In this document: piece after piece, positions 1-48,249 of the stretch
How the letters are laid out: every line of letters starts with the position of its first letter
Numbering within the stretch: the first letter of the stretch is position 1
Assembly (NCBI GenBank): GCA_016840165.1
Contig: JAEOSU010000047.1
Location: 1-48,249, forward strand
Origin: Promethearchaeota archaeon
Lineage (GTDB): Archaea > Asgardarchaeota > Lokiarchaeia > Sigyniarchaeales > SOKP01
Direction: 5' to 3'
Length of the DNA stretch: 48,249 nucleotides
Notes under the pieces: generated by a model
The model's database searches: none
Seen by the model: only the letters and a program-made list of their open reading frames with translations
Told to the model about the DNA's origin: nothing
Made by a program: the position numbers and the translations under genes

Positions 1-191
1 TTAGTGAGATCCTCCCCTCTGTTAAGATAAAAGAGAATTAAACCCTTAAGAAACTGAAGGTGACTTTTTTGTTGATGATTAAGCCCCTTAAAATGGTTCT
101 CATCATTTAGTATTTCAAGAGCTTCATTAAGCTTACCGGTATCGAAAAGCTCTTCTGCAAACTTTAGCTGATTTAGCTCCGAATTAGGCAT
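1..191 (-). CDS. TPR-like helical protein, N-terminal part (truncated by window edge)
   Basis: Hand translation from ATG at 191: MPNSELNQLKFAEELFDTGKLNEALEILND...LQFLKGLILFYLNRGEDL, open to the edge; pattern resembles the N-terminus of the TPR proteins at 45590 and 47383. Confidence 0.7.
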   Translation of the reverse strand, partial: MPNSELNQLKFAEELFDTGKLNEALEILNDENHFKGLNHQQKSHLQFLKGLILFYLNRGEDLT

Positions 192-410
192 AATATTAAT
201 TAATAGGAATTAACCCTTATGAATTAATAATCCATTTATAATTATAAATCTAATTTATATTTACTTTACAAAAAGACCTTCATTAAGCTTTTTTACCATT
301 TCAGAATTATTACACTGAAAGATAAGAATAATTCATTTATTAATCAGAAAGGCTTCTTTAATCAAGAAATAAAAAAAAGAATTAATTAGAAATTTTTTAA
401 TTTATGGCGT

Positions 411-806
411 TTAGCTTCTCTGTTTGATATAAGTAACGATTCCAAGTATTAAAAGTACAGCCTCTACAGTTATAGGAAATAAACCTTGTGTTCTCCACAA
501 AGCTCCAAAAGTGGAATAAAATGTAGCATATACGGCAAGTTCAATGATTAATGTCGATAAAAGTATCCCGATAAAATACATAAATGTCAATTTAATTTCT
601 TCCCATTCCTTTTTACGTAGCATTAAAATTGCGAAAATAGCAGATATTAAATTAACGCCCCCAAACATTCTTGGGAGATAGGGGTTTGTCCAACCCTCAG
701 GATTCATGGCCATATCATACAGAAATGTAAGAAGTATCCCAAATAAGAACCACATAATAGCATCCACTAAAAGTACGATTTTTGTAAGTTTTTTAATTTC
801 AGTCAT
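411..806 (-). CDS. Four-TM small membrane protein, paralog of 37376..37771
   Basis: Four hydrophobic segments; MTEIKK start, KEWE.IKL motif and QRS end shared with the paralog; ATG at 806 preferred over TTG at 818. Confidence 0.8.
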   Translation of the reverse strand: MTEIKKLTKIVLLVDAIMWFLFGILLTFLYDMAMNPEGWTNPYLPRMFGGVNLISAIFAILMLRKKEWEEIKLTFMYFIGILLSTLIIELAVYATFYSTFGALWRTQGLFPITVEAVLLILGIVTYIKQRS

Positions 807-929
807 TTTTTTTATCAACTCAATTTATTTTTTATTGTATTTTTTATCATCAAATTGATGAAAATTTAAAAAAAAAAAGATGTTAGAATTTATTTTTTAT
901 CTGATATGATTGATGATGTGGCTTAGCAT

Positions 930-1631
930 CTATATTCCCCAGCATCTTGTAAAGTAAGATACTGGACCGACCGGCAATATACCAACTCCAAACCCCACAT
1001 CATCTGGGATGCCAACATTCCATAAAGCTCCGGCAAGAACCCATCTTCCTTCTGGCAAAACTTCAGGGGGTTGATCCCAGGGAATTGTCGCAGGGTTGAA
1101 GAGATCATCCCAATCAGGTTCATAATATTCAGCTGTAAAGCTTATAAGCATTAATATCGTTGCTGGTACGAATGTTCCTCCAGTATTAGGCATGGTAAGG
1201 TCTTCAAAAATATTTCGATATGTTAATGTCAAAGCGGTATCAGTAGTCTTAAATAATCCCCCACCAATGACCACCGAAACATTAATAAACCATTTCCAAA
1301 GGATTGGGCAAAGGAAATAATAGCTGGTGTTTATAATATACCCCTCTTTGAGCATTCCCATCATTGTATACAATTTTTTACCTGAATCATCATAGATTCT
1401 TTGATGGAAAACTGCTTTCACTGATGGTGGCCCACCATGTTTACCGGATTTAATATTCCCTACGATAAGATTGGTAGCATTGATATCTAAATCGTCTCCT
1501 ATAGCCATGAATAAGACGTGATTAGAACCAGCAGCCATCACCGGGGAAATAATTGCTATAATACCTATTAAAAATGATGCTGCGATCAATCCTTTAGTCG
1601 CTTTTGAAATCTTTTTCATTCTCATTCTCAC
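930..1631 (-). CDS. Secreted protein of unknown function
   Basis: Basic N-terminus, hydrophobic core and VMA-A cleavage-like site; true start may be ATG 1625 or 1619 after GGTGAG. Confidence 0.7.
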   Translation of the reverse strand: MRMRMKKISKATKGLIAASFLIGIIAIISPVMAAGSNHVLFMAIGDDLDINATNLIVGNIKSGKHGGPPSVKAVFHQRIYDDSGKKLYTMMGMLKEGYIINTSYYFLCPILWKWFINVSVVIGGGLFKTTDTALTLTYRNIFEDLTMPNTGGTFVPATILMLISFTAEYYEPDWDDLFNPATIPWDQPPEVLPEGRWVLAGALWNVGIPDDVGFGVGILPVGPVSYFTRCWGI

Positions 1632-1679
1632 CTTAAATATTTTTTTTCAACTCTTTTTTCTATTTTTAATTCTAATTTT

Positions 1680-1820
1680 ATCATCAAAATGATGATTAAT
1701 GAAAAATGAGGGCATCCATCCATATATAGTTCCACTTTCGGCAATTTCTTGAAAATTCCGAAAATCTTTGGAAGTTTTGAAAAATAGGTATAAATAGAAC
1801 TGTTCCCAATTTATACCTAT
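1680..1820. promoter_or_regulatory. Divergent promoter A with TTCCG-N8-TGGAA operator (1756-1773), minus-strand TATA at 1728-1721 and plus-strand TATA at 1789-1796
   Basis: Colinear with the intergenic region 39790-39930, with identical motif spacing. Confidence 0.65.
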
Positions 1821-1848
1821 CGAAAATTATTTTTTCTTTCTTTAGAAA

Positions 1849-3765
1849 ATGGGAAAATTAAATTATCCACCTAAAGAGATTCTTAACCCCTCGGAACTGC
1901 AAAGAAGAAATTATGACCAAATAATTCTTTGGATGCTAGCAAATAATGAAAGTTGTGAATGGTCTAATTTTGAACAAAAGCCAATTGAAATTCCAATTTC
2001 CACATTATCACGTCATTTAACAACATTAATCTTTAAAGGATTTATAGAAAAATTTTCGAGAGGAAATTACAAGATAACCTTAAAGGGAAAAAAAAAATTT
2101 CTTGAATTATCAAAAGACACAATAAAGAAACGAAAGTTAAATTATCCCCCTAAAATTATCTTAAAAAGAGGAAGGAACTATTCTCATTGGATTTTATGGA
2201 TGATCTACAATAATGGTTTTTGCAAAAGATCTGACTTTCTTAAAGAACCTTTCTCTATAAATCAATCCTCTCTATCAAGAAGTCTAAGTTCATTAGTTCA
2301 TAAAGGTTTTATAATAAAAGAAAATAAGCGCTATACCATAACTCAAGCTGGTAAATCCGAATATTCAAGGATACTGCAAAACTATAATTTAGACAGACAA
2401 ACGATTTTAGAGGAAGAGAGAAAGCGTATTGACGAAATCACTACAAAAACAAAACTTTTTTTTGAAAAATTTAATATAACTGATGATTATGTTAAATATA
2501 GATTTCTCAATAACCTGTTAAATTTAGACTATTCAAAAGTGAACACAATTTTAAAAGATGAAGAGTATTACTATAAGATTTTACTCTTTATTTCAATAAA
2601 TCATCCAGATTTTTATCCTGATTATCTATCTCTTGAAGATTTTTCACGATTCTATGATATAAACAAGAGAATTTTAGATTTTTGGGTAAATGAAATTGTA
2701 GATAGCGACTTATATGATTTAAAATTTTTTAAATTGGAACCTTCTTCTAATCAATTTTACTATTTTCATTCAGATGAAAAATTAGAGAAGATTCTTCGTG
2801 CTATTACAGAAGAACATATTACAAAAAACGAATATTTAGAAAAATTTGGGACTTCTGGAAGCTTAAATTCCACTATAGAGGATATTCTTGAAGAACTCTG
2901 CTGTACTATATTTAACAACCATTTTAAAGAATCATTAAGAGAATTTTTACTAAGCTATATAAAACACTTAGCATATAAAATTGAGCTTAAGAAAGAATTG
3001 ACAGAACCTTACGATAAACTTGAAGGCATAATTTGGCAAGATATGGCTGATATTCTACAATCCCAAAAGTCGGAAATGTTAGAATCTCAATATGAAAAAT
3101 TAATCAAAGATATTGATAAAGAAATCGGTTTGAGCCCTAAAGATTATAAATTATATAATTCAAAAGTCCATATCCTTCTCTATTTTAACCAATACGACGA
3201 AGTTTTGATAATATTAAAAAAAATGAAGGAATTGTTTCCTGAAAATGAAATCGATATCATGATAAAAAAGGCATATACCCTTAAAAGAGATAAAAAATTG
3301 GAAGAAGGATTAGAGAGTATTGAGAATCTACTTAAAAAATACCCTAAAGATAATTCTCTTCATAATTATAAAGCATATTGGTTATCTTATTTAGGTAAAA
3401 AAGAAGAGGCATTGGAAATTATCCAAAAACTTACGAAGAATGAACCAGAAAAAGGAATTTATCACGATACCTATGGAGAAATCTTAATGACTTTTAAAGA
3501 ATATGAAAAAGCTATAGAAGAATTCAAAAAAGCTATAGAAATTGATACTAAAAATTGGTTTATTTACCAGACTTATATAAAAATTGGAATCTGTTATACA
3601 GCACTCGAAAAGTTTGAATTAGCACTTCAAAATCTAAGGGAAGGTAAAGAATTAACGGGAAAGATTATAAGTGATTTGGAATCAAAACGTAAATGGCTAG
3701 CTATTGCTGAACTTTTTTTAGCAGAAATTAAAGAACAAGAACAGTTAACTATTACAAATCAATAG
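1849..3765 (+). CDS. Tandem winged-HTH plus C-terminal TPR protein, putative transcription regulator
   Basis: Two repeats of NYPP..NY..ILWM..NN..C...F...P..I..S.LSR.L..L..KG.I....Y.IT..GK (MarR/ArsR-like wHTH), followed by several TPRs. Confidence 0.8.
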   Translation: MGKLNYPPKEILNPSELQRRNYDQIILWMLANNESCEWSNFEQKPIEIPISTLSRHLTTLIFKGFIEKFSRGNYKITLKGKKKFLELSKDTIKKRKLNYPPKIILKRGRNYSHWILWMIYNNGFCKRSDFLKEPFSINQSSLSRSLSSLVHKGFIIKENKRYTITQAGKSEYSRILQNYNLDRQTILEEERKRIDEITTKTKLFFEKFNITDDYVKYRFLNNLLNLDYSKVNTILKDEEYYYKILLFISINHPDFYPDYLSLEDFSRFYDINKRILDFWVNEIVDSDLYDLKFFKLEPSSNQFYYFHSDEKLEKILRAITEEHITKNEYLEKFGTSGSLNSTIEDILEELCCTIFNNHFKESLREFLLSYIKHLAYKIELKKELTEPYDKLEGIIWQDMADILQSQKSEMLESQYEKLIKDIDKEIGLSPKDYKLYNSKVHILLYFNQYDEVLIILKKMKELFPENEIDIMIKKAYTLKRDKKLEEGLESIENLLKKYPKDNSLHNYKAYWLSYLGKKEEALEIIQKLTKNEPEKGIYHDTYGEILMTFKEYEKAIEEFKKAIEIDTKNWFIYQTYIKIGICYTALEKFELALQNLREGKELTGKIISDLESKRKWLAIAELFLAEIKEQEQLTITNQ

Positions 3766-3839
3766 TATGATAAAAATATTTGAATTTTAAAAAAAGAAGT
3801 TGTTAAAGAAAAATAAATTACCACTTAATATTATAAAAA

Positions 3840-4127
3840 TCAGAAATCTTCTTCATCCTCTTCCAATAAACCCGCTTGCTTTAATAAATCCTCCACTGTA
3901 TCTCGCGCTTTCATTACTTGTTCGTTTTCTGAGAGCTTTAAATTGTCTAATACAGAATCTGAAAATTCCATAAACTTTTTTATTGATTGACTGGAGAAAT
4001 CCTTAATTTTTTCGGAGGTATCTTCTATAAAATCCTTTCCACTTTCCCCAAAAGCACCACCAACAAAATCTATGAACGCTTTATTGAGTTTATCTATAGG
4101 AGTTTCTTTCTTTTCATTATCGCTCAT
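3840..4127 (-). CDS. Small acidic helical hypothetical protein
   Basis: 95-aa ORF with upstream GGAAAGTGA and protein-like composition. Confidence 0.7.
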   Translation of the reverse strand: MSDNEKKETPIDKLNKAFIDFVGGAFGESGKDFIEDTSEKIKDFSSQSIKKFMEFSDSVLDNLKLSENEQVMKARDTVEDLLKQAGLLEEDEEDF

Positions 4128-4276
4128 AATTCGTAATCACTTTCCTTCTTTATAGTTTATTTTATATGTGTTCCTAAAATAAATCACCATATCTTAAATA
4201 AGTTTTTCAAACGAATCTAAATATGCTCTATATTATTTTAGACTAGTAAATTAAAAAAAGAAAAATAAAAAATAAA

Positions 4277-5035
4277 TTACAAATGGATACGCTCTTTTCT
4301 TATCTTGTTTTCAATACTCTTTAATATTTCCTTTAACTCCTTTTTATCAAGCATATCCATTTTCTCTATACTTTTAATTACAGAATTTAACTCTTCCTTA
4401 ATTTCAGTGATATTTTGGATTCGGGAATTAAGTCGGTCTAGTGAAAATTTTAGTTTTGATCGCATCCCTCTAAAATAATCTAATGCATCTTCCTTTGATT
4501 CACATTGTTCTATAAATCTGATAATTCTCTTACGATGCGGTCTTCGTGCAAATGGATGGGCATATACTTCAGGAGGCGCCATATCTGACATCATAGCAAA
4601 CTCGTTAGCCCATTTTTCCTTTAGTTGTTCAAGATATTCTTTTCCTTTTTCTGAAATAAAGTAAATCTTTTGGTCTCGACCTTCTATTGTTGTCTCCTTT
4701 ACTTCAAGATATTCTCCCTTTTCGAGCTCTTCTAAACTTCTAATCATGCTTCCTCGAGGAATTTGATACTTTTCTTGTAGTTGATATCCATTAATTCCCT
4801 CTTTTTTATCAATTATAATTGATAAGATAAAAAAATGCTTGATTTCCTTGAAATCTTCACGAGAAATAGGTATTGGAGGCATAGGAGGTGGAAAATGTCG
4901 ATATGAGTGTCTTGATCCGTAATTTCTAGGACCATACGGTACTCTGGGTGGTGGGACATGAGGTTGTCCTTGAAAATATGGGAATCTGTTAAATTCTCTC
5001 GGTTCAAAATCATAATCTTTATTTTTTTTATTCAA
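4277..5035 (-). CDS. PadR-family transcriptional regulator with Pro/Arg-rich N-terminus and coiled-coil C-terminus
   Basis: ILSII...GINGYQL...IPRGSMIRSLEELEKGEYL...GRDQKIYFISEKGKEYL is a PadR-type wHTH; TTG at 5035 follows GGTGAG. Confidence 0.8.
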   Translation of the reverse strand: MNKKNKDYDFEPREFNRFPYFQGQPHVPPPRVPYGPRNYGSRHSYRHFPPPMPPIPISREDFKEIKHFFILSIIIDKKEGINGYQLQEKYQIPRGSMIRSLEELEKGEYLEVKETTIEGRDQKIYFISEKGKEYLEQLKEKWANEFAMMSDMAPPEVYAHPFARRPHRKRIIRFIEQCESKEDALDYFRGMRSKLKFSLDRLNSRIQNITEIKEELNSVIKSIEKMDMLDKKELKEILKSIENKIRKERIHL

Positions 5036-5050
5036 TATTTTTCTCACCAC

Positions 5051-5121
5051 ATATATGATCAATTGGTCATATATATACTTAATAGAAATCAACCTATTTA
5101 AATGTGATCATTGGATCATAT
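5051..5121. promoter_or_regulatory. Two palindromic operators ATRTGATC-N4-GRTCATAT (5051-5074, 5102-5121) flanking a minus-strand TATA (5102-5095)
   Basis: Near-perfect 24-bp palindrome plus a second copy, directly upstream of the PadR gene. Confidence 0.65.
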
Positions 5122-5169
5122 ATATTGGTCAATAAAAAAATTAGAAGAAATAAATTGTAGACACGTAAT

Positions 5170-6096
5170 CTAAGCAAAACTCAATTCATAAAGCTTTTTA
5201 TTTGCATCCATTTTCGTTTTCGCATTTTCTACTACCTTCTGAAAATCATTTGTAAGTTTTCTCATCTCCATTTCTGCCGCATCAGCATGTCCTGAGAGTG
5301 CGATCCTTCCAAAATCAGAATTCATTAGTTTAAGAATTTTATTTCTAAGTATTAAGAGAGGAATCCAACTTAACATTCGATATTTCTTAGGTAGAATAGG
5401 GATTTCAAGATCTTTAAGTGCTTTTAAATTTTCACGAAATCCTTTTAATGCTAAGGTAACAAGTTCTTTTTCCTTACCAAGTCTTGTATTTCGATGTCTT
5501 GCCGCATAACTTCCCATGGCTAAAGGACTGATAAATGCAGCATGAGTTTTTAACCATGCGTCAATATTTTCACTTAAATCAACTTTTATCCCTGATTCTG
5601 TAAAAGCTTTCTCGATTTTTTTTATTCGCTCACTCATCGTACAATCCAACTCTCCAACATATAAAATAACATTATCTACATATGCAGCAATGATTCTATA
5701 ATCTTCTCGATATCCTCCAGGTCCTCCAAAACCAAGAAGTATTCTCTCTCGTTCAATATGCTCTAAATATTCATCGGCTCCTGAGGGATTGTTCCCTGTG
5801 AATATTATAGTTGGACTAATATTCTCCTTTAATATGGGTAAAATCTGACTTACTTGTTGTCGTTGCATTATTACTAATATTAGATCATAATTATCATCCT
5901 TCTCGAGTTTTTCAACTGTATCTATTGGTGTTTCATACTCTTTATGAAAAATGTCATCTCGAATAACAAGACCATGCTCTTTTAGGTCTTGAAGACGTTT
6001 TCCTCTCGCAAGAACCGAAACATCGTTTCCTCCAGTTTTTAGCTTATAAGCAAACATACTACCGATAACACCGGCGCCATATACTAATATTTTCAT
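5170..6096 (-). CDS. Ketopantoate reductase (PanE/ApbA) family oxidoreductase
   Basis: MKILVYGAGVIGS Rossmann motif, VLARG, WLKTH. Confidence 0.8.
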   Translation of the reverse strand: MKILVYGAGVIGSMFAYKLKTGGNDVSVLARGKRLQDLKEHGLVIRDDIFHKEYETPIDTVEKLEKDDNYDLILVIMQRQQVSQILPILKENISPTIIFTGNNPSGADEYLEHIERERILLGFGGPGGYREDYRIIAAYVDNVILYVGELDCTMSERIKKIEKAFTESGIKVDLSENIDAWLKTHAAFISPLAMGSYAARHRNTRLGKEKELVTLALKGFRENLKALKDLEIPILPKKYRMLSWIPLLILRNKILKLMNSDFGRIALSGHADAAEMEMRKLTNDFQKVVENAKTKMDANKKLYELSFA

Positions 6097-6378
6097 GATG
6101 ATTACCCATAATTTGTTTTTTCTTTCATAATTGAGGATTAGAATATATTGTATTTAAATTTAGTCACACCTAAATTGATTAAATAATTAATAAAATATGG
6201 AACCTTAAATCACCAGATAGTTAAGAATGAAAGTGATCTTCCCAAATCCAATTATTGTTTATCAAATAAATTTAGATCAAGTTTATAAAGTTTCCTAAAT
6301 CTACTATATAGCTAATTTAAGCTGATAATTTTTCAAAAATTTATGTTTTAAAGTCATGCTATATTTCTGTAAATAATT

Positions 6379-7866
6379 ATGAGTAAAGATCATTTTCTAC
6401 ATGGATTTCTAAATCCTAAAAGTGTGGCTTTCTATGGAGCGAACAATAAAGGAGGATCGTTGGCATCAATCCAAATTATGAATCTTATAAAATCTGGATA
6501 TAATGGGAATATCTATCCTATCCATCCGAAATTAGACACAGTAATGGGATTTAAAGCCTATAAATCAATATCAGTTCTTCCTGAGGTTCCCGATTTAGTG
6601 GTTATTGTCCTTCCCGCAAAAATAGTTCCAGGCATTTTCAGGGAATGTGGAGAGAAAGGAGTAAAAAGGATAATTTTGATCTCAGGAGGGTTTCGAGAAC
6701 TTATTAAAGACCGAAAAAATACTCTAACGGAAGAGATAAATCAAATTTCCTTAAAATATGGAATGAGATTTATCGGACCTAATTGTTTAGGCGTTTTTAA
6801 TAACTATTTTGGTGAGAAAGATCAATATCGCGCTTTTAATACGGCTATTTGGGAAAATATTAAGAGAGGTACTTTTTCAATCGCATCTCAAAGTGGAACT
6901 CTTTCAAGCCATATATGGTTTGATCCAGATAATTTAGACTTAGGTTTAAGTAAGTCACTTTCTGTAGGAAATGAAGCTAACATAGATATTGTTGATTGCT
7001 TGGAATATTATAAAGATGATACCCATACCAGTGTGATTGGGTTATATATTGAAGAGCTAAAAAGAGGAAAACAGTTTTTAAACTTAGCTAGGGAAATTAC
7101 TCCTCATAAACCTATTGTTGCGATTTATGTAGGTGGATCTGAAGCAGGAAATCGTGCCTTACAAAGTCATACCGGTTCGTTAGCTGGAAATGCGATGATA
7201 TATGACGCCGTTTTTAAAGAATCAGGAATCATTAAAACGGAGTATGTCACAGAATTTTTAGATATTGCATTTGTTTTATGTAATGGTGTTCTACCAAAGG
7301 GTAGAAGACTTGCAATCATTACGAATTCTGGGGGTCCTGGAGCAATGATCGCCAATAATGCTGAAAATAAAGGCTTGAGAGTTCCGGAATTATCCGAGAA
7401 ACTTCAAGAGGAGTTAAAAGAGGTTTTGCCTCATACTGCTAGCTTTAAAAACCCAATAGACTGCACTTTTGACATGAATTTACCTTATTTCTATATTGAT
7501 CTTCCAAAAATGATAATGAATTCAGGAGAAATTGATATCATCATCCAATATGGGGTTGTAGGATTTCAAGATGTTATGGATGATTACTTAAATTATGAAA
7601 GAATTACTCAATATGCAGAATTTAAGCATCAACCTGATGCGATTATGGATAACTTGGCAAAGCAATTAATTAGTCCTACACTTACCAATTCGAAGAAATA
7701 TTCTGTTCCGATATTATATGTAAGTCCAATGTGTTATACAAGTCCATGGTCAAAAAGACTCCGCAATAATGGAGCTCTCCTCTTTAAATACTGGGATAGA
7801 CCAGTTAATTGTCTCTCAAAAATATGCGATTATGCTGAATTCAAACAAAAAAAGTTTCTTAAATAA
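6379..7866 (+). CDS. acdA: Acetate/acyl-CoA ligase (ADP-forming) alpha subunit
   Basis: PKSVAFYGA, GPNCLG, SQSG, SVGNEA, SHTGSLAG (phospho-His), NSGGPG, NPID motifs. Confidence 0.88.
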   Translation: MSKDHFLHGFLNPKSVAFYGANNKGGSLASIQIMNLIKSGYNGNIYPIHPKLDTVMGFKAYKSISVLPEVPDLVVIVLPAKIVPGIFRECGEKGVKRIILISGGFRELIKDRKNTLTEEINQISLKYGMRFIGPNCLGVFNNYFGEKDQYRAFNTAIWENIKRGTFSIASQSGTLSSHIWFDPDNLDLGLSKSLSVGNEANIDIVDCLEYYKDDTHTSVIGLYIEELKRGKQFLNLAREITPHKPIVAIYVGGSEAGNRALQSHTGSLAGNAMIYDAVFKESGIIKTEYVTEFLDIAFVLCNGVLPKGRRLAIITNSGGPGAMIANNAENKGLRVPELSEKLQEELKEVLPHTASFKNPIDCTFDMNLPYFYIDLPKMIMNSGEIDIIIQYGVVGFQDVMDDYLNYERITQYAEFKHQPDAIMDNLAKQLISPTLTNSKKYSVPILYVSPMCYTSPWSKRLRNNGALLFKYWDRPVNCLSKICDYAEFKQKKFLK

Positions 7867-7889
7867 TGAAATTCCTATCTCTTTAATCT

Positions 7890-8294
7890 CTATTCTTCAA
7901 ACAAGTCATCAAATTTCATACCAAGCTTCTTGGCTATCTTTTCTAGGTCCAGTTTAGTAAAATCATTATCTAACTCAATATCAATATTATTTAATTTGAT
8001 TAATTTATTGGTTGTAATTCCCACTTCAGAAGAAATCTTCTCTAACTCTTCAAGTGTTTTGTTTTTTAATATATCTTTAATAATCGGTTCTTGATAAAAA
8101 ATTTCTTTTAAAGGTTTTTCTAATACTTCTGCGATTTTAAATGAAATTGTGAGAGAAGGATTATATGATCCCTTTTCTAAATAATAGATTGTTTGACGTG
8201 AAACTCCTATTTTATCAGCTAACTCTTGCTGACTTAGATTATATTCTTCTCTTATTTCCTTGATGTGTGATTTTACTTTAGTTTTGAACCTCAA
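7890..8294 (-). CDS. XRE/Cro-CI HTH regulator with a second degenerate HTH
   Basis: LSQQELADKIGVSRQTIYYLEKGSYNPSL. Confidence 0.88.
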   Translation of the reverse strand: MRFKTKVKSHIKEIREEYNLSQQELADKIGVSRQTIYYLEKGSYNPSLTISFKIAEVLEKPLKEIFYQEPIIKDILKNKTLEELEKISSEVGITTNKLIKLNNIDIELDNDFTKLDLEKIAKKLGMKFDDLFEE

Positions 8295-8355
8295 TTATTT
8301 CTCACCATTCGTGTAAGAATCTAATCGCATCTAGTAAGTATTGGAAAAAATTTTA

Positions 8356-9186
8356 TTACCCTTCCTTTAATTTAAAAAGCTCCTCAATGGTGCAATTTAA
8401 TACTTCTGCGATTTTATATGCCAGTACTAAACTGGGATTATATCGTCCTTCTTCGAGATATTTAATGGTTTGTGGGGGAACTCCGACTCTTTCGGCTAAC
8501 TGGGAAACGCTAAGGCTAGCTTTTTCTCTTAATTCCTTAATAGAGGTTTGTAAAAGTTCGCCTTCACGAATCTTTGAAAGAATATAACTAATGAAGTTAT
8601 CAAAGGCTAATTCTTGCGGTCTAAAAATCTTATCTTCCAATCCCTCTGGTGATTGTGAGGATTGAAAAATCATTTTTTTAATCTGATCTTCAATGATTTG
8701 TGGATCTTTTAAACCCGGGATATAACCTTCAGGACCAATTCCTCTGGATTTTGTACCAGAACTCACTGCACTATGTCCAGCGGTTTCAATTTTTACAGTA
8801 TAGGTCTTGAACATCCTATCAAAAATACCACATACTATATTGATGTTTTGGATTCGCTTATAGGGAATAGTTGCGCGCATCTTTGTAAATACGCCATGAT
8901 TAATAACAATGTTATTTTCCTGTATCATATATGAGAAATTTCTCTTATATGCGGCAAAATATAAAGCTGACACAGGAGCAATAATCAAATAAGGAACAAC
9001 TATAAAACTAATAATCAATACCAGGAAAAGACTAAAATCGAATTGTCCACTAAAAATTAAGTACACTAAGAATGTTATTATTAAAGCAATAGCTATAAGA
9101 AACAGGAATAAGTTGTTCTTTAAAGACTCCTTTTTGACAAAAGCGCGCGAAATTGTGCCTCTATACACTTCATTTTTATTATTCAC
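8356..9186 (-). CDS. Membrane bPH_2 (YdbS-like) domain fused to a C-terminal XRE HTH
   Basis: Two TMs; GVFTKMRATIPYKRIQNINIVCGIFDRMF...VKIETAG (bPH_2); LSVSQLAERVGVPPQTIKYLEEGRYNPSL; GGAGGT RBS. Confidence 0.8.
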   Translation of the reverse strand: MNNKNEVYRGTISRAFVKKESLKNNLFLFLIAIALIITFLVYLIFSGQFDFSLFLVLIISFIVVPYLIIAPVSALYFAAYKRNFSYMIQENNIVINHGVFTKMRATIPYKRIQNINIVCGIFDRMFKTYTVKIETAGHSAVSSGTKSRGIGPEGYIPGLKDPQIIEDQIKKMIFQSSQSPEGLEDKIFRPQELAFDNFISYILSKIREGELLQTSIKELREKASLSVSQLAERVGVPPQTIKYLEEGRYNPSLVLAYKIAEVLNCTIEELFKLKEG

Positions 9187-9463
9187 TCTCTTTTACCTCC
9201 AAAAAAATTATAAAATGATTATTTATATATAAATAAAGTTTACAATGCTATAAAAATATATTGTATAATCTATTGAGGGAATTTTAAGAGTTTCTAATGA
9301 TGTATAATAAGGTTCACAAATTAATAAATAGCAAAATATAACATCAAGAAGGCTCTTAATAAGACTATATTTAAACGATCAAAACATTTAAATATGATTG
9401 TAAAGTATACTAGTCATGGATTAGGTATAACTGATAATTAATTAAAAAAAAGTAGGTGAAAAC

Positions 9464-9880
9464 ATGACTGAAACGGCTAAATTAGCATTAATGGATAAAG
9501 AAAAAGAATTTGCTAATTTGGAGTCATTAATTAGTGATTTTGAAATATCTAATAGAGACCAGGTATATATAGATGACTTTAAATTGTTAGATTATAACTC
9601 AGACCTTTCTATTGACCCGAATCGCCAACAAAAGTCAAGATCTAGTTCACTAACTAAACTAAAATTCATGATTATTACTATCTTTATAAGTTCACTAATT
9701 CAAAGTATCTTGTATGTATTCATCATACCAAATCGATTTAGTTGGTCAGATAAAGTAGTAGCTTTTTTTCTCGTATTCATTTGGATTTTGCTTTTCAACA
9801 CTACATTTTTTATCCCCGGTGCTATCAAAATTATAGCTAACTATTTAAATAAAGCATTTGCAGATTATGAATGCCTATAA
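9464..9880 (+). CDS. Two-TM membrane protein
   Basis: GGTGA RBS; hydrophilic N-terminus and two C-terminal TMs. Confidence 0.7.
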   Translation: MTETAKLALMDKEKEFANLESLISDFEISNRDQVYIDDFKLLDYNSDLSIDPNRQQKSRSSSLTKLKFMIITIFISSLIQSILYVFIIPNRFSWSDKVVAFFLVFIWILLFNTTFFIPGAIKIIANYLNKAFADYECL

Positions 9881-10000
9881 CTTAATTGAAAAAATTAAGC
9901 CTTATCAGTACGGAATCACTAATTTTGAGAGTAGATTAACACCTAATCTAATGAATAAGAAGTAAACTAAGAATAATTAAATCAATAGAGGTGAATACTT

Positions 10001-10324
10001 TTGGTTGAAAGCAAAAAACTCCTTCAATTAAAAGATAACAGTATAAATCAAAGTACACTATCAGCTGATAATTCAAAAGATAATGATTACAAAGGAAATC
10101 TTAAAACGAGTTTAATTTATGCGATTCTGTTCGATTGTTTATTAATATTCGCATGTATAAGTTTTATTTGCTTATTTTATGTAATTGGCGGAATTCTGCT
10201 CAATCCATTATTGATCTTTGGCACATTGGTTATTATCTTATTATTTGCCTTGATTGAAACCATGAATCTTGTGGAAAAAAATGTTGTTAAAAATAAGAAT
10301 CAGGGTGAAATCTCTAATGAATAG
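10001..10324 (+). CDS. Two-TM membrane protein
   Basis: GAGGTGA RBS before TTG; same layout as the preceding gene. Confidence 0.7.
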   Translation: MVESKKLLQLKDNSINQSTLSADNSKDNDYKGNLKTSLIYAILFDCLLIFACISFICLFYVIGGILLNPLLIFGTLVIILLFALIETMNLVEKNVVKNKNQGEISNE

Positions 10325-10457
10325 CATTATAAATAGTATCTGGACTCAAAAGATTAAATATTACATCGTAGTATTCTCTTATCTTATTTTTTTTACCTTA
10401 CCTTCGTTCTTGAATATGTTAATCAAAAGAAAGCGAAATAATACTAATGTGTATTAA
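10317..10457 (+). CDS. Possible 46-aa single-TM peptide
   Basis: ATG overlaps the end of the upstream gene and follows GGGTGA; one TM and a basic tail. Confidence 0.45.
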   Translation: MNSIINSIWTQKIKYYIVVFSYLIFFTLPSFLNMLIKRKRNNTNVY

Positions 10458-10597
10458 TTTTACATAGAATTTTAACTATTTTTTACCCTCTAACACATAG
10501 GATACATTTAATGATTTGCAAATACTATAGTTATAGTAATAATTATTGATTATGAAAAATTTTAAGGGGAAAAGGAGTATAAATATATTATTAAATT

Positions 10598-11881
10598 ATG
10601 TTGACGGATAAACTAAAAAACTTTAGAATCACATTTAACATATTCTGGAAGAGAAAAATCTTTAAAGTTTGTTTTTCCCTCCATCTTACATACTTTATAA
10701 TTGGACTTATTTTAACTATCTTTTTTTTAAGAGAATTTAATGATTTTTTAGTTTATCATAATGTTGGAAAAGTATTTCTTTCTGATATTGAAAATTTATA
10801 TGACCCTTCCAATTATTTATGGCCATATAGATATTTCCCCCTAAGTGGTTTTTTATTTGTACCTTTTTCATTACTACCTTTTGAAGCGGCTTTTATCCTA
10901 TTCAATGTTTTTAATTTAATAATTAATTTTGTGAATTGCTTAATTCTTCATAAAATTATTAATCTAATTAGTCACAATGAGGAGACTTTAAAAAGAGAAA
11001 TCTACTACTTAAGTCTTTATTTGGTAGCATTACCCCATGCTTTTAATTATGCGATGGGCCAAACTAACTCATTGGTTTCAATGGTTCTTTTAGCCTCTCT
11101 CTATGTTTTTTTAAAACATGATAATCTAAAATGGAATATATTAGGGGGATTATTGGTTGGAATAAGTCTTAATATCAAGCCAATCACAATTTTTATTGTT
11201 CCCTTCTTAATTACCTTTACTATTAAATTAAAAGGTAAATTAAATATGCTAGAGATAAAGCGCTCTTTTGTACGACTTCTCGGTGCATCTCTTCCAATTT
11301 TACTCAATCTCCCATTACTAATAGCAATTCCGGGATTGTTTAACGGTTTTTTAGAGATAAATTTTGTCGGCACTGAAACTTTGATTGTAAATAATTCATT
11401 TAGTATTACAAAATTGATTATTAATTTATTATCTATGCTTAATGTTGAAACTAATCTATTATTAGATCTTCAAATTATAATCTTTTTAATTATTTTCGTA
11501 TTGATTGGAGTAGTTGGGTTCCTGATTTTTATAATACGTAAGCTACAAACGAATTATATCATATATGGTTATATCATAGGAATCTTAGTAATGCTATTAG
11601 TATATTTTGACTCCTGGGATCTACATTTGATAATACTTATTCCTCTACTTATGATTTCAATAATTCACTTGGAAGATTTACCTAAATCACATAAAAGTAG
11701 AATGTTTCTTCTAAAAAGTCTGAAAAGAAGTATTTATTTTTTTATCTTTATTGATCTTCCGATTTTTGGTTTAATTTACCTATTAAAAGATATATTTCCC
11801 TATAATTTCATTCCTACAATATTTTTACTACTGATTTATGTAAGTTCAGGAAAATATCTCTTAACAGAAGAGAAAGAGTAA
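10598..11881 (+). CDS. GT-C fold glycosyltransferase (GT87/DUF2029-like)
   Basis: DFLVYH...NLY...PYRYFP, GQ.N, NIKP motifs; many TMs. Confidence 0.8.
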   Translation: MLTDKLKNFRITFNIFWKRKIFKVCFSLHLTYFIIGLILTIFFLREFNDFLVYHNVGKVFLSDIENLYDPSNYLWPYRYFPLSGFLFVPFSLLPFEAAFILFNVFNLIINFVNCLILHKIINLISHNEETLKREIYYLSLYLVALPHAFNYAMGQTNSLVSMVLLASLYVFLKHDNLKWNILGGLLVGISLNIKPITIFIVPFLITFTIKLKGKLNMLEIKRSFVRLLGASLPILLNLPLLIAIPGLFNGFLEINFVGTETLIVNNSFSITKLIINLLSMLNVETNLLLDLQIIIFLIIFVLIGVVGFLIFIIRKLQTNYIIYGYIIGILVMLLVYFDSWDLHLIILIPLLMISIIHLEDLPKSHKSRMFLLKSLKRSIYFFIFIDLPIFGLIYLLKDIFPYNFIPTIFLLLIYVSSGKYLLTEEKE

Positions 11882-11912
11882 AGGTTCGAAAAAATTTATT
11901 TAAAACAAATTA

Positions 11913-12785
11913 TTGAAATATAATATCGATTTTTCTATGGAAAAAGTATATATAGGGCAAAGAAGCATTTTAATTTTAATATCATCGATTATTGTAATTC
12001 AACTTATTGGATTAGCTCTCAGTATTATTAATGACCATTTTGGTTCTGATTTTTCAATATATTACGAAAATACTAAAGCCTTTTGGTTAAATCAAGAAAC
12101 CTATCAAATGGGAGACTTTTTTTACTTGAACTATTTTTACTTTTTGAATGCCTGGGTGTTATTGCTTCCAAAAAGTATAGGATTAATATTACACCTTATT
12201 CTCACAAATTTAATGTTTTATTATATCATTAAAAACATAAATCTAGTCTATGAACTATATTGGTTTTATGCAAACTTATTTTTAATTCTAATTTATTCGA
12301 TAACATTTAACACCGATATATGGATTGCACTCTCATTCTTATTATTTTTGAAATATCGAAGGAGATGGTACTCTCCTTTTTTCTTATTATTAAGTTTTTT
12401 CAAAATAACACCAATTTTAGCATTTGGATTAATATTTTTAATAATTTTATATTATGAGAGAGAAATTTTAATAAAATTACTACCGGGCCTTATGGGCGTT
12501 TTTATTATAATTGGAATATCTTTTTTCACAAGCACAGGATTAATCAGTAGTGTTACCAATTTTGGGAATAGCCTATTTACCGATATGGGAATAATTGTAT
12601 TTTTTCAGCCGCCCCATTTTTGTTGGTGGTCTATTCCTCTATTGTTTTATACTAAATTTAAAGCAATTGATATTAAAATGGCAAAGAAGGTCTGGATTAT
12701 TTATGCATGTCTTACTCTCTTCTATGGATTTTATATCTTGATTCAGAGTTCTTCCGTTTTATCGGACTACTTATTTAATTCCTAG
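11913..12785 (+). CDS. Second, shorter GT87-like membrane protein
   Basis: DFSIYY, FFYLNYF, NTD, FKITP; many TMs. Confidence 0.6.
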   Translation: MKYNIDFSMEKVYIGQRSILILISSIIVIQLIGLALSIINDHFGSDFSIYYENTKAFWLNQETYQMGDFFYLNYFYFLNAWVLLLPKSIGLILHLILTNLMFYYIIKNINLVYELYWFYANLFLILIYSITFNTDIWIALSFLLFLKYRRRWYSPFFLLLSFFKITPILAFGLIFLIILYYEREILIKLLPGLMGVFIIIGISFFTSTGLISSVTNFGNSLFTDMGIIVFFQPPHFCWWSIPLLFYTKFKAIDIKMAKKVWIIYACLTLFYGFYILIQSSSVLSDYLFNS

Positions 12786-12868
12786 ATAGAAATCAGAAAA
12801 AAAGATCTTTTAATTAATTTAGAATACTCAATTAAAATAATAAAATATAAATTATTTTCTCAATTGCG

Positions 12869-13459
12869 ATGAATTTTCTATTATTAGATATCTTAGCTTG
12901 TCCAATTGATAAGGAACACCCTCTAAAATTATACATCTTCTCCTACGATACCCCTCAAGATCAAATAGAACAAATTTTATCTAAAGATGGTGATTCAAAA
13001 ATAATAAATTTAACAAGGAAAGATGGGGAATTATTCCTAAAAGATAAAATAATAACCAAATCAACTCCTCTGGAAGAATATCTTAACCAAATCCAATCTA
13101 AAATTGATTTGTTAGAACTTGTTGTTGATTATAGTATTAATACGGCTAGTAATAAATATATTAAAAAAATTAAGTCAGATGTAAAGAAGAGTTTAGCTGA
13201 GTTCTCTGCTACGCACAAAAAATCTCAAATTGAAAATATATTACCAGATTTGCTTTTACTCAACAAATTTCTCTTAGATGTAAAAATTGAAACAGGAGTA
13301 TTATTATGTCCGAAATGCAATCGTTGGTATCCAATATTTGAAGCTATTCCTCAGCTTCTTCCAGATGGACAGCGTAATTTTAAAGAAGAGATTAAAAGAT
13401 TTGCAACCAAGACTGAGAAATTCAATCAATTTAGAAACGAAAATAACATTTCTATTTAA
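12869..13459 (+). CDS. trm112: Trm112-family methyltransferase activator with a large central insertion
   Basis: LLDILACPIDK.HPLKL ... TGVLLCPKCNRWYPIFEAIPQLLP. Confidence 0.85.
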   Translation: MNFLLLDILACPIDKEHPLKLYIFSYDTPQDQIEQILSKDGDSKIINLTRKDGELFLKDKIITKSTPLEEYLNQIQSKIDLLELVVDYSINTASNKYIKKIKSDVKKSLAEFSATHKKSQIENILPDLLLLNKFLLDVKIETGVLLCPKCNRWYPIFEAIPQLLPDGQRNFKEEIKRFATKTEKFNQFRNENNISI

Positions 13460-14207
13460 TTTTCTTACTTATTAAGGTTATTGAACCCGCCTTCCTTAAA
13501 TCATCTAGATCTAATTCTGTCTTGATATTGTTTACTTTCTCCTTTACACCCTTGTAATATAGATTAAAGAGGTAACTCTCAACAGCCTTTATAATTTTTG
13601 GAGGAATTTTTTCTAATAGACTAAAATACTTTAGAAAAAATCTCGCCATCCTATCTTGAAATTTAGGATTTAAAGGTATCTGTGAATGGGTATAATATTT
13701 AATCATTTTCAGATTGTTTTCTCTGAGTAATTTAAATACATCTCGTATGTCATATTTTCTATAATGTCCGAAAAATTCATCATAATAATTAAAAAATTCA
13801 GGTCTAAGAGGAACAGACAAAACAAACAATCCACCAACTTCGAGTAGTGAAATAATCTGATGCATCGCTTTAATATCGTCTTCAATATGTTCTATGACAT
13901 CAAAAGCGAAAACACAATCAAAAGATCCGTCTTTAAAAGGAAGAGAGGTTATGTCAGCAACAATACATCTATCCGTAAACTCTGTTAAAGCTTTTAAAGA
14001 CACTTCTGAAATATCAATAAAGAAACCTTCTTTTAGATCTATTTTCGGATAAGAACCACATCCAATTTCTAAAAATTTAGTACATTCAAAATTCTTTTTA
14101 ATATAATCATATAGTACTGTTTCATTTTTTACTTCAATATGCGCCCAAAATAAATCATAAATATCTTTATTATATTTTTGAATACTATCGTTATTTTCTT
14201 CGATCAT
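13452..14207 (-). CDS. Class I SAM-dependent methyltransferase (Methyltransf_11)
   Basis: LEIGCG, DITSLPFKDGSFD, DVIEHIEDD, GHYRKY. Confidence 0.85.
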   Translation of the reverse strand: MIEENNDSIQKYNKDIYDLFWAHIEVKNETVLYDYIKKNFECTKFLEIGCGSYPKIDLKEGFFIDISEVSLKALTEFTDRCIVADITSLPFKDGSFDCVFAFDVIEHIEDDIKAMHQIISLLEVGGLFVLSVPLRPEFFNYYDEFFGHYRKYDIRDVFKLLRENNLKMIKYYTHSQIPLNPKFQDRMARFFLKYFSLLEKIPPKIIKAVESYLFNLYYKGVKEKVNNIKTELDLDDLRKAGSITLISKKIK

Positions 14208-14346
14208 TAAAAAACCTTTATCCTAATAGGTTATTATACATTAAGAGCAATCTATATCAATAAATGGTGTTATTTAGATTAATTTAACGGAAAATAAATG
14301 TGTCTATTTTTTAAAAATTTTTACTAAGTAATAAAAAAAAGAAGAA

Positions 14347-15135
14347 TTATTTTTTAAATACAAAGCCTTGAGGATCGATAACTTCATGTAATATTTTTAG
14401 ATCTTCTTTAGAGGGTGGAGTAGTAGTACCAACTTCTTCAGCAATTAATAATTCAAATCCCGTTGCTTTCACAACATCATCAACGGTTATACCTGGATGA
14501 GTTGCGATAAGTCTCATTCTCTTTGATTGTGGTTCAAAATCCATCAAACATAAGTCAGTAATTACTTTTGAAGGACCGGTTCCTTCTGATAAGCCTTCTT
14601 CTTCTCTAGCGTTTGGACCATACAGATATCCAGGCGTGGTAATAAAATCTACTTTTTCAACGAATCTACGAGGACTATGACGATCCATTATAATTAATGT
14701 TTCCCACGCAAGTGATCCAAAATCATTGGCCCCCCCTGAACCAGGAAATCTCACCTTTGGATTCTCATAGTTATCTCCTATCATTGTAGAATTTAAATTG
14801 CCATAGGAGTCTATTTGAGCTCCTCCTAAAAAAGCATAATCAATAAATCCTCGGCGCATCGTATCCATTATATCTATCAAAGTCGTAGTACATAACGCTT
14901 TATGGATTGTTCTTGAATCACCAACTGATATAGGTAAAATTGGCAGTTGTGGTGCGATTCCACCCGCTTCAAAAAATATGATTAGGTTAGGAGCATGAGT
15001 TTGCTGCGCAAGCATTGCTGCTACTAAAGGTAGACCAGTTCCTACTGCTACTGATTTTCCATCCTCTAATTGTCGAGCAGCAACGACTGCCATTAATTCT
15101 CTTAATGAATAATGTTTAACTTCCATATTTTTCAC
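14347..15135 (-). CDS. Family I CoA transferase subunit B (GctB-like)
   Basis: GTGLP, catalytic E in FEAGG, FLGGAQID.YGNLN, PGSGGAND. Confidence 0.88.
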   Translation of the reverse strand: MKNMEVKHYSLRELMAVVAARQLEDGKSVAVGTGLPLVAAMLAQQTHAPNLIIFFEAGGIAPQLPILPISVGDSRTIHKALCTTTLIDIMDTMRRGFIDYAFLGGAQIDSYGNLNSTMIGDNYENPKVRFPGSGGANDFGSLAWETLIIMDRHSPRRFVEKVDFITTPGYLYGPNAREEEGLSEGTGPSKVITDLCLMDFEPQSKRMRLIATHPGITVDDVVKATGFELLIAEEVGTTTPPSKEDLKILHEVIDPQGFVFKK

Positions 15136-16133
15136 CTCACTGGTGGTCTTAAAAATTCAAGATCTCTGAGATTATATAATCTTTTTGCACCTAATTTGGT
15201 TAAATACTCATCAAAATCCTCAAGATTATAAATCCAATCATTTAACCAGTCTTTCAAAACCTTAGCATCCTTATTCCTTCCTACAGCGAGATAATCTTCC
15301 GTAAAATCATGATCAAAATAATACTTATATGGCATATTTCCTGGATGAGAACCCCATGGTTGTTCTATTACTGCATCAACCATAAAGAACGGAATTATTG
15401 TCCTACCAGGTTCTGCTCTTATTTTATCAGTAGAAACTAATTCTTCACATGTAACAATTACTCTTTTGGAAGCCCTTGCTTGTAAATCATCTTTCACAAT
15501 ATGACCATCAATTTGAACATTCCCATACATGTCGGCACGGTGTGCATGAAGAATGCATACGTCCGGATTTAAGGACGGCAGTAGTAATACTTTCTCTCCA
15601 GTAAAAGGGCACCTAACTACTTTACCAGGTGAATTCATCATTGTATCAGTACCTAACATAACTTTTACTGGAATGAATGGAATACCTTGAGCTCCTGCTC
15701 TTAACCTATATGACATAGCTCCATTTGTATAATCGGTTTTTTTTACTTCTCCCGATTCAAAAAGTTTTCTCTGAATCCCTGACAGCCCTCTAAGTTCAAA
15801 GCCAACTACATATGCAATATCTACCGCGCTAACACATCCTCCTGCCATCAATACATCAATATCTTGCACAGCAGTATGTCCTGCTACCAATAATTCTTTT
15901 TTTCGTTGTCGAACAATTTCATATATCAAAGCCATTGGAATTCGGATATGGCCAAATCCTCCTATTGCGAGATAATCCCCATTATTAATATATTTTTTAA
16001 CCGCGTCTTTAATTCGCATTCTTTTATCCTTTAATGCCCGAACTTTGTTTTCTCTAGTCCATTTTCGTACTTCTGAAGGTGTATTTTTGCAAAAAATTTC
16101 TCCTGTACCTTCTTTTAATATTTTCATGTCCAT
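15132..16133 (-). CDS. Family I CoA transferase subunit A (GctA-like)
   Basis: GGF..IRIPMA, AGAQGIPF, HAHRADMYGN, WGSHP; 4-bp overlap with subunit B. Confidence 0.88.
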   Translation of the reverse strand: MDMKILKEGTGEIFCKNTPSEVRKWTRENKVRALKDKRMRIKDAVKKYINNGDYLAIGGFGHIRIPMALIYEIVRQRKKELLVAGHTAVQDIDVLMAGGCVSAVDIAYVVGFELRGLSGIQRKLFESGEVKKTDYTNGAMSYRLRAGAQGIPFIPVKVMLGTDTMMNSPGKVVRCPFTGEKVLLLPSLNPDVCILHAHRADMYGNVQIDGHIVKDDLQARASKRVIVTCEELVSTDKIRAEPGRTIIPFFMVDAVIEQPWGSHPGNMPYKYYFDHDFTEDYLAVGRNKDAKVLKDWLNDWIYNLEDFDEYLTKLGAKRLYNLRDLEFLRPPVR

Positions 16134-16454
16134 ATTTTTTCCCCCGTCTATTACATATTAAATCATGATGAATAAATTTAGATTTAATTAATATTTATAC
16201 TTTTAACGGTGATAACGCTAATTTTAGCTAACTTTTTAGTCAATACGATAATAATATTTGTCAATCTAAAAAATAAGTAGATTTTTATTGATTTCACCTA
16301 TATTTAAATGAATTTTTATAATTTTTTCTATAAAAAGAATAAAGAGAGAAATCGATTCTGATAAAAATGTAAATAATGAAAATATTTAATTTTAAAATTT
16401 ATCCGAAATTAATAAAATAAATACACGAAATTTTCACTATAAGAGGCGTTAAAA

Positions 16455-18440
16455 ATTTCAGATATAAGAAAAAAGTTATGGGAACCTTCGAAAAAATGGA
16501 TTAAGAATGCTGAGGTTTCTCATTTTATTGAATATGTGAATAAGGAATATAATCAAGACCTAAAAGGAGCAAAAGATCTTTACAAATGGTCTGTAGAAGA
16601 AATAGCAAACTTTTGGGCTGCTATGTGGAACTATGGAAATATTGTAGCCAGTAAAACCTATGATAAAGTTGTTGAGGATATACATAAATTCCCTGGTACT
16701 ATTTTTTTTCCAGGAGCGGAGTTAAATTTTGCGGAAAATCTATTAAAATATAATGATAATCAATTAGCTTTTATTTTTCAAGGGGAGAGTAAAAAGCATA
16801 AAGAGATGAGTTACAAAGAACTCAATCAAATAGTCGCTCGCCTAGCTAAATCCTTGAGAGATATGGGTATTAAAAAAGGAGATCGCATTGTGTCATATAT
16901 ACCCAATTTAATTGAAACACCAATCGCTATGCTTGCCACTTCAAGTATTGGAGCAATTTGGGCTTCCTGTGGAGCAGAACTACAAGCTAGTGCTGTTATC
17001 GATAGATTTAGCCAAATTGAACCTAAAGTCTTGTTTGCTGTCGATGGTTATTATTATCGGGATAAAAAATTCGATATAACAGCCAATGTTAAACAAGTTG
17101 TTGATGCGATTCCCTCAATTGAAAAAGTTATAGTAGTTTCATATATATCTGATGATGAACCTGATATCAGCGCCATACCTAATGCCGTCCATTGGAACGA
17201 TTTCATTGCGAAAGAGGAAATCGAAAGCCACTTTGAACAACTTCCTTTTGATCATCCACTTTATATTATGTTCTCATCAGGAACTACGGGTAAACCAAAA
17301 TGTATGGTTCAATCGCAAGGAGGAGTTCTTATCAACCATTTAAAAGAATTAATTTTATCAACTGATCTAAAGAGGAGCGATACAATTACTTATATTACTG
17401 CCCCCTCATGGATGATGTGGAATTGGCTTATTAGTTCTTTGGCTGCAGGGGCAACAATATTTTTATATGATGGTAATCCCTTATACCCTGATGCGCTACG
17501 GATGTTTGAATTAATTGAAACATATAAAATCACTATATTCGGAGTTTCAGCTACTTATCTTCATTATTTGATGGGTCAAGGTTTAAAACCAAAAGATAAG
17601 TATGACTTGTCATCATTGAGAGAAATCTCTCAGACGGCTAGTACCCTAAGTCCAGAAGGGTTTGAGTGGGTATATCGGGAAATAAAACAAGATCTCTACT
17701 TTAATTCAATCTCAGGAGGTACAGATATCAATGGATGCTTTGCGGGAGCTCTTCCTATCCTTCCAGTATTTTCGGGTGAGTTACAAGGAAAAGCGTTAGC
17801 GATGAAAGTGCAAGCTTATGATGAAGAAGGTAAACCTGTAAAGGATGTTCAAGCAGAATTGGTATGTGAAGCTCCGGCACCATCGATGCCAATATACTTC
17901 TGGGGAGATGACGATAATATGACAAAATATAAAAAAGCATATTTTGACTTCTATGAAGAACAAGGAATTAATGTGTGGCGCCATGGGGATTGGATTGTAG
18001 AACACAGTGACACAGGAGGTATCACATTCTGGGGTCGTTCAGACGCTACTTTAAAACCCTCTGGAGTTCGTATAGGAACCTCAGAAATTTATAATGTTAT
18101 TGAACAGCTCCCTGAAGTTGCCGACAGTTTAGCCATAGGATTGCCCGATGAACAAGGAAATGTAAAAATTCTTTTATTTGTACAATTAACAGAAAATAAT
18201 GAATTATCAGACGACCTTAAAGAGAAGATTATAAAAACAATAAGGGCAAAAACTTCTCCCAGGCACGTTCCATCAAAAATATATGAAGTTCCCGAAGAAG
18301 GAATTCCATATACCTTTTCGGGTAAAAAAGTTGAAATTGCGGTCACTAAAATCTTAAGAGGTATGTCAGTAGGTAATAGAGGAGCTTTGAGAAATCCTGA
18401 TTCACTTGATATCTATGAAGATTTAAAAGAAAAACTTTAA
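16455..18440 (+). CDS. Acetoacetate-CoA ligase (AACS family)
   Basis: FPGAELNFAENLL, FSSGTTGKPK, WMMWNWL, SGGTDI, WRHGD, GRSDATL; frame open upstream of GTG 16536 through KKLWEPS to ATT 16455. Confidence 0.88.
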   Translation: MSDIRKKLWEPSKKWIKNAEVSHFIEYVNKEYNQDLKGAKDLYKWSVEEIANFWAAMWNYGNIVASKTYDKVVEDIHKFPGTIFFPGAELNFAENLLKYNDNQLAFIFQGESKKHKEMSYKELNQIVARLAKSLRDMGIKKGDRIVSYIPNLIETPIAMLATSSIGAIWASCGAELQASAVIDRFSQIEPKVLFAVDGYYYRDKKFDITANVKQVVDAIPSIEKVIVVSYISDDEPDISAIPNAVHWNDFIAKEEIESHFEQLPFDHPLYIMFSSGTTGKPKCMVQSQGGVLINHLKELILSTDLKRSDTITYITAPSWMMWNWLISSLAAGATIFLYDGNPLYPDALRMFELIETYKITIFGVSATYLHYLMGQGLKPKDKYDLSSLREISQTASTLSPEGFEWVYREIKQDLYFNSISGGTDINGCFAGALPILPVFSGELQGKALAMKVQAYDEEGKPVKDVQAELVCEAPAPSMPIYFWGDDDNMTKYKKAYFDFYEEQGINVWRHGDWIVEHSDTGGITFWGRSDATLKPSGVRIGTSEIYNVIEQLPEVADSLAIGLPDEQGNVKILLFVQLTENNELSDDLKEKIIKTIRAKTSPRHVPSKIYEVPEEGIPYTFSGKKVEIAVTKILRGMSVGNRGALRNPDSLDIYEDLKEKL

Positions 18441-18506
18441 CTTTTCTTTAATTTTACTTATTTTTTTGAATACCATCCAAATATTTAATATAACTAAACG
18501 AGATTT

Positions 18507-19943
18507 TTAGTTCCTATTGGAATTTCTTTTACTTAATTCAGTCCCTCTCTCTTTTAATATATTTGAGATTCGTTCAATATCTTTATTTATCCATTTTGTA
18601 GCAAGAAGCCAAATAACTCCACCAAATATTCCTATTCCCATAGTTAGCGTTACAGTAATTTGATAATTTTGATTAAAATAGATTAAAAGAAATCCTGCTA
18701 TAATAGGCCCTGTTCCACTCCCAATATACTCTAAAAATTGATTTGCAGAACTCACTGTACCTTGGGCTTCTGGTAAGTTTATTGCCTGCAAAATTGGAGG
18801 TTGATTAATATTCCAAATTCCAACGACTGCCCGAGCAATAAAAGCAAATATACCAATAACCCAAATTGCTGGCAATGAAAATATAATTGCTAAATTTGTT
18901 CCTTCTTCAATAGTTAAATTTGGAAGTGGCATATAAAATATGACAATGTATAGACCAAACAGAGTTACTATAGAGAATACGATAAAATAAATCCTATATT
19001 TAATATTTTTCTTTGCTAATTTATCAGAGAGTTTAGCAAGTGCTAAGGAACCAAGCAATCCTCCAGGAAGCCCAAAAATAACCATATAAATACTTGTAGC
19101 AAATGAAGAGAGATTATGAGGGGGAGATTGAATATATGCGACTAATAAAAAATCAGGGACCATTAATAAAACGGTAGTAAAAATACCCTCTGCAAAAGCA
19201 ATAATGTTTGTGGGAGCAAAAATAGTGGATTTTATGGTTTCCTTATTTAATTTGTAGTCATACTTGATATCTTCATCTGATAAGATGTGCTTTAATTCAT
19301 CTTGGGTTGATGCTCTTTTCGGTTCTTTTCCTTTAAAAAAAATAAAAATACCAAAAACAATAAAAATTATCCCTGTAAACCAAAAGAATTGCCTCCAAAA
19401 AGCATTTTGAAATAATATTGCAGATATTATCATACCACTTATTTGAAAAAGTTGAAATAATGCTTGTAACATCCCGAAGAATTGAGACTTTTCTTTTTCT
19501 TCGGTAGAATCATTAACATATGAAATAATAATAGGGTAAAACCCACCTGAAGAAAAACTACGAATTAAATTACAAATTAAGAAAAAATTGAATGATGTTA
19601 ATCCTAAGCCTTCAGGAACAAGGCCATTAAGAAATACTCCTATTCCGAAAATTATTTGTGAGAATGACATTAAATAAATACGAGAGAATCTATCTACTAA
19701 AAAACCAAAAAATATACCTGAAATAGCTATACCATACATACCTGTCCCTACAATTAATCCCAATTCACTTGAATGAAATTCCTCGCCCGGCCACATTATA
19801 TTTGAAACTATGATGAAATTAATGGAAATCATAGAAACTGTAAACGCATAAGAATTATATACTAAGAAATTCACCCATAGTTTCTTTAAAAGATAAAGAA
19901 ATCCCTCTTGTCTTCCTGAGTTTTGTAGGTTTTCCTCTGCCAT
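18507..19943 (-). CDS. MFS transporter
   Basis: About 12 TMs; GFLVDRFSR motif A. Confidence 0.88.
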   Translation of the reverse strand: MAEENLQNSGRQEGFLYLLKKLWVNFLVYNSYAFTVSMISINFIIVSNIMWPGEEFHSSELGLIVGTGMYGIAISGIFFGFLVDRFSRIYLMSFSQIIFGIGVFLNGLVPEGLGLTSFNFFLICNLIRSFSSGGFYPIIISYVNDSTEEKEKSQFFGMLQALFQLFQISGMIISAILFQNAFWRQFFWFTGIIFIVFGIFIFFKGKEPKRASTQDELKHILSDEDIKYDYKLNKETIKSTIFAPTNIIAFAEGIFTTVLLMVPDFLLVAYIQSPPHNLSSFATSIYMVIFGLPGGLLGSLALAKLSDKLAKKNIKYRIYFIVFSIVTLFGLYIVIFYMPLPNLTIEEGTNLAIIFSLPAIWVIGIFAFIARAVVGIWNINQPPILQAINLPEAQGTVSSANQFLEYIGSGTGPIIAGFLLIYFNQNYQITVTLTMGIGIFGGVIWLLATKWINKDIERISNILKERGTELSKRNSNRN

Positions 19944-20336
19944 TTTTATTCTCTATATTTGATAATTCTTTTCTAATCTAAATTCAAAATAAATTAATCA
20001 TTGCTTTTACAATCTATAAATCTTGATAATTTAAGTTTATAGCGTTTTCTAAAATTATATGGGGGAAATATGTCTTTGATTAAAATCTTTTTTCTTCTAA
20101 AATTTAAATTTTTTTTAAAAAAAGCATAAATTACATATACAATCCAATTATATCTTATTGGATTGTAAATAATTATATTAGATAGTATTTTATTTTTAAA
20201 AGATTAATTTGCTTAAAGCAAAATTCTATACAATATAAATTTGCGGTTTTCTACCAATAGATCTAATCATTTAAAATCTGTTATTATAAGAAAACCGGAT
20301 TTACAACTTTAAATTTAAAAAATGAGTGTTTAACCT

Positions 20337-20723
20337 ATGCCAAAGATGAAAAAACAAGCTAAGAAAGGAAGGAGGACCTATAGTTCAAATCCACAGCCGG
20401 TTGTAAAACGTGTAAAAATGCCATATAGGAAAAATGGAGAGATGTTTGCACGTGTCACCGATATTTATGGTCAAGAACGAATGGGGGTTTATTGTGAAGA
20501 TGGAAAACATCGTTTAGGAAGAATACGAGGGAAAATAAAGAAAAGAGTATGGATAAGAAAAGGAGATTTAGTAGTAGTTAATCCTTGGGATTTTGAAACA
20601 GAAACTAAAGGTCAAAAAGAAAAATGTGAAATATCTTGGCGATATTTAAGACATGAAATTTCTTGGCTACAACGGAGAAATTTGCTTCCAGAAAACCTGG
20701 AATTAAATAATATCTCTCTTTAA
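20337..20723 (+). CDS. eif1a: Translation initiation factor aIF-1A
   Basis: CEDGKHRLGRIRGKIKKRVWIRKGDLVVVNPWDF. Confidence 0.92.
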   Translation: MPKMKKQAKKGRRTYSSNPQPVVKRVKMPYRKNGEMFARVTDIYGQERMGVYCEDGKHRLGRIRGKIKKRVWIRKGDLVVVNPWDFETETKGQKEKCEISWRYLRHEISWLQRRNLLPENLELNNISL

Positions 20724-21377
20724 TTATACTTTTTATTATTTACAGTTAAGATTTTTAATTCTTACTGGTTTATGGTAAGGAATAGAATTTTTTTATTCAG
20801 CTTTATTATTTTGTTCTCTATATTCGATTAATTGCCTCTATAAAGCAGTTTGAAAATTAACCATCTATAGCCCAATTTTTTTGATTGGTTGCACAAAGAT
20901 CGAATTAAACAAAGTCACTATTTATTCCTACTTTATTTTCATTTATGATTAGAATGTTCACTTTTAAATCATTTAATGATATGAACGCGAATTAATGTTT
21001 ACAAATTAATATCTTTACATGATTTTATCATGTAAATTTAATCTCTTATCTTGCTACTTAAAATGTTTGTTTTTGAATATTTTTTTAATATAAATTTGCT
21101 GTTTCCGTTGTCTTACGGAATCTCATTCACTTATAATATATATGTTCGGAATAATATTCGTTAGATTTATAACTTAAAAACAACATATTAATAGTGAAAA
21201 TTGTTCATTTAATCAATAATAAATTAATTCAAAGAAAGTGAATCTAATTCGGTTTATTTTTAAATATAAGTTAAAGGGGGGAATATAATTTATAAAAAGG
21301 CTTTTGTTCTGATTGATGAAGTAGAAGGGTCTGGTCGAGCAAGGAGGGAACGACCAACTGAACTCAATCCATTTGAA

Positions 21378-22607
21378 ATGGCTAAAAGACAAATAGATAT
21401 CGTCGCAGAAAAGATGCATTTGAATGAGAATATCAAAAAATATCTGAAAAAGGTTGAAAGGGCTCTCATTGTTTCTATTCCTATTATGATGGATGACGGA
21501 AGTCTGAAAGTATTTGAAGGATACCGAGTCCATCACTCAACCATTCGGGGACCTGGTAAAGGAGGTATACGGTTTTCTCCTAATGTTAACCTCGATGAAG
21601 TCAAAGCGCTCGCAACATGGATGACATGGAAAAACAGTCTTTTAAATCTCCCACTTGGGGGTGCTAAAGGAGGAGTATGTGTTGATCCTACAAAATTATC
21701 CCGTAAGGAACTCGAAAAGTTAACAAGGAGATATACGGCTGAAATAATAAACGTGATTGGTCCTGATATAGATATACCCGCCCCAGATATTAATACTAAT
21801 TCCCAAATCATGGCATGGATGATGGATGTATATTCAATGCAAAAGGGTAGAAGTGTTCCTGGAGTAGTAACTGGTAAACCAATCGAGATAGGTGGATCTG
21901 TAGGACGGGAATCTGCAACAGGGATGGGTTTATTTTATATCATTGACGCATTGTGCAAAAAAGAAAATTGGTCCCTCAAATCGTCTAGGGTTGTTATTCA
22001 AGGATTTGGAAATGTGGGTGGAAATATAGCCCGAATTTTATATGAACACGGTGTTAAAGTTATTGCAATCTCAGATGTTAGCGGTGGATTATATTGTAAA
22101 GATGGATTAGATATAGAAAATCTACTTCAATGGAGAGATAATGGGGGATTTCTAAACGAATACGATAATAATAATTATGAATTTATCTCTAATGAGGATC
22201 TTCTTACGATCCAATGCGATATTTTAATTCCAGCTGCTATTGAGAATCAAATAAACATTTCTAATGCAGAGGATATCGATTGTAAAGCAATTGTTGAAGG
22301 AGCTAATGGTCCAACGACCCCTGAAGCAGACCAAATACTTCGAAAGAGGAAGATTATCGTAGTTCCGGATATCCTCGCGAATGCTGGTGGAGTGTGTGTC
22401 TCATATTTTGAATATATTCAAGATATTCATAGTTATTTTTGGAAATTGGACAGAATTCACCAAGAATTGAAGAATATTTTAGTGAATACTTTTAATGATG
22501 TATATCTTCTATCGAAAAAAGAAAAAGTAACTTTAAGAATAGCAGCTTATATGATCGCGATAAATAGATTAGCAAGAGCAATTGAATTACGAGGGATTTT
22601 TCCTTAG
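21378..22607 (+). CDS. gdhA: Glutamate dehydrogenase (Glu/Leu/Phe/Val family); real start probably upstream
   Basis: RGPGKGGIRF, GGAKGG, PAPD, QGFGNVG, EGANGP, NAGGV; in-frame NPFE precedes the ATG. Confidence 0.92.
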   Translation: MAKRQIDIVAEKMHLNENIKKYLKKVERALIVSIPIMMDDGSLKVFEGYRVHHSTIRGPGKGGIRFSPNVNLDEVKALATWMTWKNSLLNLPLGGAKGGVCVDPTKLSRKELEKLTRRYTAEIINVIGPDIDIPAPDINTNSQIMAWMMDVYSMQKGRSVPGVVTGKPIEIGGSVGRESATGMGLFYIIDALCKKENWSLKSSRVVIQGFGNVGGNIARILYEHGVKVIAISDVSGGLYCKDGLDIENLLQWRDNGGFLNEYDNNNYEFISNEDLLTIQCDILIPAAIENQINISNAEDIDCKAIVEGANGPTTPEADQILRKRKIIVVPDILANAGGVCVSYFEYIQDIHSYFWKLDRIHQELKNILVNTFNDVYLLSKKEKVTLRIAAYMIAINRLARAIELRGIFP

Positions 22608-22609
22608 TT

Positions 22610-23506
22610 TTATCTTATATTAAATTTTACTTTTTCGGTCATTTTATAGATATCAATAAAACTAGAAACATTTAACTGTGGTTTAATCCCTTTAAGAACT
22701 AAAATATTCTCATTTAAAAATCTCCATAGATCTTTTTCACTTTTGGCTATAACTTTCAAAACGAGATTATATTCACCAGCTGAGGTGGCTACAAATTGAA
22801 TTTCATCAAATAAGACTAACTTTTTTGCAATCTCATCTAATTTGAAGGGATCTATAGCAAGATTGATAACAGCTATAGTATTATAACCTACTTTAAATGG
22901 ATCAACAAATGTGTCAACCTCCTTTATTATTCCTTCATTAATCATATTCTGTACTCTGCTATGAATTGTACTTGCAGCGAGTTTCACTTTTTCACTAATA
23001 TCCTTATATGATATTTTGTAATGATCCTGTAAAATGTTAAGTATCTCTTTATCCCTCTTATCTAAATGATAACCAAGGCTTTCTTTTTTTATACTTTTAG
23101 TAGGTTTAATCTTATGACGTTCAATCCCATAAAGGATAGAGCGTGTCAATAAGTTAGTGGTAATTTCATCTTTAACCAGATAATCTTGAATTCCCTTTTT
23201 TAATGATTCTAAAGCAATATCTTTATCATCTAAACCCGTTAAGATTATAATTGGAATTATTGGCATGAATTCTAATATTTTTTCCAAGGTTGACGTTCTA
23301 TCACTATCTGGAAGGGTTAAATCTAATAATATGATATTAAAATCATTTTTCTTAAGAGCCTCAAGTCCTTCAGATAATCGAATACATGATTTTATCTCAT
23401 ATACAAAATCTGGTGCTTTTTTCAATAATTCTTGTATTAATCGAATATCTGCTTTATTATCTTCGATTAAAAGGATCTTAATTTTTTCATTCTCTATTGT
23501 TATCAC
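22610..23506 (-). CDS. Response regulator: REC domain fused to an Lrp/AsnC HTH plus RAM domain
   Basis: LLIEDN, LLDLTLPD, LTG, DYLVK; LDKRDKEILNILQ...STIHSRVQNMINEGII. Confidence 0.88.
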   Translation of the reverse strand: MITIENEKIKILLIEDNKADIRLIQELLKKAPDFVYEIKSCIRLSEGLEALKKNDFNIILLDLTLPDSDRTSTLEKILEFMPIIPIIILTGLDDKDIALESLKKGIQDYLVKDEITTNLLTRSILYGIERHKIKPTKSIKKESLGYHLDKRDKEILNILQDHYKISYKDISEKVKLAASTIHSRVQNMINEGIIKEVDTFVDPFKVGYNTIAVINLAIDPFKLDEIAKKLVLFDEIQFVATSAGEYNLVLKVIAKSEKDLWRFLNENILVLKGIKPQLNVSSFIDIYKMTEKVKFNIR

Positions 23507-23730
23507 CCTTTTTAGAGATTAGAATTTATAGTTCTAAATGAATAAAAATCTATTGAATCTCATGATCACCAATTCTTATTCAATATTAGTGGAACTATTA
23601 GGAAAAACATTTTGAAAATCCTTATTTTTCACTATGATATTTAAATAGATATATTTATTTACTTAAATAACTAATGTTAAAAAAATAATTCAGTTTCACC
23701 TAATACCTAAAAATCTGGAAGAAAACTATT

Positions 23731-24801
23731 ATGAAATTAAAATACCAAGATAGAAACATAAAGTTTCTGATTGTCTTAGCGTTAATTATCATTTCATCCA
23801 TTTTAATATATTATTTTGAAGTTATTCTCAACACTACTCTACTAATTGCTCACTTCTTCTACTTTCCTTCATTAATAGCTTGTTTATGGTGGAAAAAGAA
23901 AGGATTAATTATTCCACTTGGGCTAACTATGGGACTATTAATAACGCATATAATAAGACATGAAGATTTTATTGAGCTAAACTTATTCAATGACATTTCC
24001 AGAGGAATAATATTATTTTTAGTTAGCTTGGTAATCGCCTTATTATCAGAACAAATCTCAAAGCGAGAAATTGAATTAAATACCATTATCGAAGATCTAA
24101 GGCGTTCGAATGAAGACTTGCAACAATTTGCATATGTTGCTTCACATGATTTGCAAGAACCACTGCGAGCTATTATGAGTTTCTCCCAGCTCCTCGAAGA
24201 GAAGTATTATGATAAGTTGAATTCTAATGGCAAAGAATTTATTTCTTTTATAACAGAAGGAGCAAAAAATATGAACGTCCTTATCAAAGATCTCTTAGCG
24301 TATTCAAGGATTACCACACATGCTGAGGAGCCAAGTTTGCATGATCTTGAGGAGATTTTAAAGGATGCTCTTTATAACCTTCAGGAGGCGATAAAGGAAA
24401 GTGGAGCTGTTATCACTTACGATGAGATGCCTACATTGAAGGTTGATCGAACTCAATTTCTTCAACTTTTTCAAAATTTTATTGGTAACGCTATAAAGTT
24501 TCGAAGAGAGATCCCACCTAAAATTCACGTTGGAGTCAGAGAGGGAAATGTTGCTTGGTTATTTTCAATAAAAGATAATGGTATTGGAATCGAATCTAAA
24601 TATTTCGATCGCCTTTATAATATATTTTACCGACTTCATACAAAAGAAGAGTATCCTGGTACAGGGATAGGATTACCAATCTGCAAAAAAATTATTCAAA
24701 GGTATGGAGGAAAAATTTGGGTGGAATCCGAGTTAGGAAAGGGAACAACTTTTTACTTCACTATTCCAAAAAAGAAAAAGAAGAAATTCGCATCAGAGTG
24801 A
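23731..24801 (+). CDS. Membrane sensor histidine kinase (Cph1-like HisKA/HATPase)
   Basis: N-terminal TMs; ASHDLQEPLR, NAIKF, DNGIG, GTGIGL. Confidence 0.92.
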   Translation: MKLKYQDRNIKFLIVLALIIISSILIYYFEVILNTTLLIAHFFYFPSLIACLWWKKKGLIIPLGLTMGLLITHIIRHEDFIELNLFNDISRGIILFLVSLVIALLSEQISKREIELNTIIEDLRRSNEDLQQFAYVASHDLQEPLRAIMSFSQLLEEKYYDKLNSNGKEFISFITEGAKNMNVLIKDLLAYSRITTHAEEPSLHDLEEILKDALYNLQEAIKESGAVITYDEMPTLKVDRTQFLQLFQNFIGNAIKFRREIPPKIHVGVREGNVAWLFSIKDNGIGIESKYFDRLYNIFYRLHTKEEYPGTGIGLPICKKIIQRYGGKIWVESELGKGTTFYFTIPKKKKKKFASE

Positions 24802-24810
24802 ATAATAATT

Positions 24811-25257
24811 ATGGAAGAGAAAAATAATAAAAATGCTTTTAAGATACTATTAGTTGAGGATAATCCTGCTGATATTCGATTAACAGAAGAAGCTATTAAC
24901 GATAGTAAAATTAATTCGGTTTTATACAATGTTAAAGATGGTGTGGAAGCTATAAACTTTTTACGAAAAACAGGCAAATATTCTAAAGTTTGCCGACCAG
25001 ATTTGATTTTGTTAGATCTCAATTTACCTAAAAAAAATGGTTTAGAAGTATTAAGAGATATAAAGCAAGATGAAGGTTTAAAACGTATTCCTGTTGTAGT
25101 TTTTTCTATCTCCGGTAATGAGGAAGATCTAATAAAAGCATATAACCTTCATGCCAATGCGTTTGTAAATAAGCCACTGGAAATTAAAGAGTTCTATAGG
25201 TTTATCAAAACTTTAGAAGATTTCTGGTTTAAAGTAGTAAAACTTGCAAATAGATAA
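24811..25257 (+). CDS. Single-domain response regulator (Rcp1-like)
   Basis: VEDNPAD, LLDLNLPKKNG, ANAFVNKP, DFWF. Confidence 0.92.
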   Translation: MEEKNNKNAFKILLVEDNPADIRLTEEAINDSKINSVLYNVKDGVEAINFLRKTGKYSKVCRPDLILLDLNLPKKNGLEVLRDIKQDEGLKRIPVVVFSISGNEEDLIKAYNLHANAFVNKPLEIKEFYRFIKTLEDFWFKVVKLANR

Positions 25258-25298
25258 TTTAATTAGTAAAAAGTAAGAAGATAAAAATTATTTTGGTT

Positions 25299-25475
25299 TT
25301 AGGAGCTAATTATCAATTCTTTATTTGTTTCAGGTTCTTTTTTCGGTTCTGGAGCATGATTTTCCTCTTTACAGATGGGAGTACAATTCCATTGCCTTTC
25401 AATACGTGCTTTTTGAAAAATTGCTCCATGATTTATTGATATTTTGAGAAATCCTGGTTTTGTACTTTTTGCCAT
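25299..25475 (-). CDS. Possible 58-aa hypothetical protein
   Basis: ATG after GAAGTGA; upstream TATA and palindrome; no recognisable domain. Confidence 0.45.
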   Translation of the reverse strand: MAKSTKPGFLKISINHGAIFQKARIERQWNCTPICKEENHAPEPKKEPETNKELIISS

Positions 25476-25792
25476 ATTTATCACTTCTTCTTATTTTATT
25501 GAATATTATTCTGATTAATTATTCTCAATATTTTCAATAAATTAACTTTCTCTACTATATAATATATAATTCATAATATTTAAATGTCCCGAACAGTATT
25601 CGGCTGAATCCATAAAGAGCGTATGGAATTCTGAATAGGGAAGATTCAATGAATAAAATAAGGATAATTCAAACATATACTCCTAACTAAAGATATTTTT
25701 CTTATTAATCTAAAAGGGGCAGAAAAGAAGTAAAAAAAATAAAAATTTACAATTTTTAATTTAAAGGAACTGTGTTCTCTGGATGAAATTAT

Positions 25793-26128
25793 TTATTTGT
25801 TTGTTATTCCTTCTTGAGTGTATTCATCGTATACGAGAGTACCCAAATAAGTCTTGTATTCACCATATTTAGAGACATCTAACTCTTCTTCATGAAATTT
25901 GGATATTTCCTTAATAGATTCCATGTTAGGCCATTCCTCAATTCCAATAAATTGCCACTTATCGTTTGACTCACTACAGTCAATCATAAAATGTAGTTTG
26001 TAGCCGAGACTTTCCATTTTTTCTCGATCCTTGCGCATAAATTCTTGTTGTTCTTCCTCAGAAAGCGCATAATATGTGTCCTTGATTTTGGTGAACATTA
26101 TTCTAATGATACGCTTTTTTTCAACCAT
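25793..26128 (-). CDS. Small ferredoxin-like fold protein (chlorite-dismutase/darcynin-like)
   Basis: YYALSEEEQQEF...WQFIGIEEWP...TYLGT; GAGGTGA RBS. Confidence 0.55.
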   Translation of the reverse strand: MVEKKRIIRIMFTKIKDTYYALSEEEQQEFMRKDREKMESLGYKLHFMIDCSESNDKWQFIGIEEWPNMESIKEISKFHEEELDVSKYGEYKTYLGTLVYDEYTQEGITNK

Positions 26129-26142
26129 TTTCTCACCTCTGA

Positions 26143-27093
26143 TTAGACTATAGTTATAACTACATTTCCTTTCTTATGTCCCGTTTCGACATATCTGTGA
26201 GCTTCAACAATCTCTTCCAACGGATAGCGCCTATCTATAGCCGCTCTTAAGTTTCCTTCTTCAATTAACTTTTTGAGAAAGGTTAAATCTTCAGTTTTCA
26301 ATTTATTTGGAGAATCTTTTATAACATTGAGATATATTCCTGTCTTCTTAAGAGCCTTTTTACCATAAGAAGATGATATCTTGGCTACTGCATCAAATAT
26401 AACGTCATATTCTTCTCCACTTTGGGTAAAATCTTCTTTTGTATAATCAATGATCTTATCGGCCCCTAAAGATTTCACCATTTCTATATTGGTTGTACTA
26501 CAAACCCCAGTGACTTCTGCCCCAAAATATTTGGCAAGCTGTACAGCAAAGGTGCCAACACTTCCTGAAGCTCCATAGATAAGTACTTTCTGTCCATTCT
26601 GGATATTTGCTTTTCTGAGAACAGTCCATGCTGTAATTCCCCCCGAAGCAAAACCACCAGCCGCTTCTTCAAAGCTTATGTTGTTCGGTTTTAGTGCTAG
26701 TATCCTGTCTTCAGGTAGACATTTATACTCGGCGTATGCACCGAATTTAAATTCAGTTGATCCAAAAACTTGGTCGCCTTTCTTAAAACGCGAGACATTT
26801 TTACCAATTTCTTCTATTTCACCAGCAAGTTCCATCCCTAATATTTTTCTCTTTGGTTTTCTAAGACCCAACATTATATGCAACATGATGGTTTGAAATT
26901 TGGACGTTGGGTGCTTCCCCCTTCGAACTATTACATCCCCTATTGTTACCGATGTTGCATGTACTTTAATCAATACTTCATTATCCTTCGGTATTGGTTT
27001 TTCAACTTCTTCTAAATGCAAAACTTCTGGTGGTCCAAATCTTTCATATACGACTGCTTTCATTTTTTCTTTAAGTTCTATTTTTTTCACCAA
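26143..27093 (-). CDS. NAD(P)-dependent MDR oxidoreductase (quinone-reductase-like)
   Basis: [28 protein letters not shown]. Confidence 0.9.
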
Positions 27094-27132
27094 ATTGATA
27101 TTAATAATTTCTTAATAATTGAATAATTGAAT

Positions 27133-27498
27133 TCAAAAAATTTGAGTCAATGCATACCAAATAGTAAGAGCATTGAACCCAAAACTTACAATGAGCAAAA
27201 ATATATCGTAAGCCTTATAACCCTTTATTCCAACGAGATTAAAAACAAAAAAGAAAATGGCTACGATAATATTTACCCAGCTGTTCAATGGATTTTCTAA
27301 TATCAGAGACAGTACAGCCATAATAATCGGGATCACCATTATTATTGCCATTCCAAAATATACTATTTGTTTCACTTCTCTACCTTCTATCTCTCCAGGT
27401 TTGAAATCCCCAGCAAAAATTCGCAAAACATCACCTAATAAATAACATAACATTAAAGCTACCCACAAGAATGAAAGTATTATCTTTACATCGTCCAT
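27133..27498 (-). CDS. Four-TM membrane protein (DUF6326-like)
   Basis: LSFLWVALMLCYLLGDVL, WVNIIVA. Confidence 0.7.
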   Translation of the reverse strand: MDDVKIILSFLWVALMLCYLLGDVLRIFAGDFKPGEIEGREVKQIVYFGMAIIMVIPIIMAVLSLILENPLNSWVNIIVAIFFFVFNLVGIKGYKAYDIFLLIVSFGFNALTIWYALTQIF

Positions 27499-27580
27499 AG
27501 TTATATCACATCTATTTTGTTGGTTTTTCTTTACCGGCGATAAAAATAAAAAAAATAAAATAAAATTAGTTATCTTTTGA

Positions 27581-27943
27581 TTAAGTACTCTTATTTGTGC
27601 TTAGCTTTAATAAACCTCCCGCTAATACACCGAATACTATCGTGAGGGAGATAGCAACAACCAGAAACATCATATTCTCTGGGGCGATTATCGCATAACA
27701 TACCCAAACAACGCCTATAGCTGCACCAAATAACCAGCCAAGTAATTGTTTATAGTCAATCTTACCTCTACTTATCTCAAAAAACCCGCCAGATAATACA
27801 CCAAATATTATCGTAAGGGAGATAGCAACAGCCAGAAATATCATATTCCCAGGGCCGAGTATCGCAAAACATATCCAAATAACAGCTATAGCTGCACCTA
27901 AGAGTTCCCCAAGCAATTTTTTATAATCATACAAATCTTCCAC
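27581..27943 (-). CDS. Membrane protein made of two 57-aa tandem repeats
   Basis: DYKKLLGELLGAAIAVIW...AISLTIIFGVLSGG versus DYKQLLGWLFGAAIGVVW...AISLTIVFGVLAGG. Confidence 0.75.
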   Translation of the reverse strand: MEDLYDYKKLLGELLGAAIAVIWICFAILGPGNMIFLAVAISLTIIFGVLSGGFFEISRGKIDYKQLLGWLFGAAIGVVWVCYAIIAPENMMFLVVAISLTIVFGVLAGGLLKLSTNKST

Positions 27944-28092
27944 AATCTCCTTTTTTTCATTTTATGAATATTTTACTTAGAAAAATATTATTATCATAAA
28001 AATATTGTTACTATGTGTTAAAATTTGCAGTGATTGAGAATATATATTCACAAATATAGAAAAGAATTAATAGTATCGCTGAAGAAAAAATT

Positions 28093-28929
28093 TTAATCCA
28101 GTTTTTGAGTCCTATTTTTCCTTATCCAATCTATTGCAAAATCAACTAAGTGTCTTTGAGAAAAAAGTCTAGCGTCAGCGAGTCCAACCTTTTTAATTAC
28201 TATTGCCATTTTGGTTTCAAAATCATGTCCTAGGTCTTCAAAATCGTCGGTAATTACATTCAATTCTTCCCATTGGACCCACTGTCTTTTATTATTAACC
28301 AGAATACTCGATCCCTGAGTTTTATAATATTTTTCCTTATAATCGCTTCGGAATTCTGCAAGATGAATGGAAGTATTGCTTGAATGACCTACTCCTAATA
28401 ACAACACCTTACCATCTAATTCATAAATTCGTGCTAATGGCGACCCTTCTCCTAAGTCAGAGTCAAGACTATGGTCTTTTGTAATAAATTTTGCTTGCTC
28501 TCCCCATGCACAAAAAGATGAATCGGGATGATTACTCCGTATCACTCCTGCATATTTTCTGAAGGTCTCTGGGATTATCCCTACACCTCTCGTTGGTGTT
28601 TTATCAACATGAAAAGCAGGTGTATGTTCTCTGATAACTGACCACCAACTTTTTGGCACTGGAGGATTTTGCCATTCACTAGGATCAGTATTTCCTGCTG
28701 AAAAAGTTGGCATTATAAGGGTTCCTTTTTTTCCTATAACATCTAGCAGTGCATCAATTACAGAAACTGGACCTCCCACCGTCCAACCCAACTGACTTAA
28801 AGAACTATGTACTAAAAGGATATCCCCTCGTTTAATTCCGAGATTTGCAAAATCATCCTTTAATGATTGTCTCGTGTTTGGTTTTAACGTTTTCTCAATG
28901 ATATTCCGTTCTCTTTCAATATAATTCAT
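28093..28929 (-). CDS. AAC(3)/YokD-family N-acetyltransferase
   Basis: LVHSSLSQLG, GTLIMPTF, RSNHP, NTSIHLAE. Confidence 0.9.
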   Translation of the reverse strand: MNYIERERNIIEKTLKPNTRQSLKDDFANLGIKRGDILLVHSSLSQLGWTVGGPVSVIDALLDVIGKKGTLIMPTFSAGNTDPSEWQNPPVPKSWWSVIREHTPAFHVDKTPTRGVGIIPETFRKYAGVIRSNHPDSSFCAWGEQAKFITKDHSLDSDLGEGSPLARIYELDGKVLLLGVGHSSNTSIHLAEFRSDYKEKYYKTQGSSILVNNKRQWVQWEELNVITDDFEDLGHDFETKMAIVIKKVGLADARLFSQRHLVDFAIDWIRKNRTQKLD

Positions 28930-29141
28930 GATACCTCTTCTCTTTTCTCATTTAAATCTTTCTTCTTAGCCCCTTCTCTCTCTTTCCGTTTTTTTAACAC
29001 TTCATCAAGAGCTTTTTGACGTCTCCTTTCTCGCTTCTCCCAGAAGTCGGGATCGACCATGTTTGCTTTCATATTTTCTACCATTATTCTTGCGATCTCT
29101 TCGGCATTTTGGTCCTTTTTCTTTTTCTCTTCACTCATCAA
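28926..29141 (-). CDS. Small charged hypothetical protein
   Basis: ATGA 4-bp coupling to the AAC(3) gene. Confidence 0.6.
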   Translation of the reverse strand: MMSEEKKKKDQNAEEIARIMVENMKANMVDPDFWEKRERRRQKALDEVLKKRKEREGAKKKDLNEKREEVS

Positions 29142-29345
29142 GCAAAAACTCTAATTCTTGAATTATTATTTACTTTAATTTAAAAATAGATATAAATGAT
29201 TAAGATAATTTTGAAACTAAAATCAACATACAAAAAAATCAAAAAAAAAGATAAGACTAGATAACAACCGCAAAAGAGTATTTTACTAATTATTATTTTA
29301 GACTTATTTTATATTAATACTTTTATGGATTTCAAATCCATATCT

Positions 29346-29609
29346 TTAATAACGAAAACTTCTGTTTCCGCCTCTATTATATGGATTAAATTGTTGAGGA
29401 GCCTTCTCTGTAACTACTACATTGCTCGCTTGTGGTCCTTTTTGACCATCGACCACTTCAAATTCCACTTTATCTCCTTCATTAAGGGTTTTATATTCGT
29501 CTTCACGACCGGAAAGCGCACTATAATGCACAAACACGTCGGTACCCTCCTCAGAGTTTATAAATCCATATCCTTTTCGGCTATTAAACCATTTTACTGT
29601 TCCTTTCAA
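29346..29609 (-). CDS. csp: Cold-shock domain protein with Arg/Gly/aromatic tail
   Basis: [30 protein letters not shown]. Confidence 0.93.
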
Positions 29610-29851
29610 TTACAAAACCTTTTATTCTTCCCGTTAACGGTTACAAGGGAGGAGCATAACGCATTAACCTTCTACTTATACCAAATTAACAAGACAATTT
29701 ATTTTTTCTTAATATATATTTTTTTTAATTCATAACTAATCGTTAAGAATTAATTTCTAAAAGATTGGTTTGATAATATACTTTTGCCTTTTAATAAGGA
29801 AAAATTGATAAAAAAATATATTAGGAATAATATTTATATACTATGATAAAT

Positions 29852-29901
29852 ATGAATTAAATGAATTAAATGAATTAAATGAATTAAATGAATTATATGA
29901 A
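29852..29901 (+). repeat. Tandem 9-mer (ATGAATTAA) x5.5 between TATA (29833-29840) and the AbrB gene
   Basis: Four exact copies plus ATGAATTAT plus ATGAA. Confidence 0.9.
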
Positions 29902-30162
29902 GTGAAAAAAATGAGTAAACATCGACATTCTAAAGGTAAACACCAATTTTTCGGGTCAGTGAAAGTTGGTGAAAGTGGTCAAATAGTGATTCCTAAGAGA
30001 GCTCGAGATGTTTTTAAAATAAAATCAGGTGATCAATTGCTTATATTCGGAGATATTAATAAAGGGCTTGGAATAATAAAAGCAAGCGAATTAAGTCATT
30101 TTGCTTCAGAATTTTTCAGTTCAATTCAAAAAAATGACAAGGAGGAACAAAATGAAGAATAA
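29902..30162 (+). CDS. AbrB/MazE/SpoVT-family DNA-binding protein
   Basis: VKVGESGQIVIPKRARDVFKIKSGDQL. Confidence 0.88.
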   Translation: MKKMSKHRHSKGKHQFFGSVKVGESGQIVIPKRARDVFKIKSGDQLLIFGDINKGLGIIKASELSHFASEFFSSIQKNDKEEQNEE

Positions 30163-30724
30163 AAATAAAGTAGGATCTAAACACCATAATTCAAATTTAG
30201 ATTTTAAAGGAATGGCGTTTTTTTTCAAAATCCGTGATATATTCAAACCTCCCATAAAAAAGATCAATCGTTCAATGGTTAAGAAGGGATATTCTGTTTT
30301 GGATTATGGATGTGGGTCAGGAAGCTATACTTTTGCTACCGCTAAGGTCGTTGGTGAAAAAGGCAGAATTTATGCTGCAGATATTCATCCACTTGCTATT
30401 GAGAAAGTAAAAAAGAGAGCACAAAAGAATAATCTTGAAAACATCGAGACCATTTTAACGGATTGTGACACTAAATTAGGCGATAAATCTGTTGATGTGG
30501 TAATTTGTTTTGACGTGATGCATGCGATAGCGGATAAAAATAAGCTAGTGAAAGAATTTCATAGGGTTTTAAAATCTGATGGATATTTATCCTTCGATGA
30601 TCACCATTATACTGAAGAAGAAATCATGAAAATTTTTTCCGATGGCAATCTGTTTAAATTAGAAGAGCAAAAGGATAAGATCTTTAATTTTAAAAAAGTG
30701 AATGGCGTTAATCTAAGTGAATAA
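30152..30724 (+). CDS. Class I SAM-dependent methyltransferase
   Basis: VLDYGCGSG, YAADI, EFHRVLKSDG; ATG 30152 follows GGAGG. Confidence 0.88.
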   Translation: MKNKNKVGSKHHNSNLDFKGMAFFFKIRDIFKPPIKKINRSMVKKGYSVLDYGCGSGSYTFATAKVVGEKGRIYAADIHPLAIEKVKKRAQKNNLENIETILTDCDTKLGDKSVDVVICFDVMHAIADKNKLVKEFHRVLKSDGYLSFDDHHYTEEEIMKIFSDGNLFKLEEQKDKIFNFKKVNGVNLSE

Positions 30725-31274
30725 CGAATTCACACGCCTTTCCCCCGCTAACTATCGTCTGGAGCATATCAACTTTCACATCTTTATCAAGTAATACTTT
30801 AAATAAGTCTTTTAACCATCCTAAGGAGCAATAACAGTAAGTTTCTGGGATAGGTTCTTTTGCTACTTGAACACCGATATGACAATAACACTTATTAAAT
30901 TTTGCTACAATCGTATTTCCTTTTAATTTGAAATATTCTTCGTCACCAATAATCTGGTTAAGATTTTTGATAATTTCTTTAATCCCGTTTGATTTATCTT
31001 TAACTTGAAGTGCTCTTTCAAGAAAATGGTTTTGAAAGCAATAATATCCCATCGTTTCCATAACTCCACTTTTTTTTTCTTTTTTATCTACTACGTTATC
31101 AAAATTTTCCATGAGTTCTTTCATGCATACTGCCATTTCTGGATCGCTTGTAATGGATTTACATTTTGCACAATCCTTCACTATTTTCTCATATGTCCCT
31201 TCTCCAAGTTGTTCAGAAACTATCGTTTTAAACCCTTCAAACCAATCGTGATATTTTTCTTCCATAATATTCAT
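30708..31274 (-). CDS. Cys-rich DUF6144/V4R-like protein
   Basis: KCYCH, YCYCSLGW, TIVSGGKACEF. Confidence 0.65.
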   Translation of the reverse strand: MNIMEEKYHDWFEGFKTIVSEQLGEGTYEKIVKDCAKCKSITSDPEMAVCMKELMENFDNVVDKKEKKSGVMETMGYYCFQNHFLERALQVKDKSNGIKEIIKNLNQIIGDEEYFKLKGNTIVAKFNKCYCHIGVQVAKEPIPETYCYCSLGWLKDLFKVLLDKDVKVDMLQTIVSGGKACEFVIHLD

Positions 31275-31330
31275 CTAATTCTTTGTAAACTAAAAAATAT
31301 TAATATTCTAAAATCAATTATATATGAATT

Positions 31331-31735
31331 ATGCTTGATATTATATTAATTCAGCATGATGTTTCAGGAATCAATCTGGTGGAATATCGTCAACCCCATA
31401 CAAAAATTGGGACGGAGCATTCTAATATTTTTAGCGGGTTTCTTTCGGCAATCCAAAATATCACCACTGAATTGAATATTGGAACACTCATTCTCATCTC
31501 AACTGAAGGATCTCGGGGTCATAATTGCATAATCGTGCCTCGTTCGCCGATCAATGTAATTATTTTGGTTGATAGTACTGATCCAATCGACTTATGGCGT
31601 GAACAAGGTCATATCATTGCAGATAAATTCTTTGAGCATTATGGAACCGAGTTTAACCCAAATGATATAAATAAGTTTAGAGATTTTTCCGATACCTTGA
31701 AAGGATTGTGTTCTACTCATGAATATTGTGAATAA
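31331..31735 (+). CDS. Longin/roadblock-like domain protein
   Basis: SGINLV...IFSGFLSAIQNITTELNIG pattern typical of Asgard longin/roadblock-like proteins. Confidence 0.55.
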   Translation: MLDIILIQHDVSGINLVEYRQPHTKIGTEHSNIFSGFLSAIQNITTELNIGTLILISTEGSRGHNCIIVPRSPINVIILVDSTDPIDLWREQGHIIADKFFEHYGTEFNPNDINKFRDFSDTLKGLCSTHEYCE

Positions 31736-31749
31736 TGAATCCTAAACTA

Positions 31750-31757
31750 TTTATAGA
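31750..31757 (+). promoter_or_regulatory. TATA box of the leader peptide-leuS transcript
   Basis: TTTATAGA starts 29 nt before ATG 31779, consistent with a leaderless start. Confidence 0.6.
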
Positions 31758-31778
31758 AAAAAAGGTAGTTACATATTA

Positions 31779-31865
31779 ATGATCTTTAATAACACCGCTA
31801 TAGCAAAGTGTACAAGGGAAAATGAACCTTTAGTCAATTTGCTCGTTGTGTTATTATTATTATAA
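31779..31865 (+). CDS. Putative leucine-sensing leader peptide MIFNNTAIAKCTRENEPLVNLLVVLLLL (28 aa)
   Basis: 7 of the last 11 codons are Leu, ending TTA TTA TTA TTA TAA; directly upstream of leuS. Confidence 0.72.
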   Translation: MIFNNTAIAKCTRENEPLVNLLVVLLLL

Positions 31866-31990
31866 GCGAAACGAATCCACATAACTAATTTCTTTTCTCT
31901 TTTCTGTGGTTCGGTTCGCGTGAAGCATAGATTATAGTTAAAGAAATTTTGGTTAGGGATTTGTTCTCGTAAAATAATAGACCTAATATG
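31866..31990 (+). promoter_or_regulatory. Putative attenuator RNA switch with U-rich tract (31889-31903)
   Basis: Helix 31866-31881/31905-31919 competes with helix 31866-31895/31940-31970. Confidence 0.62.
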
Positions 31991-31998
31991 GGATAATA

Positions 31999-34893
31999 AT
32001 GTATAAAGCACGAGAGATTGAAAAAAAATGGCAAGAGAGATGGGAATCATCAAAAATATTTGATGCTAATCCAGATCCTAATAAAAAAAAGAAATTTATT
32101 ACAATTCCTTATCCTTATGCTTCAGGTACAATGCACATAGGACATGGGAGGAGTTATGTAAATGGTGATATTTTTGCGAGATATTACCGCGCGAAAGGCT
32201 ATAATGTATTATTTCCAATGGCCTTTCATATTACAGGTACCCCTGTATTAGCTATATCTTCTTCCTTAGAGAGAGGGGATAAAGAAACATTTGAGAAGAT
32301 GTGTGACTATGTAGGAATCCATACTTCAAATAAAGAGGAAATCAACAAAATAGTTAAAAGCTTTGTAGATCCTTGGAACATTGTCAATTACTTTTCAGAA
32401 AAAATGAAAGTTGATTTAAAGTCCATAGGCATGAGTTTAGATTGGAGACGAGAATTCACTACTGGAGATAAGATATACAATCAATTTATAGAATGGCAAT
32501 ATTATAAACTAAAAGGTAAAGGTTACTTAGAGAAAGGAGAATACCCAATTCTTTATTGTCCTCGTTGCATGAATGCAGTAGGAGAGGATGATATTGCCCG
32601 TGGAGATGAACTTGATTTAAATATAAATGAGTATACCTGTATTAAATTTCCTTTTGAAGATGGATATTTAGTACCAGCAACTCTACGCCCAGAAACCATC
32701 TATGGAGTGACCAATATCTGGATAAATCCCAATGGACAATATGTCAAGGCTGAAATCAATGGAGAGATCTGGTATATATCAAAAGAAGCTATTCATCTTT
32801 TCGAAAACCAAAATAAGCAAGCAAAAGTCATCAAAACTTTCAAAGGAATAAATTTAGTTGGAAAAAATGCTAAACATATAATTTCTGATCGAAAACTTCC
32901 AATCCTTCCTGGTGATTTTGTAGACACATCCGCTGCTACTGGGGTGGTATATTCTGTTCCTGCTCATGCTCCATTCGATTATATGGCTCTTATTGATTTG
33001 CAAAAGGATACTACAGCAATTCAAAAATACAATTTAGATGAAGAGTTAATATTAAAGATTCGACCAATCAAGATAATAGAACTTGAGGCTATTAATGACA
33101 TTCCAGCTAAGTACTATTGCGAAAAATTCCATGTAAATAGTCAGATGGATAAAGAAAAATTAGATAATGCGACTGCTGAGAATTATCGCGCAGAATTTTA
33201 TAATGGAATCTTGAATGAACGGTGTGATAAATATATGGGTAAGCCAGTCTCTGAAGCTGTTGATCTTGTAATTAAAGAGCTGATAGAGGAAAATAAAGCA
33301 GATAAGATATACATTCCAATCACAAAAGGTCTCGAATGTAGATGTGGAGTGCAAATTATAGTATCAATTTTAAAAGATCAATGGTTTCTAAATTTTAATG
33401 CAGGAAATTGGAAGGAGACTGCTTTCAAATGTTTAAATAAGATGACTATTCATCCGAAAAAGTATCGAACGACCTTTGAAAATGTCTTTAATTGGTTGGA
33501 AAAACGACCATGTGCTCGAAAACGAGGTTTAGGTACTCAATTGCCTTTTGATAAGGAGTGGATTATTGAATCTCTTAGCGATTCTACTATTTACATGAGC
33601 TTTTATACTATTGTCCACCATATCAAGCGGAATCACATAGAGTCTGAGCAACTCACACCTAAATTTTTTGATTTCGTATATTTGAAGAAAGGAAATATAG
33701 ATGAGATATCAAAGGATACAGAAATAGACCATAGTCTATTGAAAAGGATGCAAAAAGAGTTTAATTATTGGTATCCCGTAGATCATCGACATACCGCTAT
33801 AATGCATATTTCTAATCATTTAAGTTTCTATATTTTTCATCATGTTGCGATCTTCCCGGAATTTATGTGGCCAAAAATAATAACTTTGATTGAGCCGGTG
33901 ATAATTGAAGGGCAGAAAATGGGCAAATCAAAAGGAAATGTAATTTCCCTATCAGACATTAAGGAGAAGTATTCTGCTGACTTATTTCGACTATATATTT
34001 CCCATAGCGCAGATTTAGGAATTAATATAGATTGGAAGGAAAAAGAAGTCCAAGTTGTTCGTAATCATATCAACCGATTCTATAAATTTATGAAGGAGAG
34101 AATTGAAAATATAGAAGATTTCGATCTTGGATACGATGATATAAAATCTGACTATACAAAAGTAGTAATTTCAAAAATTACCAGTAATTTTTTGAAAATC
34201 GATGATGCCTTAGAATTTTTTAATTTGAGGAGATATCTTCAGCTTGCTTTCTATGAGACATTCAATTTGATGCAGGAGGCGAATAAAAACCTTGGTAGTA
34301 ATACTGACTTTCAAATCATTTTTAAGTTAGTTTATGAAGATTGGCTTAAGATCCTTTCATTGGCGATCCCCCATCTTTGTGAAGGACTTTGGGAGCTTTC
34401 AAATCATCAAGATTTTATTTCTAAGTCCATCTGGGGTGAATTTAATACTAATTATATTGATAACAACTTGGAAATGGAATTTGAGTACATTTCACAGCTT
34501 CTCGATGACATATCTAATGTAAAAAAAGTCATTAGAGCTGCACATATTAACGAAATCTATATCTATACTGCACCTAAATGGAAAAAAGAAGTTTTAGAAA
34601 TCGTTAAATCTAAAAGAGGAGATTTTAATTCGATAATTTCTGAATTGAAAACACACTCCACTTTAATTAAAAATAAAAAGTCCATACCTTTTATTAAAGA
34701 TCTAATAAAGAAACGTTCATGGGACCTAATAACAAGTGTTGGAAATGAATCTGAAACATTAAAGCGTTATAAATCATATATCGAAGGAAAAGTAAATTCT
34801 AAGATAATTATCAATAGTGACTTCGACCCAGAAAGTAAATTAGATAAAGCACTTCCTAGCAAACCGGCATTATATATAAATATTGAGAACTAA
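31999..34893 (+). CDS. leuS: Leucyl-tRNA synthetase, archaeal/eukaryotic type
   Basis: PYPYASGTMHIGH, TLRPET, SVPAHAP.D, IESLSDSTIY, KMGKSKGN. Confidence 0.96.
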   Translation: MYKAREIEKKWQERWESSKIFDANPDPNKKKKFITIPYPYASGTMHIGHGRSYVNGDIFARYYRAKGYNVLFPMAFHITGTPVLAISSSLERGDKETFEKMCDYVGIHTSNKEEINKIVKSFVDPWNIVNYFSEKMKVDLKSIGMSLDWRREFTTGDKIYNQFIEWQYYKLKGKGYLEKGEYPILYCPRCMNAVGEDDIARGDELDLNINEYTCIKFPFEDGYLVPATLRPETIYGVTNIWINPNGQYVKAEINGEIWYISKEAIHLFENQNKQAKVIKTFKGINLVGKNAKHIISDRKLPILPGDFVDTSAATGVVYSVPAHAPFDYMALIDLQKDTTAIQKYNLDEELILKIRPIKIIELEAINDIPAKYYCEKFHVNSQMDKEKLDNATAENYRAEFYNGILNERCDKYMGKPVSEAVDLVIKELIEENKADKIYIPITKGLECRCGVQIIVSILKDQWFLNFNAGNWKETAFKCLNKMTIHPKKYRTTFENVFNWLEKRPCARKRGLGTQLPFDKEWIIESLSDSTIYMSFYTIVHHIKRNHIESEQLTPKFFDFVYLKKGNIDEISKDTEIDHSLLKRMQKEFNYWYPVDHRHTAIMHISNHLSFYIFHHVAIFPEFMWPKIITLIEPVIIEGQKMGKSKGNVISLSDIKEKYSADLFRLYISHSADLGINIDWKEKEVQVVRNHINRFYKFMKERIENIEDFDLGYDDIKSDYTKVVISKITSNFLKIDDALEFFNLRRYLQLAFYETFNLMQEANKNLGSNTDFQIIFKLVYEDWLKILSLAIPHLCEGLWELSNHQDFISKSIWGEFNTNYIDNNLEMEFEYISQLLDDISNVKKVIRAAHINEIYIYTAPKWKKEVLEIVKSKRGDFNSIISELKTHSTLIKNKKSIPFIKDLIKKRSWDLITSVGNESETLKRYKSYIEGKVNSKIIINSDFDPESKLDKALPSKPALYINIEN

Positions 34894-34905
34894 CAATTTC
34901 TTATA

Positions 34906-35814
34906 TTATAGCCCATAAACCTGTGGGGGTCCTAAATACTGGGGAAACTTGGCTAGTAAAGCCTTTCTTGCTAAATAACAGAGATGACATTCATCCACAT
35001 ATTCTTCTTCGTGTTCTAAATTATATTCTTTAACTAATTGTGCTGGACCTCCCTTTATTAGAGGGCCACAAATCGGATGCTCTTCTGGAGAATATTCTGA
35101 AATTAATTCTGAAAACGGTTTTTCCCAGAAATTACCTATGCTTAAACCTTGACAAATTTGAGTATTTCCAAAACAATCAACATGTACTCGTCCTAATCCG
35201 ATTAAATCTTCATAGGGACATTCTTTTAAACTGTCCAATTTTCTTGTTGGTAACCCTTCAATAAGAGTATCCACAGCTCTGCCTCGGAACATTGCACCAC
35301 CTCCAATGACAGGAGTTCCCTTTTCTTGATCCTTCTCCATTCCCATCGCGACTGTTGGTTTTTCTATGTTAATTGCTCCCGTTGTTATATTTAAATTCTC
35401 TGCTGCGTTCTTTGCATGTTTTGATAAATTTTCAATATTATCCTCGTAATGAAAAGTGTCATCACTTACACTAAAATCGGCAATACCAAGTTCAGAAATA
35501 GCTTTCAACCATAGCTCCGCATCATCCGTATTCGTAGCCCAATAAGAATTAGTAACAATCCCATTTTTAAATCCTCGTTCTTTAGCAAGTTTCATGCCTT
35601 CAAGCATGAGAGGATAGTAAAGAAATGGTTCACCTCCCTCCCAATAAATCCATTCTATGCTTTGTATTTTAACCGCTTCATCAAGAACCTGTTTAATTTG
35701 CTTTAAGGTGAAAGTTCCTTTTGAGGAAGGACTACAATATAAAAAACAATGGTCACACTCATAATTACATGCATAACTTAACAGAAAATGAATTCCATTT
35801 AACAAAATTACCAC
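34906..35814 (-). CDS. Radical SAM protein with C-terminal Cys-rich domain
   Basis: CNYECDHC, GGEPF, CHLC. Confidence 0.88.
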   Translation of the reverse strand: MVILLNGIHFLLSYACNYECDHCFLYCSPSSKGTFTLKQIKQVLDEAVKIQSIEWIYWEGGEPFLYYPLMLEGMKLAKERGFKNGIVTNSYWATNTDDAELWLKAISELGIADFSVSDDTFHYEDNIENLSKHAKNAAENLNITTGAINIEKPTVAMGMEKDQEKGTPVIGGGAMFRGRAVDTLIEGLPTRKLDSLKECPYEDLIGLGRVHVDCFGNTQICQGLSIGNFWEKPFSELISEYSPEEHPICGPLIKGGPAQLVKEYNLEHEEEYVDECHLCYLARKALLAKFPQYLGPPQVYGL

Positions 35815-35921
35815 CTTGTTTTATTGAATTTCCTGATTATAAAACATCAACTAACATAAATAAATTTTAATTTTAGTTGAGATTTTAAAAAAAAAAATAA
35901 ATCGAGTAGATAAATAAGATA

Positions 35922-37202
35922 TTAAATATCAAGATTTTCAATTATAGTTGCGACTCCCTGCCCTCCACCGACACACGCGTTGGCTAAACCGAATCGTGCT
36001 TTTTTATCTTTTAATATACGCGCTAATGTTCCAGTAAGACGGATCACTGTTGCTCCTAAGGGATGCCCTATGGCTGTAGATCCTCCCATGATATTGACCT
36101 TTTCTTCAGGAATATTAAATTTATCCATACAATTTAAGGCAACAATACAAAACGCCTCATTTATTTCCCAGTAGTCAATGTCTTCCGCATTCAATCCTGC
36201 ACGTTCTAATGCTTTTCGAGATGCAGGAACAGGACCACGTCCCATAACTCTTGGATCTACTCCCGCCCAACCAATAGAAACGATTCGCGCCATTGGTTGT
36301 AAACCTCTTTTTTTTGCCTCCTCTGCTTCCATTATAATTGCTGCTGTAGCACCTGCATTTAGTGGTGATGAATTTGCTGCCGTAATAACTCCTTCTTCAG
36401 TTCCCTCTCTGTCGATATATCCTTGTTTGCCCCCATTTTTTTCTAAATAAAACGGTGTTGATATTCTAGGTAATTGAGACACAACTTCCAATTTAGATTT
36501 TCTTGCGGCCATATCTCTATCAACCATCATTGGTTCATCCACATTTTTCTCAACATGGCCTTTAATCGGAATTATTTCTCCTTTAAACCATCCTTCTTCT
36601 TGACTCTTAACTGTTAAATTATGGCTCCTTACACCAAATTTATCTAAATCTTCTTTAGTGAATCGCGGGATTTCCTCTTCATATAATCTCTGAGCAGTTT
36701 GTAACATATTAATTGAGTTCAAAATATCAAGTTCAGGACGATAATACTTACTTTTTTCATCATTAAGTCGTTCCCATTCGGGGTCAATTCCAACTCTACG
36801 CACTCGTGTCATATGCTCAAATCCAGTCGCTAATCCTACTTTGCTATTCCCTGTCATGATATGCATAATTAGGGCGTGCATTCCAGCTCCTGCAGACGCA
36901 CATTGCTTATCTATCATAAATGAGGACACTTTATTTGGAAAACCTGCTAAATATAGTGGAATCTTTCCCCCGTAAGTCCAATTCTCTAGTGTACCTGTAG
37001 CAATCCCTATTGATGCTTCTTCTATATCTTCTTTAGTTATTCCTTTGTTAGCTAATTTTCCTTCAAAGAATTTTATTAATAGATCAGCAAGTAACTCATC
37101 TCCACGAATTTGACCAAAAACATCCCTTTCGGGCTGATCTGGTCTTGAGCGTGAAAAAGGCGTACGTGCGTAATCAATAAGCCAAACTTCTTTCGTTTGC
37201 AA
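35922..37202 (-). CDS. Acetyl-CoA C-acyltransferase (thiolase)
   Basis: DKQCASA, EINEAF, GHPLGAT, CVGGGQG. Confidence 0.93.
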   Translation of the reverse strand: MQTKEVWLIDYARTPFSRSRPDQPERDVFGQIRGDELLADLLIKFFEGKLANKGITKEDIEEASIGIATGTLENWTYGGKIPLYLAGFPNKVSSFMIDKQCASAGAGMHALIMHIMTGNSKVGLATGFEHMTRVRRVGIDPEWERLNDEKSKYYRPELDILNSINMLQTAQRLYEEEIPRFTKEDLDKFGVRSHNLTVKSQEEGWFKGEIIPIKGHVEKNVDEPMMVDRDMAARKSKLEVVSQLPRISTPFYLEKNGGKQGYIDREGTEEGVITAANSSPLNAGATAAIIMEAEEAKKRGLQPMARIVSIGWAGVDPRVMGRGPVPASRKALERAGLNAEDIDYWEINEAFCIVALNCMDKFNIPEEKVNIMGGSTAIGHPLGATVIRLTGTLARILKDKKARFGLANACVGGGQGVATIIENLDI

Positions 37203-37375
37203 TTTATATTCACTTTTTACCTAATTTTATATATATCCTCAATTTAAGAATTTATTAATATTACTTTTGCCCCATTTTCATCTCTGAGATCATATTTATT
37301 TACTCAAAAAACTTACTAATATGTAAATTACTACAAATATGTAAAAAAATAAGAAAATCAAAGATGTGATAATGA

Positions 37376-37771
37376 ATGACCGAAATCAAGAAAATAACAA
37401 AAATTACGCTACTCTGGTACACTATTGCTGGCTTCTTTTTTGCTTTTATGTTTATAGTCTTAATGGATTTTACCATGAATTTTATGCAGTGGCCGTACGA
37501 TGATCCAATCGATTTTTGGTTTCAGGGAGGGACAATGTTAGTTATAGCAATCACGACTCTACTAGCGTTATTCATGAAAGAATGGGAAAAAATAAAATTA
37601 TTTTTCTTTTTCGCAATACTGTGGGATATTATGGTTCTTATCATGGATATTGTTGCCGTGGTAGTATTGAACTTTCCTGAGACACCCTTACTGTTTATGA
37701 TAACTTTCATCATCCTACTTACATTCAATTTAGTAATAGGGTTCGTGAGTTGGATGACTCAAAGAAGCTAA
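37376..37771 (+). CDS. Four-TM small membrane protein, paralog of 411..806
   Basis: MTEIKKITK, KEWEKIKL, terminal QRS. Confidence 0.8.
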   Translation: MTEIKKITKITLLWYTIAGFFFAFMFIVLMDFTMNFMQWPYDDPIDFWFQGGTMLVIAITTLLALFMKEWEKIKLFFFFAILWDIMVLIMDIVAVVVLNFPETPLLFMITFIILLTFNLVIGFVSWMTQRS

Positions 37772-37857
37772 TTCTTTGGAATGAAAATATAAATCTCTTT
37801 TTTTCCTTTTTTTTAGAAGTTGACTTAATTACCTTTTTAGCTTTTATGAGAAGATTT

Positions 37858-39762
37858 CTAAGTAGGATCGGAAAGAAATATATTGGCAATAGCCAGCCAT
37901 TTTTGTTTTATTTCAGGATCCCTAGCATTCTTTTCCGTCATTTTAATGCCTTCTTTAAGATTTTTTATTGCTAAATCAAGTTTTCCTGTAGCTTTGTAAC
38001 AGATACCCAATTTGATATAAGTTTGTGGGATATACCATTCATCTCCTCCCAATAACAATGACTTAACAAACTTTTTAGCAGCATTTTCATAATCTTGAAA
38101 ATACATGAGAATCTCCCCGTAAATATCTTTATATAATCCATTCTTTGGATCCTTTTCTGCAATTTGTTTAATGATACTTATCGCTTCCTGCTTTTTATCT
38201 AAAAATTGGAGCCAATAAGCTTTATAAATTAAAAGAGAATGATCTTCAGGGTACCTTTGAATTAAATCATCGATAATAGTTAGCCCTTCCTGGACATTCT
38301 GCATTCTTCTGAGGACCATTGCTTTTAATAGCTTTATATCCTTTTCATATTCTGAAAAATCCTTGAGCATCTTATCCAATAACTGAATTGCATCATTATA
38401 TTGGTTAAAATAAATTAACTGTTTAAGTTTTAAATAATATAAATCAAGATTTTTAGGATCTAATTCAATTTCTCTATCAATTTTTTTAGATTTTTCTCTA
38501 CATTGTTGCTCTAAATCTCTATAAGTCTGTGATTCAAAAAGATCGGTAATGTTTTGCCAAATAAATCCTTCTAATTTATCATAGGAATCCTTAAATTCTT
38601 GTTTAGTCTCAAACTTATAAGCGAGGTACTTAATATATCCAGGAAGAAAGGCTCTTAAGGGCAACGCTAATTCTCTATGGAATAAGAAATTACAGCATTT
38701 ATTTAAGATTTCATTTAAAATAGATTCCATGCTCAGAGCCCCTAGTGCCTTTGATTCTGAAAATAGTTTATTAAGATAAGATATTTTTGTTATTTCGTTT
38801 TCAGTAATTACACGAAGCATTTTTTCCAATGATCCATTTGATGGAAAGTAATACGTTTCTCCTGTCGGTTGGTCTAATTTGAAAAATCTTGAAGGGTATA
38901 TTTTACCATCAGATATCTCTCCAATATAATATTCAAGAGTTATTTCCTTGATTTCATAAATTCTGGAGAAATCTCGAGGCAATATAAAATTAGGATATCG
39001 ATCTGGATGATTTGTAGCCAGAAAAAGTATAATTTTATAGAAAATCTCTTCCTTCTTTAATAACGATTTTACTTTTTCATAATCTAACTTTAAAAGGTAA
39101 TTAAGGAATCTAAACTGAATCTCTTTCTCTTTGATTTTATATTTATCGAAAAACTTGATGATTTTATCTGTTAAACCTTCAATTCGCTTGTTTTCTTCCT
39201 CCAAGATTGTTTGACGGTCTAAATCGTAGTTTTGAAGCATCCGTGAATAGGCTGGCTTCCCTGTACTAGTAATTTTATATTTTTTCTCCTCCTTTTCAAT
39301 AAATCCCTTCTCTATCAATAGAGATAGACTCTTTGATAAGGATGATTGATTTATAGATAATGGTTCTTTTAGGAAGTCATTCCTTTTACAGTAATTATTA
39401 TTGTAGACCATCCACAGGATCCAGTGAGGATAATTTCTGCCACTATTTAGAATTAATTTGGGAGGATAATTAAGACGTCGTATTTTCTTCTTCTCCATTG
39501 AGAGCTCATGGAATCTTTGTTTTCCCTCTGAAGTTATTTTATAATACCCTCGTTTAACATTTTCCACTAATCCTTTCCTTTTAAGGATCTCTAAATGTCT
39601 GGATAAAGTTCCTGTAGGAATTTCTATTGGTTCGTTACGAAAATCAGACCATTTACATATTTTGTTATTCGACAACATCCAAAGAATAATATGATCATAA
39701 TTTAGCTTTTGTAATTTAGAAGGGCTGTATAGTTTTTCTGGAGGATAATTTATAGTTTCCAT
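37858..39762 (-). CDS. Tandem winged-HTH plus TPR protein, paralog of 1849..3765
   Basis: Same architecture with shared segments such as INQSSLS, YDLDRQTILEEE, YDKLEG.IWQ, QTYIK.GICY, KWLAIA. Confidence 0.82.
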   Translation of the reverse strand: METINYPPEKLYSPSKLQKLNYDHIILWMLSNNKICKWSDFRNEPIEIPTGTLSRHLEILKRKGLVENVKRGYYKITSEGKQRFHELSMEKKKIRRLNYPPKLILNSGRNYPHWILWMVYNNNYCKRNDFLKEPLSINQSSLSKSLSLLIEKGFIEKEEKKYKITSTGKPAYSRMLQNYDLDRQTILEEENKRIEGLTDKIIKFFDKYKIKEKEIQFRFLNYLLKLDYEKVKSLLKKEEIFYKIILFLATNHPDRYPNFILPRDFSRIYEIKEITLEYYIGEISDGKIYPSRFFKLDQPTGETYYFPSNGSLEKMLRVITENEITKISYLNKLFSESKALGALSMESILNEILNKCCNFLFHRELALPLRAFLPGYIKYLAYKFETKQEFKDSYDKLEGFIWQNITDLFESQTYRDLEQQCREKSKKIDREIELDPKNLDLYYLKLKQLIYFNQYNDAIQLLDKMLKDFSEYEKDIKLLKAMVLRRMQNVQEGLTIIDDLIQRYPEDHSLLIYKAYWLQFLDKKQEAISIIKQIAEKDPKNGLYKDIYGEILMYFQDYENAAKKFVKSLLLGGDEWYIPQTYIKLGICYKATGKLDLAIKNLKEGIKMTEKNARDPEIKQKWLAIANIFLSDPT

Positions 39763-39789
39763 AATTCGAGAAAATTAAATTTAATTTAC

Positions 39790-39930
39790 TAAATAATAGA
39801 TTGGTATTTTTTCTATATATATCTATTTTATGGAACTTCCATATAGTGATGGAACAATCATGGAACTATCGGAAACTCAACTATAAAGTCAATTGATCCT
39901 CAAGAATCTATTAATCATCAAAAAGATGAT
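39790..39930. promoter_or_regulatory. Divergent promoter B with TTCCA-N8-TGGAA (39837-39854), TATA at 39882 and ATCATC-N5-GATGAT (39914-39930)
   Basis: Colinear with promoter A. Confidence 0.65.
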
Positions 39931-39968
39931 AAAATTGAAATTTAATTAAAAAGAGTTGATTTAAAAAA

Positions 39969-41474
39969 ATGAGCGAAATTAACAATACCAAAAAAAGAAA
40001 GAGTAAAAAATTAAGTCTATTAATAGGATTATTATTCTTATCGATATTCATTTTTGCTGCTAATCTTAATATATCATCAGATAAGTCTGATTGCGTAGCT
40101 TCTGCTTCAATCTCAACGCAACCGCAATCTGAAGAATACCATATGGTTGCAGGTGCAGTGGGTGTTGACGATTACCTAGAAGGTATGATATTAGATCATA
40201 ATGAAAATATTATCATTTATGGTGAAGTTGCAGGGAAAATGGGGTTTTTTAGACATGATACTCATCTAAAACCTCCCCTTAACTCTTCTGACTACGCAAT
40301 ATGGGAGAAGGGAGTAATTGTAAGAATTTGTCAGGATTCCTTAGGAAATATCTATTTAGCTGGTCACAATGATACTGAAATGTTTTTAATTAAGTATAAT
40401 GTAAACTTAGAATTACAATGGAATAAAACTTGGGAAGGATGGTGCTACGACATGATTATAGACTCGAATGATAACATATTTTTAGCTGGAGATAGTATGG
40501 CTCATTATGTAAATAGAGGTTGGGCTATCTTAATGAAACTTGACACTAATGGAAACGAGCTCTGGATTAGCTATAGCTGGTCAGCCTATATTTCAACGTA
40601 TATTGAGACCAATGATTTTGAAGTTCTTGTTAAAGATTCAAACGATAATATATATTTCGCATATCAACAGTATGAATTTAACATTGAAGGATACATAAGT
40701 GGACCTATTTACCGTATTTTAAAATTTAGTAACTCTGGAACACTTTTATTAAACTTTAGTTATATCCCATCAAATTATCAAGATAATGTATTAGATTTAC
40801 GTATGTTAGCTATAGACAGTTCCGATAATTTATATGTTTTAGGAAGACATCTCAATAACCCTGAAAGCACTCATATTGTTAAATATAATAATATGGGTCT
40901 GCAAGAATGGAATCAGACCTATGATTTTTATGGTAATATAGTATACCTCTATATGACGATGAAATTTGATTCCAGTGGATACCTTTATCTATTAGAACCA
41001 GGAGATCATATAGCTTTAGTGAAGATAAATCCCAGTTCTGGAAATATAATATGGCAAACACCACATAACACCATTAATGAATGCGGTTTTTCCCTAGAAT
41101 TTGATTCTAATAATAATATCTATGTTGTAGGCAGAATCGAAGGAAGTGCGACGGGTGAGAGAGATGTACTTATAACAAAGTATGATTCATACGGAATCTT
41201 CATAGGAAAAAAGACATGGGATCATAACGGGAATGAAACTGGGTATGAAATAGTAATTAGTTCTCAAGACGAGATTTTTATTGCTGGCACAGCAGATAGC
41301 TTTTTCTCTTCGGATTACGATCTATTCCTGCTTAAAATAAATCCCATATTTGGTTCTGATCAACCAATAGTAATTATTATAATCGTCTCAATAATTACAA
41401 CGGGAGCGGTCGTTGGATTAGTGATCTTTTTTCTATGGAGAAGAAAGATAAGAAGGATTAACCGGGGTGATTAG
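39969..41474 (+). CDS. Cell-surface beta-propeller (SBBP-like) protein with C-terminal TM anchor
   Basis: Signal sequence; repeated DS.DNIY..G / KY...G...W blades; TM followed by RRKIRR. Confidence 0.8.
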   Translation: MSEINNTKKRKSKKLSLLIGLLFLSIFIFAANLNISSDKSDCVASASISTQPQSEEYHMVAGAVGVDDYLEGMILDHNENIIIYGEVAGKMGFFRHDTHLKPPLNSSDYAIWEKGVIVRICQDSLGNIYLAGHNDTEMFLIKYNVNLELQWNKTWEGWCYDMIIDSNDNIFLAGDSMAHYVNRGWAILMKLDTNGNELWISYSWSAYISTYIETNDFEVLVKDSNDNIYFAYQQYEFNIEGYISGPIYRILKFSNSGTLLLNFSYIPSNYQDNVLDLRMLAIDSSDNLYVLGRHLNNPESTHIVKYNNMGLQEWNQTYDFYGNIVYLYMTMKFDSSGYLYLLEPGDHIALVKINPSSGNIIWQTPHNTINECGFSLEFDSNNNIYVVGRIEGSATGERDVLITKYDSYGIFIGKKTWDHNGNETGYEIVISSQDEIFIAGTADSFFSSDYDLFLLKINPIFGSDQPIVIIIIVSIITTGAVVGLVIFFLWRRKIRRINRGD

Positions 41475-42405
41475 AATTAAAAAATCGTTGTCAAAAAGGA
41501 TATGGGGCGTAGTGGCGTTAGTTGCGTTGCTTTCATTAATGACACAAAATATTGTAGCAATTTTAGTTTTAAATATAATGTCTATTATCATCATTTCAAT
41601 AGTTTCAATTTCTCTTAAGAGAAAAGAGTCTAACGTGCTCATACAACCTGCAACATCTCCAGATCAACCCACAAATGTTCCGCAACAAGAACATGTCACC
41701 TTGTATGGCGTTCAATATCGAGTAAAATCAAGATCTCTAGAACTAAAGAATAAAGGAATTAAAAACCTTTCAGAAATCGAGGGTCTAGATAAGCTATGGT
41801 ACTTGAAAAAGTTGGATCTTTCCCACAATGAACTTACTGACATGAAAGGGCTTGAATCTCTTATTAACTTACGAGAGTTAAAATTGAGTCATAATAATAT
41901 TCAATACATTGAAAGCATCTCCTCTCTAAGAAATCTACAAACCATCTTCCTCGATAACAACCAATTAACCGAACTTCGTCAATCAGGTTTACCGCAAGGA
42001 CCCATTTTTAAAAAGATTGACATCTCGATGAATCCCATTGAAAAATTCGATATCTATATCGTTAGCATCTACAACGCTCTCAAATTTGGACCAAAAACAT
42101 GGTTTCCTAAAGCTGAGTTAAAACGTTTGAAAAAACAAATTAAAAGAATGAAATCAATTTCTTCAGTTAAAAGGTATGACTCGAAAGAATTATTTGCAAA
42201 ATTTATGATATATTTCACGATTTGGGCAGTTGTTGCCTTTTTATTAGCCTTAGTCATTAATTTAGCATTTTGGGGCGCTCTACTTTCCCACTATGGACGA
42301 GAATACTGGGAGGTCTTATTCAGCGACGGTTTATGGACTTTTCTCGTGGGTGGATTCGGATCAATCATAGTCATATTCATGTTTCGTGAGGGAGTTGTGT
42401 ATTAG
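41467..42405 (+). CDS. Membrane protein with SDS22/internalin-type leucine-rich repeats
   Basis: LKKLDLSHNELTDMKGLESLINLRELKLSHNNI; TMs at both ends. Confidence 0.85.
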   Translation: MIRIKKSLSKRIWGVVALVALLSLMTQNIVAILVLNIMSIIIISIVSISLKRKESNVLIQPATSPDQPTNVPQQEHVTLYGVQYRVKSRSLELKNKGIKNLSEIEGLDKLWYLKKLDLSHNELTDMKGLESLINLRELKLSHNNIQYIESISSLRNLQTIFLDNNQLTELRQSGLPQGPIFKKIDISMNPIEKFDIYIVSIYNALKFGPKTWFPKAELKRLKKQIKRMKSISSVKRYDSKELFAKFMIYFTIWAVVAFLLALVINLAFWGALLSHYGREYWEVLFSDGLWTFLVGGFGSIIVIFMFREGVVY

Positions 42406-42413
42406 AGTATAAA

Positions 42414-42428
42414 TTTTTTTTTTTTTTT
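42414..42428 (+). terminator. Oligo-T tract, putative archaeal terminator
   Basis: T15 run 8 nt after the LRR gene stop. Confidence 0.55.
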
Positions 42429-42614
42429 AAAATAGCATCGACAGGGAAGGATCAATTAAATTCCGGTTCTGAAAAAACAGCTTGTATTAATTATGCAATC
42501 GAGTGGTTAAACATCTAAAGAGAAAGAAAAACAACATAATTTAAAAGATTAACATTTTGAGCTCTAATTCTAATATTAGTATTTTAAATTTTTTTTTATT
42601 TAGGCATCCAGATA

Positions 42615-42698
42615 CTCCATCTAAAATTGGATGTTCCATGGATTTATCGGAAACTCAATTATAAATGTAATATTCTTAATGCTTTCTTCAACTCATCA
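42615..42698 (+). promoter_or_regulatory. Promoter C with CTCCA-N8-TGGAT operator, TATA at 42660 and TCATCA at 42693
   Basis: Shares CATGGA..TATCGGAAACTCAA.TATAAA with promoter B at identical spacing. Confidence 0.65.
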
Positions 42699-42726
42699 AT
42701 AAAAATCTAAAAAAAAGTGAGAAAAA

Positions 42727-45294
42727 ATGAAAAACAAGAAAATAGTATTAGGGATTTTTATTTTAATTTTATTCAGTTTCTTAATACCATTTCTCAATAT
42801 CAATTATAGTTTGATATCTGAAACGCAAGACAATCTAAGCGAAGATCGAGAAATAAGAAAAGCAGCAACTAAAACAGTTATTTTAAGGCCAAATGGAGAC
42901 ATTTTAACTGAATGGGATGGTTCTCCTACACCCCACTGGAGCAGAATTAACGAAGTTAACTATGATTATGTAAATGTAAAATGGATAGATGGTGATGAAA
43001 ATCAAACAGAAAGTTATGCTATGGAAAATTTAGATATCATTAATTTCATTAATGTCACAAGCATAGAATTACATGCCATTGGGCATCGTGCTTATTCTGG
43101 TCCTGCATTTGTTAGTATATATTTAGGAGATTGGACTTCAAAATTGGAACTTAATTTACCTACATCAAGCTACGATTGGAGAACCTGTGTCTGGAATAAC
43201 TTGAACGGAACGTACGAAGATTTAATGGATTTGCAAGTTAACATTAGTGCAGGTGTATGGTGTGATAGCGGTGGATATGGGTATATAGATACTCTATACT
43301 GCAATATAACTTATGATATTGTAGAATTACCAGGAGATACAGCAACTCTTAGACCAAATGAAGATATTTTAATAGAATGGGATGGTTCTCCTACACCTCA
43401 TTGGAGTAGAATAAATGAGATAAGTCCCGATGGAGTATATGCAAAATGGATTGATGGAGACGAGAACCAATCAGATATATTTGGCATGCAAGGAGCATAT
43501 TTTGAAAATGCCTTGGTTAAAAGCATAGAATTACATGCCTATGGGTTTCGTTCTTATTCTGGTCCTGCATTTGTTAGTATATATTTAGGAGATTGGACTT
43601 CAAAATTGATACTTAATTTACCTACAGCAGTAATGGGAGATTGGAGAACGTGTGTCTGGAATAACTTAAACGGATCTTACGAAGATTTAATGGATTTGCA
43701 AGTTAACATTAGTGCGGGTGTATGGTGTGATAGCGGTGGATATGGGTGGATTGATACTTTGTATTGTGTTATTACCATTGAAAAAGTAATCCCTCAAGTC
43801 ATTTCTCCTGAAAATATAACATATACTGAACCGATGAATGGCTATTATCCCGCGACATATGGTTTTGAGAATGACAAGGTGGGGGATAATCCATTTGGTT
43901 GGGAGACAAATGAAGATGGAGGCTCAGTTGAAGTTATTGATTTATTAGATAATCACGTTAATATCGTGAAATTAGATGATAATACGGGGGGAGTGAATGA
44001 CTGTGTTTTAACTCAAAATTTCTCCTCTCAAATAGAAGGAACCATAGAATTTTATTTCAGACTAGACTCATTAGGTACTCTAGGGCGAGCAATCCGACTT
44101 GAAGATATATCTAATCAAAGAGCAATTCATCTTAAAGTGATGAATAACATCTTTTATTATAGAGATGGGAGTAATAATTGGTATGCTTTTTATAGCAATT
44201 TCCAAAATGATACTTGGTATCATGTTCGTATTGATTTTAATTGTGCTACGGATACTTTCGATATTTTTATAAACGAAGATCAACAAGGCGTTAATTTACA
44301 ATTTAATAATCCAGTTACTTATATAGAAAGCATACTTTTTATTACAGGAGGGGAGGCTATAGTTGAAATGGATTTAGATGCTATAGGTTATTCTTGGGAT
44401 TCTAATTATAAGATTGGAGATAATTTAAAAGAGGGTATCCTACTCAGTTTTCGCACTTATATAAATTTGAACTGGCTTGGATATTCATTAGATGATCAGA
44501 ATAATATAACTATCTATGGAAATACTACAATTTTAGTTGGAGATGGGGCACATACAATCCAAGTATTTGGAAATGATTCAAGAGGAAATGTATATTTTTC
44601 TGACATGGTATATTTCTATATTGATCTAAATATTCCAGTTATCACAATAGTCTCGCCAAGTTCAGATGATTTTGCTGGATATGATGCTCCCGATTATGAG
44701 ATCAATGTTGTTGAATTGAATTTAAATACCACTTGGTACAACCTAAATAATGGAATCAATGTTAGAATAGAATCATTTACGGGTTCAATTAACCAAACAG
44801 TATGGGATGGATATGGAGAAGGAACAATAACTATCAAGTTCTGTGCAAATGATACTTGGTGTCGTGAGGGATATTCAGAAGTTTCTATATTTAAAGATCT
44901 TACCCCACCTACCTCAATAATAGCTTATACGCCTTATGATACCCCTAATATTGTTATTAAATCAACAAATTTTGCGATAACTGCTACAGATGGGAGTGGA
45001 TCTGGAGTTACGATGATACAATATAAGATTAATGATTCTTCTTGGATGTCTTATAGTGATCCTTTTGATTTAACTGGTTATTCACAAGGCTATTATTTAA
45101 TCTCTTATCGTGCTATAGACAATGTGGGGAATGTTGAGATAGAGAATACTATTGTTGTGAAATTAGAAGATCCTCCTGAAATTCCTCCGGAAGTTCCTAT
45201 TCCTTTAATTATTACAGTCTCTACTATAAGTGGAGGAGCAATCATTAGTGCTGTAATTATATACACTTTAAGACGGAAGAAACGAAAAGCATAA
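42727..45294 (+). CDS. Multidomain cell-surface protein (two ~155-aa repeats, LamG-like and Ig-like domains, C-terminal TM)
   Basis: Signal sequence; WYHVRIDF; YRAIDNVGNVE; TM followed by RRKKRKA; many N-x-S/T sequons. Confidence 0.8.
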   Translation: MKNKKIVLGIFILILFSFLIPFLNINYSLISETQDNLSEDREIRKAATKTVILRPNGDILTEWDGSPTPHWSRINEVNYDYVNVKWIDGDENQTESYAMENLDIINFINVTSIELHAIGHRAYSGPAFVSIYLGDWTSKLELNLPTSSYDWRTCVWNNLNGTYEDLMDLQVNISAGVWCDSGGYGYIDTLYCNITYDIVELPGDTATLRPNEDILIEWDGSPTPHWSRINEISPDGVYAKWIDGDENQSDIFGMQGAYFENALVKSIELHAYGFRSYSGPAFVSIYLGDWTSKLILNLPTAVMGDWRTCVWNNLNGSYEDLMDLQVNISAGVWCDSGGYGWIDTLYCVITIEKVIPQVISPENITYTEPMNGYYPATYGFENDKVGDNPFGWETNEDGGSVEVIDLLDNHVNIVKLDDNTGGVNDCVLTQNFSSQIEGTIEFYFRLDSLGTLGRAIRLEDISNQRAIHLKVMNNIFYYRDGSNNWYAFYSNFQNDTWYHVRIDFNCATDTFDIFINEDQQGVNLQFNNPVTYIESILFITGGEAIVEMDLDAIGYSWDSNYKIGDNLKEGILLSFRTYINLNWLGYSLDDQNNITIYGNTTILVGDGAHTIQVFGNDSRGNVYFSDMVYFYIDLNIPVITIVSPSSDDFAGYDAPDYEINVVELNLNTTWYNLNNGINVRIESFTGSINQTVWDGYGEGTITIKFCANDTWCREGYSEVSIFKDLTPPTSIIAYTPYDTPNIVIKSTNFAITATDGSGSGVTMIQYKINDSSWMSYSDPFDLTGYSQGYYLISYRAIDNVGNVEIENTIVVKLEDPPEIPPEVPIPLIITVSTISGGAIISAVIIYTLRRKKRKA
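42880..43780 (+). repeat. Intragenic tandem duplication of about 465 bp
   Basis: 56-bp identical block at 43091-43146 and 43553-43608, plus other near-identical blocks. Confidence 0.9.
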
Positions 45295-45589
45295 TAATTT
45301 CTTAAATTTCTTTTTTTTTTAATAATATAAATTATCTTTAATCTTATTTCGTTATGTTGTGTAACCATTCTGCGATTTCTATTAATTAGACGGCTGATTG
45401 GTCCAGATTGGCTTGGAACGGGTCATTAGTCCCATCTGTCAAAGCAATCACTATTAGATTATTGAGATAATAGTTCCGATTATAATTGAAGGAGCTATCA
45501 ATGTTCTTTCCATCATATTTATAACATAAATTAGCTTATATTAGCAAATATATCCTTTTAGATTTCTATTTAACAAATATTTTGAGTAT

Positions 45590-47272
45590 ATGTTCCTTCC
45601 AAAAATTAAAGAATTAAGACAAGTAAAATATCTAATGGAAGAAGGAAAAATTAATGATGCTTTCAAAATTGTATTGGAATTAGAAAAAGGAAAGGATCTA
45701 TCTCTTAAAGAATTACTCTCTTATAAACTTGTTAGAGCTAATTTATTATTTCTGTTAGGAAACTTCTTAGACGCTATTGAACTTGCTAAGGAAATTTTTC
45801 AAGAATTTCAGAAACTAGGAGATTTAATATCATCTTTTGATGCTTTACTCATTCAAGCTAATTCCTATATGATAACGGCCAATATAACTCAAAGTGAGGT
45901 TCTAATTCTACAAGCAGAAAAGTTATTTAAAATAATTAAAGCAACTTCTTCAATAGATCTAAGAGAAAGAGAGTCCCACTTCTTAAAGATAAAGGCTGGT
46001 ATTCATTTTTTTAAAGGAGAAATTCAACAATCTTTAGAACTTAATAAGAGGTCCTATGAACTAGCCAAAGATACAGGCAATAAAGCATTGATTTCTTCGA
46101 TTCTTAATAATATTTCTGATAAATTTTATCATATGAAAGAATATAACAAAGCAATAATGTATGCTAAGCAAGCTCTTAGGGTTAATCCATCAATTGGGGC
46201 TGCATTAGGTACTTTAACTGATATTTATATCAGTAAGGGAGATATTAAAGAAGCGAAAGTTTATCTTGATCAATTGCGTGAACTTTCAGAAAAGTTTGAT
46301 TCTAAATGGGGTAAAACCTTTTATCATCATTCAAATGCTACGATATTAAAATCAAGTCTCCGAGCAAGAGATCGTATTAAAGCAGAAGATATATTTAAAG
46401 AATTAGCTTTGGACAAAACGTTATTAGGTGAACCACGGATTGAAGCGATTATAAACTTATGTGATTTATATCTCACCGAACTTCGGATTACTAATGACCC
46501 AGAGATAATAAACGAGATACACCCATATATTCAAGAGTTGTTAAGTATTGCTAAAAAGCATCATTTATATTTATATTTATCCGAAACTCACCTTTTGCAA
46601 GCAAAACTTTCATTATTAACTTTAGAAATAAATAAAGCTAAAGGATTTTTAACTCAAGCTCAAAAAATCGCAGAATTATATGGGCTGAAAAGACTAGCAA
46701 TGAAAATTTCATATGAACACGACGAATTATTGAGACAAACTAAAATGTGGGAGAATTTAAAAACTTCAGAATTATCTTTATCTGAACGTTTGGAGCTTAC
46801 TGGTTTGAACGAACAAATGAGAGACATGCTAAAAAGAGGCATGATTGAAGTTCCAGAGTTTTCAGACGAGGAACCTGTTCTTCTTTTAATCCTCTCAGAG
46901 GGGGGTGTGCCTTTTTTTACACAATCGTTTATTGAAGATCAAATCTATGAGGAGCATCTGTTTGGAGGATTTATAACCTCAATCAACGCCTTTATAAATA
47001 ACATGTTTTCAGAAGGGCTTAATCGTGCTTCTTTCGGTGAGTATACGCTTCTTATGAACTCAGTTGCACCATTCTTAATGTGTTATATATACAAAGGGCA
47101 ATCTTACTCTGCTCAGAAGCGGATAAGGTCGTTTATAGATGCATTAAAGAAAGATGAAGAAATCTGGGACATGTTTGAAAAGTTTTATAAAGCGAATCGA
47201 ATAGTTCAAAAAGTAGATATTCCCTCTTTAAAACCTCTTATTAAAGAGATCTTTGGTGAAACGATTCATTAG
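45590..47272 (+). CDS. TPR protein with C-terminal longin/roadblock-like domain
   Basis: TPR helices, then PVLLLILSEGGVPFF...LFGGFITSINAF...LMCYIYKG. Confidence 0.78.
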   Translation: MFLPKIKELRQVKYLMEEGKINDAFKIVLELEKGKDLSLKELLSYKLVRANLLFLLGNFLDAIELAKEIFQEFQKLGDLISSFDALLIQANSYMITANITQSEVLILQAEKLFKIIKATSSIDLRERESHFLKIKAGIHFFKGEIQQSLELNKRSYELAKDTGNKALISSILNNISDKFYHMKEYNKAIMYAKQALRVNPSIGAALGTLTDIYISKGDIKEAKVYLDQLRELSEKFDSKWGKTFYHHSNATILKSSLRARDRIKAEDIFKELALDKTLLGEPRIEAIINLCDLYLTELRITNDPEIINEIHPYIQELLSIAKKHHLYLYLSETHLLQAKLSLLTLEINKAKGFLTQAQKIAELYGLKRLAMKISYEHDELLRQTKMWENLKTSELSLSERLELTGLNEQMRDMLKRGMIEVPEFSDEEPVLLLILSEGGVPFFTQSFIEDQIYEEHLFGGFITSINAFINNMFSEGLNRASFGEYTLLMNSVAPFLMCYIYKGQSYSAQKRIRSFIDALKKDEEIWDMFEKFYKANRIVQKVDIPSLKPLIKEIFGETIH

Positions 47273-47382
47273 ACATTATATTTAAAATCCTAACTCGCTT
47301 AATCTAATCATAAGGCTATATTCCAAATTAATATTTATTTAACAAGTTTTCTGAATAAAAGTTTCATACCAAAATTAAAAAA

Positions 47383-48249
47383 ATGAATTCTATAAAAAAA
47401 CTTAGAGAAGAGGGGAAAATAGAGGAAGCCTTACAAGCTATTCTAAAATTAGAACAAAGAGAGGATCTTCCCCTTAAAGAATTACTCTCATATAAACTCA
47501 TTAAAGCTGATCTGTTACGTATGAAAGGAGACTTATTAGGCGCAATTGAAATTATGGAGCAAATTTATCAAGAATTTCAGAAACTAGGAGATTTAGTATC
47601 ATCCTTTGATGCTTTACTCATTCTAGCTTATTCCTATGAAATGATGATGAATTTAAGTAAAAGTGAAGATATAATTAGGCAAGCTGAAGATTTATTTAAA
47701 ATAATTAAAGCAACATCTTCAATAGATCTAAGAGAGCGAGAATCTTTCTTTGTAAGGATAAGGGCTATCATTCATGGTTTCAAAGGAGAAATTCGGCAAT
47801 GCTTAGAACTTAATAAGAGGGCTTACGAGCTAGCCAAAGACACAGGCGATAAAGCATTGATTTCTGGGAGTCTTAATAATATTGCTAATAACTTTTATCA
47901 TATGAAAGACTATGATAAAGCAATAAAGTATGCAAAAAAAGCCCTTAAGATTAAAAATAACCGATACTTGGAAGCTGTCTTATGGAGCTTAATTGAATTT
48001 TATGTCAGTAAGGGTGATATTAAAGAAGCAAAAGTTTATCTCGATCAATTGTATGAACACTCGGAAAAATTTGATATTAACCCGCGATTTTATCGGTATT
48101 CAAAGGCTTTAGTTTTAAAATTAAGTCTCCGAGCAAGAGATCGTATTAAAGCGGAAGATTTATTTAAAGAGATAGCTATGGACAATACAAAATTTGATGA
48201 GCTACGGATTCTTGCGATTATAAACTTATGTGATTTATATCTTACTGAA
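47383..48249 (+). CDS. Tandem paralog of the 45590 TPR protein (3' truncated by window edge)
   Basis: Open frame from ATG 47383 to the edge; QEFQKLGDL.SSFDALLI, LFKIIKATSSIDLRERES, SLRARDRIKAED shared. Confidence 0.85.
   Translation, partial: MNSIKKLREEGKIEEALQAILKLEQREDLPLKELLSYKLIKADLLRMKGDLLGAIEIMEQIYQEFQKLGDLVSSFDALLILAYSYEMMMNLSKSEDIIRQAEDLFKIIKATSSIDLRERESFFVRIRAIIHGFKGEIRQCLELNKRAYELAKDTGDKALISGSLNNIANNFYHMKDYDKAIKYAKKALKIKNNRYLEAVLWSLIEFYVSKGDIKEAKVYLDQLYEHSEKFDINPRFYRYSKALVLKLSLRARDRIKAEDLFKEIAMDNTKFDELRILAIINLCDLYLTE

Follow-up and report, generated by a model that had tools for sequence, protein, structure and literature searches.

Leucine codons at the end of a small ORF upstream of leuS

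Leader-peptide attenuation is a textbook mechanism of bacterial gene control, and it needs a ribosome that follows close behind RNA polymerase. Does a small ORF upstream of the leucyl-tRNA synthetase gene (leuS) of a Lokiarchaeia genome work in the same way? We studied a 48,249-nucleotide stretch of DNA from a Promethearchaeota archaeon (contig JAEOSU010000047.1), here called the window. An earlier note on its sequence had described a 28-codon ORF rich in Leu codons and proposed that ribosomes stalling there under Leu-tRNA shortage de-repress leuS. The sequence confirmed the note's coordinates for this ORF, the TATA box 29 nt 5' of its ATG and the 133-nt gap (31866-31998) that separates it from the leuS ATG at 31999. 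The distribution of Leu codons was also as described, with none in codons 1-17, seven in the last 11, and a (TTA)4-TAA end. These features, and the RNA elements described below, are collected in Table 1.

Table 1. Features of the leuS leader region (window coordinates)
Feature	Position	Strand	Description	Basis
Leader TATA box, TTTATAGA	31750..31757	+	starts 29 nt 5' of the leader ATG	sequence
Leader-peptide ORF	31779..31865	+	28 codons, MIFNNTAIAKCTRENEPLVNLLVVLLLL, ATG 31779 to TAA 31865	window sequence
Helix P0	31787-31798 with 31845-31856	+	codons 4-7 paired with the beginning of the Leu run	MFE fold of the window's leader
Leu-rich tail	31830-31862	+	codons 18-28 of the leader ORF	
(TTA)4	31851-31862	+	final four sense codons, TAA next	
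Region 1, GCGAAACGAATCCAC	31866..31880	+	flush with the stop codon; 5' arm common to both alternative folds	
Region 2, U/C-rich tract ..TTTCTTTTCTCTTTTCT	31881..31905	+	hairpin S loop or, alternatively, 5' strand of helix 2:4	
Region 3, GTGGTTCGGTTCGCG	31906..31920	+	3' arm of hairpin S (1:3)	RNAalifold
Region 4, A/G-rich	31931..31955	+	partner of region 2 (helix 2:4); weakly TATA-like	
Region 5, GGGATTTGTTCTCGT	31956..31972	+	second partner of region 1, closes the long hairpin	
Shine-Dalgarno-like motif ..TGGGAT.., purine-rich	31988..31994	+	5-11 nt 5' of the leuS ATG	sequence
leuS	31999..34893	+	archaeal-type leucyl-tRNA synthetase, 964 aa	HIGH and KMSKS-like motifs, editing domain

The synthetase (LeuRS) encoded in the window matches TIGR00395 over its full length with 936 bits, above the curated cut-off of 648.5, and has Pfam matches to tRNA-synt_1, the Leu editing domain and the anticodon-binding domain. 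The position of the leader TATA box implies that the leader ORF would be read from a leaderless or nearly leaderless transcript. In orthologous leaders, an A-rich stretch followed by TTTAWA lies 25-34 nt 5' of the ATG. The Shine-Dalgarno-like motif, in turn, implies that leuS is probably translated from an mRNA with a 5' leader, and GGTGAT-like motifs stand at the equivalent position in the orthologues.

Judged from one genome alone, the leader pattern is weak evidence, because (TTA)4 occurs at chance frequency. The assembly that contains the window (3.6 Mb, 31.6% GC) has 24 occurrences of (TTA)4 or longer on both strands, where base composition predicts about 18. Of its 2610 long ORFs, about 20 are preceded by a small ORF that has 6 or more Leu within 8 codons. 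It is conservation in related genomes that marks the leader as non-random.

Conservation of the leader in related genomes

We compared leaders at leuS loci taken from genomes of the same genus. All loci with enough upstream sequence share the arrangement of the window: a TATA box 25-34 nt 5' of an ATG, an ORF of 26-32 codons and a Leu-rich tail. The stop codon of the leader touches a conserved segment (region 1) in every case. At the peptide level the N-terminus M-I-S-N-N-T-A is conserved, and the middle is variable and barely conserved. In total, 39 distinct orthologous leaders upstream of archaeal-type leuS keep an ORF of 26-32 codons.

ORF, frame and codon statistics were computed on 38 distinct leaders of archaeal-type leuS. 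The leader frame is open in all 38, the +1 frame in none and the +2 frame in three. On average, 7.1 of the last 12 codons are Leu (range, 5-9); the background is 10.4% Leu in the earlier part of the ORF and 10.0% in the long ORFs of the genome. Ile is nearly absent from these tails (0.1 of the last 12 codons). Each of the six Leu codons occurs (TTA 227, TTG 34, CTT 26, CTA 26, CTC 16, CTG 6), and the stop codon varies in identity (TGA 20, TAA 15, TAG 3) while its position is fixed. Many of the ORFs also contain early Leu codons ahead of the Leu run.

The earlier note had suggested searching orthologous leaders for a Leu-rich upstream ORF with synonymous Leu codon variation, and this is what the relatives have. 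Among the outcomes that it said would speak against its proposal were loss of the ORF or its Leu enrichment in orthologues and out-of-frame variation of the (TTA)n repeat. We found the ORF kept in 38 of 38 leaders, with length changes that stay in frame. A microsatellite or chance origin is ruled out by these in-frame length changes together with the synonymous variation among Leu codons.

Two alternative structures in the leader RNA

The leader RNA is predicted to be extensively structured, and the fold of the window's leader is better than those of its shuffles (z = -4.66). The first element, helix P0, joins the start of the ORF to the start of the Leu run and forms in 65 of 69 distinct leaders, with two-sided changes at 4 of 10 pairs. 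The N-terminus M-I-S-N-N-T-A is conserved because codons 4-7 pair in P0. In paralogous leaders with Val-rich tails (described below), GUAGUAGUA pairs with UACUGCUAC, and P0 covaries with the tail.

Downstream of the stop codon, five regions can pair in two ways. Regions 1 and 3 form hairpin S, a stem of 13-15 bp that encloses a U-rich loop and has a duplex energy of -16 to -20 kcal/mol in 19 of 19 leaders tested. In the other fold, regions 2 and 4 pair with each other, as do regions 1 and 5, giving a long hairpin of about 95 nt that is the MFE fold in 17 of 17 leaders tested. The 1:5 pairing forms in 51 of 69 full leaders, and one orthologue, L015, lacks region 5. For the free full-length RNA, the predicted ground state is the long hairpin and not S. 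In the alignments, region 2 is always pyrimidine-rich and its partner always purine-rich, and the two are never flipped.

Covariation supports both pairings. Across 19 sequences, 87% of alignment cells pair, versus 41-50% when the partners are slid, and 12 pairs show two-sided changes. In a larger set of 77 distinct sequences that includes paralogues, 84% pair versus 39-58% when slid, two-sided changes occur at 24 of 29 pairs, and none of 500 shuffles matched the observed values. Helix 1:3 accounts for two-sided changes at 12 of its 13 pairs in this set, in an alignment that was fitted to 1:3 and favors it; helix 2:4, which is absent from the alignment model, has them at 12 of 16 pairs. The two helices cross each other and both covary, and we take them to be mutually exclusive alternatives. 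A pseudoknot that holds 1:3 and 2:4 together seems sterically unlikely, given the lengths of the stems and linkers.

We modeled the presence of a ribosome by masking part of region 1, the segment that a ribosome sitting on the stop codon would cover. Masking 9 nt of region 1 left every one of the 70 leaders with a hairpin (-18 to -35 kcal/mol) in which CC(G/A)CC and region 2 pair with region 4 and GGUGG. The masked window leader forms this hairpin at 31875-31960 with -28.9 kcal/mol. The 12 nt that follow the masked-fold hairpin are 43% U, compared with 21.6% in the rest of the spacer. In the window, the 3' part of region 5 (31961-31972) is enriched in U, with 6 U of 12, and we presume it to be the termination site; hairpin S would be the antiterminator. 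The U tract after the long hairpin has fewer than 6 U of 12 in about half of the leaders. A terminator scan found no canonical bacterial-type hairpin with oligo-U.

Two other roles for these elements were considered and set aside. Region 5 is not an essential, conserved oligo-U terminator, as its U-run varies and L015 is without it. Translational control by hiding the leuS ribosome-binding site is likewise not supported, the shift in start accessibility being inconsistent when region 1 is masked (mean predicted accessibility of the leuS start of 0.60 against 0.55 in the masking comparison, 60 leaders).

Related leaders upstream of other genes

We built a covariance model (R1) that extends from the Leu run through region 4. 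R1 matched 93 of 131 genomes from the family of the window's organism, in nine genera, and none of 19 genomes from three other families of the order. A class-level draw gave matches in 87 of 126 family genomes versus 0 of 24 in other families. The window's genome has one copy of the element. Some relatives have two or three copies that keep the whole architecture and differ in tail composition and downstream gene. The module always stands 108-265 nt upstream of a gene in the same orientation, and at least five unrelated genes occupy the downstream position.

Comparing these leaders by downstream gene indicated that tail composition tracks the gene that follows (Table 2). Paralogue tails have 14-17 hydrophobic residues; leuS tails have about nine, with acidic residues ahead of them. 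The Ile-type leaders and most Val-type leaders precede genes with no evident amino-acid link (FrhB-HTH genes and tiny ORFs). An operon partner that might account for the Ile-type leader was sought and discounted, since the FrhB-HTH genes are monocistronic.

Table 2. Tail composition of distinct leaders, by downstream gene
Downstream gene	Distinct leaders	Dominant residue	Mean Leu/Ile/Val in last 12 codons
Archaeal-type leuS	39	Leu, 39/39	7.1/0.1/1.4
Bacterial-type leuS	5	Leu, 5/5	7.6/0.4/2.4
FrhB/FdhB-like protein fused to TrmB-like HTH	11	Ile, 9/11	2.6/4.7/2.0
Tiny ORFs, 41-68 aa	15	Val/Leu mixed	4.7/0.1/4.6
Acyl-CoA dehydrogenase family	2	Val, 2/2	2.0/1.0/6.5

The downstream genes include leuS genes of two ancestries. 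Bacterial-type LeuRS is encoded in 118 of 131 family genomes, where it is usually leaderless. The window's genome is an example: a second, bacterial-type LeuRS on another contig (TIGR00396, 971 bits), 29% identical to the LeuRS of the window, has no leader upstream. In five genomes from two other genera, which are related and do not count as independent events, a Leu-rich leader instead lies 160-195 nt upstream of bacterial-type leuS. Archaeal-type LeuRS was not found at the family cut-off in those five genomes. Leu-rich tails on both LeuRS types mean that the tails follow LeuRS function and not gene ancestry. A search for the LeuA dimerisation domain in the organism with the query used returned none.

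Searches for other attenuators in the window's genome were negative. The earlier note had suggested looking for cognate-codon ORFs ahead of other aminoacyl-tRNA synthetase (aaRS) genes; we inspected ten (class I paralogues, the tRNA-synt_2b group and an Asp/Asn/Lys-type gene) and saw none that was convincing. A scan of the whole genome for small ORFs that stand ahead of long ORFs and have the same residue at 6 or more of 8 positions yielded no other attenuator. Its ten candidates, among them a His-run and several Leu-runs, are each followed by an unrelated gene (a restriction-modification methylase, RsmB, alcohol dehydrogenase, lysine aminomutase and others). A cmscan search of 30500-33000 (E<=10) found no Rfam family, including Leu_leader and other bacterial amino-acid leaders, and no match to the T-box model; only four unrelated sub-threshold matches were returned.

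A model for leader-peptide attenuation at leuS

We propose that the ORF encodes the leader peptide of a ribosome-mediated attenuator that matches leuS expression to the supply of charged tRNA-Leu, and we put the probability of this reading at slightly below 60%. The reading that fits best makes the leader an archaeal equivalent of leader-peptide attenuation in bacteria, assembled from unrelated RNA. The sensor half of the proposed attenuator is well supported by the comparative data. A broader proposal, to which we give even odds, is that one Asgard (Lokiarchaeia-type) family uses homologous attenuators tuned to Leu, Ile or Val, of which the Leu version controls whichever leuS is the regulated one.

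The model can be stated as a series of steps. The promoter at 31750 would start the RNA at the leader ATG or just 5' of it. When Leu-tRNA is ample, the ribosome would reach the stop codon, cover most of region 1 and block S. A ribosome on the stop codon would cover about the first 10-12 nt of region 1, given its footprint. The long hairpin (T) would then form, and the transcript would be ended or cleaved in the U-rich tract, short of leuS. Together with its U-rich tail, the long hairpin may be a terminator or a loading site for the termination factor FttA. When Leu-tRNA is scarce, the ribosome would stall in the Leu run, and region 1, left free, would pair with region 3 once that is made. S would block the T hairpin, and RNA polymerase would read on into leuS. 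We infer that ribosome position decides between the helices, in line with the switch in predicted fold upon masking region 1 in 70 of 70 leaders.

The outcome of Leu-tRNA shortage would be more of the archaeal-type second LeuRS beside the leaderless bacterial-type enzyme. An inducible back-up synthetase is consistent with the leaderless bacterial-type copy elsewhere in the genome. Switching on under shortage would match the direction of every known synthetase control and would suit a conditional second LeuRS.

Since the free RNA is predicted to adopt the long hairpin as its ground state, the attenuator model needs kinetic control. Several observations count against the model. Stalling at the early Leu codons of many leaders would precede the Leu run. 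A canonical terminator is absent, the U tract is often weak, and L015 has no region 5. The targets of the Ile and most Val paralogues are unlinked to those amino acids, and the ten other aaRS genes lack cognate leaders. In most leaders, region 4 resembles a TATA box and might act as an internal promoter. We know of no established case of hairpin-dependent termination in archaea. Direct evidence that transcription and translation are coupled in archaea is also scant (PMC13681488).

Alternative explanations for the conserved leader

The strongest alternative, which we consider improbable, reverses the direction of control. RNA polymerase would pause or terminate at the U-rich region 2, about 25-35 nt past the stop codon, and a close-following ribosome would rescue it by pushing it or shutting out FttA. 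In that case a good supply of Leu-tRNA would keep leuS on, and stalling of the ribosome would turn it off. Among the U-rich tracts of the leader, region 2 is conserved best (T5 in 12 of 17 genus leaders and never flipped), but its T-run is only T3-T4 in several leaders, including that of the window. Between the last tail codons and the U-tract lies a distance of about one collided ribosome-polymerase pair. The pyrBI leader of Escherichia coli likewise has a U-rich tract a ribosome's length past its leader ORF, where the distance between ribosome and polymerase could decide termination; it senses UTP by polymerase pausing, not an amino acid by codons, and bears on this coupling scheme only. Oligo-U is the signal for termination in archaea, and FttA has a preference for nascent RNA rich in U (PMC13681488). 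A gene that is on when the amino acid is abundant would also suit the Val-type leader before acyl-CoA dehydrogenase. However, reversed control gives no role to regions 3-5 or to the covariation of 1:3, 2:4 and 1:5. It would also mean less synthetase during a shortage of charged tRNA, contradicting every known aaRS control; to our knowledge, none of these (T-box, pheST, thrS; PMC1262725) lowers the synthetase when its charged tRNA is short.

A less probable explanation is that the ORF is a separate gene for a micropeptide with a hydrophobic tail, which has a promoter and terminator to itself and is simply a neighbor of leuS, and that leuS is transcribed from a promoter in the TATA-like region 4. 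The leader does have its own TATA box and a conserved ORF. Region 4 reads AAAATTTAATTG in many leaders and resembles the promoters of the family, yet it shows covariation with region 2, and in some paralogues (such as L162) it is not TATA-like. The 14-17 hydrophobic residues of paralogue tails approach the length of a membrane helix, whereas leuS tails have only about nine, preceded by acidic ones. The peptide middle is barely conserved, and RNA pairing in P0 accounts for the conserved N-terminus. An independent gene is also hard to reconcile with the fixed orientation and 108-265-nt spacing of the module before at least five unrelated genes, and a bystander would not explain why the tails at two unrelated leuS genes are of the Leu type only.

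Slightly less probable again is a structured RNA that is read by something other than a ribosome, with an ORF that is incidental to P0. The reader could be LeuRS acting on its own mRNA, as E. coli ThrRS binds its own mRNA, or a tRNA that pairs in T-box-like fashion. In its favor are an extensive structure that covaries, tail codons that are paired in the P0 helix of the free RNA, and a regulated product that is the synthetase itself. Against such a reader stand the features of a translated sequence: a frame that is open in 38 of 38 leaders versus 0-3 of 38 for the other frames, an ATG at the predicted transcription start, and a stop codon fixed in position and variable in identity. Use of all six Leu codons indicates that the amino acid is conserved and not a pairing sequence, and the leader has no T-box or other Rfam match.

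Finally, the idea that an AT-rich trinucleotide repeat fell by chance in an open frame 5' of leuS, which the near-expected frequency of (TTA)4 and the commonness of Leu-rich small ORFs in this genome might suggest, is refuted by in-frame conservation, synonymous substitutions and covarying structure in more than 80 genomes.

Comparison with known attenuators

We compared the proposed attenuator with characterized systems for control by amino-acid supply. Bacterial leader-peptide attenuators (E. coli leuL-leuABCD, pheL, hisL, ivbL/ilvL) likewise consist of a short ORF with a run of cognate codons and mutually exclusive helices that start where the ORF ends. In pheL and hisL the codon run nearly reaches the stop codon, as it does in the Asgard leader. 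The Leu/Ile/Val weighting of the leu, ilvGMEDA and ilvBN leaders is paralleled by that of the paralogous Asgard leaders. The Asgard leader differs from these attenuators in its host, which has a eukaryote-like RNA polymerase, and in its mRNA, which is probably leaderless. It has no sequence or Rfam similarity to them. In place of a compact GC hairpin with oligo-U it has a 13-15-bp hairpin or a hairpin of about 95 nt, and the beginning of the ORF is folded back on the codon run by an additional helix, P0. Its target genes, moreover, are not biosynthetic operons.

The nearest published cases to the Asgard leuS leader are all bacterial. They are E. coli pheM-pheST and the predicted attenuators of leuS and trpS in Streptomyces (PMC1262725), which likewise combine a synthetase gene, a leader peptide rich in its own amino acid and alternative hairpins. 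The Streptomyces example even concerns leuS, though as a prediction only (PMC1262725). These bacterial attenuators use terminator hairpins with poly-U and are unrelated in sequence to the Asgard leader, whose target, in contrast, is one of two LeuRS genes of different ancestry. The T-box of Firmicutes, found at leuS and at second-copy synthetase genes, would match in its logic, as a drop in charged tRNA switches on a synthetase that is often a back-up. However, the T-box reads uncharged tRNA through a specifier codon and the T-box sequence without an ORF, and the Asgard leader has a conserved ORF. Full-text literature searches found no description of leader-peptide attenuation in archaea, in keeping with the earlier note, which knew of no well-characterized archaeal equivalent for a synthetase.

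Significance for Asgard archaea

The covariance model can be used to annotate more than 100 small ORFs and leaders that have so far gone unannotated. For the organism itself, the leader suggests that two LeuRS enzymes with different ancestries are used conditionally within one cell. If our reading is correct, this would be the first ribosome-sensing attenuation system in archaea, and it would show attenuation built on archaeal termination signals (U-tracts and FttA) and not on bacterial hairpin terminators. It would also provide direct genetic evidence of functional transcription-translation coupling in the closest prokaryotic relatives of eukaryotes, a coupling that a codon-specific, covarying Asgard leader would make testable.

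Paralogous leaders outside the leuS context

Leaders of the same architecture with other tail compositions precede other genes in relatives. In those with Ile/Val/Leu tails (for example MVSNNTATRIMVRKLLSIIIIIVVVIII, then stop), the downstream gene is monocistronic and encodes a fusion of an FrhB/FdhB-like 4Fe-4S flavoprotein with a TrmB-like HTH domain; the product may be a redox-sensing regulator. Leaders with Val/Leu tails are followed by a conserved acidic mini-ORF of 41-56 aa with the C-terminus ..F.PAE.YI.E..IAW-stop. Neither this mini-ORF nor a second type of 59-68 aa showed a match in Pfam or NCBIfam. In two genomes (loci L174 and L176), a Val-rich leader lies upstream of an acyl-CoA dehydrogenase family gene instead of a mini-ORF.

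Leaders, LeuRS genes and other features (L, loci from genomes; C, contigs of the window's own genome)
Feature	Position	Strand	Remarks
Leaders with Ile/Val/Leu tails	L147, L149, L150, L153-L159, L162, L163		other genomes; upstream of ~480-aa gene
Val/Leu-tailed leaders before acidic mini-ORFs	L161, L164-L168, L171, L173, L177, L180		other genomes; e.g. L166:489-626:+
Second mini-ORF type, 59-68 aa	L160, L182, L186		other genomes; contains ..PGEIE..
134-aa gene	window 31331-31735	+	directly 5' of leader; syntenic in several relatives
Small frame MEHHHHHHNHEE	C70:21288-21326	+	76 nt upstream of Eco57I/TaqI-like restriction-modification methylase gene
Bacterial-type LeuRS, 931 aa	C63:91897-94689 (= L217:4-2796:-)	minus	outside window; TIGR00396, 971 bits

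Sequences neighboring the leader and other small sequences

The 134-aa gene has no Pfam match. Its C-terminus, ..CSTHEYCE-stop, stands right before the leader promoter in four loci (L006, L014, L016 and L024). At the leuS locus of another genome (L002, from G018), the first bases of leuS (ATGTATAAAG) recur as a short stretch, AATGTATAAAGAAG, some 30 nt before the true start codon, which may represent a small duplication.

In the window's own genome, the small frame on contig C70 probably represents the C-terminal end of the gene before it rather than a His leader. On contig C47, a tRNA-like stretch (..GGGTGCAAATCCCATCACTGGCTC) lies about 330 nt upstream of a class-I synthetase-like gene of 480 aa (minus strand, near 12617-12850).

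Leucine synthesis and a second LeuRS

A single query for PF08502, the LeuA dimerisation domain, found no match in the whole genome, which is 99.7% complete; the organism's own leucine synthesis may be missing. The genome encodes a second, bacterial-type LeuRS that is 29% identical to the window's LeuRS and whose C-terminal third is also matched by archaeal LeuRS models. Its gene lacks an upstream leader. Bacterial-type LeuRS is present in 118 of the 131 genomes of the Lokiarchaeia-type family, and the two-LeuRS arrangement is common to most of the family.

Follow-up and report, generated by a model that had tools for sequence, protein, structure and literature searches.

A candidate ribosome-gated leader-peptide attenuator ahead of an archaeal leucyl-tRNA synthetase gene

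The archaeal-type leucyl-tRNA synthetase gene (leuS) in the window, by which we mean the whole 48,249-nt stretch of DNA analysed here, is preceded by a leader in which a leucine-rich uORF abuts two mutually exclusive RNA folds. We consider it very likely that this leader is a cis-regulatory RNA switch that is sensed by the ribosome. That positions 31750-31998 make up a leader-peptide attenuator of an archaeal kind, ribosome-gated and amino-acid-specific, is, with output and polarity included, a reading that we favour with moderate confidence. The leader is a compact system, which joins a gene-matched codon sensor, two covarying rival folds and a U tract that is conserved and agrees with the aCPSF1 signal. 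It bears on how archaea regulate termination at U tracts, and on a possible use of archaeal transcription-translation coupling for gene control.

Results

Anatomy of the leuS leader

The leader lies between a 134-aa gene and leuS and is made up of the following parts.

31331..31735, + strand: 134-aa gene upstream of the leader, of no known family
31750..31757, + strand: TATA-like box TTTATAGA, 29 nt ahead of the uORF ATG (from sequence)
31779..31865, + strand: uORF of 28 codons, MIFNNTAIAKCTRENEPLVNLLVVLLLL and stop (from sequence)
31787..31856, + strand: hairpin A, in which 31787-98 (uORF codons 3-7) pairs with 31845-56 (run of Leu codons) (MFE, covariation)
31866..31881, + strand: r2, GCGAAACGAATCCACA, the 5' strand common to helices B (with r3) and C (with r5)
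31882..31904, + strand: U/pyrimidine tract, with TTTCTTTTCTCTTTT at 31889-31903 (sequence, fold, composition)
31905..31919, + strand: r3, TGTGGTTCGGTTCGC, the 3' strand of helix B
31940..31955, + strand: r4, purine-rich partner of the U tract in inner helix C (fold, 87.5% paired)
31957..31970, + strand: r5, partner of r2 in outer helix C and rival of r3 (fold, cognate energies)
31982..31987, + strand: CCTAAT, 3' arm of helix D (in the sequence, outside the MFE; weakly supported)
31999..34893, + strand: leuS, archaeal-type leucyl-tRNA synthetase, 964 aa (TIGR00395, NF008957, Pfam domains)

The leuS product scored 936 bits with TIGR00395 (leuS_arch, cut-off 648.5) and 1095 bits with NF008957. 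No Pfam family matched the upstream 134-aa gene, whose 3' end (...CSTHEYCE) and place before the leader are kept in several relatives. As the TATA-like box stands 29 nt before the ATG, the usual archaeal spacing from TATA to start, the leader transcript probably begins at the uORF ATG or a few bases from it, which would make the uORF leaderless or nearly so. Hairpin A has the inner pairs AGCAAA/TTTGCT and AAGG/CCTT. The r2 strand begins directly after the uORF stop codon, and the U tract either forms the B loop or pairs with r4 as the 5' strand of a duplex. No tRNA or tmRNA gene was found in the window, and no part of it matched Rfam at the gathering score. With E-values up to 10, searching Rfam with the leader returned only chance-level matches to unrelated families (best E-value 1.2). 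A second close copy of the leader was not found in its own genome.

Folding of the leader RNA

The 204-nt stretch at 31787-31990 folded on the + strand with an MFE of -59.8 kcal/mol (z = -6.57), and none of 200 shuffled sequences did as well. For the - strand z was only -3.25, and the structure therefore belongs to the RNA of the leuS strand. The MFE structure includes A and C. Taken alone, hairpin A gave -21.0 kcal/mol (z = -4.1), hairpin B -16.3 kcal/mol (z = -3.8) and the long helix C -37.2 kcal/mol (z = -6.1). Among the leaders of relatives, the MFE was C-type in about three quarters of the species and B-type in the remainder.

A preliminary description of this DNA had paired five helices by hand (A, A', B, C and D). 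All five are found in the sequence where it placed them, and A, B and C, like the whole stretch, exceeded chance when compared with shuffled controls. Helix A' (31845-51/31879-85) did not hold up, as it showed no covariation and z-scores of +1.2 to +2.3. Helix D (31952-57/31982-87) fared in between: its pairing is present in the sequence, but it lies outside the MFE, and the family-wide signal that links r5 to the start region was weak (z = -3.4). Pairing of the U tract with the start region gave a z of -0.8, and no alternative partners were found for the freed 5' arm of helix A.

Covariation of the rival helices

A covariance model (R1) was built from the leader core and used to search genomes, and 77 distinct leaders were aligned to it for the analysis of covariation. 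In these leaders 79% of helix B cells were paired, against 33-49% with the partner slid, and 13 of its 14 pairs had changed on both sides. The figure for helix A was also 79%, against 32-55% with the partner slid; at a slide of +3 as many as 71.5% of cells were still paired, owing to the UUA repeat. The core of the duplex between the U tract and r4 was 87.5% paired. Double changes occurred in five of its eight pairs, with swaps such as ACC/GGU, CCC/GGG and CUCG/CGAG.

RNAalifold on the MAFFT alignment recovered only helix B. Because the MAFFT and covariance-model alignments are out of register for r5, helix C was tested by segment-wise energies, in which the duplex energy of each leader's own (cognate) segments is compared with that of segments exchanged between leaders. 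Cognate duplexes were the more stable for r2:r3, that is helix B (-16.2 against -12.3 kcal/mol, z = -15.3), for the arms of helix A (-12.8 against -9.0 kcal/mol, z = -13.2) and for U tract:r4 (-10.8 against -7.6 kcal/mol, z = -12.2). The same held for r2:r5 (-9.6 against -7.85 kcal/mol, z about -7.3), where lengthening r2 by four alignment columns strengthened the signal (-12.0 against -9.2, z = -9.6). Control pairs (r3:r5, U:r5, r3:r4 and r2:r4) stayed within about 1 of zero. The signal for r5 with the start region was weak, considering that 66 segment pairs were tested (-8.6 against -7.7 kcal/mol, z = -3.4).

Orthologous leaders thus covary in A, in B, in U tract:r4 and in r2:r5, with the controls near zero. 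Since r2 tracks both r3 and r5, B and C are true rivals. The proposal of mutually exclusive folds is borne out in that the two compete for r2 and the U tract, a competition that is conserved across leaders. On geometric grounds, the 18-23 bp of the U:r4 duplex should not fit into the 25-nt loop of B, and this geometry would keep the folds exclusive even without r5, as in genome G002. A stable pseudoknot of B with U:r4 was set aside for the same reason (18-23 bp in a 25-nt loop, with linkers of 2-3 nt). Two leuS leaders depart from the common layout. That of G002 (L023/L045) has lost r5 and most of the spacer, and in that of G010 (L011/L122) the uORF stop is shifted 9 nt into r2 (tail ...LLLLLEAE).

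The uORF as an amino-acid sensor

The uORF in the window has seven Leu among its last 12 codons, with four TTA codons just ahead of the TAA stop. A uORF frame of 20-32 codons is kept in 76 of the 77 leaders, and a TATA-like 8-mer (at least six of eight matches) stands at the same distance in the same number. Between the uORF stop and r2 the median gap is 0 nt. The composition of the last 12 uORF codons goes with the gene that follows. Leaders of LeuRS genes (n = 44) have about 59% Leu there, against 9.9% in the proteome. Ile makes up 41%, against 10.1% in the proteome, in leaders of genes for an FrhB/FdhB-like-TrmB protein (n = 16), and Val 39%, against 5.1%, in leaders before acyl-CoA dehydrogenase/EtfB or small-ORF genes (n = 16).

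Five synonymous Leu codons are in use in the uORF tails, so it is the amino acid that is conserved and not one codon. In one LeuRS subclade the tail reads LLQALLQLLL or LLRELLQLLSL, which keeps the Leu count and loses the hydrophobicity. The conserved N-terminal codons of the uORF are the other arm of helix A, and they covary with the tail (NNTA/AVLL, NTTT/VVVL). We argue that the uORF is a sensor of the amino acid and not a by-product.

The U tract and a candidate termination factor

The loop of B contains 59-60% U, against 34% for the genome. At least two runs of four or more U (U4+) were present in 53 of 79 B loops and at least one in 74, whereas 3.5% of random genome windows had two or more. 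Per 100 nt, the B loop has 7.3 U4+ runs, and the A-rich spacer that leads up to the gene has 0.15. A helix strand is free to have any sequence, yet the U runs are kept, which points to a role for the tract as such.

In line with the non-bacterial output that the preliminary description had proposed, no bacterial hairpin-plus-U terminator was found at 31650-32100, and the U runs sit inside the loop of B. The signal that FttA/aCPSF1 recognises consists of U tracts (PMC8716108, PMC11616081). The KH domains of Methanococcus aCPSF1 mediate its binding to terminator RNA, which needs no fewer than two U4 tracts to be efficient (PMC8716108). The U4+ content of the loop agrees with this reported preference for at least two U4 tracts. 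Of 25 high-quality genomes of the family, 20 encode a protein above the TIGR03675 cut-off for FttA/aCPSF1, and none above that cut-off was found in the 105-contig assembly from which the window comes. This absence would most simply be an assembly gap. The beta-CASP proteins found in the assembly are a KH-less one of 434 aa (C54:89074-90375) and one of 767 aa (C51), whose 350-aa N-terminus is without assignment.

Order of folding and ribosome position

At equilibrium the full leader favoured C, with means of 10 pairs for U:r4, 7.5 for r2:r5 and 2.5 for B; B exceeded r2:r5 in 17 of 76 leaders. C won with or without a ribosome, so any effect of the ribosome must be kinetic. Successive prefixes were folded without a ribosome to model the order in which helices form during transcription. 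With the transcript ending at r3, B had 11.9 pairs and the U tract was 80% unpaired. With r4 added, B still had 8.9 pairs against 3.5 for U:r4, and C became dominant once r5 was included. While B stood, the U tract was 67-80% unpaired.

Ribosomes were modelled as masks on the RNA. With the A site at the stop codon, codon -1 and codon -2, B was reduced to 2.8, 6.2 and 8.1 pairs, respectively. With the A site at the stop or at codon -1, U:r4 formed 11.0 and 8.5 pairs, respectively, once r4 existed. Masks three or more codons upstream did not change the modelled fold. In the model, a ribosome at the end of the uORF would bring the burial of the U tract forward, and the gain would be no less than the time that synthesis of r5 and displacement of B take. 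The suggestion that ribosome position selects the fold is supported by the models, in which masks at the stop and at codon -1 cut B and let U:r4 form early. Gating of the leuS initiation region, which had been offered as an alternative output, found no support in these models, where the predicted accessibility of that region was flat at 0.54-0.60 throughout. For the U tract, gating by the position of the ribosome is plausible in silico.

Spread of the leader and its reuse before other genes

Searches with the covariance model placed the leader upstream of leuS in 33 of 42 genomes of the genus. Across one Promethearchaeota (Loki-type Asgard) family it was found in 88 of 131 searched genomes, from seven genera. 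In three other families of the same order, 19 genomes were searched and gave no match. No such element was seen in the leaders of more distant LeuRS genes (44-46% identity; other families, L027, L028), nor in LeuRS leaders in other phyla (L047-L050). The model also matched second sites, where the same platform stands ahead of other genes. The platform is a reusable module within one archaeal family, and with at least four kinds of gene behind it in this Asgard family it looks general and not one-off. A reading in which LeuRS binds its own leader as a tRNA mimic was dropped, since unrelated genes have this platform ahead of them too.

One group of sites (L147, L149-L156, L179, L181, L186-L188, L190, L194 and L197) precedes a gene for a fusion protein of about 474-485 aa, with FrhB/FdhB-like domains, a 4Fe-4S motif and a C-terminal TrmB-type helix-turn-helix. 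The uORFs here have Ile-rich tails, e.g., MISSNTAKRILVRVLISLSIIILAVLII. Val-rich uORFs, e.g., MLTNNNTKNTLSSVVVVDVVVVLL, were found at L177 and L178 (genus g17) and at L170-L176, L180, L182, L183, L185 and L195. They precede either an acyl-CoA dehydrogenase gene, which at L177 is directly followed by an EtfB-like ORF, or acidic ORFs of 45-65 aa that belong to no known family and several of which end in AW. At L158, L172 and L183 (also L157) the small ORFs behind Val-type leaders are convergent with a gene for a class-I aminotransferase of about 390 aa, whose score is near the cut-off of the LL-diaminopimelate aminotransferase subfamily. Read-through from the leader at L158, L172 and L183 would be antisense to this gene.

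The genome of the window itself holds a weak second copy of the platform (C54:181390-181543, - strand; 25.9 bits), with the uORF MKFSHHNTTTTWVGYKRAFIPICVVL before an ORF of about 59 aa, and this site is orthologous to the one in G007 (L158). It also encodes a second LeuRS (C63:91900-94674, - strand), which is of the bacterial type, has the motif YVLEMYPYPSGSGLHMGH and is 28.5% identical to the window enzyme over its N-terminal third. Its gene follows a plain promoter and lacks the leader, so control by the leader would be confined to the archaeal-type copy in this genome. In genus g12 (L191, L192, L198) a LeuRS-like gene with a different start (N-terminus ...YKKSEKKWQ..., motif FINFPFPYLNG.PH) carries the leader with Leu-rich uORFs, and some g12 genomes (G116, G128) have the platform at two sites.

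Discussion

How the leader might work

The output of the putative attenuator is probably 3'-end formation that depends on the U tract. During transcription B would form first and hold the U tract single-stranded in its 25-nt loop. Once r5 is made C would win, with r2 paired to r5 and the U tract to r4. A ribosome on the last two codons or the stop would cover r2 and block B, and the emergence of r4 would then be enough to hide the U tract. Under a shortage of charged tRNA-Leu, the terminal Leu codons would be decoded slowly and the ribosome kept over r2. The shorter exposure of the U tract would then mean less premature 3'-end formation at it, whether intrinsic or by FttA/aCPSF1, and the fewer premature ends would leave more leuS mRNA. 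This particular combination of output and polarity, in which leucine scarcity reduces 3'-end formation at the U tract, is a serious possibility, which we propose with less confidence than the switch itself. More tentative still is the view of the leader as one member of a modular family of ribosome-gated transcription attenuators in Asgard archaea, in which leaderless Leu, Ile or Val uORFs would decide between exposure of the U tract to the termination machinery (FttA/aCPSF1 or intrinsic) and its burial.

Several observations sit poorly with this scheme. In the models r2 is masked only if the ribosome stalls at the stop or the two codons before it, and stalls at earlier Leu codons would leave B in place. 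Intrinsic termination at the U tract cannot be prevented by a pairing partner that lies further downstream. No FttA above the cut-off was found in the assembly of the window, and the G002 leader is without r5. A Val-rich leader stands before acyl-CoA dehydrogenase-EtfB, a pair that may be catabolic; catabolic genes are expected to be on when the amino acid is plentiful, so this leader would fit the opposite polarity.

Alternative explanations

The choice between B and C might act on translation instead, as in attenuation of the ermC or mycobacterial poly-Cys type. It would free or trap r5 as the partner of the leuS Shine-Dalgarno/start region, and initiation would be regulated rather than transcript length. 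Helix D does exist in the window, r5 and the start region give their weak cognate signal (z = -3.4), the downstream genes carry strong SD-like sequences, and a stalled ribosome that blocks a structure is proven in mycobacteria (10.1101/834739). We nevertheless regard a translational output as unlikely, since the accessibility of the start region is 0.54-0.60 in all modelled states and the spacer from r5 to the start, at -18 to 132 nt, is poorly conserved. Neither does it fit G002, where r5 is missing, or account for why the loop must be U-rich. Of similarly low probability in our view is the same switch with the opposite polarity, by which an abundance of the amino acid would turn the genes on. 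A fast ribosome at the stop would contact the paused polymerase or cover r2 in time, and there would be no termination; starved, lagging ribosomes would leave the U tract naked and transcription would end. The U tract starts about 16-25 nt past the stop, which is near the contact distance of ribosome and polymerase, the mask at the stop removes B most strongly, and the Val-rich leader of the acyl-CoA dehydrogenase-EtfB pair agrees with genes induced by an abundant amino acid. For a synthetase, however, this polarity would mean positive feedback on poor charging, and it offers no reason for gene-matched codons to be clustered last, where any slow codons would do.

Two further readings dispense with ribosome-gated termination as such. 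The locus could make a functional small hydrophobic peptide, or a stable small RNA that ends at the U tract, with the helices serving RNA stability. Points in its favour are the hydrophobic uORF tails of all classes and the conserved N-terminus M-I-S-N-N-T-A. But covariation ties the N-terminal codons to those of the tail at the RNA level, as the arms of helix A, the one LeuRS subclade (LLQALLQLLL, LLRELLQLLSL) keeps Leu and not hydrophobicity, and both the adjacency of stop and r2 and the rival helices are conserved, which leaves this reading very improbable. That the pairing arose by chance in AT-rich, low-complexity DNA, or that the leader is a repeated or mobile element, we consider hardly credible at all. 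The (TTA)n run does permit slippage of register, such that a slide of +3 pairs 71.5% of helix A cells, yet the shuffle z-scores, the covariation, the lack of another close copy in the genome and the conservation in seven genera all argue against it.

Comparison with known systems

Ribosome-mediated attenuation is a textbook bacterial mechanism, and we found no report of leader-peptide attenuation in archaea in the full-text literature. Bacterial leader-peptide attenuators include leuL-leuABCD of E. coli and Salmonella, the pheST leader, trpL and hisL. The attenuator that we favour for the window shares with them a short leader ORF with a run of codons cognate to the gene, and exclusive helices downstream that have a strand in common, between which the position of the ribosome is expected to choose. 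It differs in belonging to an archaeon, in its leaderless uORF and in having no GC hairpin followed by a U run; here the U tract is looped out in one fold and part of a stem in its rival. Because the regulatory codons abut the shared strand, a stalled ribosome is also predicted to cover that strand instead of freeing it. The missing terminator and this covering of the strand both depart from traits that define the classical family. The Rfam leader families (Leu_leader, other amino-acid leaders and T-box) did not match at the gathering score.

Classical attenuators have been predicted for leuS in Streptomyces, with a Leu-codon leader ORF and antiterminator and terminator hairpins with poly-U (Seliverstov et al. 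2005, PMC1262725). They resemble the present leader in placing a Leu-codon leader ORF before a LeuRS gene, but their architecture is unlike it, and we found no sequence relation. In mycobacteria, leaderless poly-Cys sORFs occur at several loci, where the stalled ribosome blocks a duplex and the RBS of the next gene is exposed (Canestrari et al., 10.1101/834739). Common to both are a leaderless sensory sORF, a ribosome that blocks a duplex (by prediction in our case) and reuse of the design; the gated element here would be a conserved U tract, however, and the predicted accessibility of the start is unchanged.

In tnaC-tnaAB, a ribosome held at the leader stop codon masks an adjacent Rho site. 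The leuS leader is alike in that the stop of the uORF adjoins a single-stranded tract open to use by a termination factor, and in that occupancy of the uORF end matters in the models. Archaea are not known to have Rho, and the candidate factor here is FttA/aCPSF1 instead. T-boxes bind tRNA directly and have no uORF. The T-box leaders of leuS in Firmicutes would be functional analogues that respond to the state of charging, whereas the archaeal leader has a uORF and no T-box match. Set beside these systems, the leader would, if our reading is true, represent a non-bacterial solution to attenuation by which a set of genes is coordinated through the ribosome, and would place ribosome-gated gene control in the closest prokaryotic relatives of eukaryotes.
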